Origin: an uncultured Gemmatimonadota bacterium
GTDB lineage: Bacteria > JAAXHH01
Assembly (NCBI GenBank): GCA_951812955.1
Contig: OX638340.1
Coordinates: 1,504,001-1,568,000, forward strand
Length of the DNA stretch: 64,000 nt
Direction of reading: 5' to 3'
The notes beneath the pieces were generated by a model. It saw only the letters and a list, made by a program, of their open reading frames with translations, did not search any database and was not told the DNA's origin. Positions 1 to 64,000 of the stretch are shown here, in pieces. How positions within the stretch are numbered: position 1 is the first letter of the stretch; every line of letters begins with the position of its first letter. Made by a program: the position numbers and the translations under genes.

Positions 1-268
1 CCGCACCGGCCTGGACCCCGCCCTGTTCGTGGAGGTCGATCCACGCTTCCACGGACTGGCCCGTCTCGCGTATATACGGCGCGATGGTTTCCAGGGTGCG
101 AAGGAAGGGACTGACGAAGATGCGGGTCGGACGGATGTGGCGGATGCGGTTCACGAGGTATTCCGCCTGACGGTATCCGAGCGCGGACAGGGTGGGATCA
201 TCGGTGCGTTCTTCCTGCGGCCGGGCGTTGTTCTCGGATTCCGCGTGGCGGATGATGTAAAGTTCCAT
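1..268 (-). CDS. Histidine phosphatase (phosphoglycerate-mutase-like) family protein, partial: start codon at 268, C-terminus beyond the window start
   Basis: Manual minus-strand translation from the ATG (revcomp of 266-268) gives MELYIIRHAESENNARPQEERTDDPTLSALGYRQAEYLVNRIRHIRPTRIFVSPFLRTLETIAPYIRETG. It carries the RHxE(S/T) catalytic motif and the SPLxRTxET motif of the histidine phosphatase superfamily. Track ORFs 29..313(+) and 151..426(-) are other frames of the same DNA. Confidence 0.6.
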   Translation of the reverse strand, partial: MELYIIRHAESENNARPQEERTDDPTLSALGYRQAEYLVNRIRHIRPTRIFVSPFLRTLETIAPYIRETGQSVEAWIDLHEQGGVQAGA

Positions 269-455
269 TGGGTCGGGCAGTCTTTCTCCTGGCCGGTTGC
301 CGGCTGCGGTTGAAGGGTCGAGGACGGCGCCGCTGCGTGCCCTGAAGCGACGCGTTTCCGGCACGTCGAACTCGCTATCCGCGCATACATCCGCGTGCCG
401 TCCTCCTGAACCTCCGTAAGGTACATTCCAGGTCCCTGCGTTCAAAGGAAAACGT

Positions 456-484
456 TTGACAGGCCTGCTGCTGCGGGTTAAGGT
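456..484 (+). promoter_or_regulatory. Candidate sigma70-like promoter (TTGACA, 17-nt spacer, TAAGGT) upstream of the ABC transporter operon
   Basis: TTGACA at 456-461, 17-nt spacer, TAAGGT at 479-484, about 57 nt upstream of the ATG at 541. Found by consensus matching only. Confidence 0.3.
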
Positions 485-540
485 TTGCTTTCGCGTCTAA
501 ACGGTTCGAACGGCCCGAATGGTCGGGCAGATCCGAACAG

Positions 541-1677
541 TTGGCACCTCTACAGGAGCGCGCTCAGATGGACGGGTCCGATCGGCCCTATGTCGAATAC
601 CGCAAGGTCAGCAAGAGCTACGACGGAAAGTCCACTGTAGTCGACGGCGTGGACCTGGACATCCGCAAGGGAGAGTTCCTGACCCTCCTGGGGCCTTCCG
701 GTTCGGGCAAGACCACCTGCCTCATGATGCTGGCCGGCTTCGAGTCGCTTACCTCCGGCGAAATCCGCGTGAACGGCCGCTCCATCCAGAATCTGCCGCC
801 CCGCAAACGCGGTATCGGCATGGTGTTCCAGAACTACGCCCTCTTCCCCCACATGACGGTAGGGGACAATCTCGCCTTCCCACTCGAGGTCCGCGGCGTG
901 GACCGCAAGGCGTGCCGCGACCGGGTGGAACGCGCCCTGCAACTGGTCCGCCTCGAAGGTTACGAAGACCGGCGCCCCAGTCAGTTGTCCGGGGGGCAGC
1001 AGCAGCGCGTGGCCATTGCCCGCGCCCTGGTATTCGATCCAGAACTGGTGCTCATGGACGAACCCCTCGGCGCTTTGGACCGCCGGCTCCGCGAGGAGAT
1101 GCAGTACGAGATCCGCCGGATCCACAAGACGCTGGGCGTCACGGTCGTTTACGTCACCCACGACCAACAGGAAGCCATGGTCATGTCGGACCGCATCGCC
1201 GTGCTCCGCGACGGCAGAATCGAACAGGTGGCCGATCCCGAGACGCTCTACGAGGAGCCGCAGCGTTCCTTCGTGGCCCGATTCATAGGGGAGAACAACC
1301 GCCTGCACGGCAAGGTACTGAACGTGGACGGCGAGATCTGCGAAGTGGACGTGGACGGCGAGGTCGTCCGGGCGATCCGCATCGCGCCCTGCCAGGCCGG
1401 CGACCCGACTACGCTTTCCATACGCCCGGAGCGTGTGGCGGTCACCCCGGAACCCGGTCTGTACACCAACGAACTGGACGCCCTGATCGAAGACATCACG
1501 TTCCTCGGCGACTACCTGCGAATACACGTTTCGGTGTGCGGCACGTCGGACTTCGTCATCAAGATACCCAATATCGTCGGACACGGCGCCCTGCTGGCAG
1601 GCGATCGGATCCGCATCGGCTGGACGCCGACCGACTGCCGGGTGCTCGACCCGGAAACAGAAGGAGAAGTGGTATGA
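541..1677 (+). CDS. ABC transporter ATP-binding protein, PotA/PhnT-like, with a C-terminal TOBE domain
   Basis: Walker A is LLGPSGSGKTT, the ABC signature is LSGGQQQRVAIARAL, and Walker B is LVLMDEPLGALD. About 120 aa of TOBE-like C-terminal domain follow. The alternative start is M at 568. Confidence 0.9.
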   Translation: MAPLQERAQMDGSDRPYVEYRKVSKSYDGKSTVVDGVDLDIRKGEFLTLLGPSGSGKTTCLMMLAGFESLTSGEIRVNGRSIQNLPPRKRGIGMVFQNYALFPHMTVGDNLAFPLEVRGVDRKACRDRVERALQLVRLEGYEDRRPSQLSGGQQQRVAIARALVFDPELVLMDEPLGALDRRLREEMQYEIRRIHKTLGVTVVYVTHDQQEAMVMSDRIAVLRDGRIEQVADPETLYEEPQRSFVARFIGENNRLHGKVLNVDGEICEVDVDGEVVRAIRIAPCQAGDPTTLSIRPERVAVTPEPGLYTNELDALIEDITFLGDYLRIHVSVCGTSDFVIKIPNIVGHGALLAGDRIRIGWTPTDCRVLDPETEGEVV

Positions 1678-2777
1678 CGAGAAAGACATCCATGCGCCGT
1701 ATCCTGGTACCTGGCCTGGCCGCACTGGTCCTGCTGCTTGGCGGACGCGCCGCCGCGCAGGATCAATCGCTGACGCTGGTCAGCTGGGGTGGCGCATACA
1801 CCCGCGCCTGCGTGAACGGATATATCGAACGTTTCGAACAGGAAACCGGGATTGACGTTAAGATCGAAGATTATAATGGCGGCCTGGCGCAGATACGTGC
1901 CCAGGTCGACGTGGGCAACGTGTACTGGGACGTCGTCGACATGGAACTCCCCGACATGGTTCGAGGCTGCGACGAGGGTCTCCTCGCCCCGATCGACATC
2001 GATGAAATGGCCCCCGGCGCCGACGGAACCCCGGCGGCGGACGATCTGCCCGAAGACGGGATCACGGAATGCGGTCCGACCAACATATACTATTCGACGG
2101 TCGTCGTGTACAACGACGGGCGGATCGGAGCAACGAAACCCACCACCATCGCCGATTTCTTCGACCTGGAGAAGTTTCCGGGCAGGCGGGGCATGCGCCG
2201 CTCCCCGCTGGCCAATCTCGAGTTCGCCCTGATGGCCGACGGCGTGCCGCTGGACCAGGTCTACGCCACGCTGGATACGGAAGCGGGCGTCGGCCGGGCT
2301 TTTCGTAAGCTGGATACCATCAAAGACCAGATCGTCTGGTGGGAAGCGGGAGCGCAGCCGCCCCAGATGCTGGCCGACGGCGAAGTGGTCATGACTACGG
2401 CGTACAACGGACGGATTTTCAACGCCCAGAACCTGGAAGGACAGCCCTTCGTCATTGTATGGGACGGCCAGTTGCTTGATACGGGGGGTGTCGTCATTGT
2501 TGAAGGCACGAGGAACCTGGAGGCCGCGAAGATGTTCGTCCGTTTCGCCAATACCGCGCGGGCCATGGCCGGTGTCGGCCGGTATATCTCCTACAGTCCC
2601 ACGCGCCGTTCCGCCATGCCCTTGATCTCGACACACGCCGAAACCGGCATCGATATGAGTCCCCACATGCCGACCAGCCCCGAAAATGCGGCCCGCGCCC
2701 TGCACAACGACTGGGAATGGTGGAGCGACAACGGCGAAGAAATGAACGAGCGTTTCAGCACGTGGCTGGCACGGTGA
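1674..2777 (+). CDS. Periplasmic substrate-binding protein of the ABC importer (family 1 solute-binding protein, PotD/PotF-like)
   Basis: The in-frame ATG at 1674 overlaps the upstream stop (ATGA). The N-terminus MTRKTSMRRILVPGLAALVLLLGGRAAAQ is a signal peptide. The protein is about 367 aa. Track ORF 519..2777 is the same frame extended upstream through the ATPase gene and is not real upstream of 1674. A ~75%-identical paralogue lies at 44096..45196. Confidence 0.85.
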   Translation: MTRKTSMRRILVPGLAALVLLLGGRAAAQDQSLTLVSWGGAYTRACVNGYIERFEQETGIDVKIEDYNGGLAQIRAQVDVGNVYWDVVDMELPDMVRGCDEGLLAPIDIDEMAPGADGTPAADDLPEDGITECGPTNIYYSTVVVYNDGRIGATKPTTIADFFDLEKFPGRRGMRRSPLANLEFALMADGVPLDQVYATLDTEAGVGRAFRKLDTIKDQIVWWEAGAQPPQMLADGEVVMTTAYNGRIFNAQNLEGQPFVIVWDGQLLDTGGVVIVEGTRNLEAAKMFVRFANTARAMAGVGRYISYSPTRRSAMPLISTHAETGIDMSPHMPTSPENAARALHNDWEWWSDNGEEMNERFSTWLAR

Positions 2778-2804
2778 ACGTAACGGATACGGAAACTTCT
2801 CTCG

Positions 2805-4025
2805 ATGAGCGAGAATCCTGAGCAACAGATCGGACGCCTCAAGCCCGGTCCCCGGCTGCGCGCTGCGTTGCTGGTGCTGCCGCTCATGGCCTTCATCGGG
2901 GTGACCTTCCTCGCGCCCCTGGCGAACATGCTCGTCCGCAGCGTCTACGACCCGGTGGTCGCCGACGCGCTCCCGGAGACGCTTGAAAGACTGCGCGCCT
3001 GGGACGGTCAGGGTCTCCCCGGCGAAGCTGCCTATGAAGCACTGGCAGGTGAACTGCTGAAAGCCCGGGAGGACCGCAAACTCGGCCAGGTCGCCACGCG
3101 GCTCAACCGGGTGCAGAGCGGATTGCGCAGCGTGCTCACGCGCAGCGCCCGGAGGCTGAGGAACGTCGACGAAGGTCCGTGGTCCGGTGCCATGATGAAC
3201 ATCCACGCGGCCTGGGGAGAAACCGGGACCTGGCGCGCGTTGCGCGAGGCCGGGGAACGTTACACTTCACGCCACTACCTGAACGCGCTCGATCTGCAGC
3301 GCGATTCCGGCGGGTCCATCGTCCCCCAGCCGGAAGACCGGCGGATCTACCTCACCCTTTTCTGGCGGACCCTGCTCGTGAGCCTGGGGGTGACCGCCCT
3401 CTGCCTTCTCATCGGCTACCCCGTCGCCCGCCTGATCGCCCACGCCCCGCCAAAAAGGGCCTACCTGCTCCTGATCCTCGTCCTCGTGCCCTTCTGGACC
3501 TCCTTGCTCGTGCGCACGACTTCGTGGATCGTGCTCTTGCAGAACCAGGGCGTCCTCAATGACATGCTCGTATTCCTGGGCATCATCGGCGACGACGGCC
3601 GGATCGCCATGATCTACAACATGACCGGTACCTTCGTGGCCATGACCCACGTGCTGCTTCCCTTCATGGTGCTGCCGCTCTACTCGGTCATGAGCGCCAT
3701 TCCACGAGTGCAGACGAGTGCGGCAGAGTCGCTGGGCGCTACCCCGTGGCAGTCGTTCTGGCGCGTGTACTGGCCCCAGACTTTGCCCGGCGTAGGCGCC
3801 GGTTCCCTACTCGTATTCATCCTCGCCATCGGGTATTACATCACGCCGGCCCTGGTGGGCGGCAGCACGGGACAACTTATCTCCAACATGATCGCCTTCC
3901 ACATGCAGTCGTCTCTCAACTGGAGTCTCGCGGCGGCGCTGGGCGGCATCCTGCTGGTGTGCGTGGCGGGGTTGTACGTGCTATACGACCGGCTCGTGGG
4001 CATCGAACGGATGAGGCTGGGCTGA
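2805..4025 (+). CDS. ABC transporter permease (PotB-like), with a large periplasmic loop after TM1
   Basis: Multiple hydrophobic TM segments are present, and the binding-protein-dependent transport signature region is in the C-terminal half (…ESLGATPWQSFWRVYWPQTLPG…). The gene follows the SBP gene in the operon. Confidence 0.85.
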   Translation: MSENPEQQIGRLKPGPRLRAALLVLPLMAFIGVTFLAPLANMLVRSVYDPVVADALPETLERLRAWDGQGLPGEAAYEALAGELLKAREDRKLGQVATRLNRVQSGLRSVLTRSARRLRNVDEGPWSGAMMNIHAAWGETGTWRALREAGERYTSRHYLNALDLQRDSGGSIVPQPEDRRIYLTLFWRTLLVSLGVTALCLLIGYPVARLIAHAPPKRAYLLLILVLVPFWTSLLVRTTSWIVLLQNQGVLNDMLVFLGIIGDDGRIAMIYNMTGTFVAMTHVLLPFMVLPLYSVMSAIPRVQTSAAESLGATPWQSFWRVYWPQTLPGVGAGSLLVFILAIGYYITPALVGGSTGQLISNMIAFHMQSSLNWSLAAALGGILLVCVAGLYVLYDRLVGIERMRLG

Positions 4026-4840
4026 TGACGACGACCGAACATGGATTCTGGCATATCGCGTACCTCGGATTCTGCGCGCTCGTCTTCGCCTTCCTGATCG
4101 CGCCGATCCTGGTGATCGTGCCGCTGAGTTTCAACGCCGAACCCTATTTCACCTTCACCGACGGCATGCTCCGCTTCGAAGCCGACGCATGGTCTCTTAG
4201 GTGGTACCGGCAGATCGTAGAGGACGAGGAGTGGTCGCGGGCCCTGGTCAACAGCCTGGTCATTGGAATCTCCGCCACGGTCCTCGCCACGGCCCTCGGC
4301 ACGCTCGCCGCGCTGGGCCTATCGAGCCCGGCCATGCCGGGCCGCCGTTTCGCCACGGGGCTGCTGATCTCGCCCATGGTAACGCCCGTGATCATCTCGG
4401 CGGCGGGTATGTTCTTCTTCTACTCGAACCTGGGCCTGGCGCAGACCCACATCGGGTTGATCCTCGCCCACGCCGCCCTGGGCACGCCCTTCGTCGTGAT
4501 CACGGTCACCGCCACGCTCGCCGGTTACGACGCGAACCTTTCGCGGGCGGCCGCCAGCATGGGCGCGGGTCCATTACGGATTTTCCACCGCGTCCAGCTC
4601 CCACTCATCGCACCGGGGGTCGTCTCCGGGGCGATCTTCGCTTTCGCCGCTTCCTTCGACGAGGTCGTCGTGGTGCTCTTCATGGGCGGGATCGAGCAGC
4701 GCACGATACCGCGCCAGATGTGGTCGGGTATCCGCGAGGAGATCAGCCCCGCCATCCTGGCCGTGGCCGTCTTCCTCATCGTCTTCGCCGTGCTTTTCCT
4801 GTTGACCGTGGAGTGGCTGCGCCGGCGAAATGCAAGGTAG
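4025..4840 (+). CDS. ABC transporter permease (PotC-like)
   Basis: The in-frame ATG at 4025 overlaps the stop of the preceding permease (ATGA). The product MTTTEHGFWHIAYLGFCALVFAFLIAPILVIV… is about 271 aa with 6 predicted TM helices. The EAA-like loop is SRAAASMGAGPLRIFHRVQLP. Track ORF 3746..4840 over-extends the N-terminus. Confidence 0.85.
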   Translation: MTTTEHGFWHIAYLGFCALVFAFLIAPILVIVPLSFNAEPYFTFTDGMLRFEADAWSLRWYRQIVEDEEWSRALVNSLVIGISATVLATALGTLAALGLSSPAMPGRRFATGLLISPMVTPVIISAAGMFFFYSNLGLAQTHIGLILAHAALGTPFVVITVTATLAGYDANLSRAAASMGAGPLRIFHRVQLPLIAPGVVSGAIFAFAASFDEVVVVLFMGGIEQRTIPRQMWSGIREEISPAILAVAVFLIVFAVLFLLTVEWLRRRNAR

Positions 4841-4995
4841 GAACGCAGTTGGCAGGTACGTGGGAAAACCTGGCCGGAGCCGGACGATTGCCGAAAAAAG
4901 GTAGGACCTTCGCGGGCAGATTCGAAGGCCGGTTGACCGGTGTGCTGTGCATACCGGTTGGCCGGCATTCGCGTACCCGCTCCGCGGGAAGGCGC

Positions 4996-6099
4996 TCAGC
5001 CCGCTTCCGTGCCGTTCATATATTCGTTCAGCAGAGAATGGAAGTGGTGCACGCCGTTCTCCCGCTTCACGGAAAACCGGCCCTGGTTGTATGACACGGA
5101 CTGTAATCCGCGCTGGACGTGCTCGCAGATGAAGATGTCCTCTTCCTGGATCTCATCGCCGAAATCCACCAGGTTGTCCACGTCCTGCTCCATATCGGGC
5201 GACAGGTACCATTCGAAAATGGTCAGGCAGCGTTCGTGTCCCAGGGGAACCACCAGGTTGGTCTGCATCTGACCCAGGTAGATGTTGAGCATGAGCGTGG
5301 GGAAAACCCAATAGTACTGCGTGTCGTTCTGGTCCTGTTCCGTCGGCAAGTACCGGCGCGGTCCCTTGTAGCCCTTCTTTTCCCTGGGGAGTATCGGCGC
5401 GTGCTGGATGGAATAGTACCGAAACGGCTCCACCCGGTAGGCGTCGTAGTCGATTTCCCGGTACAGGCCGGGATGCACGACCGGCAGGTGATAGCCTTCC
5501 AGGTAATTGTCCACGTACACCTTCCAATTGCAGTTCATCTCGTAATCCCGGCGCTTGACCCACCGCATCTCGCCGATGCGGTGACCGGCGGCCCGTTTTT
5601 CGATATCGCCCAGAAAAGCCTCCAGAGGCGGCGCAGTCTCGTCCAGGTTGACGAACAGCAGCGGACCCCACTGGCTCACGCGTACCGGTTCGAGCGCCAT
5701 GGCGCAGCGGTCCAGGGCCTGTACCTCTTCGAACTCGGGCGCGTGGCGCAACGAGCCGTCCAGGTTGTAGGTCCAGCCATGATAGTAGCACACGAAGGTC
5801 CGGCGGTTCCCCTGCTCAAGGGCCACGGGACCTGCTCGGTGCTTGCACACGTTGAAGAATCCACGGACCACGTCGTCGGCCCCGCGGGCGATGACTACGG
5901 GTTCACCGGCCACGTCCACCGTGAAGTAATCCCCGATGCGGGCTACCTGGTCGGCCCGTCCCACGAGCTGCCAGGTCTTCCCAAAGACTTCCCTGTACTC
6001 CCGCCGCAGGAAGTCCGGGTCGGTGTACCAGGAAGAGGGAATCGTCCAGGCGGACTCGATGTTCTGGTCGAACGGATGGTCGGTCATTTCGTAGTCCAA
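4996..6099 (-). CDS. Rieske [2Fe-2S] non-heme iron oxygenase alpha subunit (ring-hydroxylating / N-demethylating oxygenase family; GbcA/CntA/choline-monooxygenase-like)
   Basis: The Rieske motif is CKHRAGP…(17 aa)…CYYHGW. The mononuclear-iron motif region is NWKVYVDNYLEGYHLPVVHPGL. The length of 367 aa is typical of the short alpha-only clade. Confidence 0.85.
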   Translation of the reverse strand: MDYEMTDHPFDQNIESAWTIPSSWYTDPDFLRREYREVFGKTWQLVGRADQVARIGDYFTVDVAGEPVVIARGADDVVRGFFNVCKHRAGPVALEQGNRRTFVCYYHGWTYNLDGSLRHAPEFEEVQALDRCAMALEPVRVSQWGPLLFVNLDETAPPLEAFLGDIEKRAAGHRIGEMRWVKRRDYEMNCNWKVYVDNYLEGYHLPVVHPGLYREIDYDAYRVEPFRYYSIQHAPILPREKKGYKGPRRYLPTEQDQNDTQYYWVFPTLMLNIYLGQMQTNLVVPLGHERCLTIFEWYLSPDMEQDVDNLVDFGDEIQEEDIFICEHVQRGLQSVSYNQGRFSVKRENGVHHFHSLLNEYMNGTEAG

Positions 6100-6246
6100 T
6101 TACTGGTGTGCAGATCAAAACGAATCACTTTAAATGTAACGCATATGCCATGACTTGAATACTCCAGAATCCGTGGTCAGCTCCAGATTCCGTAGCCTAC
6201 TCCGGTTTCCATAGCCTATCCCTGTTGCCGAGCCTACGCTCGCAGT

Positions 6247-7752
6247 TCATTCCCACCCTTCCTCCAAGGCCTCGGTCCCGAACCGTTCGATTGCTTCCAG
6301 CGTCTCACGCACGTCAACCCAGGTCGTGTTGTGATTGATGATGCATAGCCTGAGAGAGAACGTCTCACTCAAAGTCGTCGAGGACATGAGGGCACGGTCT
6401 TCCCAGAATACACGGGCGAGCATCTGCTGGTTGAGCTTAGCCAGGTAGTCTTCATCAAGACTGGAGTCCGATCCCTCATTTGCGGGATTCACTCTGAAGC
6501 ATACGATCCCCAGCGACGCAGGATTCAACGATTCAAGCACGGAACTCTGGTCTATATAGGCCTCGGCCCGTGCGGCGAGTTCCATGCCATTGGACACGGC
6601 GTCTCGAAAGGCGGCCATTCCGAACGTCTGTACCGACATCCAGATTTTGAGTGCCCTGGCCGAGCGACTGAGCTGCAGGCCGCGGTCTGAAAAACTCGGG
6701 TGATTGGCGCCCCAGATCGTATCCTGCAGCACGTCCTGGTGGACCTGGAAAACGTGCTCAAGCTTGCCGACATCCTTCAACAGCAAGCAACCCGCTTCGT
6801 AGGGCTGGAAGAACCACTTGTGCGCGTCCAGGTTTATCGAATCCGCGCGCTCAATGCCGCGGAGCAGCGCTTTTCCCTTCTCCGATACCACGGCGAATCC
6901 GCCGTAGGCGGCATCGGCATGCATCCAGAGCCCTTCCGCCTGACAGAAATCCGCCACGGCTTCGAGCGGGTCTATTGCCCCGGTACTGGGCGCACCCGCG
7001 TTCGCGCAAATGATGATGGGCTCCAGCCCCGCGGCACGGTCTTCTGCCACTGCGCGTACGAGCGCGTCCATATCAAGACGGAAGTGCTGGTCGGTGGGAA
7101 TAAGTCTGATGTACTCGGCCCTGATCCCGATGATCCTGGCGGCGCGGACCTGTGCCTTGTGACTCTGGTTGCTCATGTAAACGGTACCGCGCTCCGGGTT
7201 TCCTGCCGCTTCACGGGCTGCTACGAAAGCATCGAGAATCGCGGCGGAGCCCCCGCTTGTCAACAGCCCACCCGCGTCGTCCGGATAGCCGATCCAGCGC
7301 CGGATCCAGTCGATCACCACCAGTTCGACCTCGCTCGGACCGCTCGCGCAAAGCCAGTTGCAGGTGTTGAAGTTGTACCCCGCGGCCATGAAGTCCGCCA
7401 GGATTCCGGGCCAGGTGGGCGAAGACGGAATGAAGGCAAAGGACCGTGGATGATCGAGTCGCGCGGCATTTGGCAGTATGTCCCGCGTGGCCTGATCTAT
7501 GACTTCATCCGCCGGGCGGCCCTCCTCGGGCGGTTCCTCCTTGAGTTTGACCTCGAGCGGCTGCTGGAAGTCCCCGTCCCATGCGAGGTCTTCCGGCAGG
7601 TTTTCCATGCGTTTCACCAGGATTTCAGCAGCCTTCTTCGCAAGATCGAGCATGTCCTCAGGCGACATCTGAAGGGCGACCGATTTCTGTTTTCCGGAAT
7701 CCTGGTTACCGCCAGTTCTTTCTAATCGGCCACCGTTCATATTATTGCCCAT
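6247..7752 (-). CDS. Group II pyridoxal-phosphate-dependent decarboxylase (aromatic-L-amino-acid / diaminobutyrate / sulfinoalanine decarboxylase-like)
   Basis: The PLP-lysine motif is NLDAHKWFFQPYEAGCLL. The rest of the DDC-fold pattern is present (…NFNTCNWLCASGPSEVELVVIDWI…SGGSAAILDAFVAARE…). The length is 501 aa. Confidence 0.8.
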   Translation of the reverse strand: MGNNMNGGRLERTGGNQDSGKQKSVALQMSPEDMLDLAKKAAEILVKRMENLPEDLAWDGDFQQPLEVKLKEEPPEEGRPADEVIDQATRDILPNAARLDHPRSFAFIPSSPTWPGILADFMAAGYNFNTCNWLCASGPSEVELVVIDWIRRWIGYPDDAGGLLTSGGSAAILDAFVAAREAAGNPERGTVYMSNQSHKAQVRAARIIGIRAEYIRLIPTDQHFRLDMDALVRAVAEDRAAGLEPIIICANAGAPSTGAIDPLEAVADFCQAEGLWMHADAAYGGFAVVSEKGKALLRGIERADSINLDAHKWFFQPYEAGCLLLKDVGKLEHVFQVHQDVLQDTIWGANHPSFSDRGLQLSRSARALKIWMSVQTFGMAAFRDAVSNGMELAARAEAYIDQSSVLESLNPASLGIVCFRVNPANEGSDSSLDEDYLAKLNQQMLARVFWEDRALMSSTTLSETFSLRLCIINHNTTWVDVRETLEAIERFGTEALEEGWE

Positions 7753-7926
7753 TTCATGGTACTTTTTAAGACCATGGTTTCTATCACTTACGAATAGATT
7801 GCGTTTTCAGGCTATCTCCGAAGATTCGTCTGCGCTTGAATGGTTTTGTATCACCGCTCCCTTCTCCGCGTCGTCATATACACCGGACCGCACCTGGTAA
7901 AGTGACGGAAATCCCATTGCAACGGG

Positions 7927-10632
7927 CTACAGATCTTCCGGATCCAATACTTCAGGCGTCGCCAGGCCCCGGTCGGCCAGCTGCGACTCGATGGAGGAAC
8001 GGTCTCCCACGAGCAGGTAGCCCGCGCGCCGCACGTCGAGGTATTTGCTGGCGGCGGACCGTACCTCCTCCAGCGTGACGGACTGCAGGTTCTCCACCGC
8101 GTCCCGCAGGTCCGTCATGGGCCGTCCCGAGCTCCACAACCCGCCGATGCTGCCCGCGATGCGCCTCAGGGATTCGAACCGCTGCGCGTATCCGCGGATA
8201 CGCGCGGTGCGCGCCTCCTCGAGTTCCTCCCAACTCACCGGCCTCCGGCCGCCCAATCCCTCCATTTCAGCCATCAGTTCCTGCACGACCTCGCCGGTCT
8301 TGTCCGCCTGGATAGACGTCTGTGCTTTCCAGTACCCGGAGACGCCAAGGAGACCCAGCGAGGTGGATACGCCGTACGTATACCCCTTTTCTTCCCTCAG
8401 GTTCAGGTTGAGGCGGGACTGGAATCCACCGCCCCAGATCGCGTCTACGAGCCGCAGGGCGTGGTAATCGGGCGTATCTCGGCTCGGCGCGTCGATGAAC
8501 TGGCAGACCACCGTCTGCGGTGCGCCGGGACGGTCCACCAGGCAGATCCGGTTCGTCTTGCGGCCTGGGGTAGGATCCGGGACGGCCTTTGCCGGACGGA
8601 CGTCGCCCTTCCACGAACCGAATCGCTGATCCGCCAGCTTCATCGCCTGGTCACGGGTGATGTCGCCCACGAACACCAGGGCGGACTGGTCCGGCCGCCA
8701 GTTTTCCTCATAGGACCTGGCGATTTCGTACCTGGACATTTCGGCTACAGAGGACGCATAGCCCTGCACGGGCCGGCCATAGGGATGATCGCCGCCGAAT
8801 ACGAGTCCGGGACAAAGCCGCTGTGCGAGGTACTGGGGGTGGGAGGCCTGTTGCGCGAGGTGATCCAGATGGCGGTGCCGTTCCCGTTCCAGTTCCTCTT
8901 CGGGGAACTGGGGATTGCGCGCGACGTCTGAGAAAAGAGCCATGGCCGACGGCAGCTTGTCGGTCAGCACGTCCAGCCCGAGCCGGGCCGATTCGAGGTA
9001 CATGGTCTTCCCGATGACCGTGCCCAGTCGACTCAGGGCCTCGTCGAGGTCCAGCGCACCGTGGCTTCGCGTTCCCTTGTCCATGATCTGCAGCATGAGT
9101 TGGGCCATCCCGCTTCGGTCGGGGGGATCATGCACGCCCCCGGACTTCACATTCAGTGAGACGGCTACCTTGGGCAGATCGTGCTGTTCGACGACCAACA
9201 CTGCAAGGTCGTTGTCCAGCCGGTCCTCGTGCACCTCCGGCGTCTGAAAGGGCGTGTCCGACCCGAGCGCCGGAACCCTCGACCGGTCGAGGGCGCCGCC
9301 GGCCGTCGTTGCCGGATCCGGGTCAGCCGACCGCGGTAGCGTATCGGGATGGTACCTGAGGGTCAGGCCGTGACGGGACACGAGCCATCGTTCGACCGCT
9401 TCGGCGATCTTCGACCCGGTCAGGTTCCGGAACCGTTCGTGTTCGACCTGGAAATAGCCCGGGTCGTTTTTGTAGATATTCGATTCGTTCAGCCGGTCCG
9501 CCTTGCCGCCGAAACCGCCGATGCGTTCCAGGCTCGAGACGTACTGGTATTCCCACACGGTGCACGCACGCTCCACCTCGTCCCGGGAAGGACCGCCGGC
9601 CGCCAGTTTCTCGATCTGCCCGGCAACCAGGCCTTCAACCTCCAGGACGTCGTGGTCCGGGCGGACGGTCGCGATGACGCCGAACAGGCCGGAGATCTCC
9701 CTGGCGTAGTTGAATACGCTGACCTCCGTGCACAACCTCAGGTCGTATACCAGCAGCTTCTCGAGCCGGGAGGACAGGCCGTCTCCCAGTACGGCCGCGG
9801 CCGCGTCGAGTGCCGTTTCGTCCGGATCGAACCGTTCAGGCGCTGGCCAGATCATGTGGACGCGGGCCTGGGGCACACGGTCCGTGACCTCCACGATTTT
9901 TCCTTCGGGCAGGGAAGGCACCCAGCGGCGCCGGCGCTCCAGGAGCGGACCCGGTTCGAGCCCGCCGTAGAAGTGGTCCACGCGGTCCCTGGCTAAGGCT
10001 TCGTCGAAGTCACCGGCGATGACCAACGAGAGGTTGTTCGGCGTGTAGTAAGTGCGGAAGAACTCGGCCACATCGTCCACCGTGGCCGCTTCCAGGTCCT
10101 CGTGCCTGCCGATGACGGGCCAGGAATAGGGATGCCCGGCGGGGTAGAGGTGCTCGTTTACCAGTTCGTACCAGCGGCCGTAGGGCTGGTTCTCCGTAGT
10201 CTGCCGGCGCTCGTTGCGCACGACCTCGCGCTGGTTCTCGAAGTTCTCCCGTGTGAGCGCGTCCGCCAACGTGGCGATGCGGTCCGATTCAAGCCAGAGC
10301 ACGTATTCGAGATTGCCCGAGGGCACGGTCGCGAAGTAGTTGGTCCGGTCGTTGCTCGTGGTACCGTTGACGCCGCCCTCCCGCAGGTTGCCCCCCGCCT
10401 GTTCGATGTACTTGAAATACCCTTCCGGCGCGTGCTCCGACCCTTCGAACATCAGGTGCTCGAAGAGGTGGGCAAACCCGGTCCGGCCGGGCTGCTCCAC
10501 CTTGGAGCCCACGTGGAACCAATGGTTTACGTGCACCACGGGGAGCTTGCGGTCCACGTGCAGGATGACCTGCAAACCATTCGGCAGGGTGTATTTCTCG
10601 AAGGTTACGCGCGGCAGGTCTTTCTGAGCCAT
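7927..10632 (-). CDS. M16 family zinc metallopeptidase (insulinase/pitrilysin-like), two tandem M16 units
   Basis: The inverted zincin motif HLFEHLMFEG (HxxEH) is near the N-terminus. The 901-aa length and repeated M16 active/inactive domain pattern fit the family. Confidence 0.9.
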   Translation of the reverse strand: MAQKDLPRVTFEKYTLPNGLQVILHVDRKLPVVHVNHWFHVGSKVEQPGRTGFAHLFEHLMFEGSEHAPEGYFKYIEQAGGNLREGGVNGTTSNDRTNYFATVPSGNLEYVLWLESDRIATLADALTRENFENQREVVRNERRQTTENQPYGRWYELVNEHLYPAGHPYSWPVIGRHEDLEAATVDDVAEFFRTYYTPNNLSLVIAGDFDEALARDRVDHFYGGLEPGPLLERRRRWVPSLPEGKIVEVTDRVPQARVHMIWPAPERFDPDETALDAAAAVLGDGLSSRLEKLLVYDLRLCTEVSVFNYAREISGLFGVIATVRPDHDVLEVEGLVAGQIEKLAAGGPSRDEVERACTVWEYQYVSSLERIGGFGGKADRLNESNIYKNDPGYFQVEHERFRNLTGSKIAEAVERWLVSRHGLTLRYHPDTLPRSADPDPATTAGGALDRSRVPALGSDTPFQTPEVHEDRLDNDLAVLVVEQHDLPKVAVSLNVKSGGVHDPPDRSGMAQLMLQIMDKGTRSHGALDLDEALSRLGTVIGKTMYLESARLGLDVLTDKLPSAMALFSDVARNPQFPEEELERERHRHLDHLAQQASHPQYLAQRLCPGLVFGGDHPYGRPVQGYASSVAEMSRYEIARSYEENWRPDQSALVFVGDITRDQAMKLADQRFGSWKGDVRPAKAVPDPTPGRKTNRICLVDRPGAPQTVVCQFIDAPSRDTPDYHALRLVDAIWGGGFQSRLNLNLREEKGYTYGVSTSLGLLGVSGYWKAQTSIQADKTGEVVQELMAEMEGLGGRRPVSWEELEEARTARIRGYAQRFESLRRIAGSIGGLWSSGRPMTDLRDAVENLQSVTLEEVRSAASKYLDVRRAGYLLVGDRSSIESQLADRGLATPEVLDPEDL

Positions 10633-10800
10633 GGGTCATCCCGGCTAAAGAAACAGAGGAACAGATTGAGAAGTACCAGGGTGCGGTACCGCGACTGCCA
10701 TTCACGGATCGACGGGCGGCACGGACCCGGCGCTACCGGCTCCCGATGGCATCACGGATCTTTCCGTGCACTACGTGATAATTCGGTACGAAGTGCGAGG

Positions 10801-11865
10801 TCACACCGGTTCGACCCGACCCGACTTCGCCGAACGGTAAGCAGCGTCGAGCATCATGACGGAACGCATGGCCGCGTAACCGGGCGTGTAGTTCTCCACG
10901 GCGCGTCCGAGCACAAGGTCCGCGAAGTTCTCCGGCGGCCCCTCGCAGCTGTAGGCGCCGGCATCGGAGGCCACGTCGTGTACATGGTCCTGTCCGTCGT
11001 GCCGGTGGATCGCGAGTCGGGCGCGCTCGACGTCGAGCAGCAACATGCCCTCCGAACCGAAGATTCGGATGTCGAGCTGGAACGTCTGTCCCTCCGGGAT
11101 GTCCCCCGACCCCGAAAGCGCTCCGATCACGCCGTCCTCGAAGCGGACCGTCAAGGCGTCGTACATCTCCACCCTGGATGCCGCCTCGGCCATCATGGCG
11201 AAGACCTCGCGTGGCACCAGTCCCGTGAGCCAGGACATGAGGCCCAGGCTGTGGGACATCTGAGCGTGGCCGTAGCCGCCTTCGGCCACCACGGGATCGG
11301 CCCACGTGGCCGGGTCGGGGGCGAAGAGTCCGCCGCCGTTGGCTTCGTGGTCGAAATCCAGGCCCTGGAGCAGGCCCCGGATGGGCGAGGCCATGTGGCA
11401 GAGCACGGATTCAATCTTCCCAACGGCCCCGGCGTCGAGACGCCGCCTGGCCTCCTGTATGTACGGCTTGTGGTGCCATCCGTATGGAACGAGCAGGTGA
11501 AGCCCCTTCGCATCCGCCTGCCGGACCAGTTCCCTGGCATGGGCGCTCCTCGTGCACATGGGTTTTTCTACCATGACGTGCAGACCGCGTTCCAGCGCCG
11601 CGCTGGCGTGTTCGAAGTGCAGCGTATGGGGACTGGAAACCACCACGCCGTCCAGCTCGACATCGTCCAGCAACCTGCGGTAGTCTTCCGTGCCGTAGGG
11701 CACGCCGAAAGCATCCTGGACCTGGCGCAGTTCGTCCTTTCCAAGCCGGCAGACGGCCGCCAGTTCCACGTCTCCCGCCTCGTCGGCCCGTTTCCTGAGC
11801 ACAGGCAGGTGATTGGCCGTCGCCCACCACCCGGTGCCTATGAATCCTATGCGTGCCTTCTCCAT
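10801..11865 (-). CDS. Gfo/Idh/MocA family NAD(P)-dependent oxidoreductase
   Basis: The N-terminal Rossmann motif is RIGFIGTGWWATANHLP. The overall pattern and 354-aa length are typical. An RBS AAGGA lies upstream. Confidence 0.85.
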   Translation of the reverse strand: MEKARIGFIGTGWWATANHLPVLRKRADEAGDVELAAVCRLGKDELRQVQDAFGVPYGTEDYRRLLDDVELDGVVVSSPHTLHFEHASAALERGLHVMVEKPMCTRSAHARELVRQADAKGLHLLVPYGWHHKPYIQEARRRLDAGAVGKIESVLCHMASPIRGLLQGLDFDHEANGGGLFAPDPATWADPVVAEGGYGHAQMSHSLGLMSWLTGLVPREVFAMMAEAASRVEMYDALTVRFEDGVIGALSGSGDIPEGQTFQLDIRIFGSEGMLLLDVERARLAIHRHDGQDHVHDVASDAGAYSCEGPPENFADLVLGRAVENYTPGYAAMRSVMMLDAAYRSAKSGRVEPV

Positions 11866-11898
11866 GACAGATTCCTTGTGGTTTTCAGGTCGTGGCGC

Positions 11899-12528
11899 TT
11901 ATGACCGTGTTCCGCGAAAAACGCCGCCCGTCGTGGCGTCCACGATCCAGACTTCGTTCTGCCATAGCGTGAACCCGTGCGGTTCCGGGCCCTCCACGTC
12001 CAGCCGGTCCAGCTGTTCGCCCGTATCGGGGTCGTACAGAAATATCGCCCGGTGATTGGTCTCCACGCACCAGAGCCGGCCGTTTTCCCATGCAATGCCG
12101 TGGGGCCGGTCTCCGGGCGCGGGGAAAGACTGCAGCACGGTCCACTTGTCGGGATCCATGCGGTATATCGTGGCGTCAGGAGGCGACGACATCCACAGTT
12201 CACCGTCGCGCCATTCCAGGCCGTGCGCGCCGGTCTCCTTCGCGCCCGGCGTGGGGAGGCGTTCCAGCGTCCTTCCGGAGTCGGGATCGACCTTCAGCGT
12301 CTCGCAGCTGTAGGTGGACGACACCCAGAGGTGGATGCCGCTGTGGGTTATCCCGCTGCCCCGGTCGGAGTCGGAGTCGAAGATCCTGCGCGTCCCGCCG
12401 TCCCGGTAATCGTGACAACTGATCCGGTTGTCGCCCTGGTCCAGAATCCAGAGGCCTTCGGTCGTGGCCTGCAGCCCGTTGGGATGGGGGCCGGGCGCGT
12501 CGAAGACATGGCTGAGCTTGAGTTTCAT
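11899..12528 (-). CDS. Beta-propeller repeat protein (YVTN/NHL/glutamine-cyclotransferase-like repeats), function unknown
   Basis: Repeated blades occur of the form HGLEWRDGELW / HGIAWENGRLW / HGFTLWQNEVW / EGLWILDQG. The protein is 209 aa with no signal peptide. Confidence 0.55.
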   Translation of the reverse strand: MKLKLSHVFDAPGPHPNGLQATTEGLWILDQGDNRISCHDYRDGGTRRIFDSDSDRGSGITHSGIHLWVSSTYSCETLKVDPDSGRTLERLPTPGAKETGAHGLEWRDGELWMSSPPDATIYRMDPDKWTVLQSFPAPGDRPHGIAWENGRLWCVETNHRAIFLYDPDTGEQLDRLDVEGPEPHGFTLWQNEVWIVDATTGGVFRGTRS

Positions 12529-12649
12529 ACAACAGCCTTTCCGCTATCTAGCAAAGGGGTAGGATACCCATCCAAAATGCAACCGGTCCACGTGCCCTGT
12601 CAAGATACAAAGGAGGGGATTTTAAAGGGAATCCGCACAAGGCCATCGG

Positions 12650-12790
12650 GAGCCGGGATCTGGACCTGAACCGAAGGTAGGACCGAATGCGGGACCGGGG
12701 CTGGACCGGGATCAGGACCGGGATCGAAGGCGGGGATCGGGACCGAGCGGGGATCGGATCGGAGACCGGGAGGGGACCGGATGCGGTAAC
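12650..12790. repeat. Low-complexity degenerate GGGACCGG / GGGATCGG repeat tract in the intergenic region
   Basis: Directly visible: …ggacctgaaccgaagg taggaccgaatgc gggaccggggct ggaccgggatca ggaccgggatcg aaggcggggatc gggaccgagc ggggatcggatc ggagaccgggag gggaccggatgcgg. Confidence 0.6.
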
Positions 12791-12810
12791 CAGGGTCTGA
12801 TCGAAATGTA

Positions 12811-12846
12811 TTGACGCTGGATTGAAATATCTATATTTTTAGAAAT
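12811..12846 (+). promoter_or_regulatory. AT-rich promoter/operator region of arsR (TTGACG -35, TATATT -10); arsR mRNA is probably leaderless
   Basis: TTGACG is at 12811-12816. The AT-rich element atatctatatttttagaaat contains a TCTA…TAGA dyad. The ATG at 12847 has no Shine-Dalgarno sequence and lies ~8 nt after the putative -10. Confidence 0.35.
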
Positions 12847-13161
12847 ATGGAAATAATCAACACGATACTTGCCGCCACGGACCTCGAAGCCGAACAGAAA
12901 CACGCGTCGGCCTTCAAGGCACTGAGCCACAAGACTCGCCTGGCCATCTTCTACCACCTCGTCAGGAAAGGTGAAGCGGGAGATACCGTCGGCAACTTGC
13001 AGGAAGCGATCGACGTGCCGTGGGCGACCCTGTCCCACCACCTGGACGTCTTGCGCCGCGCCGATCTGCTGGCGTCACGGCGGGAAGAGCGGTACATCTA
13101 CTACCGTGTGCGGCCCGAACGGGTAAGCGACCTGGTCCGCCTGCTTACCGCCTGCTGTTGA
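12847..13161 (+). CDS. arsR: ArsR/SmtB family metalloregulatory transcriptional repressor
   Basis: The winged-HTH region is KALSHKTRLAIFYHLVRKGEAGDTVGNLQEAIDVPWATLSHHLDVLRRADLLASRREERYIYYRV. The length is 104 aa. A C-terminal CC pair is present. The gene symbol is a family-level guess. Confidence 0.8.
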   Translation: MEIINTILAATDLEAEQKHASAFKALSHKTRLAIFYHLVRKGEAGDTVGNLQEAIDVPWATLSHHLDVLRRADLLASRREERYIYYRVRPERVSDLVRLLTACC

Positions 13162-13240
13162 GAAACGGACCCATGCGGACGCGACCGGAGCTATCGTAAG
13201 CGCGCGGCCGCCGACACCCAGCCTATTTAAGGAGAAATCC

Positions 13241-13723
13241 ATGTCAGACTACCCCAAGATCCACCTGTCGTTTCCCGTCCGCGACCTGGAACGGAGCGTC
13301 GCGTTCTATGAGAAGTTCTTCGGCGAGGAGCCCGTGAAGACCAGGCCGAGGTACGTAAAGTTCCTTCCTTCCATCGCCCCTTTGAACCTGGCCCTGTATT
13401 CGGATGGGACTGCCGCGGGCGACGCGGCGAACCATTTCGGCATCGAGGTCCGGGACCACGAAACGGTCCTGCGGCATCTGCAGCGGATCAGGGGATCGGG
13501 ACTGGAGACCAGGGAAGAGATGGACGTCGACTGTTGTCACGCCAACCAGGACAAGTTCTGGGTGCAGGATCCGGAAGGCCGCGAATGGGAGATCTACGTG
13601 CTGAACAGGGACCTGGATGAACCGGGTGGAAGGGAAGAAGAAGCCTGCTGCGCGGACCTTGAATCCGGCGACCCTTCCGAGCAGGCGCGTTCGTCCGTCA
13701 CGACGACGTGCTGCGGCGGATAA
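13241..13723 (+). CDS. VOC (glyoxalase/bleomycin-resistance/extradiol dioxygenase) family protein, ArsI/CadI-like, with a vicinal Cys pair and a Cys-rich C-terminal tail
   Basis: The VOC fold pattern shows (PKIHLSFPVRDLERSVAFYEKFFG…HFGIEV…). A vicinal pair (DVDCCHANQDKFW) sits at the position where ArsI C-As lyases bind As(III). The tail EEACCADLESGDP…TTTCCGG follows. The gene is immediately downstream of arsR and has an RBS AAGGAG. Confidence 0.6.
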   Translation: MSDYPKIHLSFPVRDLERSVAFYEKFFGEEPVKTRPRYVKFLPSIAPLNLALYSDGTAAGDAANHFGIEVRDHETVLRHLQRIRGSGLETREEMDVDCCHANQDKFWVQDPEGREWEIYVLNRDLDEPGGREEEACCADLESGDPSEQARSSVTTTCCGG

Positions 13724-13782
13724 ACGCGATCCGGCCAGGTTTCATAACAAGCCGGAAGAAGAACTAGAAACAGGAGCAAACC

Positions 13783-14901
13783 ATGAAACCAGACACGCTG
13801 CTGGTCCACGCGGGAGGCGGCCTGGAACCCGACTCGGGCGCCGTCGCGCCTTCCATACACCTCTCGACCACCTTCGAACACACGCCGGAGGGCGAAGCGA
13901 CGCACGACCATGTCTATATCCGGATGGGCAACCCGACCCAGGACCGGCTGGAGGAGGCTTTGGCGGTCATCGAGGATGGCGGGAAATCGCTGGTCTATGC
14001 GTCGGGCATGGCGGCGGTAACGGGCTGCATGCAGGTGCTCCCTCCGGGCGCCCACGTCCTGATGCACAAAGACGTGTACAGCGTTACCCGCGCGATCGGG
14101 AAGGAACTCCTGCCGAACTGGAACATCGAGGTAAGTGAAGTGGACATGACCGACCTCGACGCGATCCGGCGCGCCACGCGGCCCAATACGGAGATGCTCT
14201 GGGCGGAGACCCCTTCGAATCCGGCCATGGACGTCATCGACATCGGCGCGGTGGCCGATATCGCACACGGCGCCGGCGCCCTGCTTGCCGTAGACAACAC
14301 CTTCGCCACTCCGGTGGTTCAGCGGCCCCTTCAGCACGGCGCCGATATCGCCATGCATTCCATGACCAAGTACCTGGGCGGGCATAGCGACGTGCAGGGC
14401 GGCGCCCTCGTGTTTCGGGAAGACGGAGACCGGGTCGAACGGGCGCGGCGCGTGCGGACGATCACAGGCGGAGTGCTCTCGCCATTCAACGCATGGCTGG
14501 TCCTGCGCGGACTGCGCTCCCTCGGTTGCCGCATGGCGCGCCACGTCGCCAACGCGGAGGCCATTGCCGCGGCGCTCGCCGGTCATCCGGGGATCGAGGG
14601 CGTCGACTATCCCGGCCTGCCCGAACATCCGGGACACGCCGTCGCGTCGCGTCAGATGGATGGGTACGGCGGCATGCTTTCCTTGCGGATAAAGGGCACG
14701 CGGGAAGACGCGCTACGGGTCGTAAGCCGGGTCAGGCTGATGCGAAACGCCACGAGCCTGGGTGGGGTCGAAAGCCTGATCGAACACCGGCAGTCCATCG
14801 AGGGACCCGGATCGGTTACGGCGCCCAACCTCCTCCGGCTGTCCACCGGTCTGGAAGCTGCCGAGGATCTAATCGACGATCTGGTACAGGCGCTGGAATG
14901 A
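13783..14901 (+). CDS. Cys/Met-metabolism PLP-dependent enzyme (cystathionine gamma-synthase/gamma-lyase/beta-lyase family)
   Basis: The PLP-lysine motif is SMTKYLGGHSD. The family N-terminus is MKPDTLLVHAGG. The length is 372 aa, and an RBS AGGAG lies upstream. Confidence 0.85.
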   Translation: MKPDTLLVHAGGGLEPDSGAVAPSIHLSTTFEHTPEGEATHDHVYIRMGNPTQDRLEEALAVIEDGGKSLVYASGMAAVTGCMQVLPPGAHVLMHKDVYSVTRAIGKELLPNWNIEVSEVDMTDLDAIRRATRPNTEMLWAETPSNPAMDVIDIGAVADIAHGAGALLAVDNTFATPVVQRPLQHGADIAMHSMTKYLGGHSDVQGGALVFREDGDRVERARRVRTITGGVLSPFNAWLVLRGLRSLGCRMARHVANAEAIAAALAGHPGIEGVDYPGLPEHPGHAVASRQMDGYGGMLSLRIKGTREDALRVVSRVRLMRNATSLGGVESLIEHRQSIEGPGSVTAPNLLRLSTGLEAAEDLIDDLVQALE

Positions 14902-14935
14902 GGTTGCGGTTCGCTGAACCAACGGAACGGCGGGG

Positions 14936-15244
14936 CTACTCGTCAGGCTGGCAGCTTCCGCACGGGGCGTATTCCTCCACCGCCTTGTCGATGGCGATGG
15001 CCTTGGTATTGCCGTTCAGGAAGCGGCAGTCGGACCGGTGGTACTTCGATCCCCCATCGGTGACGTAGACGATAGGTATGTCGGTATCCCGCTCGGAATT
15101 CGAGGGCCAGAACCTGTTGTTGACGGTCAGTTCGATACCCTTGTCGAGCAGTTCTTCCACCATCGCCCGGATCAGTCTGCGTTTCCGCCAGGTGAGGGCA
15201 GTGAGCGCCGCCGTGGTGGCGACGGCAATAATCAGTCTTAGCAT
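14936..15244 (-). CDS. Small exported/membrane-anchored protein with a YH-x3-C … C-x2-C putative zinc-ribbon motif
   Basis: The N-terminus MLRLIIAVATTAALTALTWRKRR is hydrophobic. The C-terminal motif is GSKYHRSDCRFLNGNTKAIAIDKAVEEYAPCGSCQP. The protein is 102 aa. Confidence 0.45.
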   Translation of the reverse strand: MLRLIIAVATTAALTALTWRKRRLIRAMVEELLDKGIELTVNNRFWPSNSERDTDIPIVYVTDGGSKYHRSDCRFLNGNTKAIAIDKAVEEYAPCGSCQPDE

Positions 15245-15449
15245 GATTTCCCTTTTTCCTTATTCCTGATATGTCGTTTGACTTCGAGAACGGACCAATC
15301 AACGAACTGCATCGCCAGCGAGCCGGAATAGCCAACGTAGGGCGCCTGGTTCGCCGGGTTGCGGATAACAATCTCAATATAACGAACACGACCCTCGCAG
15401 ACAAGCGGGGAATATACCGGGCAGGCGCGATTCCGCCGTCTCCGGAGCC

Positions 15450-15478
15450 TTGACAGGGCGTCGCCCGCTCCATATTAT
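15450..15478 (+). promoter_or_regulatory. Near-consensus sigma70-like promoter (TTGACA, 17 nt, TATTAT) upstream of the Gfo/Idh/MocA gene
   Basis: TTGACA at 15450-15455, a 17-nt GC-rich spacer, and TATTAT at 15473-15478, about 83 nt upstream of the ATG at 15561. Confidence 0.45.
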
Positions 15479-15560
15479 AAGTCGTTCTGATTTACCCGTT
15501 TATGTACGTCGTTCTTCAGGTTTCAACTTAAGCCGGATACTAAGACACATTGGAGCGATC

Positions 15561-16829
15561 ATGTCAAAGATCAGACTGGGATTGGTGGGCTGCGGCGGCA
15601 TGGGCCACCGGCACCTCTACGGCCTGGCGGAACTGCACCGCACCGGGCTTTGCCGATTCGAACCCGTAGTCGCCTGCGACCCCAAAAAGGAGAACGCCGA
15701 ATCCCTCGCGGGTCACGTTGAAAACCTCTTCGGCATACGCCCCGCCGTCGTCGGCAGTCTCGACGAGGTGGACGCCGGAGACCTGCAGGCCGTCGACATC
15801 TGCACCGACCCGCGCCACCATCACACGGTGTGCGCCGATGCGGCGTCGCGGGGATGGGACGTGATGAGCGAAAAACCCATGGGGCTCACGGTGCGCGCCT
15901 GCCGCCTCATGCGCGAAGCCACGGACGGGGCCGGCCGTATCCTATCAGTGGCCGAGAACTACCGGCGCGATCCCGTCAACCGCCTGGGCAAGGCGCTGTT
16001 GGACGCGGGCGTGATCGGCACCCCACGCTACATGGTGCACAACACCGCGGGCGGCGAGAACAAGATGATGATCACCGTTTGGCGGCACCTGAAGAACGTG
16101 AGCGGCCTGCTCCTCGACGTGGGCGTCCACTTCGCCGACATCCTGGAGTATTTCATGGGGCCGGTGTCGGACATCTACGCCCAGACGCGGCTGCACGAAA
16201 AGATCCGGTACAACCAGATGGCGGGCAAGGACCCTGCGAAAGAGACCGGCAATTCGCCGGCCGGCGTGTACGAGCATTGGCAGGCCGAGATGCCGGCAGA
16301 ATTCGAAGTGACGGCCGAGGACGCGGCCTATGCGACCCTGACCTTCCAGAGCGGCGCCGTCTGCCAGTACCTGGAAGAACACGCGACATTCGGCAAGGGA
16401 TTCTGGCACCGGGGGATTTACGGTTCATCCGGTTCCATGGAACTGCCGGGGGACCGTTCAGGCCAGCCGCTGACCATAGTCCGCGACGGCGAGATCCTGA
16501 AGGGTGAAGGCCTGCTCGAACTCGTGCCGGACTTCTGCCTGGACGAGGCGACGGCCGCTCTCTTCGGGGGAGACCGACTCTGGAACTACGATTTTCCCTT
16601 CCCCGAGACGGACCGCAAGATCATCGCCATCGAGTACGCCGACTTCGCGCAAGCCATCGACGAAGGCCGACAGCCCGAGGTCGACGGCTACATGGGCATG
16701 CGTTCGGTCGCCGTCTCCTACGGCATCATGGAATCGGGCCAGGCGGGCAGGGCGGTCACCATGGACGAGATCATGGCGGACGACACCAATGGCTACCAGC
16801 AGGAAATCAACGACAGCCTGGGTATCTGA
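15561..16829 (+). CDS. Gfo/Idh/MocA family oxidoreductase
   Basis: The start is MSKIRLGLVGCGGMGHRHLYGL (GxGxxG Rossmann), with an RBS GGAG at ~15552. Track ORF 15450..16829 over-extends the N-terminus. The product is 422 aa. Confidence 0.85.
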   Translation: MSKIRLGLVGCGGMGHRHLYGLAELHRTGLCRFEPVVACDPKKENAESLAGHVENLFGIRPAVVGSLDEVDAGDLQAVDICTDPRHHHTVCADAASRGWDVMSEKPMGLTVRACRLMREATDGAGRILSVAENYRRDPVNRLGKALLDAGVIGTPRYMVHNTAGGENKMMITVWRHLKNVSGLLLDVGVHFADILEYFMGPVSDIYAQTRLHEKIRYNQMAGKDPAKETGNSPAGVYEHWQAEMPAEFEVTAEDAAYATLTFQSGAVCQYLEEHATFGKGFWHRGIYGSSGSMELPGDRSGQPLTIVRDGEILKGEGLLELVPDFCLDEATAALFGGDRLWNYDFPFPETDRKIIAIEYADFAQAIDEGRQPEVDGYMGMRSVAVSYGIMESGQAGRAVTMDEIMADDTNGYQQEINDSLGI

Positions 16830-16844
16830 TATTTGCGTTGAGAC

Positions 16845-16960
16845 AAGGTTGAGGTGCGGCAGGGCCGCCTGAGGCGCGGCAGAGCCGGCTGAGGCAAGGT
16901 TGAGGTGCGGCAGGGCCGGCGGAGGCGCGGTTGAGGTGCGGCAGGGCCGGCATTCCAGGC
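16845..16960. repeat. Intergenic tandem direct-repeat array (~20-bp unit TGAGG[T/C]GCGGCAG[G/A]GCCGGC, about 5 copies with short CAAGGT inserts)
   Basis: Directly visible: caaggttgaggtgcggcagggccgcc / tgaggcgcggcagagccggc / tgaggcaaggttgaggtgcggcagggccggcg / gaggcgcggttgaggtgcggcagggccggc. The array ends ~20 nt before the ATG at 16981. Confidence 0.7.
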
Positions 16961-16980
16961 GGTCACCGGGACGATCGATC

Positions 16981-17823
16981 ATGAAACTAGGCTATTCCAC
17001 GTGGGGCATGCCCACAGTCGAAATGGACGAAGCGGTGCCCCATCTGGCGGGGTTGGGATATGACGGTATCGAAATCACCGTCATCCCGGGCTATACTACG
17101 GAACTGGGAACGCTGGACACCAAAGAACGGCGGCGGATCCGGGGCCTGTTCGAGCGGCACGGCGTGGAGATGCCCGCCATCGCCGGGCACACCAGCCTCC
17201 TCGATCCCGACGTGCGCCAACACGCTGCCAACATGAGGCGGCTCAAGGATACCGTGGTACTCGCCGCGGACCTGACCATGAACCATCTCGTGCCCTGCCT
17301 GGATACCACGCCCGGCGGCCGGCCGGAGGACTGGCCGGACGTCCGTGACCGCCTGCTGAACGAGGTGGGAGATCTCGTGGACTTCGGCGGGCGCCACGGC
17401 GTGGTCATCGCCATGGAGCCCCACATCGGCTGCTGCCTGTGCGACGTGGAGCGGACCCTCTGGCTGCTCGATCAGATCGATTCCGAATACCTGAAACTCA
17501 ACTACGACATCAGCCATTTCGACGTGGCCGGCGTACCCACCGCGGAAAGCGTGGCGGCCCTGGCGCCCCACACCATACACACCCACGTAAAGGATCAGCG
17601 AGGCCGGGCGCCGGACTTCGAGTTCCTGATCCCCGGCGAGGGCGATTTCGACTACGTGGAATACCTGGACGCCATGAACGCGGCGGGATACGACGATTAC
17701 ATCACCGTGGAAGTCAGCATGATGGTGCAGCAGCGGGAGGATTACGATCCCCTCGACGCCGCCGCACTGGCCTGCCGCACCCTGGAGGCGGCCTTCGAGG
17801 CGTCCCAGGCGGTCCGGACATAG
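16981..17823 (+). CDS. Sugar phosphate isomerase/epimerase (xylose-isomerase-like TIM barrel; IolE/IolI-type)
   Basis: The start is MKLGYSTWGMPTVEMDEAVPHLAGLGYDGIEI…, with typical conserved positions of the AP-endonuclease-2/xylose-isomerase-like family. The product is 280 aa. Track ORF 16900..17823 over-extends into the repeat array. Confidence 0.8.
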   Translation: MKLGYSTWGMPTVEMDEAVPHLAGLGYDGIEITVIPGYTTELGTLDTKERRRIRGLFERHGVEMPAIAGHTSLLDPDVRQHAANMRRLKDTVVLAADLTMNHLVPCLDTTPGGRPEDWPDVRDRLLNEVGDLVDFGGRHGVVIAMEPHIGCCLCDVERTLWLLDQIDSEYLKLNYDISHFDVAGVPTAESVAALAPHTIHTHVKDQRGRAPDFEFLIPGEGDFDYVEYLDAMNAAGYDDYITVEVSMMVQQREDYDPLDAAALACRTLEAAFEASQAVRT

Positions 17824-17984
17824 TCTGGACTAGTGATATCCTGGACGGCGCGGTAGCCTGGACGCGCGAAATTTAAAAGTTGTTTGAAGTCTATCGTGGT
17901 ATGTAGGGGTATGTATAGGTATAATACATGATCATTGCACGTAATGATCGTGACGACCATCATCCTTCGAGGAGGCATCAAAGC

Positions 17985-18398
17985 ATGTACGATCCTGTAC
18001 TCGTTGAACCCATGCGCCGGGAACTGACGGACCTGGGCGTGGAAGAGTTGAAGACCGCCGGCGAAGTGGACGACCTGTTGGAGGTGCATGAGGGTACCGC
18101 GCTGGTCGTGGTCAATTCCGTCTGCGGGTGCGCGGCGGCAAATGCCCGGCCGGGCGTCGCCATGGCCCTGCAGAACCGGAAGAAGCCGGACCGGATCACC
18201 ACGGTGTTCGCGGGCATGGACCTGGAGGCCACAAGCAAGGCGCGGGATTACTTCAAGGGTTTTTTCCCGTCATCGCCGCAGATCGCGCTGATGAAGGACG
18301 GCAAGGTGGCGTTCATGCTCGAACGCCATGACATCGAGGGCCGGACGGCACTCGACGTGGCACAGCGTCTGATGATGGCTTTCAACGAACACTGCTGA
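17985..18398 (+). CDS. DUF1094 / BrxA-BrxB (YphP/YqiW) family thioredoxin-like protein with a CGC active-site motif (bacilliredoxin-like)
   Basis: The VVVNSVCGCAA motif (CGC) sits at the position of the bacilliredoxin redox centre. The length of 137 aa fits the family, and an RBS GAGGAGG lies at 17969-17975. Track ORF 17928..18398 over-extends the N-terminus. Confidence 0.75.
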   Translation: MYDPVLVEPMRRELTDLGVEELKTAGEVDDLLEVHEGTALVVVNSVCGCAAANARPGVAMALQNRKKPDRITTVFAGMDLEATSKARDYFKGFFPSSPQIALMKDGKVAFMLERHDIEGRTALDVAQRLMMAFNEHC

Positions 18399-18412
18399 GC
18401 ACCGGGAAGGAC

Positions 18413-18811
18413 CTACTCCTTCTCGTATTCCGCCGTGCAGACCGTGTGGATGCCGCCCCGGATCCGGTAGTCGGTGCTTACCGTCATGCGGACAGGACGC
18501 ACCGCGGCGACGAGGTCGTCGAGGATTCGGCGCGTGACGTGCTCCTGCACCATCCCGACGGTCCGGTAGGAGAGCAGGTAGTACTTGTAGGACCGCAATT
18601 CGAGGACCTTCTCGTCCGGCACGTAGGAAACGATGATCTCACCGAAGTCGGGAAGCCCCGTCCAGGGGCAGACCGCCGTAAACTCGTCCGTATCGATATC
18701 CACATCGAGGGGATCGCCCTTTGATTCGTAGGGGAAGGTCTCCAGGACCTTGGGGTTGATGGCCTCGGGGCCGTCGAAGTCGAACTGCTTCTGTCGGGGT
18801 TCGATGTTCAT
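18413..18811 (-). CDS. queF: NADPH-dependent 7-cyano-7-deazaguanine (preQ0) reductase QueF, type I
   Basis: The length is 132 aa. The catalytic Cys context is FTAVCPWTGLPDFG and the QueF motif is ELRSYKYYL. An RBS GAGGG is present. The start lies 8 nt after the stop of the upstream gene. Confidence 0.85.
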   Translation of the reverse strand: MNIEPRQKQFDFDGPEAINPKVLETFPYESKGDPLDVDIDTDEFTAVCPWTGLPDFGEIIVSYVPDEKVLELRSYKYYLLSYRTVGMVQEHVTRRILDDLVAAVRPVRMTVSTDYRIRGGIHTVCTAEYEKE

Positions 18812-18819
18812 TTAATCCC

Positions 18820-20016
18820 TCACACCCTTCCCGTGATATCCAGCGCGTCCGGATCGATACTGCCGCCCTCCGGGTGGGAGGAAAGCGGCCTGTAGGGCAT
18901 TTCCGTGTAAGAAGTATACGCGACATCCAGCCAGGGCGTTTCAATCCGCCTGTGGCCTTCGTACCGGCTGTTCATCACGGCATCGATGACGCCAGTGACC
19001 AACAGGGTCCGCTCGGGCGGGTAAGGCGGGGTGCCTGACAGGAAGAACTGCTGAATGTTGTGGCATAGATATCCGAAGTGGGCGTGATTCCCCTCCCGGA
19101 CCAGGTTGAAGCAGGCAGCCTGCACCTGTCCGGCGACCCGGGCGGCATAGGCCCAGGTTTCAATATAGCCCCCGAGCATGAGGGTCGTCGTGCGAAGGCC
19201 ATCGTTTCGTTCCACCAGGAAGGCCGCCGGTTCCTTGGCGTGCTCTGTTGGCGAACCCTCGGGCTTGCCTGGTATGGCGTCCAGGGCCGCTTCCATCAGG
19301 TCACGCGACCACTGCCCCTCGTCGCAGGCCCGCCACATCTCGTCGCCTTCCAGGCACTGTACCGAAGCCACGCCCGTCTCACCCCCGCGGCGCCGCTCGA
19401 CCATACACTGCAGCGCCTCCAGGGTGTGATATCCGTATGATTCGATCCCACCGAACCCCACGGTGAGCGCTTCCTCGATATCGGTCTCCAGGTCGTGCTC
19501 AAGCCACGGGTTCCGCCAGGCGAGCGGCAGGGAGGAACCGGCCATCAAGGGGATTTTCAACTCCTCCGCCCGGTTCCACATCCACTGCGCGTCCCTGTAA
19601 TCGTATGCCAGGTGCTTGTCGCTGAATACGGGTACGGAGCGGCCGCTCTCGCCGAAAACGCCGGCGATCTGCTCGAAGAAGAACCGCCTCGGATACATGT
19701 GGCGGTCCCGTTCGTTCCACGGGTAATCGCCGTGCTCCCCAATGAGCAGCACCGCGTCCACCCCGAGACTTTCCCCGCCGGCGTGCAGCGCCCTTCGGAT
19801 GCTCGGGTAGACGGGCACGCCGAACTTCTCGGCCAGTTTCAGGCCGATGTCGTTCTCGAGGACATGGTCGATATAGAGGGATACGACGTCCACTTCGGGA
19901 GCGATGTACCCCTCGTCAACCGACCAGCCCTTCAGGAACTTGGAGACGATGACGTCCGCGTGGGCGCCGGGGTGATAGATGGTGCAGATAGCGGCGACGC
20001 GCAGCCGTTTCGACAT
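18820..20016 (-). CDS. Conserved hypothetical protein (398 aa) co-transcribed between the inositol-phosphate synthase gene and queF
   Basis: The long ORF has good coding GC and codon bias. Its RBS GGGAG lies 10 nt after the MIPS stop. The N-terminus LRVAAICTIYHPGAHADVIV is Rossmann-like but lacks a GxGxxG. I recognise no confident family. Confidence 0.65.
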   Translation of the reverse strand: MSKRLRVAAICTIYHPGAHADVIVSKFLKGWSVDEGYIAPEVDVVSLYIDHVLENDIGLKLAEKFGVPVYPSIRRALHAGGESLGVDAVLLIGEHGDYPWNERDRHMYPRRFFFEQIAGVFGESGRSVPVFSDKHLAYDYRDAQWMWNRAEELKIPLMAGSSLPLAWRNPWLEHDLETDIEEALTVGFGGIESYGYHTLEALQCMVERRRGGETGVASVQCLEGDEMWRACDEGQWSRDLMEAALDAIPGKPEGSPTEHAKEPAAFLVERNDGLRTTTLMLGGYIETWAYAARVAGQVQAACFNLVREGNHAHFGYLCHNIQQFFLSGTPPYPPERTLLVTGVIDAVMNSRYEGHRRIETPWLDVAYTSYTEMPYRPLSSHPEGGSIDPDALDITGRV

Positions 20017-20026
20017 GGATGCTCCC

Positions 20027-21181
20027 TTAGCTCGCGGGGACCGGCTCTTCCACCGGCGCCTCGACGGGAGTCTCCGCGGGCGTTTCGGCGGGCGTTCCGG
20101 TCTTCTCGCCGTATTCCTCGATGAACTCCTCCACCAGGCGGTGGCACACGTCGTCGGCGTACTGCTCGGGCGGGGACTTCATGAAGTAGGACGAGGGACC
20201 GAGCTGGGGTCCGCTGAGGCCGTTGTCCAGGGCCAGCTTGCAGCAGCGCACCGCGTCGATGACCACGCCGGCCGAGTTGGGCGAATCCCAGACTTCCAGC
20301 TTGAGCTCCAGGTTCAGCGGCACGCCGCCGAAGGTCTCGCCTTCCATGCGGATGTGGCACCACTTCCGGTCTTCCAGCCACGGCACGTGATCGCTGGGGC
20401 CCACGTGGATGTTGTCCTCGCCCATGTCGTAGCTGAGCTGGGAAGTGACCGCGTTGGTCTTGCTGATCTTCTTCGACTCGAGCCGCGACCGCTCCAGCAT
20501 GTTGTAGAAGTCGGTGTTACCGCCGAAGTTGAGCTGGTAGGAGCGCAGGACCTTGACGCCGCGGTCCGCGAAGAGGCGGGTCAGCACGCGGTGGGTGATG
20601 GTGGCGCCCACCTGGGACTTGATGTCGTCGCCGATGATAGGCAGGCCGTGCTTGCGGAAACGCTCCGGCCAGTGGCCCGTGCTGGCGATGAAGACCGGGA
20701 CGCAGTTCACGAAACCGCATCCGGCCTGCAGGATCTGCTCCACGTACCATTTGGTGGCTTCCTCGCTGCCCACGGGCAGGTAGCTCACCACCACGTCAGT
20801 CTTCGTGTCCTTGAGCACCTCGACCACGTCGACGGTGTCGCCGTCGTCCTTCTCGATGACCTCGCTCAGGTATTTGCCGAGTCCGTCGTGGGTCATGCCC
20901 CGCTGCACCGGCACGTCCAGGTTCGGCACGTCGGCGAACTTCACCGTGTTGTTGGGTTGGGCGAAGATGGCTTCGCTCAGGTCCTTGCCAACCTTTTCAG
21001 CCCCTACGTCGAAGGCGGCCGAAAACTCCACGTCGTTGATGTGATAACCGCCCAGGCTGGCGTGCATCAGACCGGGTATAAACTCGTCCTTTGCGGCGTT
21101 CCGGTAGTATTCCACACCTTGCACCAGAGATGAGGCACAGTTGCCCACGCCGACTATGGCGACTCTTACTTTGCTGCTCAT
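20027..21181 (-). CDS. ino1: myo-Inositol-1-phosphate synthase (inositol-3-phosphate synthase, Ino1 family)
   Basis: The start is [22 protein letters not shown] (the NAD-binding GxGxxxS motif of MIPS). The length is about 384 aa. The tail [24 protein letters not shown] is a low-complexity repeat. The likely start is ATG at 21181 (RBS GGGGA). Track ORF 20027..21253 has a 24-aa upstream extension. Confidence 0.8.
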
Positions 21182-21253
21182 GAATTCCCCGCTTTCCTTT
21201 CCGACACCGGGCCCGCGCCACGCGCTTCCGGTTAAATGAGACAGATTAAACAT

Positions 21254-21458
21254 CTATGGTCACTGGTACATAAGAAACCTAGAATTCAGTATAACTCAAA
21301 TAAATAATTGTTATATTATCTATAGAAATTATCTATAATTAGGCGGAACGCCCCGCTGCGCCGGTCACGGCTTGGTCCTGGCGTGCAACCAGGAAAAGCA
21401 ATCGACATGAGATCGAACCAGCAACGTGCTGAAAAAGTAAGGAGCGAATACAAAAGGA
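21254..21458. promoter_or_regulatory. AT-rich divergent promoter region between ino1 and the LysR gene, containing a tandem 13-bp repeat with an LTTR-box-like T-N11-A dyad (ATTATCTATAGAA / ATTATCTATAATT)
   Basis: attatctata occurs at 21316-21325 and again at 21329-21338. TAGAAATTATCTA is a T-N11-A element with TAGA/TCTA dyad symmetry. The region's GC is far below the genome background. Confidence 0.45.
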
Positions 21459-22400
21459 GTGAACACCATGAACCTGTATTACCTTCAGTACTTCCTGGCG
21501 GTCGCACGGCGCGAGAGTTTCTCGAAAGCGGCGCGGGACATGCACGTCACGCAGCCGACGGTAAGCAACGGCGTACGGGAACTGGAAGACACGTTGGGCG
21601 TGAAGCTGTTCAACCGCGGAAGCCGGCACGTTTCGTTGACCATGGAGGGGAGAGCGCTCGTAAACTACGCCGTTCGCATCCAGGACCTCGTCGAGGAAGC
21701 GGAAAACCGCCTGGCCAGCGGAGACGTCCTGCCCGGCGAGGGATTCACCTTCGGCGCCACCGATGCCGCGGTGACCTACCTGCTCACCGACATCCTGAAG
21801 CGCTACGTGCAGCGGTACCCGGAACTGGAACTGTCCGTCCACGTTTCGCCGTCCCAGTACCTGGTGGAGGAACTGCTGGCCAACCGTTCGGAGTTCGCAC
21901 TGATCACGCTGCCCTATTCCCATCCGAGGATCGAGACCATGTCCATTTACCACGACTCCATGCCGCTCGTGGTCGGCGGCGGCCATCCTTTCGCCGGACT
22001 GACGTCGGTCTCGCTGACGGAGGTCGCGGAGCAGCCGCTGATCCTGTTCCACGAAGATTCCGTGTCGCGACGGATCGTGGACGAACGTTTCGCCGAGGTG
22101 GGCGTTTCTCCGCGCGTCGTCATGGAGATGCGAAGTCCCGAAGCCATGCGAAAGCTTGTGGAAGCCCGCGTGGGCATTTCCTTCCTGCCGTCACTGACGA
22201 TCCAGGAATCGATTGCGTCGGGCACGCTCCACGAGGTCCCCGTGGAGGGCGTCGCGTTCAGCCGCGATATCGGCGTGGCGTGGCGCCGAGGGCGGTACTT
22301 CAGTCCGGCCCTGGGCGTTCTGCTGGAAGATATCTTTGAGCGTTACGGTGAGGGGAAGGCGTGGGCGAAGCGGCAAAACTCCGACCTGGCGACGAATTGA
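21459..22400 (+). CDS. LysR family transcriptional regulator
   Basis: The N-terminal HTH is LYYLQYFLAVARRESFSKAARDMHVTQPTVSNGVRELEDTLGVKLFNR. The C-terminal substrate-binding domain is typical. The alternative start is M at 21468. Confidence 0.9.
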   Translation: MNTMNLYYLQYFLAVARRESFSKAARDMHVTQPTVSNGVRELEDTLGVKLFNRGSRHVSLTMEGRALVNYAVRIQDLVEEAENRLASGDVLPGEGFTFGATDAAVTYLLTDILKRYVQRYPELELSVHVSPSQYLVEELLANRSEFALITLPYSHPRIETMSIYHDSMPLVVGGGHPFAGLTSVSLTEVAEQPLILFHEDSVSRRIVDERFAEVGVSPRVVMEMRSPEAMRKLVEARVGISFLPSLTIQESIASGTLHEVPVEGVAFSRDIGVAWRRGRYFSPALGVLLEDIFERYGEGKAWAKRQNSDLATN

Positions 22401-22454
22401 CCGCGATAGAACGGGAACCTGGCGTCGATACGCCCGCGGTCCAGGTGGCGAGGG

Positions 22455-22949
22455 TCAGTCGTAGGCGTTCAGTTCGGCGTCGATCCGGTTACGGTGGCGA
22501 GGGTCGGTCGTAGGCCCGCTCGCGGCAACCGGGGCGGCGCGATTGACTCGTCCGGAACGCCATCGGCGCAGCGTAAAGAAGATGACCCCGGCGCCGGTCA
22601 GGAACATGAGCGGCGTAAAGAGGTAGGCCATCCGGTTGAATCCGGCATTGGGCGGGGAGGAGAGGATGCGTTCCCCGTAGATCGCCTTATAATGGTCCAG
22701 GATATCCTCTTGCGTCTTCCCTTCGACGAGCATCTGACGGAGATCCTCTTTCATTTTCTCCGCCGTGCCGGAGTAGTGCTGACTGAGCGGCGCCCGCCAG
22801 CAGCAGGGCGCGATCAGCCGCTCTTCGACTGCTTCCGCGACCAGTTCCCGGCCTTCGTCCAAGACCGCGTCAACCCTTGCAATGGACGTGCCTGGCATGG
22901 CCAGGATGGCCAGTATTGGAAGTATGAGAAAGAAAGAGGCTCGTCGCAT
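22455..22949 (-). CDS. CcmH/NrfF/CycL-family cytochrome c biogenesis protein homologue with a non-canonical APCCW motif in place of LRCxxC
   Basis: The signal peptide is MRRASFFLILPILAILAMPGTSIA. The core RLIAPCCWRAPLSQHYSGTAEKMKEDLRQMLVEGKTQEDILDHYKAIYGERIL aligns with the E. coli CcmH core (LRCPKCQNNSIADSN…LRQKVYELMQEGKSKKEIVDYMVARYGNFV). A C-terminal TM is present. Confidence 0.65.
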   Translation of the reverse strand: MRRASFFLILPILAILAMPGTSIARVDAVLDEGRELVAEAVEERLIAPCCWRAPLSQHYSGTAEKMKEDLRQMLVEGKTQEDILDHYKAIYGERILSSPPNAGFNRMAYLFTPLMFLTGAGVIFFTLRRWRSGRVNRAAPVAASGPTTDPRHRNRIDAELNAYD

Positions 22950-23300
22950 GGGTCCAACCTGTAAGGTAGAGGATCTAGCTTATTGTAACAATGAATCCGG
23001 ACGTCATCAAGCAGTGCTCGTACTTTATTCAGAGGTTCCGATGCAGAAATGCGGGCCGAGCCGAAACGTGCGGCTCAAGTCCTCACTGGATTTACTAATT
23101 AAAATACAAGGTAATGGTTCAGCTGTCAATCCACCTTATCATCCGGATGATATATGTATTAGTAGGATGTTGTCCACTAATCTCGAGTTTTAAACCTGTA
23201 TGCTCAATCCGTCCGAGCAGAACCGGATAGATTGGCGCCGGAACACGCGAATTCCATTGACCTTACAGGCAACGGTCTTCCTTTTCTGTGGCGAAATTCA

Positions 23301-23369
23301 CGGGACCGCGTAGTTTATCGCGGGATTGCGCAGTTTATCGCGGGACCGCGTAGTTTACCGCGGGACCGG
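23301..23369. repeat. Intergenic 20-bp tandem direct repeat x3.4 (CGGGACCGCGTAGTTTATCG) about 45 nt upstream of the MFS-HEAT gene
   Basis: cgggaccgcgtagtttatcg (23301-23320), cgggattgcgcagtttatcg (23321-23340), cgggaccgcgtagtttaccg (23341-23360), cgggaccgg (23361-23369). Confidence 0.75.
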
Positions 23370-23412
23370 TCGAGGCCCATAGTAATAAGGACGGCCAACG
23401 GAGCTTCCCATC

Positions 23413-25686
23413 ATGCTGTCACGGGGCGAAGTCAACCGATCGCTACGATCATTTATCGTCGTGAGAGGACTGTGGGGCGCCTGGGGCCAGATGGTCGGCA
23501 CGAATACAGCCGTCTTCGCGGGTTTCGTGCTATCCCTTGGAGCGGACGCCTCGGACATCGCCTTCTACTCTGCGATCGCCTCGATCCTCGCCCCGGTACA
23601 GATCATCTCGTCCCTCTTCAGCAAGACCATCGAGAATAAAAAAAGCTGGGTCGTCTGGAACGGTGTGCTGGAAGCGCTGTTCCGGGGGCTCATGATCACC
23701 ATCCCCTTTCTCTTTGTCGAATCGCTGCACCAGCGGATGCTGCTCATCTTCCTGGTCGCCGGGCTGACTGCGGGATATATCTACACGCCATTCTACTCGA
23801 GCTGGGTCGCCGGCACCGTCCCGGAGAATATCCGTGCTCGATTCACGAGCCGGCAGACCATCGTCCAGAGTCTCGTGGGTGCGGTGGTAGGCGTAATGAC
23901 GGGCCGCTTCGTGGACTGGTTTCCCGATGATGAGAAGCTCCTGGCCTTCGTGGTGGTATTTGCCGTGGGGACCCTCTGCGGCGCCGCTGGGCCCCTGTTT
24001 CTCAAACGTACGCCCTACCCGTCCCGCGTCGACGAGTCCGAAGCCCAAAATCCACTGCGTCATCTGTTGCAGCCCTTTCGCGACCCGAACTTTCGCCGAC
24101 TGGTCATGTTCTACTCATCCTGGCAGTTCGCCCTGGGACTCTCCGGACCGCTTTTCAGCGTTTTCATGCTCGACCGCCTGGGATTCGGCTATACTGCCAT
24201 CTCCCTGCTGAGCGCCCTGGGCACGTTGGCTACCATCGCGGGATACCGTGCCTGGAGCGTGATCATCGATCGTTTCGGAAGCAAGCCGGTCCTCCAGATC
24301 CTCATCATCCCCGGTGCGCTGAACGCCTTCCTCTGGGGGCTGTGCCAGCCCGGTAACCACGCCATGGTCGCCATCGCCATGTTGCTCTCCGGGCTGATCA
24401 TGGGCGGCATCAACCTGGGCGTCACGCCCCTCCAGTACGCACTGCTCCCTAAAGAGAACCAGGACGAGCGAGTCGCCTACATGGCTTCGTGGTCCACGAC
24501 GATCAATCTGCTCTACGCCGCCGGGCCCCTCCTTGGCGGCATCCTGGTGGCATCGCTCACGAGCGTCCGCTTCACCGTGGGCGGGTTCCTGATCCAGGAC
24601 ATCAATCTCCTGTTCTTCCTGAGCGGAATCATGCGTTTCGTACCGCTGTTCCTGCTCCGCGCGGTGCGCGACGCCCGTTCCATTTCGTCCCAGCAACTCC
24701 TTTCGAACATGTTTCGCGGCAACCTGCTGAGTTACACCTTCAATTATATCGTATTCAACGTGGCCACGGCCGAGGACCGGCGGGCACGGGCGGCCTACAG
24801 ACTGGGCCGTTCAAGGAACCCGATGGCAACCGACCACCTGGTCCAGGCCCTGTCCGACGCCAGCTCCAAGGTACGCCGGCAGGCGGCGCGGGCCCTGGGG
24901 GAGACCGGATCGGAAACGGCGGTCGACACCCTGATCAGGGAGCTTGAAAGTCCCTCCTCGGACATTCGGAGCGAAGCAGCCGAGGCGCTCGGCCGGCTGA
25001 GGCATGCAAAGGCGGTGGACCCGCTGGTGGAGGCCCTGGAAGACGAAGATCCCCGTGTTCGGATCAGCGCCATTTCCGGCCTTGGGCAGATAGAGGGCGA
25101 CGACGTGCAGGAACTGTTGTTCTGGCACTTTTCGAACAACGTCGACCCACTGACCTTCCCTACGCTCGTCGAGGCCCTGAGTCACCGCGAAGATTACCGC
25201 ATCATCAAACCGACCTTCGACCGGCTCGGGTCGTTTACTTCTCCCGCGGTGCGCCTGCAACTTCTCAACAACATCTGCCATACGCTCGGGGCGGGAGACC
25301 GATTCTACAAGCTGCTGTCCATGGAGGAGAACGAGCGTTACGGCGCACTGGAAACCATGATCAAACGCACCGTCTCCCGGCTCACGGAGTCGAAGGCCGT
25401 TCCTGAAGATACGCGACGGGGCGTGGAAAGCCTGTTCGTGCTGTTCACCCAGGCCTACGAGCGCAATGACGTGGAAGCCATGATGGAACAGGCCCGCATG
25501 CTTGCGGCACTCATTCGCGACAGCCACCCCGTAGTCGAACAAAGCCCGGTTGACACCCTGTCGGTGTACCTTATCATCATGACAATGAACCACTTTATCG
25601 ACAGCGATGCCCACCACGACCTGCCCGGTGCGCAGGAGATCTTTCTGGCGGTGTGCATGCGGCGGATCGCCACGCTGGTGAACTGA
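23413..25686 (+). CDS. Fusion protein: N-terminal MFS-type transporter (about 12 TM) plus C-terminal PBS-lyase/HEAT-repeat domain
   Basis: Residues 1 to about 460 are hydrophobic with 12 predicted TM helices and MFS-like loops. Residues about 470-757 carry repeated HEAT-like units (SKVRRQAARALGETGSETAVDTLIRELESPSSDIRSEAAEALGRLRHAKAVDPLVEALEDEDPRVRISAISGLGQI). The ORF is one continuous 757-aa frame, with an RBS AACGGAG. Confidence 0.75.
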   Translation: MLSRGEVNRSLRSFIVVRGLWGAWGQMVGTNTAVFAGFVLSLGADASDIAFYSAIASILAPVQIISSLFSKTIENKKSWVVWNGVLEALFRGLMITIPFLFVESLHQRMLLIFLVAGLTAGYIYTPFYSSWVAGTVPENIRARFTSRQTIVQSLVGAVVGVMTGRFVDWFPDDEKLLAFVVVFAVGTLCGAAGPLFLKRTPYPSRVDESEAQNPLRHLLQPFRDPNFRRLVMFYSSWQFALGLSGPLFSVFMLDRLGFGYTAISLLSALGTLATIAGYRAWSVIIDRFGSKPVLQILIIPGALNAFLWGLCQPGNHAMVAIAMLLSGLIMGGINLGVTPLQYALLPKENQDERVAYMASWSTTINLLYAAGPLLGGILVASLTSVRFTVGGFLIQDINLLFFLSGIMRFVPLFLLRAVRDARSISSQQLLSNMFRGNLLSYTFNYIVFNVATAEDRRARAAYRLGRSRNPMATDHLVQALSDASSKVRRQAARALGETGSETAVDTLIRELESPSSDIRSEAAEALGRLRHAKAVDPLVEALEDEDPRVRISAISGLGQIEGDDVQELLFWHFSNNVDPLTFPTLVEALSHREDYRIIKPTFDRLGSFTSPAVRLQLLNNICHTLGAGDRFYKLLSMEENERYGALETMIKRTVSRLTESKAVPEDTRRGVESLFVLFTQAYERNDVEAMMEQARMLAALIRDSHPVVEQSPVDTLSVYLIIMTMNHFIDSDAHHDLPGAQEIFLAVCMRRIATLVN

Positions 25687-25841
25687 CAGCGGGTATCTAC
25701 AGAAGCGATCAACGTAGGGGATTGGCGTAATTGGAATAGAAATGGATCGAAAGTATGGTTCGAAGGAGAGGATCAAAAAGGGATCGGCAAAATGAAAAAA
25801 CAAATGGATGGATTCCGTGACCCGGAAGCGGCGGGTAAACC

Positions 25842-26978
25842 ATGAATACCCGGGATAACCATTTCCACCTGGGCATCGCAGGGGCCTGCGGACGGGGCCG
25901 GAGTTTTCGCGCAGCCTGCGACGCCCTGCCACAGGTCCGCGTCCATGCCGTGTGCGATATCGACACCGGCGCTCTGCCCGCGACGGCCGACCTGCTTGGC
26001 GCTTCGGAGCAGTACACCGATTTCGACGAAATGCTGGAGAAGTCCGACCTCGACGGCGTGATCATCGCCACGCCCATGCCCCTTCACGCACCGCAGGCCA
26101 TCGCCGCGCTCAACCGGGGGCTTCACGTATTCAGCGAGGTACCCGCGGCGGTCTCGGTCGAGGAGTGCCGGGAGATCGTGCGGGCGGCAAAGTCATCCGG
26201 CGGCGTATACATGATGGGTGAAAACTACACCTACATCCGGGAGAACGTCCTGATCAAGGAACTCGTCAAGGCTGGGCATTTCGGGACGCCATACTACGCC
26301 GAGGGAGAATACCTCCACGAACTCAAGGGATACGACGAGCACCGACTCGCGGCCCGGGGACTCCCGCCCAGGCAGGTCTGGCGGCGCCACTGGCAGTCCG
26401 GCATCGACGGCATCACCTATGGGACCCACAGCCTGGGACCCATCCTGCAGTGGTTCGACGACCGCGTGGCGCACGTCACCTGCCACGGAAGCGGCCACCA
26501 CCACGTCGACGCGGAGGGCAGACCCTACGCCCAGGATACCAGTGTCATGCTCTGCAAGATGGCGAAGGGCGGCCTGGCCAAGATCCGGATGGACCTCACC
26601 TCCGACCGTCCCCACGCGCTGACCAATTACCAGCTCCAGGGAACCGACGGTTGCTATGAATCGGCCCGCGGTCCGGGCCAGGATTTCAGGATCTGGCTCC
26701 GGTCCCGATGCATGGGCGAAAACACGTGGATGGACCTCCACGAACTGGAGGAGGAATTCCTGCCCGGGGAGATGAAGGCCGCGGCCGCGCAGGGCGCCGG
26801 ACACGGTGGGAGCGACTACCACGAACTCGTGGAGTTCATCGATGCCGCGGAAGGACGCCGCAAACCGTCCATCGGCCTGCACGAGGCCATGGACATGACC
26901 CTGCCCGGCCTCGTCAGCCAGCAGTCCATCGCCGGGAACGGCCGATCCGTGCCCGTCCCGGATTCGCGGGCGTGGTAG
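25842..26978 (+). CDS. Gfo/Idh/MocA family oxidoreductase
   Basis: The N-terminal NAD-binding region is HLGIAGACGRGRSFRAACDAL…VHAVCDID. The length is 378 aa and the C-terminal domain is typical. Confidence 0.8.
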   Translation: MNTRDNHFHLGIAGACGRGRSFRAACDALPQVRVHAVCDIDTGALPATADLLGASEQYTDFDEMLEKSDLDGVIIATPMPLHAPQAIAALNRGLHVFSEVPAAVSVEECREIVRAAKSSGGVYMMGENYTYIRENVLIKELVKAGHFGTPYYAEGEYLHELKGYDEHRLAARGLPPRQVWRRHWQSGIDGITYGTHSLGPILQWFDDRVAHVTCHGSGHHHVDAEGRPYAQDTSVMLCKMAKGGLAKIRMDLTSDRPHALTNYQLQGTDGCYESARGPGQDFRIWLRSRCMGENTWMDLHELEEEFLPGEMKAAAAQGAGHGGSDYHELVEFIDAAEGRRKPSIGLHEAMDMTLPGLVSQQSIAGNGRSVPVPDSRAW

Positions 26979-27148
26979 GATTTAGAGACCTGTATGCGGA
27001 TTCCGGATTGCCGCGAAGCACTACACGCACTGAATCGTCCGATCCATACCGATCCAAAGTTCAGATTAGCCTGTACGCGACCGACTCGCCCGGCTATACT
27101 TTGGCTACACCTTAACCAGCTAACATCCCATCTATGAGGAGCGCGCCC

Positions 27149-28237
27149 ATGGCCCGCCCCGGCAGCCCGATCGAAGACATCGACACTCCGGCCCTGGTGA
27201 TCGACCTGGACCTGATGGAAGGCAATATCGCCCGCATGGCGAAGTTCTTCGCCGACCAGGGCGCCTGGCTGCGGCCCCACACGAAGACCCACAAGACGCC
27301 GGTCCTGGCCCACAAACAGATCGAGGCCGGCGCCCGGGGAGTCACCTGCGCCAAGCTGGGCGAGGCCGAGGTCATGGCCGCGGCCGGCATTCGGGACATC
27401 CTCGTGGCCAACCAGGTCGTGGGACGGGTGAAGATCGAACGTCTGGTCGCACTGGCGCGACATTCGGATATCATTGTGGCCTCGGACCATGAAGAAAACG
27501 TCCGGGAGATTTCCGACGCGGCCGTGGCCGCAGGCACCCGGGTTAACATGATCATCGAGGTCGACGTGGGCATGGAGCGCTGCGGCGTGCCGCCCGGCGA
27601 ACCCGCGTGGAAGCTCGCCCAGGCGATCGACAGTCATCCCGGCGTCATATTCCGCGGTGTGATGGGTTACGAAGGCCACATCATCGGCAACCCGAACGAC
27701 GAGGAACGGTACGCCGGTTGCCGGGAGTCCATGACCCTGCTGACCCAGACGGCCGACTATATCCGCGAACGGGGCCTGGCCGTGGACCTGGTCAGTGGAG
27801 GAGGCACGGGGACGTACAAGGTCACCGGTACATTCCCGGGGGTGAACGAGGTACAGGCGGGATCCTACATCCTCATGGACGGAACCTACCGGAAACGCAT
27901 CCCCGAGTTCGACTGCGCATTGACCATCTACGCCTCCATTGTCAGCCGGCCCGGCGACGAGCTCGCCGTCGGCGACGCCGGCCTTAAGACCATGACAAAC
28001 GACATGGGACTGCAGACCGTCCAGGGGGTGGAAGGCGCATCCATCCTTCGCCAGTCCGAGGAACACGTCAAGATCGAACTACCCGGAGCGTCCTGCGGCT
28101 TGCGGCCGGGCGACAAGATCCACCTCATTCCGAGCCACTGCTGCACGACCATCAACCTCCACGATCGCTTCTACGGCGTGCGCAACGGAACCGTCGAGTC
28201 CGTTTGGAACATCGCGGCGCGGGGAAAACTGCAATAA
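27149..28237 (+). CDS. Alanine-racemase-fold PLP enzyme of the DSD1 / D-threonine aldolase / D-serine dehydratase-like family
   Basis: The PLP-lysine motif is LRPHTKTHKTPVLA. The family C-terminal domain with conserved Cys/His (HLIPSHCCTTINLHD) is present. The RBS GAGGAG at 27136-27141 favours the ATG at 27149. The track start at 27134 is in the same frame. Confidence 0.8.
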   Translation: MARPGSPIEDIDTPALVIDLDLMEGNIARMAKFFADQGAWLRPHTKTHKTPVLAHKQIEAGARGVTCAKLGEAEVMAAAGIRDILVANQVVGRVKIERLVALARHSDIIVASDHEENVREISDAAVAAGTRVNMIIEVDVGMERCGVPPGEPAWKLAQAIDSHPGVIFRGVMGYEGHIIGNPNDEERYAGCRESMTLLTQTADYIRERGLAVDLVSGGGTGTYKVTGTFPGVNEVQAGSYILMDGTYRKRIPEFDCALTIYASIVSRPGDELAVGDAGLKTMTNDMGLQTVQGVEGASILRQSEEHVKIELPGASCGLRPGDKIHLIPSHCCTTINLHDRFYGVRNGTVESVWNIAARGKLQ

Positions 28238-28305
28238 GGAACACATCCGGTAACTCGCGTCCGACCTCCGCGGCGTGAAGTCGCTAGCCGACACAAGGAG
28301 CACCC

Positions 28306-29406
28306 ATGGACCCCCGATATCTCGTAGCCAACGTCGATGACATACCCAGCCCGTCCATGCTGGTCTACCGCGAACGGCTCAGGGAGAACATAGATCGGAC
28401 CCTGGCGATTGCCGGTGGCCCCAAACGCCTTCGCCCCCACGTGAAGACGCACAAGATGCGGACCGTCATCGAGATGCAGCGCGAGGCCGGGATTTCCAAG
28501 TTCAAGTGCGCCACAGTATTCGAGGCGAAGATGCTGGCTGAAACGGGCGTGGAGGACGTCTTCGTCGCCTACCAGATGGTCGGGCCCAACATCGGACGGC
28601 TGGTCGATCTCACCGGCCGTTTCCCCGGGACGACATTCCGCGCCATGGTGGACGACCGCGGTGCGGCCGAAGCGCTGTCGGCTGCGGCGTCCGGTGCCGG
28701 CGTCACCATCGACGTCCTGTTGGATTTCGACGTAGGCCTGCATCGTACCGGGATCGCGCCGGGTCAGAAGGCGCTTGAACTCTACGCACTGCTGGACCGC
28801 CTGCCTGGCGTCACTCCGGGCGGGATCCACGGCTACGACGGACATAACCACCAGGTAGACATTGAGGAACGCAGGCAGGCCTGCAACGCCGCGCTGGACG
28901 CGGTGCGGTCGTTCCAGGCCCGGCTGGAATCCCGCGGACTGCCCGTGCCCCGGCGCGTCATGGGCGGTTCCATCTCCTTTCCGTGCTATGCGCCCGCCGA
29001 AGACGTGGAGCCCTCGCCCGGCACCTCCGTATTCTGGGACTGGGGGTACGGCCAGCGCTTCCCCGACCTGCCCTTCGAAGCCGCGGCCCTACTCCTCAGC
29101 CGCATCATCAGCATCCCCACCGCGACGCGGGTGACCCTCGACCTGGGCAACAAGGCCATCGCATCGGACCCCGCCGGACAACGCGGCATCGCCTGGAACC
29201 TTCCCGGAGCCAGACCCGGCCAGCACAACGAGGAACACTGGGTCATGGACTGTCCGGACACCTCGGACCTTGCGGTCGGCGACCCAATCTACGTATTCCC
29301 CACCCACGTGTGCCCCTGCGCCGCCCTGCACCGCCAGGTGTATGTGATCGACGGCGACGGCCGCTGCCGCGAACAGTGGTCGGTCGACGCACGCGACCGA
29401 GAATAG
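28306..29406 (+). CDS. Second, divergent paralogue of the DSD1 / D-threonine aldolase-like PLP enzyme family
   Basis: The PLP-lysine motif is LRPHVKTHKMRTVI. The C-terminal motif is YVFPTHVCPCAALH. An RBS AAGGAG lies upstream. The product is 366 aa. Confidence 0.8.
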   Translation: MDPRYLVANVDDIPSPSMLVYRERLRENIDRTLAIAGGPKRLRPHVKTHKMRTVIEMQREAGISKFKCATVFEAKMLAETGVEDVFVAYQMVGPNIGRLVDLTGRFPGTTFRAMVDDRGAAEALSAAASGAGVTIDVLLDFDVGLHRTGIAPGQKALELYALLDRLPGVTPGGIHGYDGHNHQVDIEERRQACNAALDAVRSFQARLESRGLPVPRRVMGGSISFPCYAPAEDVEPSPGTSVFWDWGYGQRFPDLPFEAAALLLSRIISIPTATRVTLDLGNKAIASDPAGQRGIAWNLPGARPGQHNEEHWVMDCPDTSDLAVGDPIYVFPTHVCPCAALHRQVYVIDGDGRCREQWSVDARDRE

Positions 29407-29408
29407 CA
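29361..29408. repeat. Copy 1 of a 48-bp direct repeat (the last 45 nt plus stop of the DSD1 paralogue gene)
   Basis: ccgctgccgcgaacagtggtcggtcgacgcacgcgaccgagaatagca. Confidence 0.8.
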
Positions 29409-29488
29409 CGCACAGCCACGCATTTCACATGCTACTGCCGCCGTTGCGCGCGCAACCGACACACGACGCGAACTGACGAGGATGGCGC

Positions 29489-29536
29489 TCGCTGCCGCGA
29501 ACAGTGGACGGTCGACGCACGCGACCGAGAATAGCA
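29489..29536. repeat. Copy 2 of the 48-bp direct repeat (46/48 identical), 128 bp downstream, in the intergenic region
   Basis: tcgctgccgcgaacagtggacggtcgacgcacgcgaccgagaatagca. This explains the near-identical C-termini of track ORFs 28306..29406 and 28983..29534. Confidence 0.8.
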
Positions 29537-29637
29537 TCTGATACCCCGACACTTCCGTCTAGCCGGCGACCACGTTTTTCCTGCCTTTTCTCCTCCGCGT
29601 TTGTGTGACGATCGTGTTACATTTTTAAACTTTGCTA

Positions 29638-29666
29638 TTGACGAAGTGACGTAAATACATTATCTT
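29638..29666 (+). promoter_or_regulatory. Candidate promoter (TTGACG, 17 nt, TATCTT) upstream of the enoyl-CoA hydratase gene
   Basis: Consensus matching only. It sits in an AT-richer segment at 29600-29700. Confidence 0.25.
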
Positions 29667-29760
29667 AAATCGTTCGTGCTTGACACGAAAACCGGACGAT
29701 GTTCAACAGAAACCTGTCCGGGAAAACGGGTTCTCCAAGGCACGTCGACAGGGCGCTTGC

Positions 29761-30540
29761 ATGACGTTTGAGCAGATCCTCATCAACCGGGACGGCGGGG
29801 TGGTCACGATCACGATCAACCATCCTCCCTTGAACGTACTTAGCGCACAGGTCGGACGGGAACTCGGTGAAGCGCTCGACCGGATCGAATCCGATTCGGC
29901 CGCTTCCGTGGTGATACTCACGGGGAGTGGCGACCGGGCCTTCGCCGCCGGCGCCGACATCCGGGAACTGCATCGGCTGTCGGGTACGGACGCCGAGGAA
30001 ATGACCCATCGCTGGCATCGCCTCTTCCGGCGGATCGAAGGATTCAGGCTGCCGGTCATCGCCGCCGTGAACGGGGTGGCGCTTGGAGGCGGGTGCGAGT
30101 TGGCCATGGCGTGCGACATGCGTTACGCCTCCGAAAAAGCCCGGTTCGGCCAGCCGGAGATCAACCTCGGCCTGATTCCGGGTTGGGGTGGAACGCAGCG
30201 GTTGCCTCGGCTGATCGGCCGGGGACGGGCGCTCGAGTTGATGATGACGGGCGATATGTTCGATGCCGCGGAGGCCGAGCGACTTGGGCTCGTCAATCGT
30301 GTCACGGCACCGGACGCATTGATGGAGACGGTTGGGGAACTGGCCGGTCGTATGGCCGCCAAGGGAAACATTGCCCTCGCATCCATCAAGACCTGCGTCA
30401 ACGAAGGGCTCGACAAGACGCTGGACGAAGCGCTGGCGTTGGAAGCCCGTGAATTCGGAGCGGTGAGCTCCACAGAGGACAAGGCGGAAGGCATCGCGGC
30501 GTTTCTTGAGAAACGTCCCGCGGTATTCCGGGGTCGCTGA
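29761..30540 (+). CDS. Enoyl-CoA hydratase/isomerase (crotonase) family protein
   Basis: Motifs are VVTITINHPPLNVLS, the oxyanion-hole region FAAGADIRE, and GGGCELAMACDMRYAS. A start at 29761 gives a typical 259 aa. Track ORF 29680..30540 over-extends the N-terminus. Confidence 0.85.
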   Translation: MTFEQILINRDGGVVTITINHPPLNVLSAQVGRELGEALDRIESDSAASVVILTGSGDRAFAAGADIRELHRLSGTDAEEMTHRWHRLFRRIEGFRLPVIAAVNGVALGGGCELAMACDMRYASEKARFGQPEINLGLIPGWGGTQRLPRLIGRGRALELMMTGDMFDAAEAERLGLVNRVTAPDALMETVGELAGRMAAKGNIALASIKTCVNEGLDKTLDEALALEAREFGAVSSTEDKAEGIAAFLEKRPAVFRGR

Positions 30541-30617
30541 GTCGAGGCGTGCGTACTCAATAAGCGACCTGGATTTCATCAGAAACCACTGGCACGCGGC
30601 AGGAAGAGAGTGTTCGT

Positions 30618-30938
30618 ATGCAGCAGCTAGGAGCCATCGAAGGCGAATACATCCAGGTAACGGGCGAATTCGAGAAGCGAGAAGCCATCGAATTCTGCGT
30701 ACAGGATCTAAACAGCAAGAACATGGAATTCGGCGTTTGCGAGCAGGACGGGAAGTACTTCGTGGCGCGGGTGATCGTGCCGGACGAAGAGATCGATACC
30801 CATTCAAAGATCGTCACTGTGCGCAGTGACCGGGTGGATATACACGGCAATCCACGTGGCATCATCCGCAAGGGTGTCTACAACTTCGTGGAGTGGTACG
30901 CCGACGGTGAAGTCTCCGGACAGCCCGCCGCAGTCTAA
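30618..30938 (+). CDS. Hypothetical small protein (106 aa)
   Basis: The ORF has an acceptable RBS (GGAAGAGAG). I recognise no family. The call is supported only by ORF length and coding GC. Confidence 0.4.
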   Translation: MQQLGAIEGEYIQVTGEFEKREAIEFCVQDLNSKNMEFGVCEQDGKYFVARVIVPDEEIDTHSKIVTVRSDRVDIHGNPRGIIRKGVYNFVEWYADGEVSGQPAAV

Positions 30939-31111
30939 GATCAGGATCGCCATACCCGGAACATTCGGATTTGCTTTGTCCGATCCCGTTCCGCACGAGT
31001 CCGATCCAGACTGTATCCGGACCGTACCGTTTCAAGCCGATCCGTACCCGAATCGTACCCGTACAGGCTATACTACTAAGAAATATCAAGCTGCGTGCCT
31101 ATTGCTCGTCG

Positions 31112-31150
31112 AAACCATGGAAGCTGACCAGCCTTCCATGGTTTTTTTAT
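31112..31150 (+). terminator. Rho-independent terminator-like hairpin plus T-run
   Basis: aaaccatggaag-ctgaccag-ccttccatggttt is a perfect 9-10-bp stem, followed by ttttttta. Confidence 0.65.
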
Positions 31151-31186
31151 TCAACCTCTTATCCATATGCCCGAAATATCGTAAGC

Positions 31187-33100
31187 ATGGCACTCATTTC
31201 ACTTCATAAAGTTGCGAAATACTACGGCGCCCTGTGTGTCCTTAAGGACATCAGCTGGGGCATCGACTCCGGTCATCACGTGGGCCTTATCGGGTCCAAC
31301 GGAACCGGGAAGACGACCATGCTGCAGCTGATTACGGGCGACCTGTCCCCCGACGAAGGCGAGATTTCCCGACGGCGAGGTATCAACATCGGCTACCTGA
31401 CCCAGGACGCACACCTGACCTCTACCAATTCCGTCCTGGACGAGGCACTGAGCAGCTTCGAGCGCATCCTCGAACTGGAGCGGCAGCTTCGCGAGGCCGA
31501 AACAGCGCTGGAGAAAGCGAAGGGCGACGCGGAGGAAACAGAGCGCCGGCTGGGACTGTATGGGCGGCTGACGGAAGAGTTCGAGCGGGCAGGCGGTTAC
31601 ACCTACCATCACCGCGCGAGGACCGTGCTCCACGGTCTGGGATTCAAGGAGGAGGACCTGCCTTTGCCGGTCAACGTACTGAGCGGGGGCCAGAAGACGC
31701 GCCTGCGGCTGGGAAAGCTGCTTCTGGGAGACGCGGACCTGTTGCTGCTGGACGAGCCGGAAAGCCATCTGGACGTGGCCGCGACCGAATGGCTGGAAGA
31801 ATACATCTCGGACCATCCCTCGGCGATCCTGGTCGTGTCACACGACCGCTACTTCCTCGACCGGACCGTGAACAGCATCGCAGAGCTCGAAGACCTGGGT
31901 CTGAAGAACTACCCCGGCAACTACACCCGGGCCATGGCGGTCAAGTCCGAGCGGCTCAAGGCGCAGCAACGGAGTTACGATCAGCAGCAGGCCTTCATCA
32001 AGGAACGTGAGGAGTTCATCCGCCGGACCATCGAGGGCGTCAAGACCAAGCAGGCCCAGGGCCGTCGCAGCCATCTGGCGCGCCTGGAACGCATCGAAAA
32101 ACCGCGAACCCGGCACCGCACCGCTTCCCTTGACTTCGGAGCGATGAAGCGAAGCGGGAGGGACGTGCTCCACCTGGACGGGGTGTCCAAGAGCTACGGC
32201 ATGCGGACTTTGTTCGCGGAACTGCATTTCACCCAGCACCTCGGCGACCGCGTAGGACTGATCGGGTATAACGGGGTCGGAAAGACGACGCTGCTCCGGA
32301 TGATCGTCGGCCAGGAAACGCCTTCTTCGGGGACCATCCATCTGGGTACGGGCGTGGACATCGGCTACTACGACCAGGAACGGGCCAGCCTCACCGGCGA
32401 GCGGTCCGTACTGAACGAACTCTGGTCCGCCAAGCCCTCCATGAACGAGGGCACGGTAAGAAACCTCCTCGGGAGGTTCCTGTTCAGCGGCGACGACGTC
32501 TTCAAGCAGGTCGAGATGCTGAGTGGGGGCGAGCAGGGACGATTGGCGCTGGCCAAGCTGATCCTCGGGGAACCGAATTTCCTGGTACTCGACGAGCCGA
32601 CCAATCACCTCGACATCCTCTCCAGGCAGGCCCTCGAACAGGCCCTGGCCGACTATCCCGGCACGCTCCTGGTGGCGTCCCACGACAGGTACTTCCTCGA
32701 CCAGGCGGTGAACGCGCTCCTGGTCTTCGAAGCAGAAGGCGTGAGCCACTGGCAGGGAACCTACTCGGAATACCGTGCCTTCAAGGAGGAGCAGCGACGT
32801 TCCGAGGCAAAGGAGAAGGAGAGGGCGAAGGAGGATAAGCCGCGCCAGAAGACCGGAGCGACATACGATCCCCGTAAGAAAGAACGCAAGGAGCAGCGGA
32901 TGATGGCCGATGCGCTGGAGGCGGCCATTCGGAAGAAAGAAGCGGAGATCGCCCGTCTCGAAGGCGACCTGGGCGAGGAAGGGACTTTCACCGACCACGA
33001 AACGGTCGCCCGGGTCGGCAATGCCTATGTGCGCGCCCGGCGGGAACTGGAGGACCTCTACGTGGAGTGGGAGGTCGTCACCATGGAACTGGAAGAATAA
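31187..33100 (+). CDS. ABC-F family ATP-binding protein (tandem ABC domains, no TMD; Uup/EttA-like translation or antibiotic-resistance factor class) with a K/E-rich C-terminal coiled coil
   Basis: There are two Walker A motifs (GSNGTGKTT and GYNGVGKTT), two signature motifs (LSGGQKTRLRLG and LSGGEQGRLALA) and two Walker B motifs (LLLLDEPE and FLVLDEPTNHLD). The start is MALISLHKVAKYYG at 31187. Track ORF 30971..33100 over-extends the N-terminus. Confidence 0.9.
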   Translation: MALISLHKVAKYYGALCVLKDISWGIDSGHHVGLIGSNGTGKTTMLQLITGDLSPDEGEISRRRGINIGYLTQDAHLTSTNSVLDEALSSFERILELERQLREAETALEKAKGDAEETERRLGLYGRLTEEFERAGGYTYHHRARTVLHGLGFKEEDLPLPVNVLSGGQKTRLRLGKLLLGDADLLLLDEPESHLDVAATEWLEEYISDHPSAILVVSHDRYFLDRTVNSIAELEDLGLKNYPGNYTRAMAVKSERLKAQQRSYDQQQAFIKEREEFIRRTIEGVKTKQAQGRRSHLARLERIEKPRTRHRTASLDFGAMKRSGRDVLHLDGVSKSYGMRTLFAELHFTQHLGDRVGLIGYNGVGKTTLLRMIVGQETPSSGTIHLGTGVDIGYYDQERASLTGERSVLNELWSAKPSMNEGTVRNLLGRFLFSGDDVFKQVEMLSGGEQGRLALAKLILGEPNFLVLDEPTNHLDILSRQALEQALADYPGTLLVASHDRYFLDQAVNALLVFEAEGVSHWQGTYSEYRAFKEEQRRSEAKEKERAKEDKPRQKTGATYDPRKKERKEQRMMADALEAAIRKKEAEIARLEGDLGEEGTFTDHETVARVGNAYVRARRELEDLYVEWEVVTMELEE

Positions 33101-33214
33101 GCGTCTGGGCCTTATGCGCTCGCGTACAGAATAGTTATTCGAAAGAGCGGGAATCAGCGGAATAACAGAAACCGGAAGAGCTGGAAACATTGGAAGAATA
33201 AGATTGGAGGCAAC

Positions 33215-34192
33215 TTGTACGACGCCGTCATTATTGGAGCCGGACCGGCGGGACTCGCCGCGGCCTACGCGGCCAAACAGGCCGGGTTGGACTACGTGGT
33301 CGTGGAACGACAGTGCATCGTCCACACCATCTACCAGTTCCCGACTGGACTGATCTTCTATTCGACCCCGGAACTGATCTCGCTGGGCGACGTGCCCATG
33401 ATCGTCCAGGGGCTCAAACCCACCCGCGAAGAAGCGCTGAATTACTACCTCAAATTCGTCGAGTCCCAGGGGATCCAGGTCAACACATACGAAGAAGTCA
33501 AAAGCATCTCCGGAGAGGACGGCGATTTCGAGATCCGGTCCGTTTCGCAGCGGGAAGGCGACAGGCTATACCGTACACGCAAAGTCATCCTGGCCACCGG
33601 CGCCTTCGACAGCGCCAATCGGATCGGCGTGCCCGGCGAGGAACTGCCCAAGGTCTTCCACTACTTCAAAGAGGGCCATCCCTACTTCGACCGGGACGTC
33701 CTCGTCGTGGGCGGCAAGAGTTCGGCGGTCGAGACCGCCCTGACCCTGTACCGCGCTGGAGCGCGCGTCACAATGTCCTACCGCCGCAGCGGGTTCCGGG
33801 GCATCAAGTACTGGGTTCTGCCCGACCTGGAGAACCGCATTAGTGAAGGTTCCATCACGGCCCACATGAATTCCACGCTGAAGGAGATCAGGCAGGCCGA
33901 GGTGGTCCTGGACTTGGCCGGATCGGAGCGCGTGATCCCGAACGACTTCGTATTCTGCATGACCGGCCACGGTCCCGACGTGCCCTTTCTGAGCGGCACG
34001 GGCGTCGAGATCCAGCCCGACAACAACGTACCGGTGCACGATCCCGACACCTTCGAATCCAACGTCCCCGGTATCTACATAATCGGCGTCATCACGGCCG
34101 GCAACGTGAGCAGCGACATCTTTATCGAGAACAGCCGGTTGCACGGACCCAAGGTCGTCGAGCATATGCTGGCGCAGAGCGGCGTTTCGTAG
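33215..34192 (+). CDS. FAD/NAD(P)-binding oxidoreductase of the YpdA / thioredoxin-reductase-like class (putative bacillithiol-disulfide-reductase-like)
   Basis: The start is a TTG at 33215, with an RBS GGAGG. The FAD motif is MYDAVIIGAGPAGLAAAYAA. The second (NADPH) Rossmann motif is DVLVVGGKSSAVETALTL. The length of 325 aa is characteristic of YpdA-type enzymes. No CxxC redox centre is present, unlike in TrxB. Confidence 0.65.
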   Translation: MYDAVIIGAGPAGLAAAYAAKQAGLDYVVVERQCIVHTIYQFPTGLIFYSTPELISLGDVPMIVQGLKPTREEALNYYLKFVESQGIQVNTYEEVKSISGEDGDFEIRSVSQREGDRLYRTRKVILATGAFDSANRIGVPGEELPKVFHYFKEGHPYFDRDVLVVGGKSSAVETALTLYRAGARVTMSYRRSGFRGIKYWVLPDLENRISEGSITAHMNSTLKEIRQAEVVLDLAGSERVIPNDFVFCMTGHGPDVPFLSGTGVEIQPDNNVPVHDPDTFESNVPGIYIIGVITAGNVSSDIFIENSRLHGPKVVEHMLAQSGVS

Positions 34193-34408
34193 TGCGGTCT
34201 GAGCATTCCGGGACCGATCCAGGGAAAAACGAGATGAGTATACGCCTGTATTTCAATGAGAACTGCCCCGATTGCGGGACGAAGAAAACTGGGATGCAAC
34301 GGTAACGCATGCGAGATTTGAAACGATTGCCTTGCTGTTCGTGGCGACATTAAATAAGGTTGCACAGATAACCCACGGCTATACTCATGTCATTGCAGAG
34401 GTATATCC

Positions 34409-34912
34409 ATGAATGAGAACAAGTCCTCTCCCAATCCCCTCGTCGGTGTGGTCATGGGCAGTAAGTCGGACTGGGACACCATGCAGAACGTCAGGGACGT
34501 GCTCGATCAATTCGACGTGCCCCACGAATGCCGGGTCGTCTCGGCCCACCGCACGCCCCTCTGGCTCGCCGAATACGCGGCCGAAGCCGAGGGTCGGGGA
34601 CTCGAAGTCATCATCGCGGGTGCCGGCGGCGCGGCCCACCTGCCCGGCATGATGGCGGCCCAGACCCTCCTACCCGTCCTCGGCGTGCCCGTGGAAAGCA
34701 AAGCGCTCAAGGGCATGGATTCCCTGCTCTCCATCGTCCAGATGCCTCGCGGCATTCCCGTGGGCACCCTGGCCATCGGCCAGTCCGGCGCAGTCAACGC
34801 GGGCCTGCTCGCCGTGGCCATCCTGGCCAACTCGCGATCGGACCTCAGGGAGAAACTGAGAAAGTTCCGTGAAGACCAGACTGGCAAAGTCTTGGGGGAT
34901 GAGCTTCCGTGA
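34409..34912 (+). CDS. purE: N5-carboxyaminoimidazole ribonucleotide mutase
   Basis: The class I PurE signature is [19 protein letters not shown]…AHRTP…[28 protein letters not shown]. The length is 167 aa. Confidence 0.95.
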
Positions 34913-45196: not shown

Positions 45197-45793
45197 TTTT
45201 GTTCCAGCCAGAGCATTTCGAATTAGGCTATGACTAAAGTGTGGATTTCGTTTGTGACTAGGTATGAGGTATGGTTATGAATCTTACACAGACCGAGTCG
45301 TCAGTTTTATCTATAAGGTATCTACGGTGAAATGCAATCTACATTTACTGGAGAATGCCAGAAGGAATCAAATCAAAGAGCCATGTATCAAGCATCAAGA
45401 AATTGTGGCGTAGGAACGTGGATCTGAATTGAATACGTCAATCGTGTACAAAATGACAGTCGGAATACTCAATAGCCGTATCCCTGGTAAAAATCATCAT
45501 CGTTAACCTATAATGTGAAAATTGACAACCATGTCGTCATAAAACTATGAAATCTTACAACATGGTATACAAAATACGTAATACCAACCTAGCCGATCGC
45601 TTGCTCCGAACATCACCCAACCGTTTGCCCAACATTCCCCGCAACTACGCAGATCAGCGCATTAGCGTGCATGCAAAATATCGATATTTATACGGATAGT
45701 TTACGAGATTATTGCTATTCCCCCGACTGGTATGATACATACCTTGTGTAGTATGAGCATGCTGGTGATATCTCATCAAAGGAACCAAGTAGA

Positions 45794-46027
45794 ATGGAAC
45801 TCGCGCAGCTACTCATCACGCCAGGCACACTGCTGACGGCCTTCATCTTCTTCTGGAAACAGGCCAAAACCGGCAGGGACGAAATGAGGCGGGAATTGAA
45901 GGCAGATATGAAGGAATTGAAGGACGAGTTAAAGGTAGAAATAACTTCCGTCCAGACAGAAGTGCACGATATGAACGGACGTCTCGGCCGCGTCGAGGGC
46001 TTGCTGAAGGCAACGGGCTCCGGTTGA
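45794..46027 (+). CDS. Hypothetical small protein (77 aa; N-terminal TM plus coiled-coil) inside the low-GC island
   Basis: The ORF lies in a ~40% GC segment. I found no homology. The call is weak. Confidence 0.3.
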   Translation: MELAQLLITPGTLLTAFIFFWKQAKTGRDEMRRELKADMKELKDELKVEITSVQTEVHDMNGRLGRVEGLLKATGSG

Positions 46028-46188
46028 TTGCGGCAGAATTGCCGACGCATCGTGGTTTATCTAATGGAACCCGTTATGCTCGCCGAAGAAGATATCGAAG
46101 CCCGGCCGATTGCGCGATTCTCAGATCTGCCGGATTCCAATGATCTGTGGCCATAGAGCATGTTGAGGTGCCGTGATGGTCAATCGCA

Positions 46189-46689
46189 CTACTTTCCATT
46201 CGCCTTCCAATAATCCGCCAGCGCCCTGCCTTTGATCTCCCTAAGTGAATCTCTCATTTTCTGTCTACCGGCTTCGTCATTGGTCACGACACCGAAAGTG
46301 CTGTAGTCGCCGGGCTCCATGTGCATCCTGACGAAAACGCCTTCAGCGTGCGACTCGAATCGTACAAAGTGACCGAACGCGATATTCATGTCGTAGACGT
46401 ATCCCTGAAGCTCGCCCGCGCTATTCTCGTTCTCGATGCAGTATATGTTGACATACAACACCAGTTCATCGAAATCCCACGATCTCTTGCGATTGATCCC
46501 CGCTTTTTCCAACTCGCTATCCACGATCGGTTCGAGGTTCCATCCGCATTGGGTATCCTCATGAAATTCAACAAACAGCTCGTCGGGTTTTTCGTTCTTA
46601 AGGTGGGAAAGATCCACTTTTGACTGAGCCCGCGCGTTGTATGTGAAAACCAGAACGCAGGTGGCTAACGACATTAGCAGGTATCTCAT
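46189..46689 (-). CDS. Hypothetical secreted protein (166 aa) with atypically low GC
   Basis: The signal peptide is MRYLLMSLATCVLVFTYNARAQS. The ORF is about 48% GC against a background of about 65%. I recognise no family. Confidence 0.5.
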   Translation of the reverse strand: MRYLLMSLATCVLVFTYNARAQSKVDLSHLKNEKPDELFVEFHEDTQCGWNLEPIVDSELEKAGINRKRSWDFDELVLYVNIYCIENENSAGELQGYVYDMNIAFGHFVRFESHAEGVFVRMHMEPGDYSTFGVVTNDEAGRQKMRDSLREIKGRALADYWKANGK

Positions 46690-46934
46690 ATAGTCATGCC
46701 CTTTCCAAGGGTTGGTTGTTCTAAATTCGACTGCAACAGGCCACCTGTTTTACATCAAGGTAGCTGTTGACGAAAATGCGTATGTGAAGTGGTGTTATAT
46801 TGCGATGGTTTGAATATACATTCTGGTATTCTTTGCGTCAGCTCAGATTCTACCTGGTTTCCCCTACCAGACCTGCTTTAGTCCAGCCTTGTTTCTCCCC
46901 AGCCTGGCTTCCTATCAGACTGCTTCCTGCTTGC

Positions 46935-48428
46935 CTAGCTCCCCGCCAGCTTCTCCCTAAGCAACTCGTTCACCAGCTTCGGATTCGCCTTGCCCTGGGT
47001 CGCGCGCATGACCTGACCCATGAAGAAGCCCAGGAGTTTGGTCTTGCCGGCCCGGTATTCGGCCACGTCGTCGGGATGTTCTGCGAGGATGCCGTCGACC
47101 ACCCCTTCGAGCTCTCCGGTGTCGGAGATCTGCACGAGTCCCTGTTCCTCGATGACCTCGGCCGGGGCTTGGCCGGTTTCCGCCATGGTGTCGAGGACGT
47201 CCTTGCCAATCTTGCCGCTGATCTTACCATCTTTGATCTGTGCGAGAAGCTGGGCAAGGTGAGTGGGAGGTATGCGTTCTTGCAGGGTTGCCTGGTCCAT
47301 GCGGCTTTCGTGCTGAACCCGAAGCAGTTCGCTGAGCATCCAGTTACTGACCGCCCGCGCATCGCCGGATGCCTGGCTGGCTGTATCGCCGGACCCTTCG
47401 CCGGTTACATGGCCGACGCAGGCTTCGAAATAGTCCGCCCGTGTCCGGTTTTCCGTCAGTTGCCGCGCCATGTCCGGCGGTAGTCCGTATTCGTCGACGA
47501 AGCGCTGCATACGCACGTCCGGGAGTTCGGGCAGGTCTTCGCCGATATCGTCGACCCAGGTCCGAGCGATTTCGACAGTAACGAGGTCAGGATCGGGGAA
47601 GTACCGGTAGTCGTGGGCTTCCTCTTTCGACCGCATGGGAAAAGTCTCCCGTGCTTCCTCGTTCCACAGGCGAGTCTGGCGCACGACCCGTCCTCCGTCG
47701 TCAAGCACTTCGGCCTGCCGTTCGATCTCGAACTCCAGCGCGCGCTCCATGGAACGCATAGAGTTCATGTTTTTAATCTCGACGAGTTCGCCCAGGGGAT
47801 CGCCGGGTTTGCGGATGGAGATGTTGGCGTCGCATCGCAGGCTGCCTTCTTCCATGTTGCCGTCGCAGACGCCGATGTACTGCAGAATCTGCCGCAACCG
47901 GGCGAGGTAGGCCGAGGCTTCGCGGGGGCTGCGGATATCGGGTTCGCTGACGATCTCCATGAGCGGCACGCCTGTCCGGTTGTAATCGATGTAGCTCAGA
48001 TCGGGATCGTAGCCGGGCTCGTTGTGGATGGATTTGCCGGCTTCCTCCTCAAGGTGGATCCGCCGAAGCCGGACGAATCGGGGGCCGTCTTCGCCCTCGA
48101 TTTCGACGCCGCCGTACAGAGAGATGGGCTCGCCCGCCCGGTCGTACTGCGAGATCTGGTAACCCTTGGGCAGGTCCGGATAGAAGTAGTTTTTGCGTGC
48201 GAAGGCGCTGGTCTCCGCCACTTGACCGTCCACGGCTAGCGCCATGCGAATGGTGTATTCCACGGCACGACGGTTCAGGACGGGCAGGACGCCGGGCATG
48301 CCGAGGCAGATGGGGCAGACCCGGGTGTTGGGCTCGCCGCCGAATGCCACGGAACATCCGCAAAAGATCTTCGAGTTCGTCAGGAGTTGGGCGTGCACTT
48401 CCAACCCGATTACGGCTTCGTAGTTCAT
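46935..48428 (-). CDS. gatB: Aspartyl/glutamyl-tRNA(Asn/Gln) amidotransferase subunit B
   Basis: The start [25 protein letters not shown]… is canonical for GatB. The ATG at 48428 overlaps the gatA stop (ATGA). The C-terminal GatB/YqeY domain is present. Track ORF 46935..48539 over-extends the N-terminus. Confidence 0.95.
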
Positions 48429-49945
48429 GGCCGCGTCGCCTCCTCGAAGGCATACGCCGCGCGTAGAATCCGCTCCTCCCCGAAGTGGGGACCGATGATC
48501 TGCAGTCCTATGGGCATTCCGTCGGCGTCTTGGCCGCAAGGAAGGGAGATGGCCGGCACGCCGGCGAGGTTGATGGGCACGGTGTAGATATCCTGTAGAT
48601 ACATCTGCAAGGGATCGTCGATCTTCTCGCCGATCCGGAACGCGGTTGTGGGCGTAGTAGGCGCCACCATGAGATCGACCTTTTCGAATGCCTGGTCAAA
48701 GTCTCCCTTGATGAGCGTCCGTACGCGCTGGGCCTTATCATAGTAGGCGTCGTAATATCCGGAGCTGAGGACGTAGGTACCGAGCATGATGCGGCGCTTC
48801 ACCTCGAGGCCGAATCCCTCGCTACGGACCGAGCCGTACATGGCCTCCAGGCGGTCTTCAACCGGGATTTGCGTCGCTGCGCCAGTTCCCGGCGCACCGG
48901 TATTCCCGCCAACTTCTGCATTGTTTTCCGCTCCACCATCCTCACCCCGGTACCCGTACTTCACCCCGTCATAACGCGCCAGGTTGGAGGAGGCTTCGGC
49001 CGTTACCAGGATGTAGTACGTGGCCACGGCGTACTCGGTGTGCGGCAGGTGGACGCGCTCCACGCGGGCGCCGAGCGCTTCCATGCGTTCGATCGCGCGG
49101 CCGACGCTTTCCTTCACGGTGGCGTCCAGCCCCTCTGCCAGGTATTCATCGGGCACGCCGATGCGAAGGCCTTCTATGCCCTGCTTCAGGGTTGCCGTGT
49201 AATCCGGCACCGCTTCCGGTGACGACGTGGTATCCATGGCGTCGTGACCCGCGATGACGCCCAGGAGCGCCGCGCAGTCTTCCACGTTACGTGCCATGGG
49301 GCCGACCTGATCGAAGGACGATCCATAGGCGATGATACCGTAGCGGGAGACCCGCCCGTAGGTGGGCTTGAGTCCCACGACACCGCAGAAGGCCGCGGGC
49401 TGGCGTATCGAGCCGCCTGTGTCCTCGCCCAGGGCCAGGACCGCCGTGCCCGCCGCCAGGGCCGCGGCGGATCCGCCACTTGAACCGCCCGGTACGCGGG
49501 AGGTGTCCAGCGGATTCCGGCAGATGCCGAAGCCGGAGTTCTCGTTGGAAGACCCCATGCCGAACTGGTCCATGTTGGTCTTGCCGACGATCACGGCATC
49601 CGCCTGTCGCAGCCGGGCGATGACCGTGGCGTCATAGGGCGGTACAAATCCTTCCAGGATCCTGGAGGCGCAGGTGGTTTCCAAACCCTTCGTGCAGATG
49701 GCGTCCTTGATGGCGATGGGTACGCCGGCCAGCGGCCCGGTGGGTTCGCCGGCGGCGACTCGCCGGTCCACGCCCCTTGCGTCCTCGATCACCGATTCGG
49801 GCTGGACCGCGAGGTAGGCGTTTATAGCGGGGTCCTTCTCATCGATGAGGCGCAGGACTTCCCTGGCCGCCTCTTCCGCCGTCACTTCGCCGGACTTGAT
49901 CCGCGGCGCCAGTTCATGAGCCGCCATTTCGTTAAGGTGTTCCAA
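48425..49945 (-). CDS. gatA: Glutamyl-tRNA(Gln) amidotransferase subunit A (amidase signature family)
   Basis: The amidase signature is [14 protein letters not shown], and the Ser-cisSer-Lys triad context is present. The length is 506 aa. No gatC is visible upstream in this window. Confidence 0.95.
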
Positions 49946-50088
49946 TGGTTACTCCCGCTTCATAGATCGACCGTGCTTACTCGACGCTTCCAAACCAATG
50001 CCAAAGTTGCTACTCGCCGAACGAGCAATTCTATTCAACGAACGCGCAACCAGCCAAGTATTGCGCTCGTCGGCGGACGACCAAACCT

Positions 50089-51912
50089 TTACCGCGCGAT
50101 CAGCAGGGTCACGCGTTGGGGTTCGGTGCCCGGCAGTTCCATCGGTGCTCCGTGCGCGTCCCGCTTCGTGAACGGGTGGTGCATGACGATATCCTGGCGC
50201 CCGTCCCTGTTCAGGTCCGTCATCCAGGCGTATTCCCCGTCGTTGGGCAATTCGACCGTCACCTTCTTTGGCTGCGCGGCGAACAGTTCCGGCCCGGGCA
50301 CGCCGGCGAAAACATGCAATTCTCGGTGGGTCCACTCGACCAGTAGGTCCAAGCGGCCGTCTCCCGTCACGTCCCCGATGAACAGGTTCTTGTTGAACGC
50401 ACGCCGGTAATCATCGCGGTCGTTGCGGAGCGCATGCCTGCCACCCATGAGCACGATGTCCAGGGGAACCCAGCCCGGTTCCCGCGGGCTCGGGGCGCCG
50501 TCCAGCTGGATGCGCCGTGTTGCGTTGGGCCGATCGGGGACGCTTCCCGCTTCCATCCTGTAGAAGGCGAGATTCAGCCAGACGTCGTCTCCCATGAAGC
50601 CCTTGATCCGTTTGAAGATACTGTTTTCGAGGTACTTTTTATCGATCGAGGTGACGACCAAGCCAGGTTCGCAGTCTCCGCCAAAATCCAAACGTTCCAT
50701 GGCGAGTTGGATGTTGCTTTCGGACTGAATCGCAATGTCAACACCGGATGCGAATCGAACGCCGCCGTTGGATCCGCGCGCTCCGAAGTGCACTTCGTAA
50801 GCAGATCGTTTATCGTCAATCTGTACACCCTCCAGGCTGTAGATCACCATGTCCGCTATGCCGTCCCTGTTCATATCCGTGAAGGAATGCAGCACCCTGC
50901 CCGTCATGGCTCCCGTTGCCAGTACGGTAAAATCATCGGAGTCGAAACGCACATCGGCCGTGAAGGTCGAGGGATCGGGGTCGAAAAATCCCTGGCCGCC
51001 CTGGAGATGTGCTTCGAAGCGGTCTCCGTTCCAGGACACCAGGTCGACGCGGCCGTCGCCGTTGTAATCGAATCCGTGAATCCGGCTCACGCTCCAGGGA
51101 TCGTAACGGTATCCGTCGGCACCCAGGATCGGGTCCAGGTCGGCGGGGGGACCGGTGACCACCGGATCGGCGAATGCGCCGCTTACCGTCTGCACGAATA
51201 CCTTGAATCCTTCGGCGCCGGGCACGACCAGGTCGACCCGGCCATCGCCGTTCACGTCCCGGGTGACGTCCACGTGCGGCACCTCACCCTGGTGGGGCGT
51301 TTTAAAACTGGTCGTAACGGACACGAGTTCGTATTCAGTCGCCGAATCCGGATCCCACGCATTGAGCCGGCCCGGTTCGCCGGTGATCAGACGATCGCGG
51401 TCTCCAATACGGGCAATGTCGACGAAGGTCACGCCGGGACGCAGCCGTGCATCCATCCGCATCTTCCAGGTTCCGCCTGTCCGCTGCGGCGAGCGCTTCA
51501 CGTTTCCTTCCGGTCGTTCGCCATTCCGGATTCCTTCATCCATCCCGGTACCTTCTTCGAAAGCAAAAACTTGCACACGACGGGCGCCGTCCTCTTCGAT
51601 CTGCACCACCGCCAGATCCGCCACGTCGCCACCCAGCAGGAATCCCGTCAGCACCGTCTGTCGCAACGCCGGACCGATGTCGATGAAATGGCGGTCAAAA
51701 GTGTACTCGGCAGATTGCGCGTCGGCACGGCTCAAGACATCGACCTGGCCCTGCGCGTCGGTGCTGCCCGGGTCAAGGGCGATTAAAACCACAACCATTA
51801 ACACAAGGAGCGACAACCGGGCTAGCAATCCGGCGCGACGCGGCTGGGGATCGTGTGTCGGAGGTATTGGATTGCGGATGGGAGTTGAGCGGCTGGAAAG
51901 TGGATTCGTCAT
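50089..51912 (-). CDS. FG-GAP / VCBS repeat beta-propeller protein (integrin-alpha-N-terminal-like), membrane-anchored or secreted
   Basis: Repeated calcium-binding-loop-like units are DVNGDGRVDLVVPG, DYNGDGRVDLVSWNG, DMNRDGIADMVIY, DVTGDGRLDLLVEW and DLNRDGRQDIVMHH. The N-terminus has a hydrophobic segment LARLSLLVLMVVVLIAL. Confidence 0.8.
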   Translation of the reverse strand: MTNPLSSRSTPIRNPIPPTHDPQPRRAGLLARLSLLVLMVVVLIALDPGSTDAQGQVDVLSRADAQSAEYTFDRHFIDIGPALRQTVLTGFLLGGDVADLAVVQIEEDGARRVQVFAFEEGTGMDEGIRNGERPEGNVKRSPQRTGGTWKMRMDARLRPGVTFVDIARIGDRDRLITGEPGRLNAWDPDSATEYELVSVTTSFKTPHQGEVPHVDVTRDVNGDGRVDLVVPGAEGFKVFVQTVSGAFADPVVTGPPADLDPILGADGYRYDPWSVSRIHGFDYNGDGRVDLVSWNGDRFEAHLQGGQGFFDPDPSTFTADVRFDSDDFTVLATGAMTGRVLHSFTDMNRDGIADMVIYSLEGVQIDDKRSAYEVHFGARGSNGGVRFASGVDIAIQSESNIQLAMERLDFGGDCEPGLVVTSIDKKYLENSIFKRIKGFMGDDVWLNLAFYRMEAGSVPDRPNATRRIQLDGAPSPREPGWVPLDIVLMGGRHALRNDRDDYRRAFNKNLFIGDVTGDGRLDLLVEWTHRELHVFAGVPGPELFAAQPKKVTVELPNDGEYAWMTDLNRDGRQDIVMHHPFTKRDAHGAPMELPGTEPQRVTLLIAR

Positions 51913-51924
51913 TTCGTCAGGGCA

Positions 51925-52200
51925 CTAGTACCAGCGATAGTAATAGGTGGCGAAACCGATACCGAGGATGCTAATGACGTTCACTTTCAGCGTGAAACCG
52001 AACGTGATGGAGAATATCACAAAGGGCAGTGTGGCCGGGGGGAAGGTATAGATGAACGCTTCCAGGAAGAACTTTTCCACCATGCTGCCGGGCATGAAAT
52101 ACTCAAGCAGCAGTCCGATCAGTTCGCCGAGCAGTCCGCCGAGGATGGCCCCCACCAGGATATAAAGCGCCAGTTTAGCGATCTTCTTAGATTGCGCCAT
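51925..52200 (-). CDS. Small membrane protein (about 91 aa, DUF4321-like)
   Basis: The sequence is MAQSKKIAKLALYILVGAILGGLLGELIGLLLEYFMPGS…FGFTLKVNVISILGIGFATYYYRWY. The gene sits between pssA and the FG-GAP gene on the same strand. Track ORF 51925..52470 over-extends the N-terminus. Confidence 0.55.
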   Translation of the reverse strand: MAQSKKIAKLALYILVGAILGGLLGELIGLLLEYFMPGSMVEKFFLEAFIYTFPPATLPFVIFSITFGFTLKVNVISILGIGFATYYYRWY

Positions 52201-52318
52201 TAAAGGGTCTCCCCGGGTGGTAATTGGTTTACTGCGCGTGCGTCGGTCAACTGGCCTCCCGGAAGTCTGGCGCGTGCGGACATGTCGGGTATTTCCATCC
52301 CACTTCCGCAGTCTCCTT

Positions 52319-53077
52319 TTATTCTTCCACAGATAGCGCGACGTCTTCGTCGTGGCGGACCATGTGCAAGCCCCAGGCCGCGATGCCAGAAAGTATATAC
52401 AGCAGCACGATGGGGAAGATCGTGAGTTTCGGATCCCAGACCAGGGCCACCAGGGCCACGGCGATGACACTCAGCTTAAGGATGGACCACTTGCTCTTGA
52501 AGGCGAGCGACGGCAGGGTGCGGTAGGACAGGGGGCTGATCATGAGGATGGACAGCACGAGCATGAATCCCATGAACGGGCCTTCCAGGTGCAGTTCCTC
52601 CCATCGGTCCCAACAGAAGATGACGTACGACGCCACGGCGATGGCCGCCACGGGTATTGGCAGTCCCATGAAGTTGTCCTTCTCCTCGTTGATCCGCTCC
52701 ACGCGGCGGAGGGTCATCACGTTGTACCGGGCCAGCCGGATGGCGCCGCACATCAGGAAAAGGAGGCAGAGCACCCAGGTGATTTCGCCGAAGGGCTTAA
52801 GGGTATATACGAGTACTATGGGCGCGACGCCGAAGGATACCACGTCCGCCAGGGAATCGAGTTCGATGCCGAACCGGGTCGCCCCCTGGCTGAAGCGCGC
52901 GACCTTGCCGTCGATGCTATCCAGTAGCGCGGCGGCCATGATGAGCCAGGGCGCGCGTCCGGGGTCGCCGGTCAGGGCGTTGAACCCGTCTATACAGTAG
53001 AAGATGGCGGAAACCCCGCAGAAGATGCTGCCGAGCGTGAACACGTTCGGTAACGCGACGCGCATCCAGGTTTTCAT
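52319..53077 (-). CDS. pssA: CDP-diacylglycerol--serine O-phosphatidyltransferase (CDP-alcohol phosphatidyltransferase family)
   Basis: The CDP-OH phosphatidyltransferase motif is DSIDGKVARFSQGATRFGIELDSLADVVSFGVAP (D-G-x2-A-R-x8-G-x3-D-x3-D). There are 6-8 predicted TM helices. Confidence 0.9.
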   Translation of the reverse strand: MKTWMRVALPNVFTLGSIFCGVSAIFYCIDGFNALTGDPGRAPWLIMAAALLDSIDGKVARFSQGATRFGIELDSLADVVSFGVAPIVLVYTLKPFGEITWVLCLLFLMCGAIRLARYNVMTLRRVERINEEKDNFMGLPIPVAAIAVASYVIFCWDRWEELHLEGPFMGFMLVLSILMISPLSYRTLPSLAFKSKWSILKLSVIAVALVALVWDPKLTIFPIVLLYILSGIAAWGLHMVRHDEDVALSVEE

Positions 53078-53715
53078 TTCAGTACTCCCAGTATCGTTTC
53101 GCCGCCCCGGACCCGGTCCCCGTTCTTAACCCGGATTTCGGCCCCGGCCGGTACGATGACGTCTATTCTCGATCCGAAGCGTATCAGGCCGAAACGGTCG
53201 CCGATACGCACCTCGTCGCCCTCGTTGACGTTGCAGACGATCCGCCGGGCAACGAAACCGACGATCTGCTTGATCAGGACGCGGCCCTCGTCTCCTTCGA
53301 TGCCCAGGACCATCTGGGCGTTGTCGCCCGAGGCCTCGTCTTTGAACGCGAGCTTGAATTTTCCTTCGATCCGCCGGCGCAATTTGACTACGCCAGTGAT
53401 GGGAATCCGGTTGACGTGCACGTTTGCGATGGACAGGAACACGCTGATCTGCGTGGCCGGTCCGCCGATGAAGGCGTCGTTTTCGATCTTCTCGACCGTT
53501 ACCACCTTGCCGTCGCCTCCGGAGATCACCAGGCCTTCGCCCGGGGGAACCCGTCTGGCCGGATCCCGGAAGAAGAAACCGACGAACAGGGCCAGGCCTC
53601 CGAACACAGACGCCAGTATGATCCAGATTGCTCCGGGGGCCAGATATCCGATCGCCAGACTGCCCGCCGCGAGTGCGGCCAGTGGTATGACCATGACCCA
53701 ACCGTCGCGTACCAT
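53074..53715 (-). CDS. psd: Phosphatidylserine decarboxylase proenzyme (short/archaeal-type PSD)
   Basis: The C-terminal self-cleavage motif is FGSRIDV (GS[R/T]). The length is 213 aa. The stop overlaps the pssA start (53074-53077). Confidence 0.85.
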   Translation of the reverse strand: MVRDGWVMVIPLAALAAGSLAIGYLAPGAIWIILASVFGGLALFVGFFFRDPARRVPPGEGLVISGGDGKVVTVEKIENDAFIGGPATQISVFLSIANVHVNRIPITGVVKLRRRIEGKFKLAFKDEASGDNAQMVLGIEGDEGRVLIKQIVGFVARRIVCNVNEGDEVRIGDRFGLIRFGSRIDVIVPAGAEIRVKNGDRVRGGETILGVLK

Positions 53716-53786
53716 GCCTTTTCCTTGCTATCCGGTTCCCGGCCGGATGTCCGCGGTCTCGGCACCTGCCGTTCCGTCCCCACGCA

Positions 53787-55091
53787 TCACAATTCGGCGA
53801 TATGCAGGACCAGGGGTATCATGCGCCCCTCCCGCTCGACTTCCAGCTCGATGGAATCGCCCACCAGGCTGCCGTACAGGGCTTCCCGCGCGTCGGGATA
53901 GCTGGTGATCACTTCCCCGTTGATTTTCCGTATGACGTCCATGACCATGATGCCGGCCAGGTCCGCCGGGCTGTTCGGGTCGATTTCATTCACCAGCACG
54001 CCCAGGCGGTTGACAATGTCCAGTTCCTGCGCCACGTATTCCGTGATGTCTATCACCGAGAGCCCCGTCCATCCACGTCTCGGTCCGCCATACTGTATCA
54101 GTTCGTCCGCAACGCGCCGAACCCGTTCGATGGGTATGGCGAAACCCACGCCCTCCGAACCGCCGCTTTCGGAGATGATGAACGTGTTGATGCCGATGAC
54201 CTCGCCGAAGGCGTTGACCAGCGGACCGCCGCTGTTGCCCGGATTGATGGTCGCGTCGGTCTGGATCATGTCCCGGTAGACCGTCCGGGATCCCTGCTGC
54301 CGGCGGAAGTTTCGTCCCAGGGCGCTGACCACCCCGACAGCCACGGCCGGCTGTGCGTCCTCGATGGCCAGGCCCAGCGGATTGCCGATGGTAATGGCCC
54401 ACTCGCCGGTCATGATGTCGTCCGACCGTCCCAGCGCCGCCACGGGGAGGTCTTCGCCTTCCACGTGGAGCACGGCCAGATCCGTCATGACGTCCACGCC
54501 GACCAGGGTGCAAGCCAGGCTGCGTCCGTCGGTCAGGACAGCCTGGATTCGCCGCGCTGTATAGTCTCCCAGTTGCACCACGTGGGCATTGGTGACGATG
54601 TAACCCGCGTCGTCGATAATTACGCCCGACCCCGTGTTCGGCTCCTCGCGGGTATAAAGACGCGGCACCACGAAATGACCGAAGAAGGGGTCGTCGGACA
54701 TGGGGGAGAATCCGCGTCGCTGCATCTGGAAAATCGCAACGATGCTCACGACTGCGGGACCCGCCCGCTCCACTGCGGTCACGATGGACGTGCGTCGTGA
54801 CGTGCTGATCGATTCGTTGGCTTCGATCAGACCTGCCGGCATTCGGCCGGATCCTACACGGCCGTAAGCGTCTTCACCCACCCCGGGAGCTCCGGCAGCG
54901 CCACTGCGCCCAATCGACCCAGCCGATTCGGACGGTTCCCGGTTTTCCGGCGTGGACGTCAGGGCCCGGGTAGCATTCCCGCCCGCCGGTCCTCCGCCGA
55001 GCGTGCTCAGCGCTTCGGGATAGGCCACGACCAGGAAAACGATGCCCACAAGCGCGCCTATGAAGGCCGCCAGAATATACCACACGGCCAT
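53787..55091 (-). CDS. HtrA/DegP-family trypsin-like serine protease with a C-terminal PDZ domain and an N-terminal TM anchor
   Basis: Catalytic Ser context GNSGGPLVN, catalytic His context TNAHVV and catalytic Asp context are all present. The C-terminal PDZ is GVLVNEIDPNSPADLAGI. The start is uncertain. ATG at 55091 (MAVWYILAAFIGALVG…) is chosen. The alternatives ATG at 55145 and GTG at 55232 are in frame. Confidence 0.8.
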   Translation of the reverse strand: MAVWYILAAFIGALVGIVFLVVAYPEALSTLGGGPAGGNATRALTSTPENREPSESAGSIGRSGAAGAPGVGEDAYGRVGSGRMPAGLIEANESISTSRRTSIVTAVERAGPAVVSIVAIFQMQRRGFSPMSDDPFFGHFVVPRLYTREEPNTGSGVIIDDAGYIVTNAHVVQLGDYTARRIQAVLTDGRSLACTLVGVDVMTDLAVLHVEGEDLPVAALGRSDDIMTGEWAITIGNPLGLAIEDAQPAVAVGVVSALGRNFRRQQGSRTVYRDMIQTDATINPGNSGGPLVNAFGEVIGINTFIISESGGSEGVGFAIPIERVRRVADELIQYGGPRRGWTGLSVIDITEYVAQELDIVNRLGVLVNEIDPNSPADLAGIMVMDVIRKINGEVITSYPDAREALYGSLVGDSIELEVEREGRMIPLVLHIAEL

Positions 55092-55618
55092 CGGGGATCG
55101 CCTGGCCTTCGGGTAGCCCGTATGGCGTTCTTCCGTGTTCCGCATCGATCGGCACCGGGCATCCGTACCGCAACCTTGCAGAATCTGAACAACGCTGATT
55201 TCAGTTCGGAAATGCCGGGAAAAGTCCTGCACTTGAATGGCCCGGAAACACCATGTCCCAACGGTTCTCCGGCTCCCAAAACAGATACCTCATTATATGC
55301 GCGGAGGGGCTTCCAGTCAATACCTTTTTCCGGGGACCGGAGCGCCGCCGCGCCCATGGTGCGCGGGAACCTCGCCGGACGGTCAAGGATGGCTTTCCTG
55401 CAAGAGCTACTAAATCAAAATCTGTGATTTAACAAGGATTTAACCTCAGAGAAACACTTGCGAAACAATAAGGTTGTATATTAGATTTCTGTGTTTGTTT
55501 CTGCGAATACGTGCAAGAGGATGTGTAAATTACCGTGGCGATCCGGACTCCTGTAACCAGGCGGCCCGGTTACCCGGGCAACGATTCATGGAATATCCAA
55601 CAGGGAGGAGCAATACTC

Positions 55619-57034
55619 GTGACCCCTAATGAAGTCATCTCTTACGCAAAGGAAAATGGAGCGAAGATGGTCGACTTCCGGTTCATCGACGTGCCAGGAA
55701 CGTGGCAGCACTTCTCGGCGCCCATCGAAACGCTGGAAGAAGAGACTTTCGAAGAAGGCGTAGGATTCGACGGTTCGAGCGTCCGTGGATTCCAGACCAT
55801 CGACAAGAGCGACATGATCCTGATCCCCGATCCGCTGTCGGCCAAGATCGATCCCTTCATGGAAGCGAAAACGCTGATCCTGATCTGCAATGTCAAGGAC
55901 CCGGTGACGCTGGAAATGTACACGCGCGACCCGCGGTACGTCGCCCAGAAGGCCGAGGCCTACATGCAGTCCGTGGGCATCGCCGACACGGCTTTCTTCG
56001 GACCGGAAGCCGAGTTCTACATCTTCGACGACGTGCGGTTCGCCCAGAAGCCGAACGCCAGTTTCCATCGGGTGGATTCCAGCGAGGGATGGTGGAACAC
56101 CGGACGGAACGAAGGACCGAACCTCGGCAACAAGATACCTTACAAGCGTGGTTACTTCCCGGTGCCGCCGGTGGATACCCACCAGGACCTGCGCACCAAC
56201 ATGGTGCTGACGCTCCGGAGCATGGGCATCGAGTCGGAAGTCCACCACCACGAGGTGGGTACGGCGGGGCAGGCGGAGATCGATATTCGGTTCAACACTT
56301 TGCTGCGCATGTCTGACGATCTGCTCATGTACAAGTACATCGTCAAGAACGTCGCCCGGCAGGCCGGCAAGACGGTGACCTTCATGCCAAAGCCCATTTT
56401 CGAGGACAACGGGTCGGGCATGCACGTGCACCAGAGCCTGTGGAAAGACGGTCGGAACCTCTTCTTCGAGGCCGGCACGTACGCCGATCTGAGCGACATG
56501 GCCCGCCATTACATCGGCGGTCTGCTCAAGCACTGCTCCTCGGTCCTGGCCTTCGCCGCGCCGACGACGAACTCCTACCGGAGGCTCGTCCCGGGTTACG
56601 AAGCGCCCATCAACCTGATCTATTCGCAGCGCAACAGAAGCGCCTGCGTGCGGATCCCCATGTATTCGAAGAGCGAGAAGGCCAAAAGGATCGAGTTCCG
56701 TACGCCCGATCCAGGCGCGAATCCCTACCTGGCCTTCACCGCCATGATGATGGCCGGCCTGGACGGTATCGAGAACCGGATCGAGCCGCCGGAACCAATC
56801 GACCTCGATCTCTACGATCTCGAGCCTGAGCAGGCCGCGGAAGTGGCCCACACGCCGCAGGATCTGGGCGAGGCGCTGAACGCCCTGGAGGACGATCACG
56901 ACTACCTCCTCAAGGGAGACGTGTTCACGCCGGACCTGATCGATACCTATATCGAGTACAAGCGGGAGAACGAGTTGGACCAGATCCGCCTGCGCCCGCA
57001 CCCGTGGGAGTTCGGTCTCTACTACGACATCTAG
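55619..57034 (+). CDS. glnA: Glutamine synthetase type I
   Basis: GS-I signatures are [23 protein letters not shown] and [20 protein letters not shown]. An adenylylation-type Tyr is in [11 protein letters not shown]. The RBS AGGGAGGA plus GTG at 55619 gives a typical 471 aa. Track ORF 55535..57034 over-extends the N-terminus. Confidence 0.9.
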
Positions 57035-57065
57035 GTCGTATGAGATCAGCGTTTCATCGCAGCAC

Positions 57066-57108
57066 GCGCGCCTCCTCCGTTTCGACGCGGGGAGGCGCGG
57101 TCTTTTTC
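57066..57108 (+). terminator. Rho-independent terminator after glnA
   Basis: gcgcgcctcc-tccgtttcgacgcgg-ggaggcgcg is a 9-bp perfect GC-rich stem, followed by gtctttttctg. Confidence 0.7.
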
Positions 57109-57306
57109 TGCCGGATCGCGGTGAATTACGATAACGCACGTCGCGGTGCATCATTTTAAGGCACATCCCGCCGGCAACGTCCGGCTCGGCTTCGCCCATC
57201 GGACGATGAGCATTAAGTCCACACGCATCGCGGTGCATCCAGTTTCGACGCTACGCGTTCAGGAACCACTGCAGACCACACACGTGAATTCAAACAGCCA
57301 ACGCCC

Positions 57307-58878
57307 ATGACGACTATTGATTTCGATCGCGACGCACTTGCGTCGACTATGCCGGACGCGGTGTCCGACCATTTGCGGTCCTCCGGATTCGGCGACCCGG
57401 CCGACGCCTGGCGAATCCTGGAGCAAATCGACCGGCGCGTGGCCCCGCTTGCGCGCCCGGGAAATCCCTTCCCTGCGCTGGTCGAAGCGGCGGCTGCGTC
57501 CCTGGAACCCGACCGGGCCCTCATCAGCCTGCACACGCTCTTTACCCGGTGCGGTGAAGATCATGTCCCGGCCCTGCTGGACCTGTTGGCCATCCCGTCG
57601 GAATCCCGAGACGCCCTGCTCACGATCCTCTCGTGCAGCCCGTACCTCAGTAACGTGCTCATCCAGGACGCGGGGTTCCTGCTCGACACCTTTGCCGGCG
57701 ATTCGTGGCGTGCACTGCAATCCGCGGAAGAGTTGGATGCTGAACTGACGGAGATGCTGCAGGGTGTGTCATCGCCGGACGAGGCCATGAAACCCCTGCG
57801 CACGTTCAAGAAACGGACCTACCTGCGCATCGCGGTGTGCGACCTGATGAAGCAATCCGGAACTCCGGCAGTCCTGGAACGGCTCACGGACGTGGCCGAC
57901 CTTTGCCTGCAGGCCGCCCACGACGTGTGCGGCATGAAACTGGAGGCGCGGCACGGACGGCCGATGCTCGAAGGATCGAAACCGAGCGGATTCGCCGTCA
58001 TCGGCATGGGCAAGCTCGGCGGCAGGGACCTGAACTTCAGTTCGGATATCGACCTGCTTTACGTCTACGACGCCACGGACGGCCGCACCGAAAAAGACGG
58101 AACTTCCACCTACGAATTCTATCCGAAACTCGCCCGGGCCATAACGGACCTCATCGGACGGCTCACGCCGGACGGGCAAGTGTTCCGCGTCGACCTGCGC
58201 CTGCGTCCGGAGGGACGGGCCGGCGATATCGCCAACTCGATCGAGGGCTACCGCTGGCACTATGAGATCCAGGGACAGGCCTGGCAGCGGCAGGCGCTCC
58301 TGAAGGCACGGTGTTCGGCAGGAAGCAGGGAGGTGGGCGGCCGGTTCCTCGAAACGATCCAGCCCTTCGTGTTCTACCCCGCCCTCGACCAGCCGCTGAT
58401 CCTTGAAGATATCAACCACATGCGGGAACGGATCGCGAAGGCGCTGATCGAACGGGGCAGCGGCGATTACCACGTCAAGCTGGGTAAGGGGGGCATCCGG
58501 GAGATCGAGTTCATCGCCCAGGGATTCCAACTCGTCTACGGCGGATCCCAGAGTTGGCCCTGGGAACGCGGAACCCGCAGGATGCTGGCCTCGCTGGCGG
58601 AAAAGGGGTACCTGTCCGATGACGAGGCATCCGACCTGGACGACGCCTATCTCTTCCTCCGGGACCTGGAAAACCGTATCCAGATGACCTCGGGCCACCA
58701 GACCCACGAGATTCCCCAGGACCGCGGCGCCCAGACCGTCCTGGCCGGCATGATGGGCCTGTCCTGGACGACTCCTGAAGAAAGGGAGGCCGCGCCGGAC
58801 AGGATGCTGTCGGCCTACGCGAGGCACACCGCCCGCGTCCACCAGATCTACGACCGGGTCTTCCACTCGGCGATGTGA
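57307..58878 (+). CDS. GlnE-family nucleotidyltransferase (glutamine synthetase adenylyltransferase-like), single-domain half-length form
   Basis: The nucleotidyltransferase motif is GFAVIGMGKLGGRDLNFSSDIDLLYVYD. GlnE-type flanking helical regions are present. The protein is 523 aa, against about 950 for two-domain GlnE. It is adjacent to glnA. Confidence 0.75.
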   Translation: MTTIDFDRDALASTMPDAVSDHLRSSGFGDPADAWRILEQIDRRVAPLARPGNPFPALVEAAAASLEPDRALISLHTLFTRCGEDHVPALLDLLAIPSESRDALLTILSCSPYLSNVLIQDAGFLLDTFAGDSWRALQSAEELDAELTEMLQGVSSPDEAMKPLRTFKKRTYLRIAVCDLMKQSGTPAVLERLTDVADLCLQAAHDVCGMKLEARHGRPMLEGSKPSGFAVIGMGKLGGRDLNFSSDIDLLYVYDATDGRTEKDGTSTYEFYPKLARAITDLIGRLTPDGQVFRVDLRLRPEGRAGDIANSIEGYRWHYEIQGQAWQRQALLKARCSAGSREVGGRFLETIQPFVFYPALDQPLILEDINHMRERIAKALIERGSGDYHVKLGKGGIREIEFIAQGFQLVYGGSQSWPWERGTRRMLASLAEKGYLSDDEASDLDDAYLFLRDLENRIQMTSGHQTHEIPQDRGAQTVLAGMMGLSWTTPEEREAAPDRMLSAYARHTARVHQIYDRVFHSAM

Positions 58879-59007
58879 CGCTTGTTCGTTTGATTCCACC
58901 TGAATCAATCCATGCCGCTCGATAGTCAAGAAACCGACCGTCAATTCCAGCCCGCTTTACATTTACTTACCAGGTTTGTGATGCTGGTGGTGCTTATGGG
59001 TAAGCCT

Positions 59008-61233
59008 ATGAGCGATACCGATCTTTCATCTCTTGTCGTCCGTGCCCAGACCGGCGACCGCGCAGCCTACGAAGGCATCGTACACCGTTTTCAGGATATG
59101 GCGGTAGGCTACGCCTCCGCATTGCTGGGCGATTTCCACTTGGCTGAAGACGCGGCACAGGAGTCCTTTGCTGATGCCTGGACTGAACTTCCGCGTCTGC
59201 AGAAACCGGCTGCATTTCCAGGATGGTTCAAACGGATTGTCTTTATGCGCTGTAGCCGCATATCTCGCTCACGGCAACCGGTGGGACAAGTGCGAGAGAC
59301 GGCAGGGTCGCTGGTTGCTAGCGGTCCCGAGGAGGAACTAGAGGCGCGCGAAGAGAAAACCATGGTCATGGGAGCGATTGGGCGGTTGCCCGAGGAAGAG
59401 AGAATGGCGACGGTGCTGTTTTATATATCGACATATTCCCACCGGGAAGTCGGCTCGTTTCTGGGCTTGTCGCCGTCGACGGTCAACAACCGGCTGCGAT
59501 CGGCCCGCAAACGTCTGAGAAAGGAGATGCTGAAAATGGCTGAACGGGAATTGCCTGGGCAGGCGCCCTCGCGCGACGAACGCTTCAAGCAGCGGGTCGC
59601 ACAATTGCTTCAGCCCGAAGACATGAAGACCGACCGCTACCAGTATGGGATCGAAGCGGTGGACGGCTACGAGGCCTGGGCGCTATTCTGCGCCAGCGGG
59701 GCCGGCGACCTGGAACGCGTCAGTGCGATGCTGGACCGGGACCCCAGGCTGGTCAATGCCCAGTACTGGTACCAGTTCCCCATCCACATGGCAGTGCGCG
59801 AGGGACATGCGGAGGTGGTCCAGCTTCTGTTGCAGGCCGGGGCCGATCCGGGACAGTCGCGCTATACCTACAATTCATGGGATAAGTTGCTGGCCATCGC
59901 CGAGGAGCGCGGCTACAGGGGAGTACAGGCCCTGCTGGAGGCGGCGATGCGGGAGCGCTTCGGGTACGATCCCGCCTTTATCCCGTTGGCCGAGATGATC
60001 AAAGGCCGCGACCGGGCACAGGTAGAGGAGATGTTGGCAGATCATCCCGAGCTCATCCACGCTTCCGACGCATTGGGCAACGGGCCCCTGCACTGGGCGG
60101 CCGTGACGCGCCAGAACGACCTTGTGGACTTCTTCGTCGCACGGGGTGCCGGCCTGGAAGTCCGCCGCGCCGATGGTAAGACCCCGCTGCTGGTCGCGCT
60201 CATCGGAGACTACTGGTTCCGGTCACGTGACTTGCCCGCGGAAGCCCCGCAAGACCCATGGGTCGTCACCCGCCACTTACTCGCTTGCGGCGTGGATTAC
60301 GTCCTGAGCGTCGCGTGTGCGGCTGGCGATGAAGACCGGGTCGAGGCGGTGCTGGAGTCCGATCCGATCCAGGCCCGCACCCTCGATCCCGGAAGGCGCA
60401 GTCCGCTTGCTTATGCAGCTGGCAACGGCCACACCCGGATCGTCGAAAGACTGTTGGACCTGGGCGCAGACCCCAACCTGCCGGAAGAGAACGCGCCCCG
60501 TGGCGGCGCGCTATTCGGCGCGTGCTCGGGCAACCACCTGGAGACGGCCGGACTGCTGCTTGAACGAGGTGCCGATCCCAACGCCGAGGTTGACTCATCC
60601 GGCTCCTGTTTGACCATTGTCGAGTACAATCATGGCACAAAAGGACAGCGGTTACAGGCCCTGTTGCGCGAATTCGGCGCCGAGATACCACCCTTCGCCA
60701 TGGACGACGCGGCACTTGAACGGGCCGTTCGCAAAGGGGATGGCATCGTCGCCCATCCACAGTTCCTGCACGAGTTGATGGGACGGAACAATCCTGCGCT
60801 CGTCGGCGTATTCCTGGAGACTACGCCCGACGTGAGCGATCTTTTTCGACTGACGGACATCTGGGGCGGCAACTACCCGTCAGACCCCGATACGATCCGC
60901 GCCCTGGCCGACCACGGCCTCGATCTGTGCCGCGCAAACTGGATTGGGCGCACCTTTCTGCACGGTTGTGCCGAAAAGGGAGATGTCGACGCGGCCCGCG
61001 TTTTTTTGGAGTTAGGGGCAGATATTGAGGCTGTCGAGTTGGAATACGGAGGTACGCCTCTGGCTGCCGCCGCGCGCACCGGGAAGGTGGAAATGGTGCG
61101 TTTCCTGTTAGATCAAGGTGCCGATCCGGCCGCACCAGTCAAGTCGCCCTGGGCGCAGCCGATATATTGGGCGGAGAAGGAAGGACACGAGGATGTGGTA
61201 GCGCTGCTCAAGGATCGCATGAACCCTGGTTAG
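59008..61233 (+). CDS. ECF (group IV sigma-70) sigma factor fused to a C-terminal ~550-aa ankyrin-repeat domain
   Basis: Sigma70 region 2 is RAQTGDRAAYEGIVHRFQDMAVGYASALLGDFHLAEDAAQESFADAWTEL. Sigma70 region 4 is LPEEERMATVLFYISTYSHREVGSFLGLSPSTVNNRLRSARKRLRKEML. At least 10 ankyrin units follow (e.g. GNGPLHWAAVTRQNDLVDFFVARGAGLEV; RRSPLAYAAGNGHTRIVERLLDLGADPNL; GGTPLAAAARTGKVEMVRFLLDQGADPAA). All lie in one uninterrupted frame. The alternative starts at 58981, 58996 and the track start at 58912 are in frame. Confidence 0.8.
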   Translation: MSDTDLSSLVVRAQTGDRAAYEGIVHRFQDMAVGYASALLGDFHLAEDAAQESFADAWTELPRLQKPAAFPGWFKRIVFMRCSRISRSRQPVGQVRETAGSLVASGPEEELEAREEKTMVMGAIGRLPEEERMATVLFYISTYSHREVGSFLGLSPSTVNNRLRSARKRLRKEMLKMAERELPGQAPSRDERFKQRVAQLLQPEDMKTDRYQYGIEAVDGYEAWALFCASGAGDLERVSAMLDRDPRLVNAQYWYQFPIHMAVREGHAEVVQLLLQAGADPGQSRYTYNSWDKLLAIAEERGYRGVQALLEAAMRERFGYDPAFIPLAEMIKGRDRAQVEEMLADHPELIHASDALGNGPLHWAAVTRQNDLVDFFVARGAGLEVRRADGKTPLLVALIGDYWFRSRDLPAEAPQDPWVVTRHLLACGVDYVLSVACAAGDEDRVEAVLESDPIQARTLDPGRRSPLAYAAGNGHTRIVERLLDLGADPNLPEENAPRGGALFGACSGNHLETAGLLLERGADPNAEVDSSGSCLTIVEYNHGTKGQRLQALLREFGAEIPPFAMDDAALERAVRKGDGIVAHPQFLHELMGRNNPALVGVFLETTPDVSDLFRLTDIWGGNYPSDPDTIRALADHGLDLCRANWIGRTFLHGCAEKGDVDAARVFLELGADIEAVELEYGGTPLAAAARTGKVEMVRFLLDQGADPAAPVKSPWAQPIYWAEKEGHEDVVALLKDRMNPG

Positions 61234-61267
61234 GACATTGTTAGAAAGTAACATAAAAAACAAAAAC

Positions 61268-61308
61268 GCCCGGCCCTGGATTAAACCGCTCCAGGACCGG
61301 GCTTTTTT
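61268..61308. terminator. Bidirectional rho-independent terminator between the ECF-ankyrin gene and the convergent RND gene
   Basis: An A-run (aaaaaacaaaaa) is followed by the stem cccggccctgga-ttaaaccgc-tccaggaccggg and then cttttttc. Confidence 0.7.
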
Positions 61309-61425
61309 CTGTATTGAACAGCGCATCTTTCGTCTCGCGCTGACGTTCAGGACAAGTCTGAGCACACGCGCACTCACGCCCACACTCTCACGCGCTCACA
61401 TCCACGCCCCCACTCACGCTTACAC

Positions 61426-64000
61426 CTACGCCCAGGCTCGCTTGACGCTCGACGTGACCCAGTTGCTCAGGTCTTCGAATATCGTATAGACCGTCGGCAG
61501 CAGGATGAGCGTCAGTATACCCGAGGTGGTCAGGCCGCCAACCAGGGCCAGGCTGACCGGACCCCACTGGTTGGCGCCGCGGTCTTCCACTGGACCGAAG
61601 AACTCGGGGAAGAGAAGCGGAGCCACCATGGGCAACAGGCCGAAGATGGTGGTCAGGGACGTCATCAGGATGGGCCGCAACCGATGCCGGCCGCCCAGGA
61701 GGAGGGCCTCGGTGCGCGTCATCCCCTCTCTGCGCAAATGGTTAACGTGATCGATGAGGACGATAGCGTTGTTTACCGCAAGTCCCGACAGAACGATGAT
61801 CCCCAGGTATGAGTTCGTGTTCAGCGTCGTGCCGGACAGGTAGAAAACGATGAAAGCGCCAACCAGTCCGCACAGTACCGACAACAGAATCGTGAAGGGC
61901 TGGATGAAGGACTCCGAAATTGCCGCCATGATCAGGTAGATGAGCACCACAGAGAGCAGGATGGCGAAGAGGAACTCGCCCTGCGATTCACGCATCATGT
62001 TGAAATTGCGCCCCATGCTCCACGTGTACCCTGGAGGCAGTTCGATACCCTCCATCATCTCGGTCACCTGGGTGTTGATGCGCCGCGTGCCCGGTCCCGT
62101 CGTGTTGCCGCCCACTTCCACCTGAGATTCCCGGTCATGCCGCTCGATGACGTCGGGTCCCTTCTGCCGCGAAAAGCTGGCCAAGTTCCCCATGGGAATC
62201 ATCCCGCCTTCAGCCCGTTCGAAAGTCATGTTCTGCAGTTTCTGCAAGCTGGCACGGTCCTCTTCCTCGAGGTGCAACAGAATGTCCACCTCGCGGTCGT
62301 CGGCCTTGAATTTGCCCCTCGCCCGGCTGCTCAGCGCAGCCTGCACGGTACGGGCCGCCTGTCTCGGGGAAATGCCGTAGGTCTGTGCCATGGCCCGGTC
62401 GACCTGCACCTGGATCTCCTCGTCGCCTCGCTCCAGGCTGGTATCCACGTCCTTCAGTCCTGGGATGACCTCCATCCGGGTACGGAGATCATCGGCGATA
62501 TTGGAAAGCACCGACATGTTGTCGCCGCGCAGTTCCACGTCCACGCCCGACTGCCCGCCGCCATATCGGCGCATCCGGCCGGGTCTCCACCGCACGCCGG
62601 CAATCTCGGGCAGCGAGCTGGTGATCCTGGTCTGAAGCTCGGTGGCAGACTCCTGCCGATCCTCGGGCGGAGTCAGCACGATGCGGAGATTTGCCCGGCG
62701 AAGGCTGCCGTAGGACGAAATGGACTCGATGTGGAATTCGTCCTTGCGGTCCAGCAGGAGTGTTTCGACGTCCGTAAAGACTTCCCTGACGTCCTCAATG
62801 CTGTAGCTGCCCGGCAGATCCGCGGCTATCGCTATATCCCGCGTAGGCGCCCTGGGCTGGAACTCCGTCTCGATGTTCTGGTACAGCCAGTAGCTACCGT
62901 AAAGGATCGTACCGAAGGCAATCACGGTTACGAACCGGTGGCGCAGGTTCCAGGCAAGGACAGACGTGTAATATCCGGAAATCCGCGCGAAGAACGCCGA
63001 GGGCTTGCCCAGTGGCCGGTTGAACAGCCTCGAGGAAACCAGCGGAATGAGCGTCAGCGCGATGAAGACCGCCGCCACCATGACAATGCAGAATGTGACG
63101 ACGAAGTCCTTCATGAAGAGCATGAACCGGCTGCCGCCACCCAGGAATACGAGGGGCATGAAGACGCAAAGGGTCGTCGCCGTGGCCGCGATGATGGCCA
63201 TGGTTACCTCGCGGGTGCCCACCACGGCTGCTATCCGCGCCGGCAGGTTGGATTCCTGCCGGTGGCGGTAGATGCTTTCAAGCACCACCACGGCAGCGTC
63301 CACGAGCATGCCCACCGCCAGCATCAGGCCCATGAGCGAGATCAGGTTGATGGATACCGTGGACCCCGCCCCCTGTCGGAGCAGATACATGAAGGTGAAG
63401 GTACAGATGATCGATATCGGTATGGCCAGGCTGATAATCAGCGTGCTACGTAAGTTGCGCAGGAAGAGAAACAACACGATGACGGCCAGCATGCCGCCCA
63501 GAAGTCCCGTGTTCCTCAGGTCAGAAAGCCGGTCCGTTATGCTCTGGGACTGGTCGAAGAATACCCGGGTTTCCAGGCCCGCGAACCGGGGCTGCGTCAT
63601 GAGTTCATCCAACACGGACTGGGTGCGTTGGGCCACGTCCACGATGTTGGCCGTGGACGTCTTGTATACCCGGATCGTGACTGCATCCACCCCGTTCAGA
63701 CGCTGGAAACTGTCGTCTTCCGGGTAGTCGAACCTCACCTCCGCCACGTCGCGCAGCGACAGGGACGTACCGGGTATGGGCAGGTTCGCCACCTCGTCGG
63801 CCGCCCGGTATTCGTTTACGGATCGGACCGAATACTTCCGTCCGCCCTCGGTGACGGTCCCGGCCGTCAGGGTGACGTTGTTCTGCACCAGGGTCTGGCT
63901 GAGATTGAACAGATCGAGGTTGTGGGACTGCAGCTTCTCGTTGTCCACGTGCACGAGCAACTGCTTCTCGACCATCCCGCTGATTTCCACGTTCGCCACG
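61426..64000 (-). CDS. RND (HAE1/AcrB-family) efflux transporter permease subunit, C-terminal ~857 aa; the N-terminus lies beyond the window end
   Basis: The 12-TM plus large periplasmic loop pattern is present. Conserved AcrB/MexB-like segments include LGLIVLSGLAVNNAIVLID and FGLLPM. The ORF is open to the window edge. Confidence 0.9.
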   Translation of the reverse strand, partial: VANVEISGMVEKQLLVHVDNEKLQSHNLDLFNLSQTLVQNNVTLTAGTVTEGGRKYSVRSVNEYRAADEVANLPIPGTSLSLRDVAEVRFDYPEDDSFQRLNGVDAVTIRVYKTSTANIVDVAQRTQSVLDELMTQPRFAGLETRVFFDQSQSITDRLSDLRNTGLLGGMLAVIVLFLFLRNLRSTLIISLAIPISIICTFTFMYLLRQGAGSTVSINLISLMGLMLAVGMLVDAAVVVLESIYRHRQESNLPARIAAVVGTREVTMAIIAATATTLCVFMPLVFLGGGSRFMLFMKDFVVTFCIVMVAAVFIALTLIPLVSSRLFNRPLGKPSAFFARISGYYTSVLAWNLRHRFVTVIAFGTILYGSYWLYQNIETEFQPRAPTRDIAIAADLPGSYSIEDVREVFTDVETLLLDRKDEFHIESISSYGSLRRANLRIVLTPPEDRQESATELQTRITSSLPEIAGVRWRPGRMRRYGGGQSGVDVELRGDNMSVLSNIADDLRTRMEVIPGLKDVDTSLERGDEEIQVQVDRAMAQTYGISPRQAARTVQAALSSRARGKFKADDREVDILLHLEEEDRASLQKLQNMTFERAEGGMIPMGNLASFSRQKGPDVIERHDRESQVEVGGNTTGPGTRRINTQVTEMMEGIELPPGYTWSMGRNFNMMRESQGEFLFAILLSVVLIYLIMAAISESFIQPFTILLSVLCGLVGAFIVFYLSGTTLNTNSYLGIIVLSGLAVNNAIVLIDHVNHLRREGMTRTEALLLGGRHRLRPILMTSLTTIFGLLPMVAPLLFPEFFGPVEDRGANQWGPVSLALVGGLTTSGILTLILLPTVYTIFEDLSNWVTSSVKRAWA

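What the first reader, a model, noticed from the sequence alone, without database searches (positions are those of the whole stretch)
23413..25686. MFS transporter fused to a C-terminal HEAT/PBS-lyase repeat domain, preceded by a 20-bp tandem repeat
A single 757-aa ORF is about 460 aa of 12-TM MFS-like permease followed by about 290 aa of HEAT-like repeats (…VRRQAARALGETG…DIRSEAAEALGRL…PRVRISAISGLGQI…). HEAT/PBS-lyase repeats are usually soluble scaffolds. A covalent fusion to a transporter suggests a cytoplasmic docking or regulatory platform on a permease. Immediately upstream, at 23301-23369, are 3.4 copies of a 20-bp direct repeat that may be an operator array.
Basis: partly seen in the sequence, partly recalled or inferred. 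Interest (0 to 1): 0.55.

Follow-up and report, generated by a model that had tools for sequence, protein, structure and literature searches.

The report
MFS permease with cytoplasmic HEAT domain
This is a real single gene for a membrane transporter with a built-in cytoplasmic HEAT-repeat arm; it belongs to a widespread but unstudied bacterial family, and the 20-bp repeat in front of it is a quirk of one species, not a family feature.

Summary
ORF 23413-25686 (+) is one uninterrupted 757-aa gene. It encodes a 12-TM MFS permease (residues 1-415), a roughly 35-aa flexible linker, and a 305-aa cytoplasmic alpha-solenoid made of six PBS-type HEAT repeats plus a helical cap.

The fusion is not an assembly artefact. 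More than 115 90%-identity clusters and about 40 GTDB species genomes carry the same full-length architecture. These come from Latescibacterota, 'Gemmatimonadetes' MAGs, Zixibacteria, WS1 and Armatimonadota. Among the 150 nearest 50%-cluster relatives of the MFS half, 63 also carry HEAT.

Topology (12 K+R inside, 1 outside) puts the solenoid in the cytoplasm. Its concave-surface residues are more conserved than the transporter core, which points to a conserved binding partner. No neighbouring gene is conserved across the family, so substrate and partner remain unknown.

The 20-bp x 3.4 repeat is real. It lies in the 5' leader, downstream of a conserved promoter-like block. It is fixed in one species-level lineage and absent from 85-90% relatives, so it is not a conserved operator array.

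The closest described analogue is the uncharacterised NTT-HEAT fusion class (Major et al. 2017). This protein is not an NTT. Overall it is a catalogued but unstudied architecture of modest interest.

The parts
23257..23299 (+). Conserved promoter-like block: TTGACC, a 17-19 nt spacer, T(A/T)TTCT, then GTGGCGAAATTC
   Evidence: Alignment of six upstream regions from 85-98% relatives shows invariant columns here while the flanks diverge. The strict sigma-70 scan did not flag it, because the second hexamer in the window is TTTTCT. Its function is inferred.
23301..23368 (+). 20-bp direct tandem repeat, 3.4 copies (unit CGGGACCGCGTAGTTTATCG, containing the palindrome CGCGG-GA-CCGCG). It lies in the probable 5' leader.
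   Evidence: TRF score 108, and 0 of 100 shuffles reach 3 matches. The array is identical in L023 and L090-L092. Relatives at 85-90% identity keep only one degenerate copy. There is no Rfam hit, and the RNA fold z-score is -1.15.
23400..23403 (+). Shine-Dalgarno GGAG, 9 nt before the ATG
   Evidence: Seen in the sequence. CAACGGAG is conserved in five of the six relatives in A2; L004 diverges here.
23413..24657 (+). MFS permease domain, residues 1-415, 12 TM helices, N-in/C-in. A motif-A-like DRFGSKP sits in the TM8-TM9 loop, and a periplasmic beta-hairpin at 386-395.
   Evidence: Pfam MFS_1 E=1e-24 and MFS_2 E=1e-13. AF2 pLDDT is about 90 with 12 long helices. Foldseek matches YegT, NupG, MFSD2A, AmpG, SPNS2 and MelB. 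Loop K+R counts are 12 inside and 1 outside.
24658..24768 (+). Flexible cytoplasmic linker, residues 416-452, carrying the invariant motif G436-N437-x3-Y441
   Evidence: AF2 pLDDT is 45-53 here. The invariant columns come from the 116-sequence alignment.
24769..25332 (+). Six PBS-lyase-type HEAT repeats, residues 453-640. Repeats 1-4 are canonical with a 31-aa period starting at 454, 485, 516 and 547; repeats 5-6 are degenerate.
25333..25683 (+). Family-specific helical cap, residues 641-757 (five long helices), with no Pfam match
   Evidence: AF2 pLDDT is about 85-95. A profile of residues 577-757 (degenerate repeats 5-6 plus the cap) finds 53 of the 150 nearest MFS representatives. The cap itself is the least conserved region: 0.55 in the narrow family and 0.26 in the deep family.
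25550..25577 (+). Sigma-70-like site TTGACA-16-TATCAT inside the 3' end of the ORF. It is a possible own promoter for the downstream Gfo/Idh/MocA gene (25842-26978).
   Evidence: The consensus scan scores it 11 of 12. This is a consensus match only.

Best explanation
The gene encodes one polypeptide: a 12-TM MFS secondary transporter whose C-terminus continues, through a roughly 35-residue flexible linker, into a cytoplasmic alpha-solenoid of six PBS-type HEAT repeats plus a helical cap.

Shown here:
- The fusion is real and ancient.
- It defines a conserved family spread over at least five bacterial phyla.
- The solenoid faces the cytoplasm.
- Its concave (ligand-binding) face is under at least as much constraint as the transporter core.

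Inferred: the solenoid is a protein- or peptide-binding module. It either tethers a conserved cytoplasmic partner to the permease or couples a cytoplasmic signal to transport. This is analogous to what has been proposed, but not tested, for NTT-HEAT proteins.

The substrate is unknown. The MFS half resembles the NHS, GPH and AmpG branches (glycoside, nucleoside, muropeptide and lysolipid carriers) only at fold level. The gene appears to be transcribed on its own from a conserved promoter-like block.

The 20-bp x 3.4 array is a fixed, species-specific tandem duplication of one ancestral leader segment. It is not a conserved regulatory feature of the family.
For: One ORF with both domains above the Pfam cut-offs.

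Family size and spread:
- All 120 listed best hits, each a 90%-identity cluster, carry MFS_1 plus HEAT, and nearly all cover the full query length at 44-94% identity.
- Full-length copies occur in about 40 GTDB species genomes, from Latescibacterota, 'Gemmatimonadetes' MAGs, Zixibacteria, WS1 and Armatimonadota.
- Of the 150 nearest 50%-cluster representatives of the MFS half, 53 have HEAT plus tail and 10 have HEAT only.

Topology: 12 K+R on inside loops against 1 outside.

Conservation: the HEAT concave-surface positions score 0.81 against 0.68 for the MFS core in the narrow family, and 0.47 against 0.43 in the deep family.

Repeat: it is absent from syntenic 85-90% relatives and identical in five assemblies of the window's own lineage.
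Against: No binding partner has been identified. No neighbouring gene is conserved family-wide, so the docking role rests on the general behaviour of HEAT repeats and on surface conservation alone.

Surface conservation fits equally well with an intramolecular contact. The inter-domain geometry could not be inspected: no coordinates or PAE were available, and the full-length pTM is only 0.69.

No transport substrate can be assigned. The nearest solved MFS structures share only 12-18% identity. The operons of MFS-only relatives are too distant, at 27-30% identity, to transfer a function.

The promoter and transcription start site are inferred from conservation, not measured.
Confidence: 0.6

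Rival explanations
1. Intramolecular gate. The HEAT solenoid binds the transporter's own cytoplasmic elements, either the invariant basic TM4-TM5 loop (PENIRARFTSRQT) or the invariant GNLLSYxYN motif in the disordered linker. It acts as an autoinhibitory latch that is released by a cytoplasmic signal.
For: Invariant residues lie in a linker that AF2 predicts as disordered (G436, N437, Y441). The repeat surfaces carry a conserved acidic patch (E497, E521, E524). The cytoplasmic loop carries conserved arginines (R141, R143). No external partner gene is conserved nearby.
Against: No contact prediction or PAE was available. The charge complementarity is my own reading of the alignment. The low-confidence linker and a pTM of 0.69 do not indicate a fixed docked pose.
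Confidence: 0.25
2. Cargo chaperone. Like the E/F-type bilin lyases, which share this repeat type, the solenoid binds the transported small molecule itself (for example a tetrapyrrole or lipid-like cargo). It would hand the cargo to the permease or receive it from the permease.
For: CpcE and CpcF are among the best sequence and fold matches. The nearest solved MFS folds include lipid and amphiphile carriers (MFSD2A, SPNS2, AmpG). Some MFS-only relatives give weak PUCC hits.
Against: Scores are far below the CpcE, CpcF and NblB equivalog cut-offs (57 bits against 330). The similarity is confined to the generic HEAT_PBS repeat, which the designed alphaRep binders match even better. The window protein itself gives no PUCC hit. 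The host phyla share no known common pigment pathway (my own knowledge).
Confidence: 0.07
3. The 20-bp array is a working operator array. Three palindromes (CGCGG-N2-CCGCG) spaced two helical turns apart, just downstream of the promoter, bind a dimeric repressor such as the nearby LysR-type regulator at 21459-22400.
For: The array is statistically real. It sits between the conserved promoter-like block and the RBS. Each unit contains a 5+5 palindrome visible in the sequence. It is fixed without variation in five assemblies. The LysR gene is syntenic within this clade.
Against: Syntenic 85-90% relatives with the same LysR neighbour have only one degenerate unit and no palindrome. The unit occurs nowhere else in the window or in the metagenome collection. 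No binding data exist.
Confidence: 0.15
4. Artefact. The two halves are really separate genes joined by a mis-assembly or a missed stop.
For: Two public loci (L087, L088) have the MFS and HEAT parts called as separate genes.
Against: Those two loci are frameshifted copies: the family motif continues in another frame. All other copies are uninterrupted, including those on complete 3.7-6.9 Mb chromosomes from different projects.
Confidence: 0.01

Closest known systems
NTT-HEAT fusion proteins (TLC/AAA-family nucleotide transporters with C-terminal HEAT repeats; Major, Embley & Williams 2017, PMC5381601)
   Same: Both are polytopic secondary-transporter domains fused at the C-terminus to PF13646, PF02985 and PF03130-type HEAT repeats. 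Both are broadly conserved in free-living bacteria. Both are functionally uncharacterised, with the HEAT part presumed to mediate protein-protein interaction.
   Different: The transporter half here is PF07690/PF13347 (MFS_1/MFS_2), with no PF03219 (TLC) hit even at E<=1. There is no associated cyclic-nucleotide-binding domain. The phyletic range also differs: Latescibacterota, Zixibacteria and Armatimonadota here, against Cyanobacteria, Chlamydiae and Proteobacteria there. I could not test whether the two HEAT modules are homologous beyond the shared repeat type.
PBS-lyase HEAT-like repeat proteins: CpcE/CpcF bilin lyases, NblB, E. coli YibA, MTH187, and the consensus-designed alphaRep binders
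   Different: Those proteins are soluble and stand alone. This protein scores 57 bits against the 330-bit CpcE cut-off and 36 against 300 for NblB. It also adds a 115-aa helical cap and is tethered to a permease.
NHS, GPH and AmpG-type MFS permeases (YegT, NupG, MelB, MFSD2A, AmpG)
   Same: These are the best structural matches to the MFS half (Foldseek E of 5e-8 to 3e-7, target TM-score about 0.7). Pfam MFS_2 (GPH) and MFS_1_like also hit.
   Different: Identity is only 12-18%. No sequence-level PDB hit was found for the MFS half. None of these has a C-terminal solenoid. No substrate can be transferred.
MFS transporters with other cytoplasmic C-terminal domains (for example E. coli YajR with its YAM domain, or LplT-Aas fusions; cited from my own knowledge, not tested here)
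   Same: The principle is the same: a soluble domain appended to the cytoplasmic C-terminus of a 12-TM MFS. A sister protein in this subfamily carries a GT4 glycosyltransferase in that position (P0217).
   Different: The appended folds differ (ferredoxin-like domain, acyltransferase or synthetase), and the MFS subfamilies are unrelated.

Membership tests
Major Facilitator Superfamily (Pfam clan; PF07690 MFS_1) | Profile match above the curated cut-off | tested here: met
   MFS_1 scores 84-87 bits against a cut-off of 33.4. MFS_2 scores 41-48 bits against a cut-off of 27.
Major Facilitator Superfamily | Twelve TM helices in two six-helix bundles, N- and C-termini cytoplasmic, with a motif-A-like loop | tested here: met
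   The AF2 model shows 12 long helices and a central loop at 200-224. Foldseek target TM-scores to solved MFS structures are about 0.7. K+R counts are 12 inside and 1 outside, and DRFGSKP sits in the TM8-9 loop.
Major Facilitator Superfamily | Demonstrated solute transport | not testable with these tools
   This needs uptake or efflux assays.
NTT / TLC nucleotide transporters (PF03219), including NTT-HEAT | A TLC-family transporter domain | tested here: not met
   No PF03219 hit at E<=1 for the full protein or for the N-terminal half.
HEAT / PBS-lyase HEAT-like repeat (PF13646, PF03130, PF02985) | Tandem repeats of about 31 residues matching the profiles, and an alpha-solenoid fold | tested here: met
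E/F-type phycobilin lyases (CpcE, CpcF, CpeY) and NblB | An equivalog-level match (NCBIfam cut-off) | tested here: not met
   CpcE scores 57 bits against 330, NblB 36 against 300, and CpcF 29 against 220.
Operator array (repeated regulator-binding sites) | Conservation of the repeated sites in orthologous promoters | tested here: not met
   The array is present only in the relatives that are about 98% identical across this region. Syntenic 85-90% relatives lack it.
Operator array (repeated regulator-binding sites) | Binding by a regulator | not testable with these tools
   This needs EMSA, footprinting or ChIP.
Known cis-regulatory RNA (riboswitch or leader) | An Rfam covariance-model match or a significantly stable fold | tested here: not met
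   No Rfam match at E<=1. The MFE z-score is -1.15.

The most novel reading that the evidence does not exclude
The MFS-HEAT family, and by analogy the NTT-HEAT proteins, may be a general bacterial class of 'scaffolded' or signal-gated secondary transporters. In this reading a conserved alpha-solenoid either recruits a specific cytoplasmic enzyme to form a transport metabolon or acts as a ligand-released latch on the permease. The HEAT binding surface being more conserved than the transporter core, together with an invariant short motif in the disordered linker, would then be the signature of that mechanism.
Probability: 0.3. Interest if true: 0.55.

Novelty: new variant of a known kind. Interest (0 to 1): 0.3.

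Why it matters
Few bacterial secondary transporters are known to carry built-in protein-interaction scaffolds. Here the scaffold is as conserved as the pore, across several mostly uncultured phyla, and it parallels the equally unexplained NTT-HEAT proteins. Working out what the solenoid binds would assign a function to several hundred database entries now labelled only 'MFS transporter'. It could also reveal a way of coupling transport to cytoplasmic metabolism or signalling. For genome annotation, the practical point is that the fusion is genuine and the upstream repeat should not be propagated as a regulatory feature.

Tried and rejected
1. Assembly artefact or split gene. The two public 'split' loci (L087, L088) are frameshifted copies, so I rejected this.

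2. Conserved operon partner. I clustered the neighbours of 40 loci.
   - A divergent AP_endonuc_2 gene and a convergent GT2 gene recur only within the roughly 50%-identity clade.
   - The CcmH, LysR, Gfo/Idh/MocA and D-Ser-dehydratase-like neighbours recur only in the window's clade.
   - Nothing recurs in Armatimonadota or WS1, so context gives no functional inference.

3. Riboswitch or leader RNA in the repeat. There is no Rfam hit and no significant fold.

4. Copy-number-variable VNTR or dispersed element. All five assemblies carry an identical 3.4-copy array, and the unit occurs nowhere else.

6. Whether the HEAT-plus-cap module also occurs on TLC/NTT or other carriers. The two word-indexed searches returned only short fragments or generic HEAT proteins, and the AFDB50 fold library was unavailable. 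This stays inconclusive.

7. Cyanobacterial and Vicinamibacterales loci with partial matches. They turned out to be soluble HEAT proteins or a BlaR1/M56-HEAT protein, not NTT-HEAT.

8. Substrate transfer from MFS-only relatives in GNAT/ATP-grasp/decarboxylase operons. At 27-30% identity they are too distant.

9. Literature. Three searches found no paper on an MFS_1-HEAT fusion.
Full report
**Observation.** The window holds one uninterrupted ORF at 23413..25686 on the + strand, 757 aa with an ATG start. A GGAG sits 9 nt upstream of the start. Pfam places MFS_1 at residues 35-349 (84-87 bits, cut-off 33.4) and MFS_2 at 76-382. It places HEAT_2, HEAT_PBS and HEAT at about 470-570 (87-90 bits, cut-off 27.7), and it gives no hit for residues 570-757. 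NCBIfam gives only sub-threshold hits to the HEAT-repeat lyases CpcE, NblB and YibA (57 bits against a cut-off of 330). Tandem Repeats Finder confirms a 20-bp unit in 3.4 copies at 23301-23368, with 85% matches and a score of 108. None of 100 shuffles of the window gives three matches to the unit.

**Is the fusion real?** Yes.
- A search of 5.8 billion proteins listed the 120 best hits, each a 90%-identity cluster. Nearly all cover the full query length at 44-94% identity and are 750-823 aa long, and every one is pre-annotated with both MFS_1 and HEAT domains. The named ones are 'MFS transporter' entries from Latescibacteria, Gemmatimonadota, Zixibacteria and Planctomycetota MAGs.
- A scan of one genome per GTDB species found about 40 species with a full-length copy. 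One copy, in 'Gemmatimonadetes bacterium APA_bin_41', is 98% identical. Relatives at 85-87% identity are labelled Latescibacterota. Full-length relatives at 30-34% identity occur in WS1 and Armatimonadota (Zipacnadia, Armatimonadia, Fimbriimonadaceae).
- Several copies sit on complete 3.7-6.9 Mb chromosomes from different projects.
- Two public loci call the MFS and HEAT parts as separate genes. In L088 the family motif RGNVLSYAY continues in a different frame from both called genes, and in L087 the gene is broken into three frames. These are frameshifted copies, either pseudogenes or sequencing errors, not natural two-gene versions.

**How far does the architecture extend?** A phmmer search with the MFS half alone (residues 1-430), run against 1.84 billion 50%-cluster representatives, gave 3579 hits at E<=1e-3 and 113 at E<=1e-30. 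I built separate profiles for the HEAT block and for residues 577-757 and applied them to the best 150:
- 53 carry HEAT plus the same tail.
- 10 carry HEAT only.
- 84 carry neither HEAT nor a long extension (under 150 aa beyond the MFS domain).
- 3 have a different long extension.

Pfam scans of samples confirm this. Nine of ten long relatives at only 25-30% identity in the MFS half have HEAT repeats. One, P0217, has a GT4/GT1 glycosyltransferase in that position instead. The ten sampled 400-600 aa relatives are plain MFS. The fusion is therefore old, and the HEAT-plus-tail unit has been inherited as a block.

**Anatomy.** The AlphaFold2 model built on a 116-sequence alignment has a mean pLDDT of 85.8 and a pTM of 0.69. 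It has twelve long membrane helices, a central cytoplasmic loop at 200-224, a short beta-hairpin at 386-395, a low-confidence linker (pLDDT 45-53 at 420-450) and a confident all-helical C-terminal domain. Modelled alone, residues 441-757 give pLDDT 90.7 and pTM 0.85.

Using the model's helix boundaries, loops on the predicted cytoplasmic side hold 12 K+R and those on the other side hold 1. Both termini, and therefore the solenoid, are cytoplasmic. No segment of the C-domain is hydrophobic enough to span the membrane.

The canonical repeats start at 454, 485, 516 and 547 with a 31-residue period. Read against that register, 578-590 and 610-635 (SPAVRLQLLNNICHTLGAGDRFYKLL) are two further degenerate repeats. 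The conserved 'tail motif' S610, R614, Q616, G626, F631, Y632 is therefore mostly the structural HEAT signature. Residues 641-757 form five longer helices that cap the solenoid.

**Constraint.** Mean column conservation by region, in the 116-sequence family and in a 58-sequence deep set (median 28% identity to the window protein), both:

| Region | Narrow family | Deep set |
|---|---|---|
| MFS core | 0.68 | 0.43 |
| Linker | 0.66 | 0.38 |
| HEAT repeats 1-4 | 0.80 | 0.54 |
| Repeats 5-6 | 0.76 | 0.48 |
| Cap | 0.55 | 0.26 |

In alphaRep libraries, six positions per repeat are deliberately randomised because they form the concave binding face. This comes from my own knowledge of the alphaRep design and is visible in the variable positions of the PDB alphaRep sequences. 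Those same positions average 0.81 in the narrow family and 0.47 in the deep set here. They are at least as conserved as the transporter itself. S516, D517 and E521 are invariant in the narrow family, and E497 and E524 nearly so. A conserved binding surface implies a conserved ligand.

That ligand could be an external protein. It could also be part of the same chain. Candidates are the invariant G436-N437-x3-Y441 motif that sits in the disordered linker, and the basic TM4-TM5 loop PENIRARFTSRQT, in which R141 is 90% or more conserved even in the deep set. I could not separate these possibilities because neither coordinates nor PAE were available to me.

**Genomic context.** In the window's own clade (85-98% identity) the neighbours are syntenic. 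Upstream lie an inositol-1-phosphate synthase, a LysR regulator and a CcmH-like gene. Downstream lie a Gfo/Idh/MocA+GH109_C oxidoreductase, one or two D-serine-dehydratase-like genes and an enoyl-CoA hydratase. In the roughly 50%-identity clade the gene has a divergent AP_endonuc_2 gene about 100 bp upstream and a convergent GT2 gene downstream, in 13 loci each. After these come genes for a HIT protein, ribosomal protein L3 and a GT9 enzyme. Clustering all neighbours across 40 loci found no family that recurs beyond one clade, and none at all in the Armatimonadota and WS1 loci. The gene behaves as a stand-alone unit. A strong sigma-70-like site (TTGACA-16-TATCAT, 25550-25577) inside its 3' end may serve the downstream gene. 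MFS-only relatives in Ignavibacteriaceae and Zixibacteria close a GNAT, ATP-grasp and PLP-decarboxylase operon, which looks like export of a small biosynthetic product. At 27-30% identity that cannot be transferred to this family.

**The 20-bp repeat.** I aligned the upstream regions of six relatives.
- All six share the block TTGACC, a 17-19 nt spacer, T(A/T)TTCT, then GTGGCGAAATTC (window 23257-23299). All but L004 also share the CAACGGAG ribosome-binding site.
- The array lies between these two features, so it most likely sits in the first 80 nt or so of the transcript.
- Only the 98% relative has the array. The 85-90% relatives keep a single degenerate copy.
- A scan of the metagenome collection for the exact unit found three contigs. 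All are the same locus with the same 3.4 copies and the same internal substitutions. The unit occurs nowhere else in the window.
- There is no Rfam match, and the leader does not fold better than shuffles (z = -1.15).

The simplest reading is a tandem duplication of one ancestral leader segment, now fixed in one species-level lineage. Each unit does contain a CGCGG-GA-CCGCG palindrome and the spacing is two helical turns. A species-specific repressor site therefore cannot be excluded. It is not a feature of the family, and nothing here shows binding.

**Comparison with what is known.** The closest described case is the NTT-HEAT fusion class, in which TLC-family nucleotide transporters carry the same Pfam HEAT families at the C-terminus. 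Those are monophyletic, widespread in bacteria, and explicitly uncharacterised (Major et al. 2017, PMC5381601). The present protein works on the same plan but is not a member, since no TLC domain is detectable. It is a member of the MFS and of the PBS-type HEAT repeat class by every test I could run. It is not an E/F bilin lyase or an NblB by the curated cut-offs. Three full-text searches found no paper on an MFS_1-HEAT fusion. Public annotation calls these proteins simply 'MFS transporter'.

**Verdict.** The architecture is common and already catalogued, and a parallel one is in the literature. The upstream repeat is a lineage-specific curiosity. What remains interesting is that a whole family of permeases keeps a protein-binding solenoid under tighter constraint than the pore, while the substrate and the partner are both unknown. 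I rate it as a new variant of a known kind, with interest of about 0.3.

Noticed in passing
window 25550-25577 (+): A near-consensus sigma-70-like site (TTGACA-16-TATCAT, 11 of 12) lies inside the last 140 nt of the MFS-HEAT ORF. It is 265 nt upstream of the Gfo/Idh/MocA+GH109_C gene at 25842-26978, which may therefore have its own promoter.
   Followed up: no
window 23257-23299 (+): The promoter-like block TTGACC, N17-19, T(A/T)TTCT, GTGGCGAAATTC is conserved across 85-98% relatives while the surrounding intergenic DNA diverges. The invariant GTGGCGAAATTC just after the -10-like hexamer could be the real regulatory element.
   Followed up: partly
window 27134-28237 and 28306-29406 (+): Two adjacent paralogous genes are both Ala_racemase_N + D-ser_dehydrat (the D-serine / D-threo-3-hydroxyaspartate dehydratase-like type). 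The pair is conserved in L001 and L005 but is single in L004.
   Followed up: no
P0217 (859 aa; representative found): A member of the same MFS subfamily (30% identity) carries a C-terminal GT4/GT1 glycosyltransferase instead of HEAT repeats. This second kind of fusion at the same position hints at glycoconjugate handling in part of the subfamily.
   Followed up: no
L046 2210-7299 and L050 2340-7392: MFS-only relatives in Ignavibacteriaceae and Zixibacteria are the last gene of a conserved operon: GNAT (Acetyltransf_6), ATP-grasp, PLP-dependent Orn/DAP/Arg decarboxylase, then the MFS. This looks like a small-molecule biosynthesis and export cluster.
   Followed up: partly
L060 4300-7173: A Vicinamibacterales genome encodes a BlaR1-type Peptidase_M56 membrane protein fused to a long HEAT/PBS repeat array. 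It is another membrane protein-HEAT fusion.
   Followed up: no
L088 3669-5984 and L087 3942-5927: Family copies in otherwise perfectly syntenic contexts are broken by frameshifts near the linker (L088) or in several places (L087). They are either pseudogenes or assembly errors.
   Followed up: yes
window 24718-24735 (residues 436-441): The invariant motif G-N-L-L-S-Y lies in the only low-confidence stretch of the AF2 model (pLDDT 45-53). It may be a short linear motif that becomes ordered on binding.
   Followed up: no
window 22455-22949 (-): A stand-alone CcmH-like gene (PF03918 in the orthologues) sits divergently upstream of the MFS-HEAT gene, with no other cytochrome c maturation genes adjacent. 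This arrangement is conserved in the window's clade only.
   Followed up: no

Follow-up and report, generated by a model that had tools for sequence, protein, structure and literature searches.

The gene at positions 59008 to 61233 of the window (the whole 64-kb stretch of DNA that was analysed) encodes a genuine in-frame fusion of an ECF sigma factor to a large ankyrin-repeat module; the fusion is ancient, and purifying selection has acted on both of its halves. We put at about 0.5 the probability that its product is a self-transcribing, cytoplasmic one-component ECF that is held closed by its linker and ankyrin tail until a cytoplasmic partner binds. ECF sigma factors constitute the third major mode of signal transduction in bacteria, and least is known about the ones that carry fused extensions. 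The features of the locus are as follows.

55535-57034: glnA, upstream of the sigma-ankyrin gene
57307-58878: half-size GlnE-like gene, upstream of the sigma-ankyrin gene
58968-58995, plus strand: putative ECF-type promoter, with a -35-like TACCAG (58968-58973), a 15-nt spacer and a -10-like GGTGCTT (58989-58995)
59008-61233, plus strand: sigma-ankyrin coding sequence, 741 aa, stop codon at 61231-61233 (from the ORF list, the orthologue alignment and homologues)
59023-59271, plus strand: sigma region 2 domain, residues ~6-88 (Pfam match, AlphaFold helices 6-88)
59272-59325, plus strand: variable, disordered sigma2-sigma4 linker, residues ~89-106 (pLDDT <50 for residues 90-106)
59326-59535, plus strand: sigma region 4 domain with helix-turn-helix, residues ~107-176 (Pfam)
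59536-59619, plus strand: post-sigma4 linker, residues 177-204, proposed to be a built-in anti-sigma-like element
59563-59586, plus strand: motif A186-P-S-R-D-x-x-F193, nearly invariant among fused proteins
59620-61230, plus strand: ankyrin module, residues 205-741 (~540 aa), about 15 helix-pair units in four blocks
61250-61309, no strand assigned: bidirectional intrinsic-terminator-like element, consisting of an A-run, the hairpin GCCCGGCCCTGG/CCAGGACCGGGC (61268-61302) and a T-run

The uninterrupted plus-strand ORF extends from 58912 to 61233 and gives 773 aa when counted from its first ATG. When the upstream DNA was aligned with that of two close orthologues, the conserved start fell on the ATG at 59008, where the protein opens with MS[DE][ST]; at one orthologous locus (L083) the upstream ATG leads directly into a stop codon. 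The first-pass annotation had described an uninterrupted protein of 741-773 aa: the open frame stands, and the orthologue alignment fixes the length at 741 rather than 773 aa.

Profile searches with both parts of the protein gave scores above cut-off, in agreement with the sigma2 and sigma4 signatures that had been noted in the N-terminus. Pfam matched Sigma70_r2 at residues 25-83 (31.8 bits, cut-off 24), Sigma70_r4_2 at residues 120-170 (39.6 bits, cut-off 25.7) and Sigma70_r4 at residues 123-172, and the NCBIfam model TIGR02937 (sigma70-ECF) scored 61.9 bits (cut-off 42.9). The Pfam search of the protein gave no match to sigma region 3 or 1.1. With regions 2 and 4 only, a short variable linker between them (18 residues in the AlphaFold model) and a passing score for the curated ECF model, the protein belongs to the ECF (group 4) sigma factors, and its nearest solved structures are all ECFs (SigW, SigE, AlgU, sigmaE and CnrH). 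Region 2 holds the signature RFQDMAVGYA...GDFHLAEDAAQESF of a sigma clade, across which D48, Q51, F54, W73, R84 and R87 are invariant; in sigma4, F151, L152, T158, R162, L163 and R167 are invariant, and comparison of clade sequences showed the canonical core- and DNA-contact positions to be invariant. The N-terminal 176 residues thus probably form a functional sigma2-sigma4 unit, for which RNA polymerase binding and transcription are predicted from sequence. Only one cysteine is conserved, C82 at the end of sigma2, and sigma4 has none.

The remainder of the protein consists of tandem ~33-residue helix-turn-helix repeats with an ankyrin fold, and residues about 250-737 matched the Pfam models Ank, Ank_2, Ank_3, Ank_4 and Ank_5 with 92-134 bits, far above cut-off, which places it among the ankyrin-repeat proteins. 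The most conserved segments of the module are NAQYWYQFPIHMAVREGH (residues 249-266) and RADG.TP...GDYW (residues 387-403). A fold search with the whole AlphaFold model returned generic ankyrin matches only and no embedded enzyme or other domain. At one related locus (L085), a 275-aa ankyrin gene precedes the sigma-ankyrin gene; its similarity to the module (30%) is of the generic repeat kind.

A chimeric assembly join is excluded because at least 45 full-length homologues (41-99% identity, several phyla), taken from assemblies independent of one another, have the same architecture. Relatives in species-representative genomes carry the labels Latescibacterota, Gemmatimonadota, Poribacteria, KSB1 and Acidobacteriota; the relatives come from many free-living lineages, and most are from soil, sediment or water MAGs. 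Pairwise identities of the sigma and ankyrin parts are strongly correlated (r=0.86, a value reached in 0 of 2000 Mantel permutations), and median identity among the fused homologues is 65% for sigma2, 47% for sigma4, 50% for the post-sigma4 linker and 53% for the ankyrin module, as against 17% for the sigma2-sigma4 linker. The sigma-Ank550 fusion is old and vertically inherited, as opposed to a recent event within one genome. Versions of the ankyrin gene that lack the sigma part do exist, with up to 84% identity, and a single 90%-identity cluster holds both 742-752-aa and 561-570-aa members, as might be expected if an assembly error or a frameshift had fused two genes, or if the ORF were a decaying remnant. 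Such an artefact or pseudogene has a negligible probability and is contradicted by the junction shared among the independent full-length homologues, by the conservation of the junction (the post-sigma4 linker) itself and by the same gene order and intact ORF at three close orthologous loci; moreover, the sigma-less copies lie at other loci and are cleanly truncated at the 5' end, and they retain no upstream sigma remnant beyond residues ~161-200.

These sigma-less derivatives are informative about both the linker and the module. The motif APSRD..F in the post-sigma4 linker was found in clade members regardless of tail type and is intact in 37 of 39 fused proteins versus 8 of 34 sigma-less copies, showing that it is upheld only while the sigma part remains. 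Retention of the linker across all tail types, and its decay upon loss of sigma, suggests a shared coupling mechanism as opposed to accidental junctions, and we propose that the linker acts as an anti-sigma-like element. The ankyrin modules of the sigma-less copies, in turn, are as conserved as the fused ones, or more so, at every position, and for this reason differential conservation localised no ankyrin surface that is conserved in the fused forms only and could be a candidate sigma contact. Since the module persists, well conserved, without sigma, its function is autonomous, and regulation of sigma need not be the reason for its existence.

A putative promoter, present in longer form as TTACCAG-N15-GGTGCTTAT, precedes the gene and is a subgroup variant of a promoter type common to the clade, whose consensus is AACCTT-N13/14-GG(G/C)(A/T)CTTTA (an example of the canonical form is TGAACCTTTC-N11-CTGGGACTTTAT). 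The pattern AACCTT-N13/14-GGNNCTT occurred in 27 of 76 upstream regions of clade genes versus 0.055 expected from shuffles, and all 34 matches to the canonical position weight matrix in 2.8 Mb lay directly upstream of clade sigma genes. In the 64-kb window the canonical matrix had 0 matches versus 0-3 in shuffles. The variant itself (TACCAG-N14-16-GGTGC[CT]?TT) occurred five times on both strands of 2.83 Mb, each time just upstream of a sigma-ankyrin gene or operon (the window and L082, L083, L084 and L085, which comprise two unrelated synteny contexts), and the copy before the sigma-ankyrin gene is the only one in the window. Because its spacer is 2 nt longer than in the clade consensus and only 12 nt separate its end from the start codon, the activity of the window variant is uncertain. 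Within ±10 kb of 80 related loci, every strong promoter match was upstream of a sigma gene, and this search named no target genes. The putative promoter is probably read by the gene's own sigma, and such a conserved promoter of its own fits the self-regulation that had been suggested for this ECF.

The description of the neighbourhood in the first-pass annotation agrees with our analysis in that glnA and the GlnE-like gene both lie upstream, the GC hairpin between an A-run and a T-run fits a bidirectional terminator, and no anti-sigma gene adjoins the sigma-ankyrin gene. The terminator-like element sits between the convergent sigma-ankyrin and RND transporter genes; a pattern scan listed its minus-strand version, and the rest comes from direct inspection of the sequence. 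Among the adjacent genes in five contexts (the window and the orthologous loci L082-L085) there was no anti-sigma-like gene, and the neighbours across these contexts were glnA, glnE-like, htrA, RND pumps, an ArsR-methyltransferase, SAH hydrolase, CheB/CheR and a histidine kinase. The htrA-glnA-glnE-like and RND synteny is confined to orthologues of at least 82% identity, with unrelated genes in its place at 60% identity, and on this ground we rejected a functional link to nitrogen assimilation. No Rfam family matched in the window.

The sigma-ankyrin fusion is not an isolated oddity, since the ankyrin module is one of many C-terminal modules carried by one conserved sigma core. The clade built on this core has been little studied; it comprises at least 753 clusters (clustering at 50% identity), spans many phyla and includes members from Planctomycetota. 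A C-terminal extension, from ~90 to ~1190 aa in length, was present in essentially all of the ~220 members examined. Ankyrin repeats are the commonest extension in this sample (~28%); other tails are FliG_C, FliM, TPR, LRR, GNAT, BFN and GspF, as well as SecA-, UvrA-, Rho-, PheRS- and citrate-synthase-like domains. Genomes hold several clade paralogues, which differ in their tails and have one promoter type in common. It is possible, though on balance doubtful, that the clade constitutes an unrecognised cross-phylum class in which a portable cassette of promoter, sigma2-sigma4 and APSRD..F linker is combined with interchangeable interaction modules, these being repeat domains or copies of machine subunits (FliG/FliM, GspF, SecA, Rho, UvrA, PheRS), such that each paralogue would report a cellular complex, or a molecule targeting it, onto the shared promoter type. 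If this modular reading were true, the clade would supply compact, anti-sigma-free parts for synthetic circuits.

AlphaFold models suggest how tail and sigma may be coupled. The full-length model had a pTM of 0.82, with the ankyrin module making up 72% of the residues, and a model of residues 1-330 had a pTM of 0.73, where the largest rigid unit is ~38% of the residues and any two units together are ~68%; both values require that the sigma domains be placed relative to the ankyrin block. The modelled sigma2 and sigma4 superpose best on anti-sigma-bound ECF structures, and their arrangement matches that in the CnrH-CnrY, RpoE-NepR and SigW-RsiW complexes (133-145 residues superposed). The majority of solved ECF structures are anti-sigma complexes, and AlphaFold may favour the closed arrangement for that reason. 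In the mechanism that we prefer, the linker and first ankyrin block would keep sigma2/sigma4 closed in the resting state, as separate anti-sigmas do elsewhere, and once the ankyrin module had bound a cytoplasmic partner (a protein or ligand), the closed arrangement would give way and sigma could join RNA polymerase. The sigma2-sigma4 unit would then recognise the clade-specific promoter, and the copy at its own gene would result in positive autoregulation. The protein has neither a TM segment nor a signal peptide and is soluble, and the lack of a TM segment implies a cytoplasmic location. We infer that the closed state is inhibitory, and the ankyrin module is the presumed input. The earlier proposal that the ankyrin domain acts as a cis anti-sigma or sensor module is plausible and finds indirect support in the compact predicted structures and their anti-sigma-bound-like sigma2/sigma4, the regulation itself being inferred. 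Its companion proposal, a eukaryote-like partner, was not borne out: nothing points to one, the protein is cytoplasmic and its relatives come from many free-living lineages.

The attachment of one sigma core to such different proteins is as compatible with capture of downstream genes as with designed sensors. A portable promoter, sigma2-sigma4 and linker may have been duplicated and have landed before an autonomous ankyrin gene, in which case the tail would not control sigma and the fusion would merely couple ankyrin expression to the positive feedback of sigma, or be tolerated. The promoter accompanies the sigma gene in every case, one core and promoter are joined to Ank, FliG_C, FliM, TPR, LRR, GNAT, BFN and machine-like tails, and the ankyrin module is still present and conserved where sigma has been lost, all of which are as capture would have it; there is also a planctomycetal precedent, in which the main text of Pinto & da Fonseca 2020 (PMC7671368) describes duplication of sigma2-sigma4 and sequestration of downstream sequence. 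Nevertheless, we consider capture without regulation somewhat unlikely in this case, given that the sigma-Ank550 fusion is ancient and co-diverged across phyla with no sign of repeated re-capture, that AlphaFold puts sigma2, sigma4 and the first ankyrin block in what is predicted to be a single confident assembly, and that the behaviour of the linker upon tail exchange and sigma loss suggests shared coupling.

Two further explanations concern what the ankyrin module might bind. If the tails were baits or decoys for invaders or damage, their engagement would free sigma to direct a defence or stress regulon, with the ankyrin module as one receptor among others; this would account for tails that are either recognition repeats (Ank, TPR, LRR) or copies of essential machines (SecA, UvrA, Rho, PheRS, FliG/FliM, GspF) and for differently tailed paralogues sharing one promoter type within a genome, and NCBIfam lists a defence-associated ankyrin sigma-70 protein, MzaA, although the match is to the ankyrin part only. 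It is nonetheless improbable, as no defence genes adjoin in the five contexts, PADLOC matches are at the ankyrin level only, the MzaA model scored 65.8 against a cut-off of 800, and the ankyrin module is highly conserved (the 53% median holds across phyla), unlike typical fast-evolving immune receptors. Less probable still is that the ankyrin part targets a factor of a eukaryotic host, as the effectors of symbionts and pathogens do. Poribacteria, from which some relatives come, are sponge symbionts rich in ankyrin proteins, and NCBIfam showed a weak similarity to Legionella ankyrin effectors; these matches are, however, far below cut-off (58.9 versus 600), the protein lacks both a signal peptide and TM segments, its fusion partner is a subunit of DNA-dependent RNA polymerase that necessarily acts in the bacterial cytoplasm, and most relatives are MAGs from soil, sediment and water that belong to free-living phyla.

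As the first-pass annotation had surmised, an ankyrin extension does not appear among described ECF groups: a literature search that included the ECF reclassification paper, reviews and evolution papers found no description of an ECF sigma with an ankyrin C-terminal extension. ECF-ankyrin is thus an apparently undescribed ECF extension, and a related phenomenon of variable extensions is already published for Planctomycetes. Like ECF41/SigJ (SnoaL_2), ECF42 (TPR) and ECF238/CorE (Cys-rich tail), the protein combines sigma2-sigma4 and an extension in a single chain, with no cognate anti-sigma gene nearby, an extension that co-evolves with the core and a compact predicted structure in which the tail appears packed on the sigma domains. 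One-component ECFs have an extension of >50 aa conserved with the core, and here 565 aa lie beyond sigma4. The tail is a protein-interaction repeat domain, as in ECF42, but the ~540-aa multi-block ankyrin module is 3-4 times larger than SnoaL or TPR tails, the sigma core is common to dozens of unrelated tail types where ECF41 and ECF42 have one each, and the clade-wide motif APSRD..F after sigma4 sets it apart from ECF41, ECF42 and ECF238. Assignment to ECF41, ECF56, ECF294-295 or ECF205 was rejected because the protein has no SnoaL match and its Pfam-defined extension is ankyrin, and assignment to ECF42 (~200-aa TPR extension) because it has no TPR match, TPR being found in some other clade members. 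ECF57 (former ECF01-Gob) is characterised by a WD40-like extension and by two conserved cysteines that connect sigma2 with sigma4 (PMC8999054); judged by this description of features, it was also rejected, as the protein has no WD40 match, no TM segment and no conserved cysteine apart from the one in sigma2.

Among separate anti-sigmas, CnrY and NepR (class II/III-like minimal anti-sigmas) offer a parallel, in that the short helix modelled after sigma4 could play a small anti-sigma part. Unlike these, the candidate inhibitory segment (residues 177-204) is covalently attached and leads into a large sensor-like module, and no sequence similarity between residues 177-204 and CnrY/NepR-type anti-sigmas was detectable. 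MzaA (NF041931, of the MZA anti-phage system) likewise seems to have both ankyrin and sigma-70-type parts, judging from its family name and the ankyrin match. Only ankyrin repeats match (query residues 658-736 to model positions 13-89), and the matched region of MzaA is N-terminal. Identity with MzaA was rejected on the low NF041931 score (65.8 bits), the lack of Mza partner genes nearby and the lack of a PADLOC Mza match; a literature search for MzaA gave unrelated papers only.

The closest parallel at the level of the clade is with the planctomycetal ECFs, in which, according to the main text of PMC7671368, a minimal sigma2-sigma4 unit duplicates and sequesters downstream sequence as unrelated C-terminal extensions. 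Compared by that description, the clade likewise has a conserved core with unrelated extensions of variable size. As in the Gemmata-expanded ECFs described there, sigma2/sigma4 are conserved, the extensions are diverse, often large and similar to other proteins, several paralogues occur per genome, and context is little conserved. The clade differs from those ECFs, as they are portrayed in the main text, in spanning many phyla and in the age and vertical inheritance of the sigma-Ank550 fusion, and a term search of that main text found neither a conserved promoter nor a linker motif, both of which the sigma-ankyrin clade displays. With at least 753 clusters, one core, one promoter type and many tails, the clade carries the observation made in Planctomycetes beyond that phylum and offers a way to ask whether captured tails regulate sigma, a question left open in the discussion of PMC7671368. 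The locus studied here is a testable example: its protein-binding tail is very large, it has a candidate promoter and a conserved linker resembling a coupling element, and the sigma-less copies provide natural controls.

An alignment of the DNA upstream of the sigma-ankyrin (sigma-Ank) gene with two close orthologous loci identified the ATG at 59008 as its conserved start; an upstream ATG meets a stop codon directly in one orthologue, and the N-terminus MS[DE][ST] is common to all orthologues. The product is therefore 741 aa long, so that of the 741-773 aa given in the first-pass annotation the lower figure stands and the 773-aa form is discarded. The gene and its surroundings comprise:

58912-61233, + strand: open frame from the ORF list
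58968-58995, upstream of the gene: putative promoter variant TACCAG-N15-GGTGCTT
Residues 25-83: Sigma70_r2 (Pfam, above gathering score)
Residues 120-172: Sigma70_r4_2/r4 (Pfam, above gathering score)
About residues 250-737: five ankyrin families (Pfam, 92-134 bits)
61268-61302: hairpin between an A-run and a T-run, bidirectional terminator-like

These Pfam matches bear out both the sigma70 regions 2 and 4 read in the N-terminus and the ankyrin repeats read behind them, and the curated ECF superfamily model TIGR02937 was also passed (61.9 vs 42.9 bits). The nearest solved proteins by sequence are ordinary ECF sigmas (SigW, SigE, AlgU, sigmaE and CnrH). No segment reaches transmembrane-level hydrophobicity (maximum Kyte-Doolittle 19-mer 1.4), indicating that the protein is cytoplasmic.

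As first described, the sigma-Ank gene sits next to glnA and a glnE-like gene, and the hairpin past its end does look like the bidirectional terminator proposed there. Both neighbours are upstream, the GlnE-like one being of half size; still further upstream is an HtrA-like protease, and a convergent RND pump lies downstream. This synteny is common to orthologues at 82-83% identity; the 60% orthologues have an ArsR-methyltransferase/SAH hydrolase pair on one side and a CheB-CheR fusion plus a histidine kinase on the other. The reported lack of an adjacent anti-sigma gene extends to the orthologous loci compared, since none was found in the neighbourhoods of either group. The glnE-like neighbour (57307-58878, + strand) encodes 523 aa with one GlnE nucleotidyltransferase domain and one GlnD_UR_UTase domain, canonical two-domain GlnE being about twice that length, and its place beside glnA is also kept in L082 and L083, both close orthologous loci. 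Past the terminator and before the stop region of the RND pump, the intergenic DNA at 61330-61440 is of low complexity and CAC/ACGC-rich (cacgcgcactcacgcccacactctcacgcgctcacatccacgcccccactcacgc...), with no Rfam match.

A search of 5.8 billion proteins recovered dozens of full-length relatives; 45 relatives (41-99% identity, 700-770 aa) align with the query end to end, confirming the in-frame architecture. Among species-representative genomes, fused genes occur in MAGs labelled with five phyla (Latescibacterota, Gemmatimonadota, Poribacteria, KSB1 and Acidobacteriota), the first being the label of most of the closest relatives, and labels differ among near-identical proteins. Median identity of the fused proteins to the query is 65% over sigma2, 47% over sigma4, 50% over the post-sigma4 linker, 53% over the ankyrin module and 17% over the sigma2-sigma4 linker, and the pairwise identities of the sigma and ankyrin parts are correlated (r=0.86, reached by 0 of 2000 label permutations). 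Both halves are thus under selection and inherited together, which excludes a chimeric join in the assembly. These comparisons argue for a single ancient sigma-Ank fusion; that the fusion is genuine and ancient is clear, and it is probably functional. In two Poribacteria MAGs (L019:9995-15592 and L020:68-5676) the sigma-Ank gene heads a tandem array of extended sigma genes: behind it, in the same orientation, come two more sigma-like ORFs of ~470-500 aa, which match the sigma part of the query at only 23-28% identity and carry ~300-aa extensions of their own.

The sigma core marks out a much larger, modular clade. Residues 1-176 as query returned ECFs of 270-300 aa (45-53% identity) in which the post-sigma4 motif RPS[KR]D..F is kept and the tails differ. 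Essentially all of 69 ORFs from species-representative genomes have an in-frame C-terminal extension of 90 to ~1190 aa; among the domains that Pfam recognises in them are repeats (Ank, TPR, LRR), GNAT, Pol-beta nucleotidyltransferase, bifunctional nuclease, PheRS-core, and Rho-like, SecA-like and UvrA-like domains. When 1.84 billion cluster representatives were searched exhaustively with HMMER, residues 1-204 matched 753 proteins at E<=1e-30; the sigma part is N-terminal in all of the best 150 of these, and the 140 newly fetched among them are 230-840 aa long (median 439). In 103 of these top-ranked matches typed with Pfam, Ank occurs 29 times, FliG_C 11 times and FliM 5 times; BFN and GNAT were counted three times apiece, PheRS-core, T2SSF, Rho and LRR twice apiece, and others, for example citrate synthase, once. 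Of the many tails borne by one conserved sigma core, ankyrin is thus the most frequent. The related loci and proteins L005-L081 and P0279-P0381 show this core fused in frame to very different proteins (for example, L054:2077-6264, L073:349-3240, L051:2740-4935 and L068:2469-4472), including a UvrA-like ABC ATPase plus Pol-beta nucleotidyltransferase (1396 aa) and a SecA-like ATPase (964 aa), and many of the tails are subunits of oligomeric cellular machines.

Alignment of the 200 nt upstream of 76 clade genes brought out a motif in two parts, tGAACCTTTc and ctGG(G/C)(A/T)CTTTAt, separated by ~11 nt. Its strict form, AACCTT-N13/14-G[GC][GCT][ATC]CT[TC], is present in 27 of the 76 regions vs 0.055 in shuffles and begins 34-162 nt ahead of the start codon, in most cases at 50-70 nt. 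A PWM scan of the related loci, 2.8 Mb when both strands are counted, gave 34 matches, several outside the training set; every one lies immediately before a clade sigma gene, and the +/-10-kb flanks contain no other. A motif upstream of its own sigma gene is the usual signature of ECF autoregulation, and the upstream sequences imply that paralogues with different tails would read one promoter type. The exact variant pattern preceding the window gene occurs five times in the sequence scanned, each time before a sigma-Ank gene or its operon and in two unrelated genomic contexts; given the 12 nt from its end to the ATG, the mRNA would be nearly leaderless. Neither motif was found in the 64-kb window beyond the copy before this gene. 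At a 60%-identity orthologue (L085:6050-9226), a separate 275-aa ankyrin-repeat gene, resembling the large module by generic repeat similarity only, lies between the variant and the sigma-Ank gene, with which it would be co-transcribed. In 12 of the 76 regions, vs 0.16 in shuffles, the -10-like element is followed by a short perfect palindrome, (A)GAAGGCCTTC(T), 18-64 nt before the start codon and in several phyla (for example, L005:1074-1125, L079:9932-9985 and L070:9940-9990). Its role could be that of an operator where transcription starts or of a feature in the 5' end of the RNA; it is absent upstream of the window gene.

About half of the best matches to the query are ankyrin-only proteins of ~560 aa with up to 84% identity, one of which (P0011) has an unrelated locus that lacks a neighbouring sigma gene. 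Close copies start with the last 16-30 sigma4 residues and the linker (e.g., '...RSARKRLQDEMLKMAKRE' and 'QAPSPDECFAQRV'), and nothing sigma-like was found upstream of this relic. A neighbour-joining tree of the module intermingles fused with sigma-less forms and has only fused ones on its deepest branches, the simplest reading being that the sigma part was lost repeatedly; because the tree is midpoint-rooted, the direction of loss rests mainly on the relics. The 90%-identity protein cluster of P0008, considered alongside loci L001, L003 and L004, mixes fused members of 742-752 aa with sigma-less members of 561-570 aa, and in two complete ~6.6-Mb Latescibacterota chromosomes the sigma-less version is apparently the only one, its locus having no relation to that of the window; this suggests that loss has been recent and recurrent.

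Sigma-less copies are as conserved as fused copies along the whole ankyrin module, which therefore has a function of its own. By this autonomy, a tail with its own job that is merely co-expressed with the sigma factor fits equally well as one that regulates it. The linker motif PS[RK][DN]..F is intact in 37 of 39 fused vs 8 of the 34 sigma-less proteins still carrying the segment, indicating that upkeep of the linker depends on the presence of the sigma domains. In the full-length AlphaFold model pTM is 0.82, and a perfect ankyrin module alone (72% of the chain) would give at most ~0.72, so, as read from pTM, a substantial part of the sigma region must be confidently placed against the module. 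Residues 1-330 (sigma2, sigma4, linker and first ankyrin block) gave a pTM of 0.73, the largest rigid unit making up ~38% of this chain and any pair of units ~68%; all three units are therefore predicted in one assembly. The modelled sigma2/sigma4 superimposed on anti-sigma-bound ECF structures, among them RpoE-NepR over 145 residues and CnrH-CnrY over 138, sigma matches otherwise covering a single domain. AlphaFold may be biased to a closed ECF, since the solved structures of this family are mostly complexes with an anti-sigma. The models and the sigma-dependent conservation of the linker support a cis-regulatory arrangement in which the linker, perhaps with the first ankyrin block, would take the place of an anti-sigma and hold the sigma closed, and the ankyrin module would serve as the input, binding of a cytoplasmic partner opening the sigma. 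We infer this mechanism with that support and do not present it as a result.

The literature searched yielded no description of an ankyrin extension of an ECF sigma, and the word is absent from the ECF reclassification paper, two reviews and an evolution paper, in agreement with the initial view that this is not a described ECF group; public records name these proteins only 'sigma-70 family RNA polymerase sigma factor' or 'ankyrin repeat domain-containing protein'. Established fused regulatory extensions are ECF41-SnoaL, ECF42-TPR, ECF238 with a Cys-rich tail and ECF57-WD40 (PMC7826278, PMC8999054). Assignment of the window protein to ECF41, ECF42, ECF57 or MzaA (the MZA anti-phage sigma-70 protein) was rejected, as it lacks their defining features. 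The protein is best classed among ECF sigmas that carry a regulatory or sensor extension, and within a large modular clade, whose promoter and linker are portable, it is the leading member. By description, the pattern seen across the clade has its closest precedent in the planctomycetal lineage of Pinto & da Fonseca 2020 (PMC7671368), in which a minimal sigma2-sigma4 unit was shown to have been duplicated and to have gained unrelated extensions by sequestering adjacent sequence, and whose authors ask whether such extensions regulate anything.
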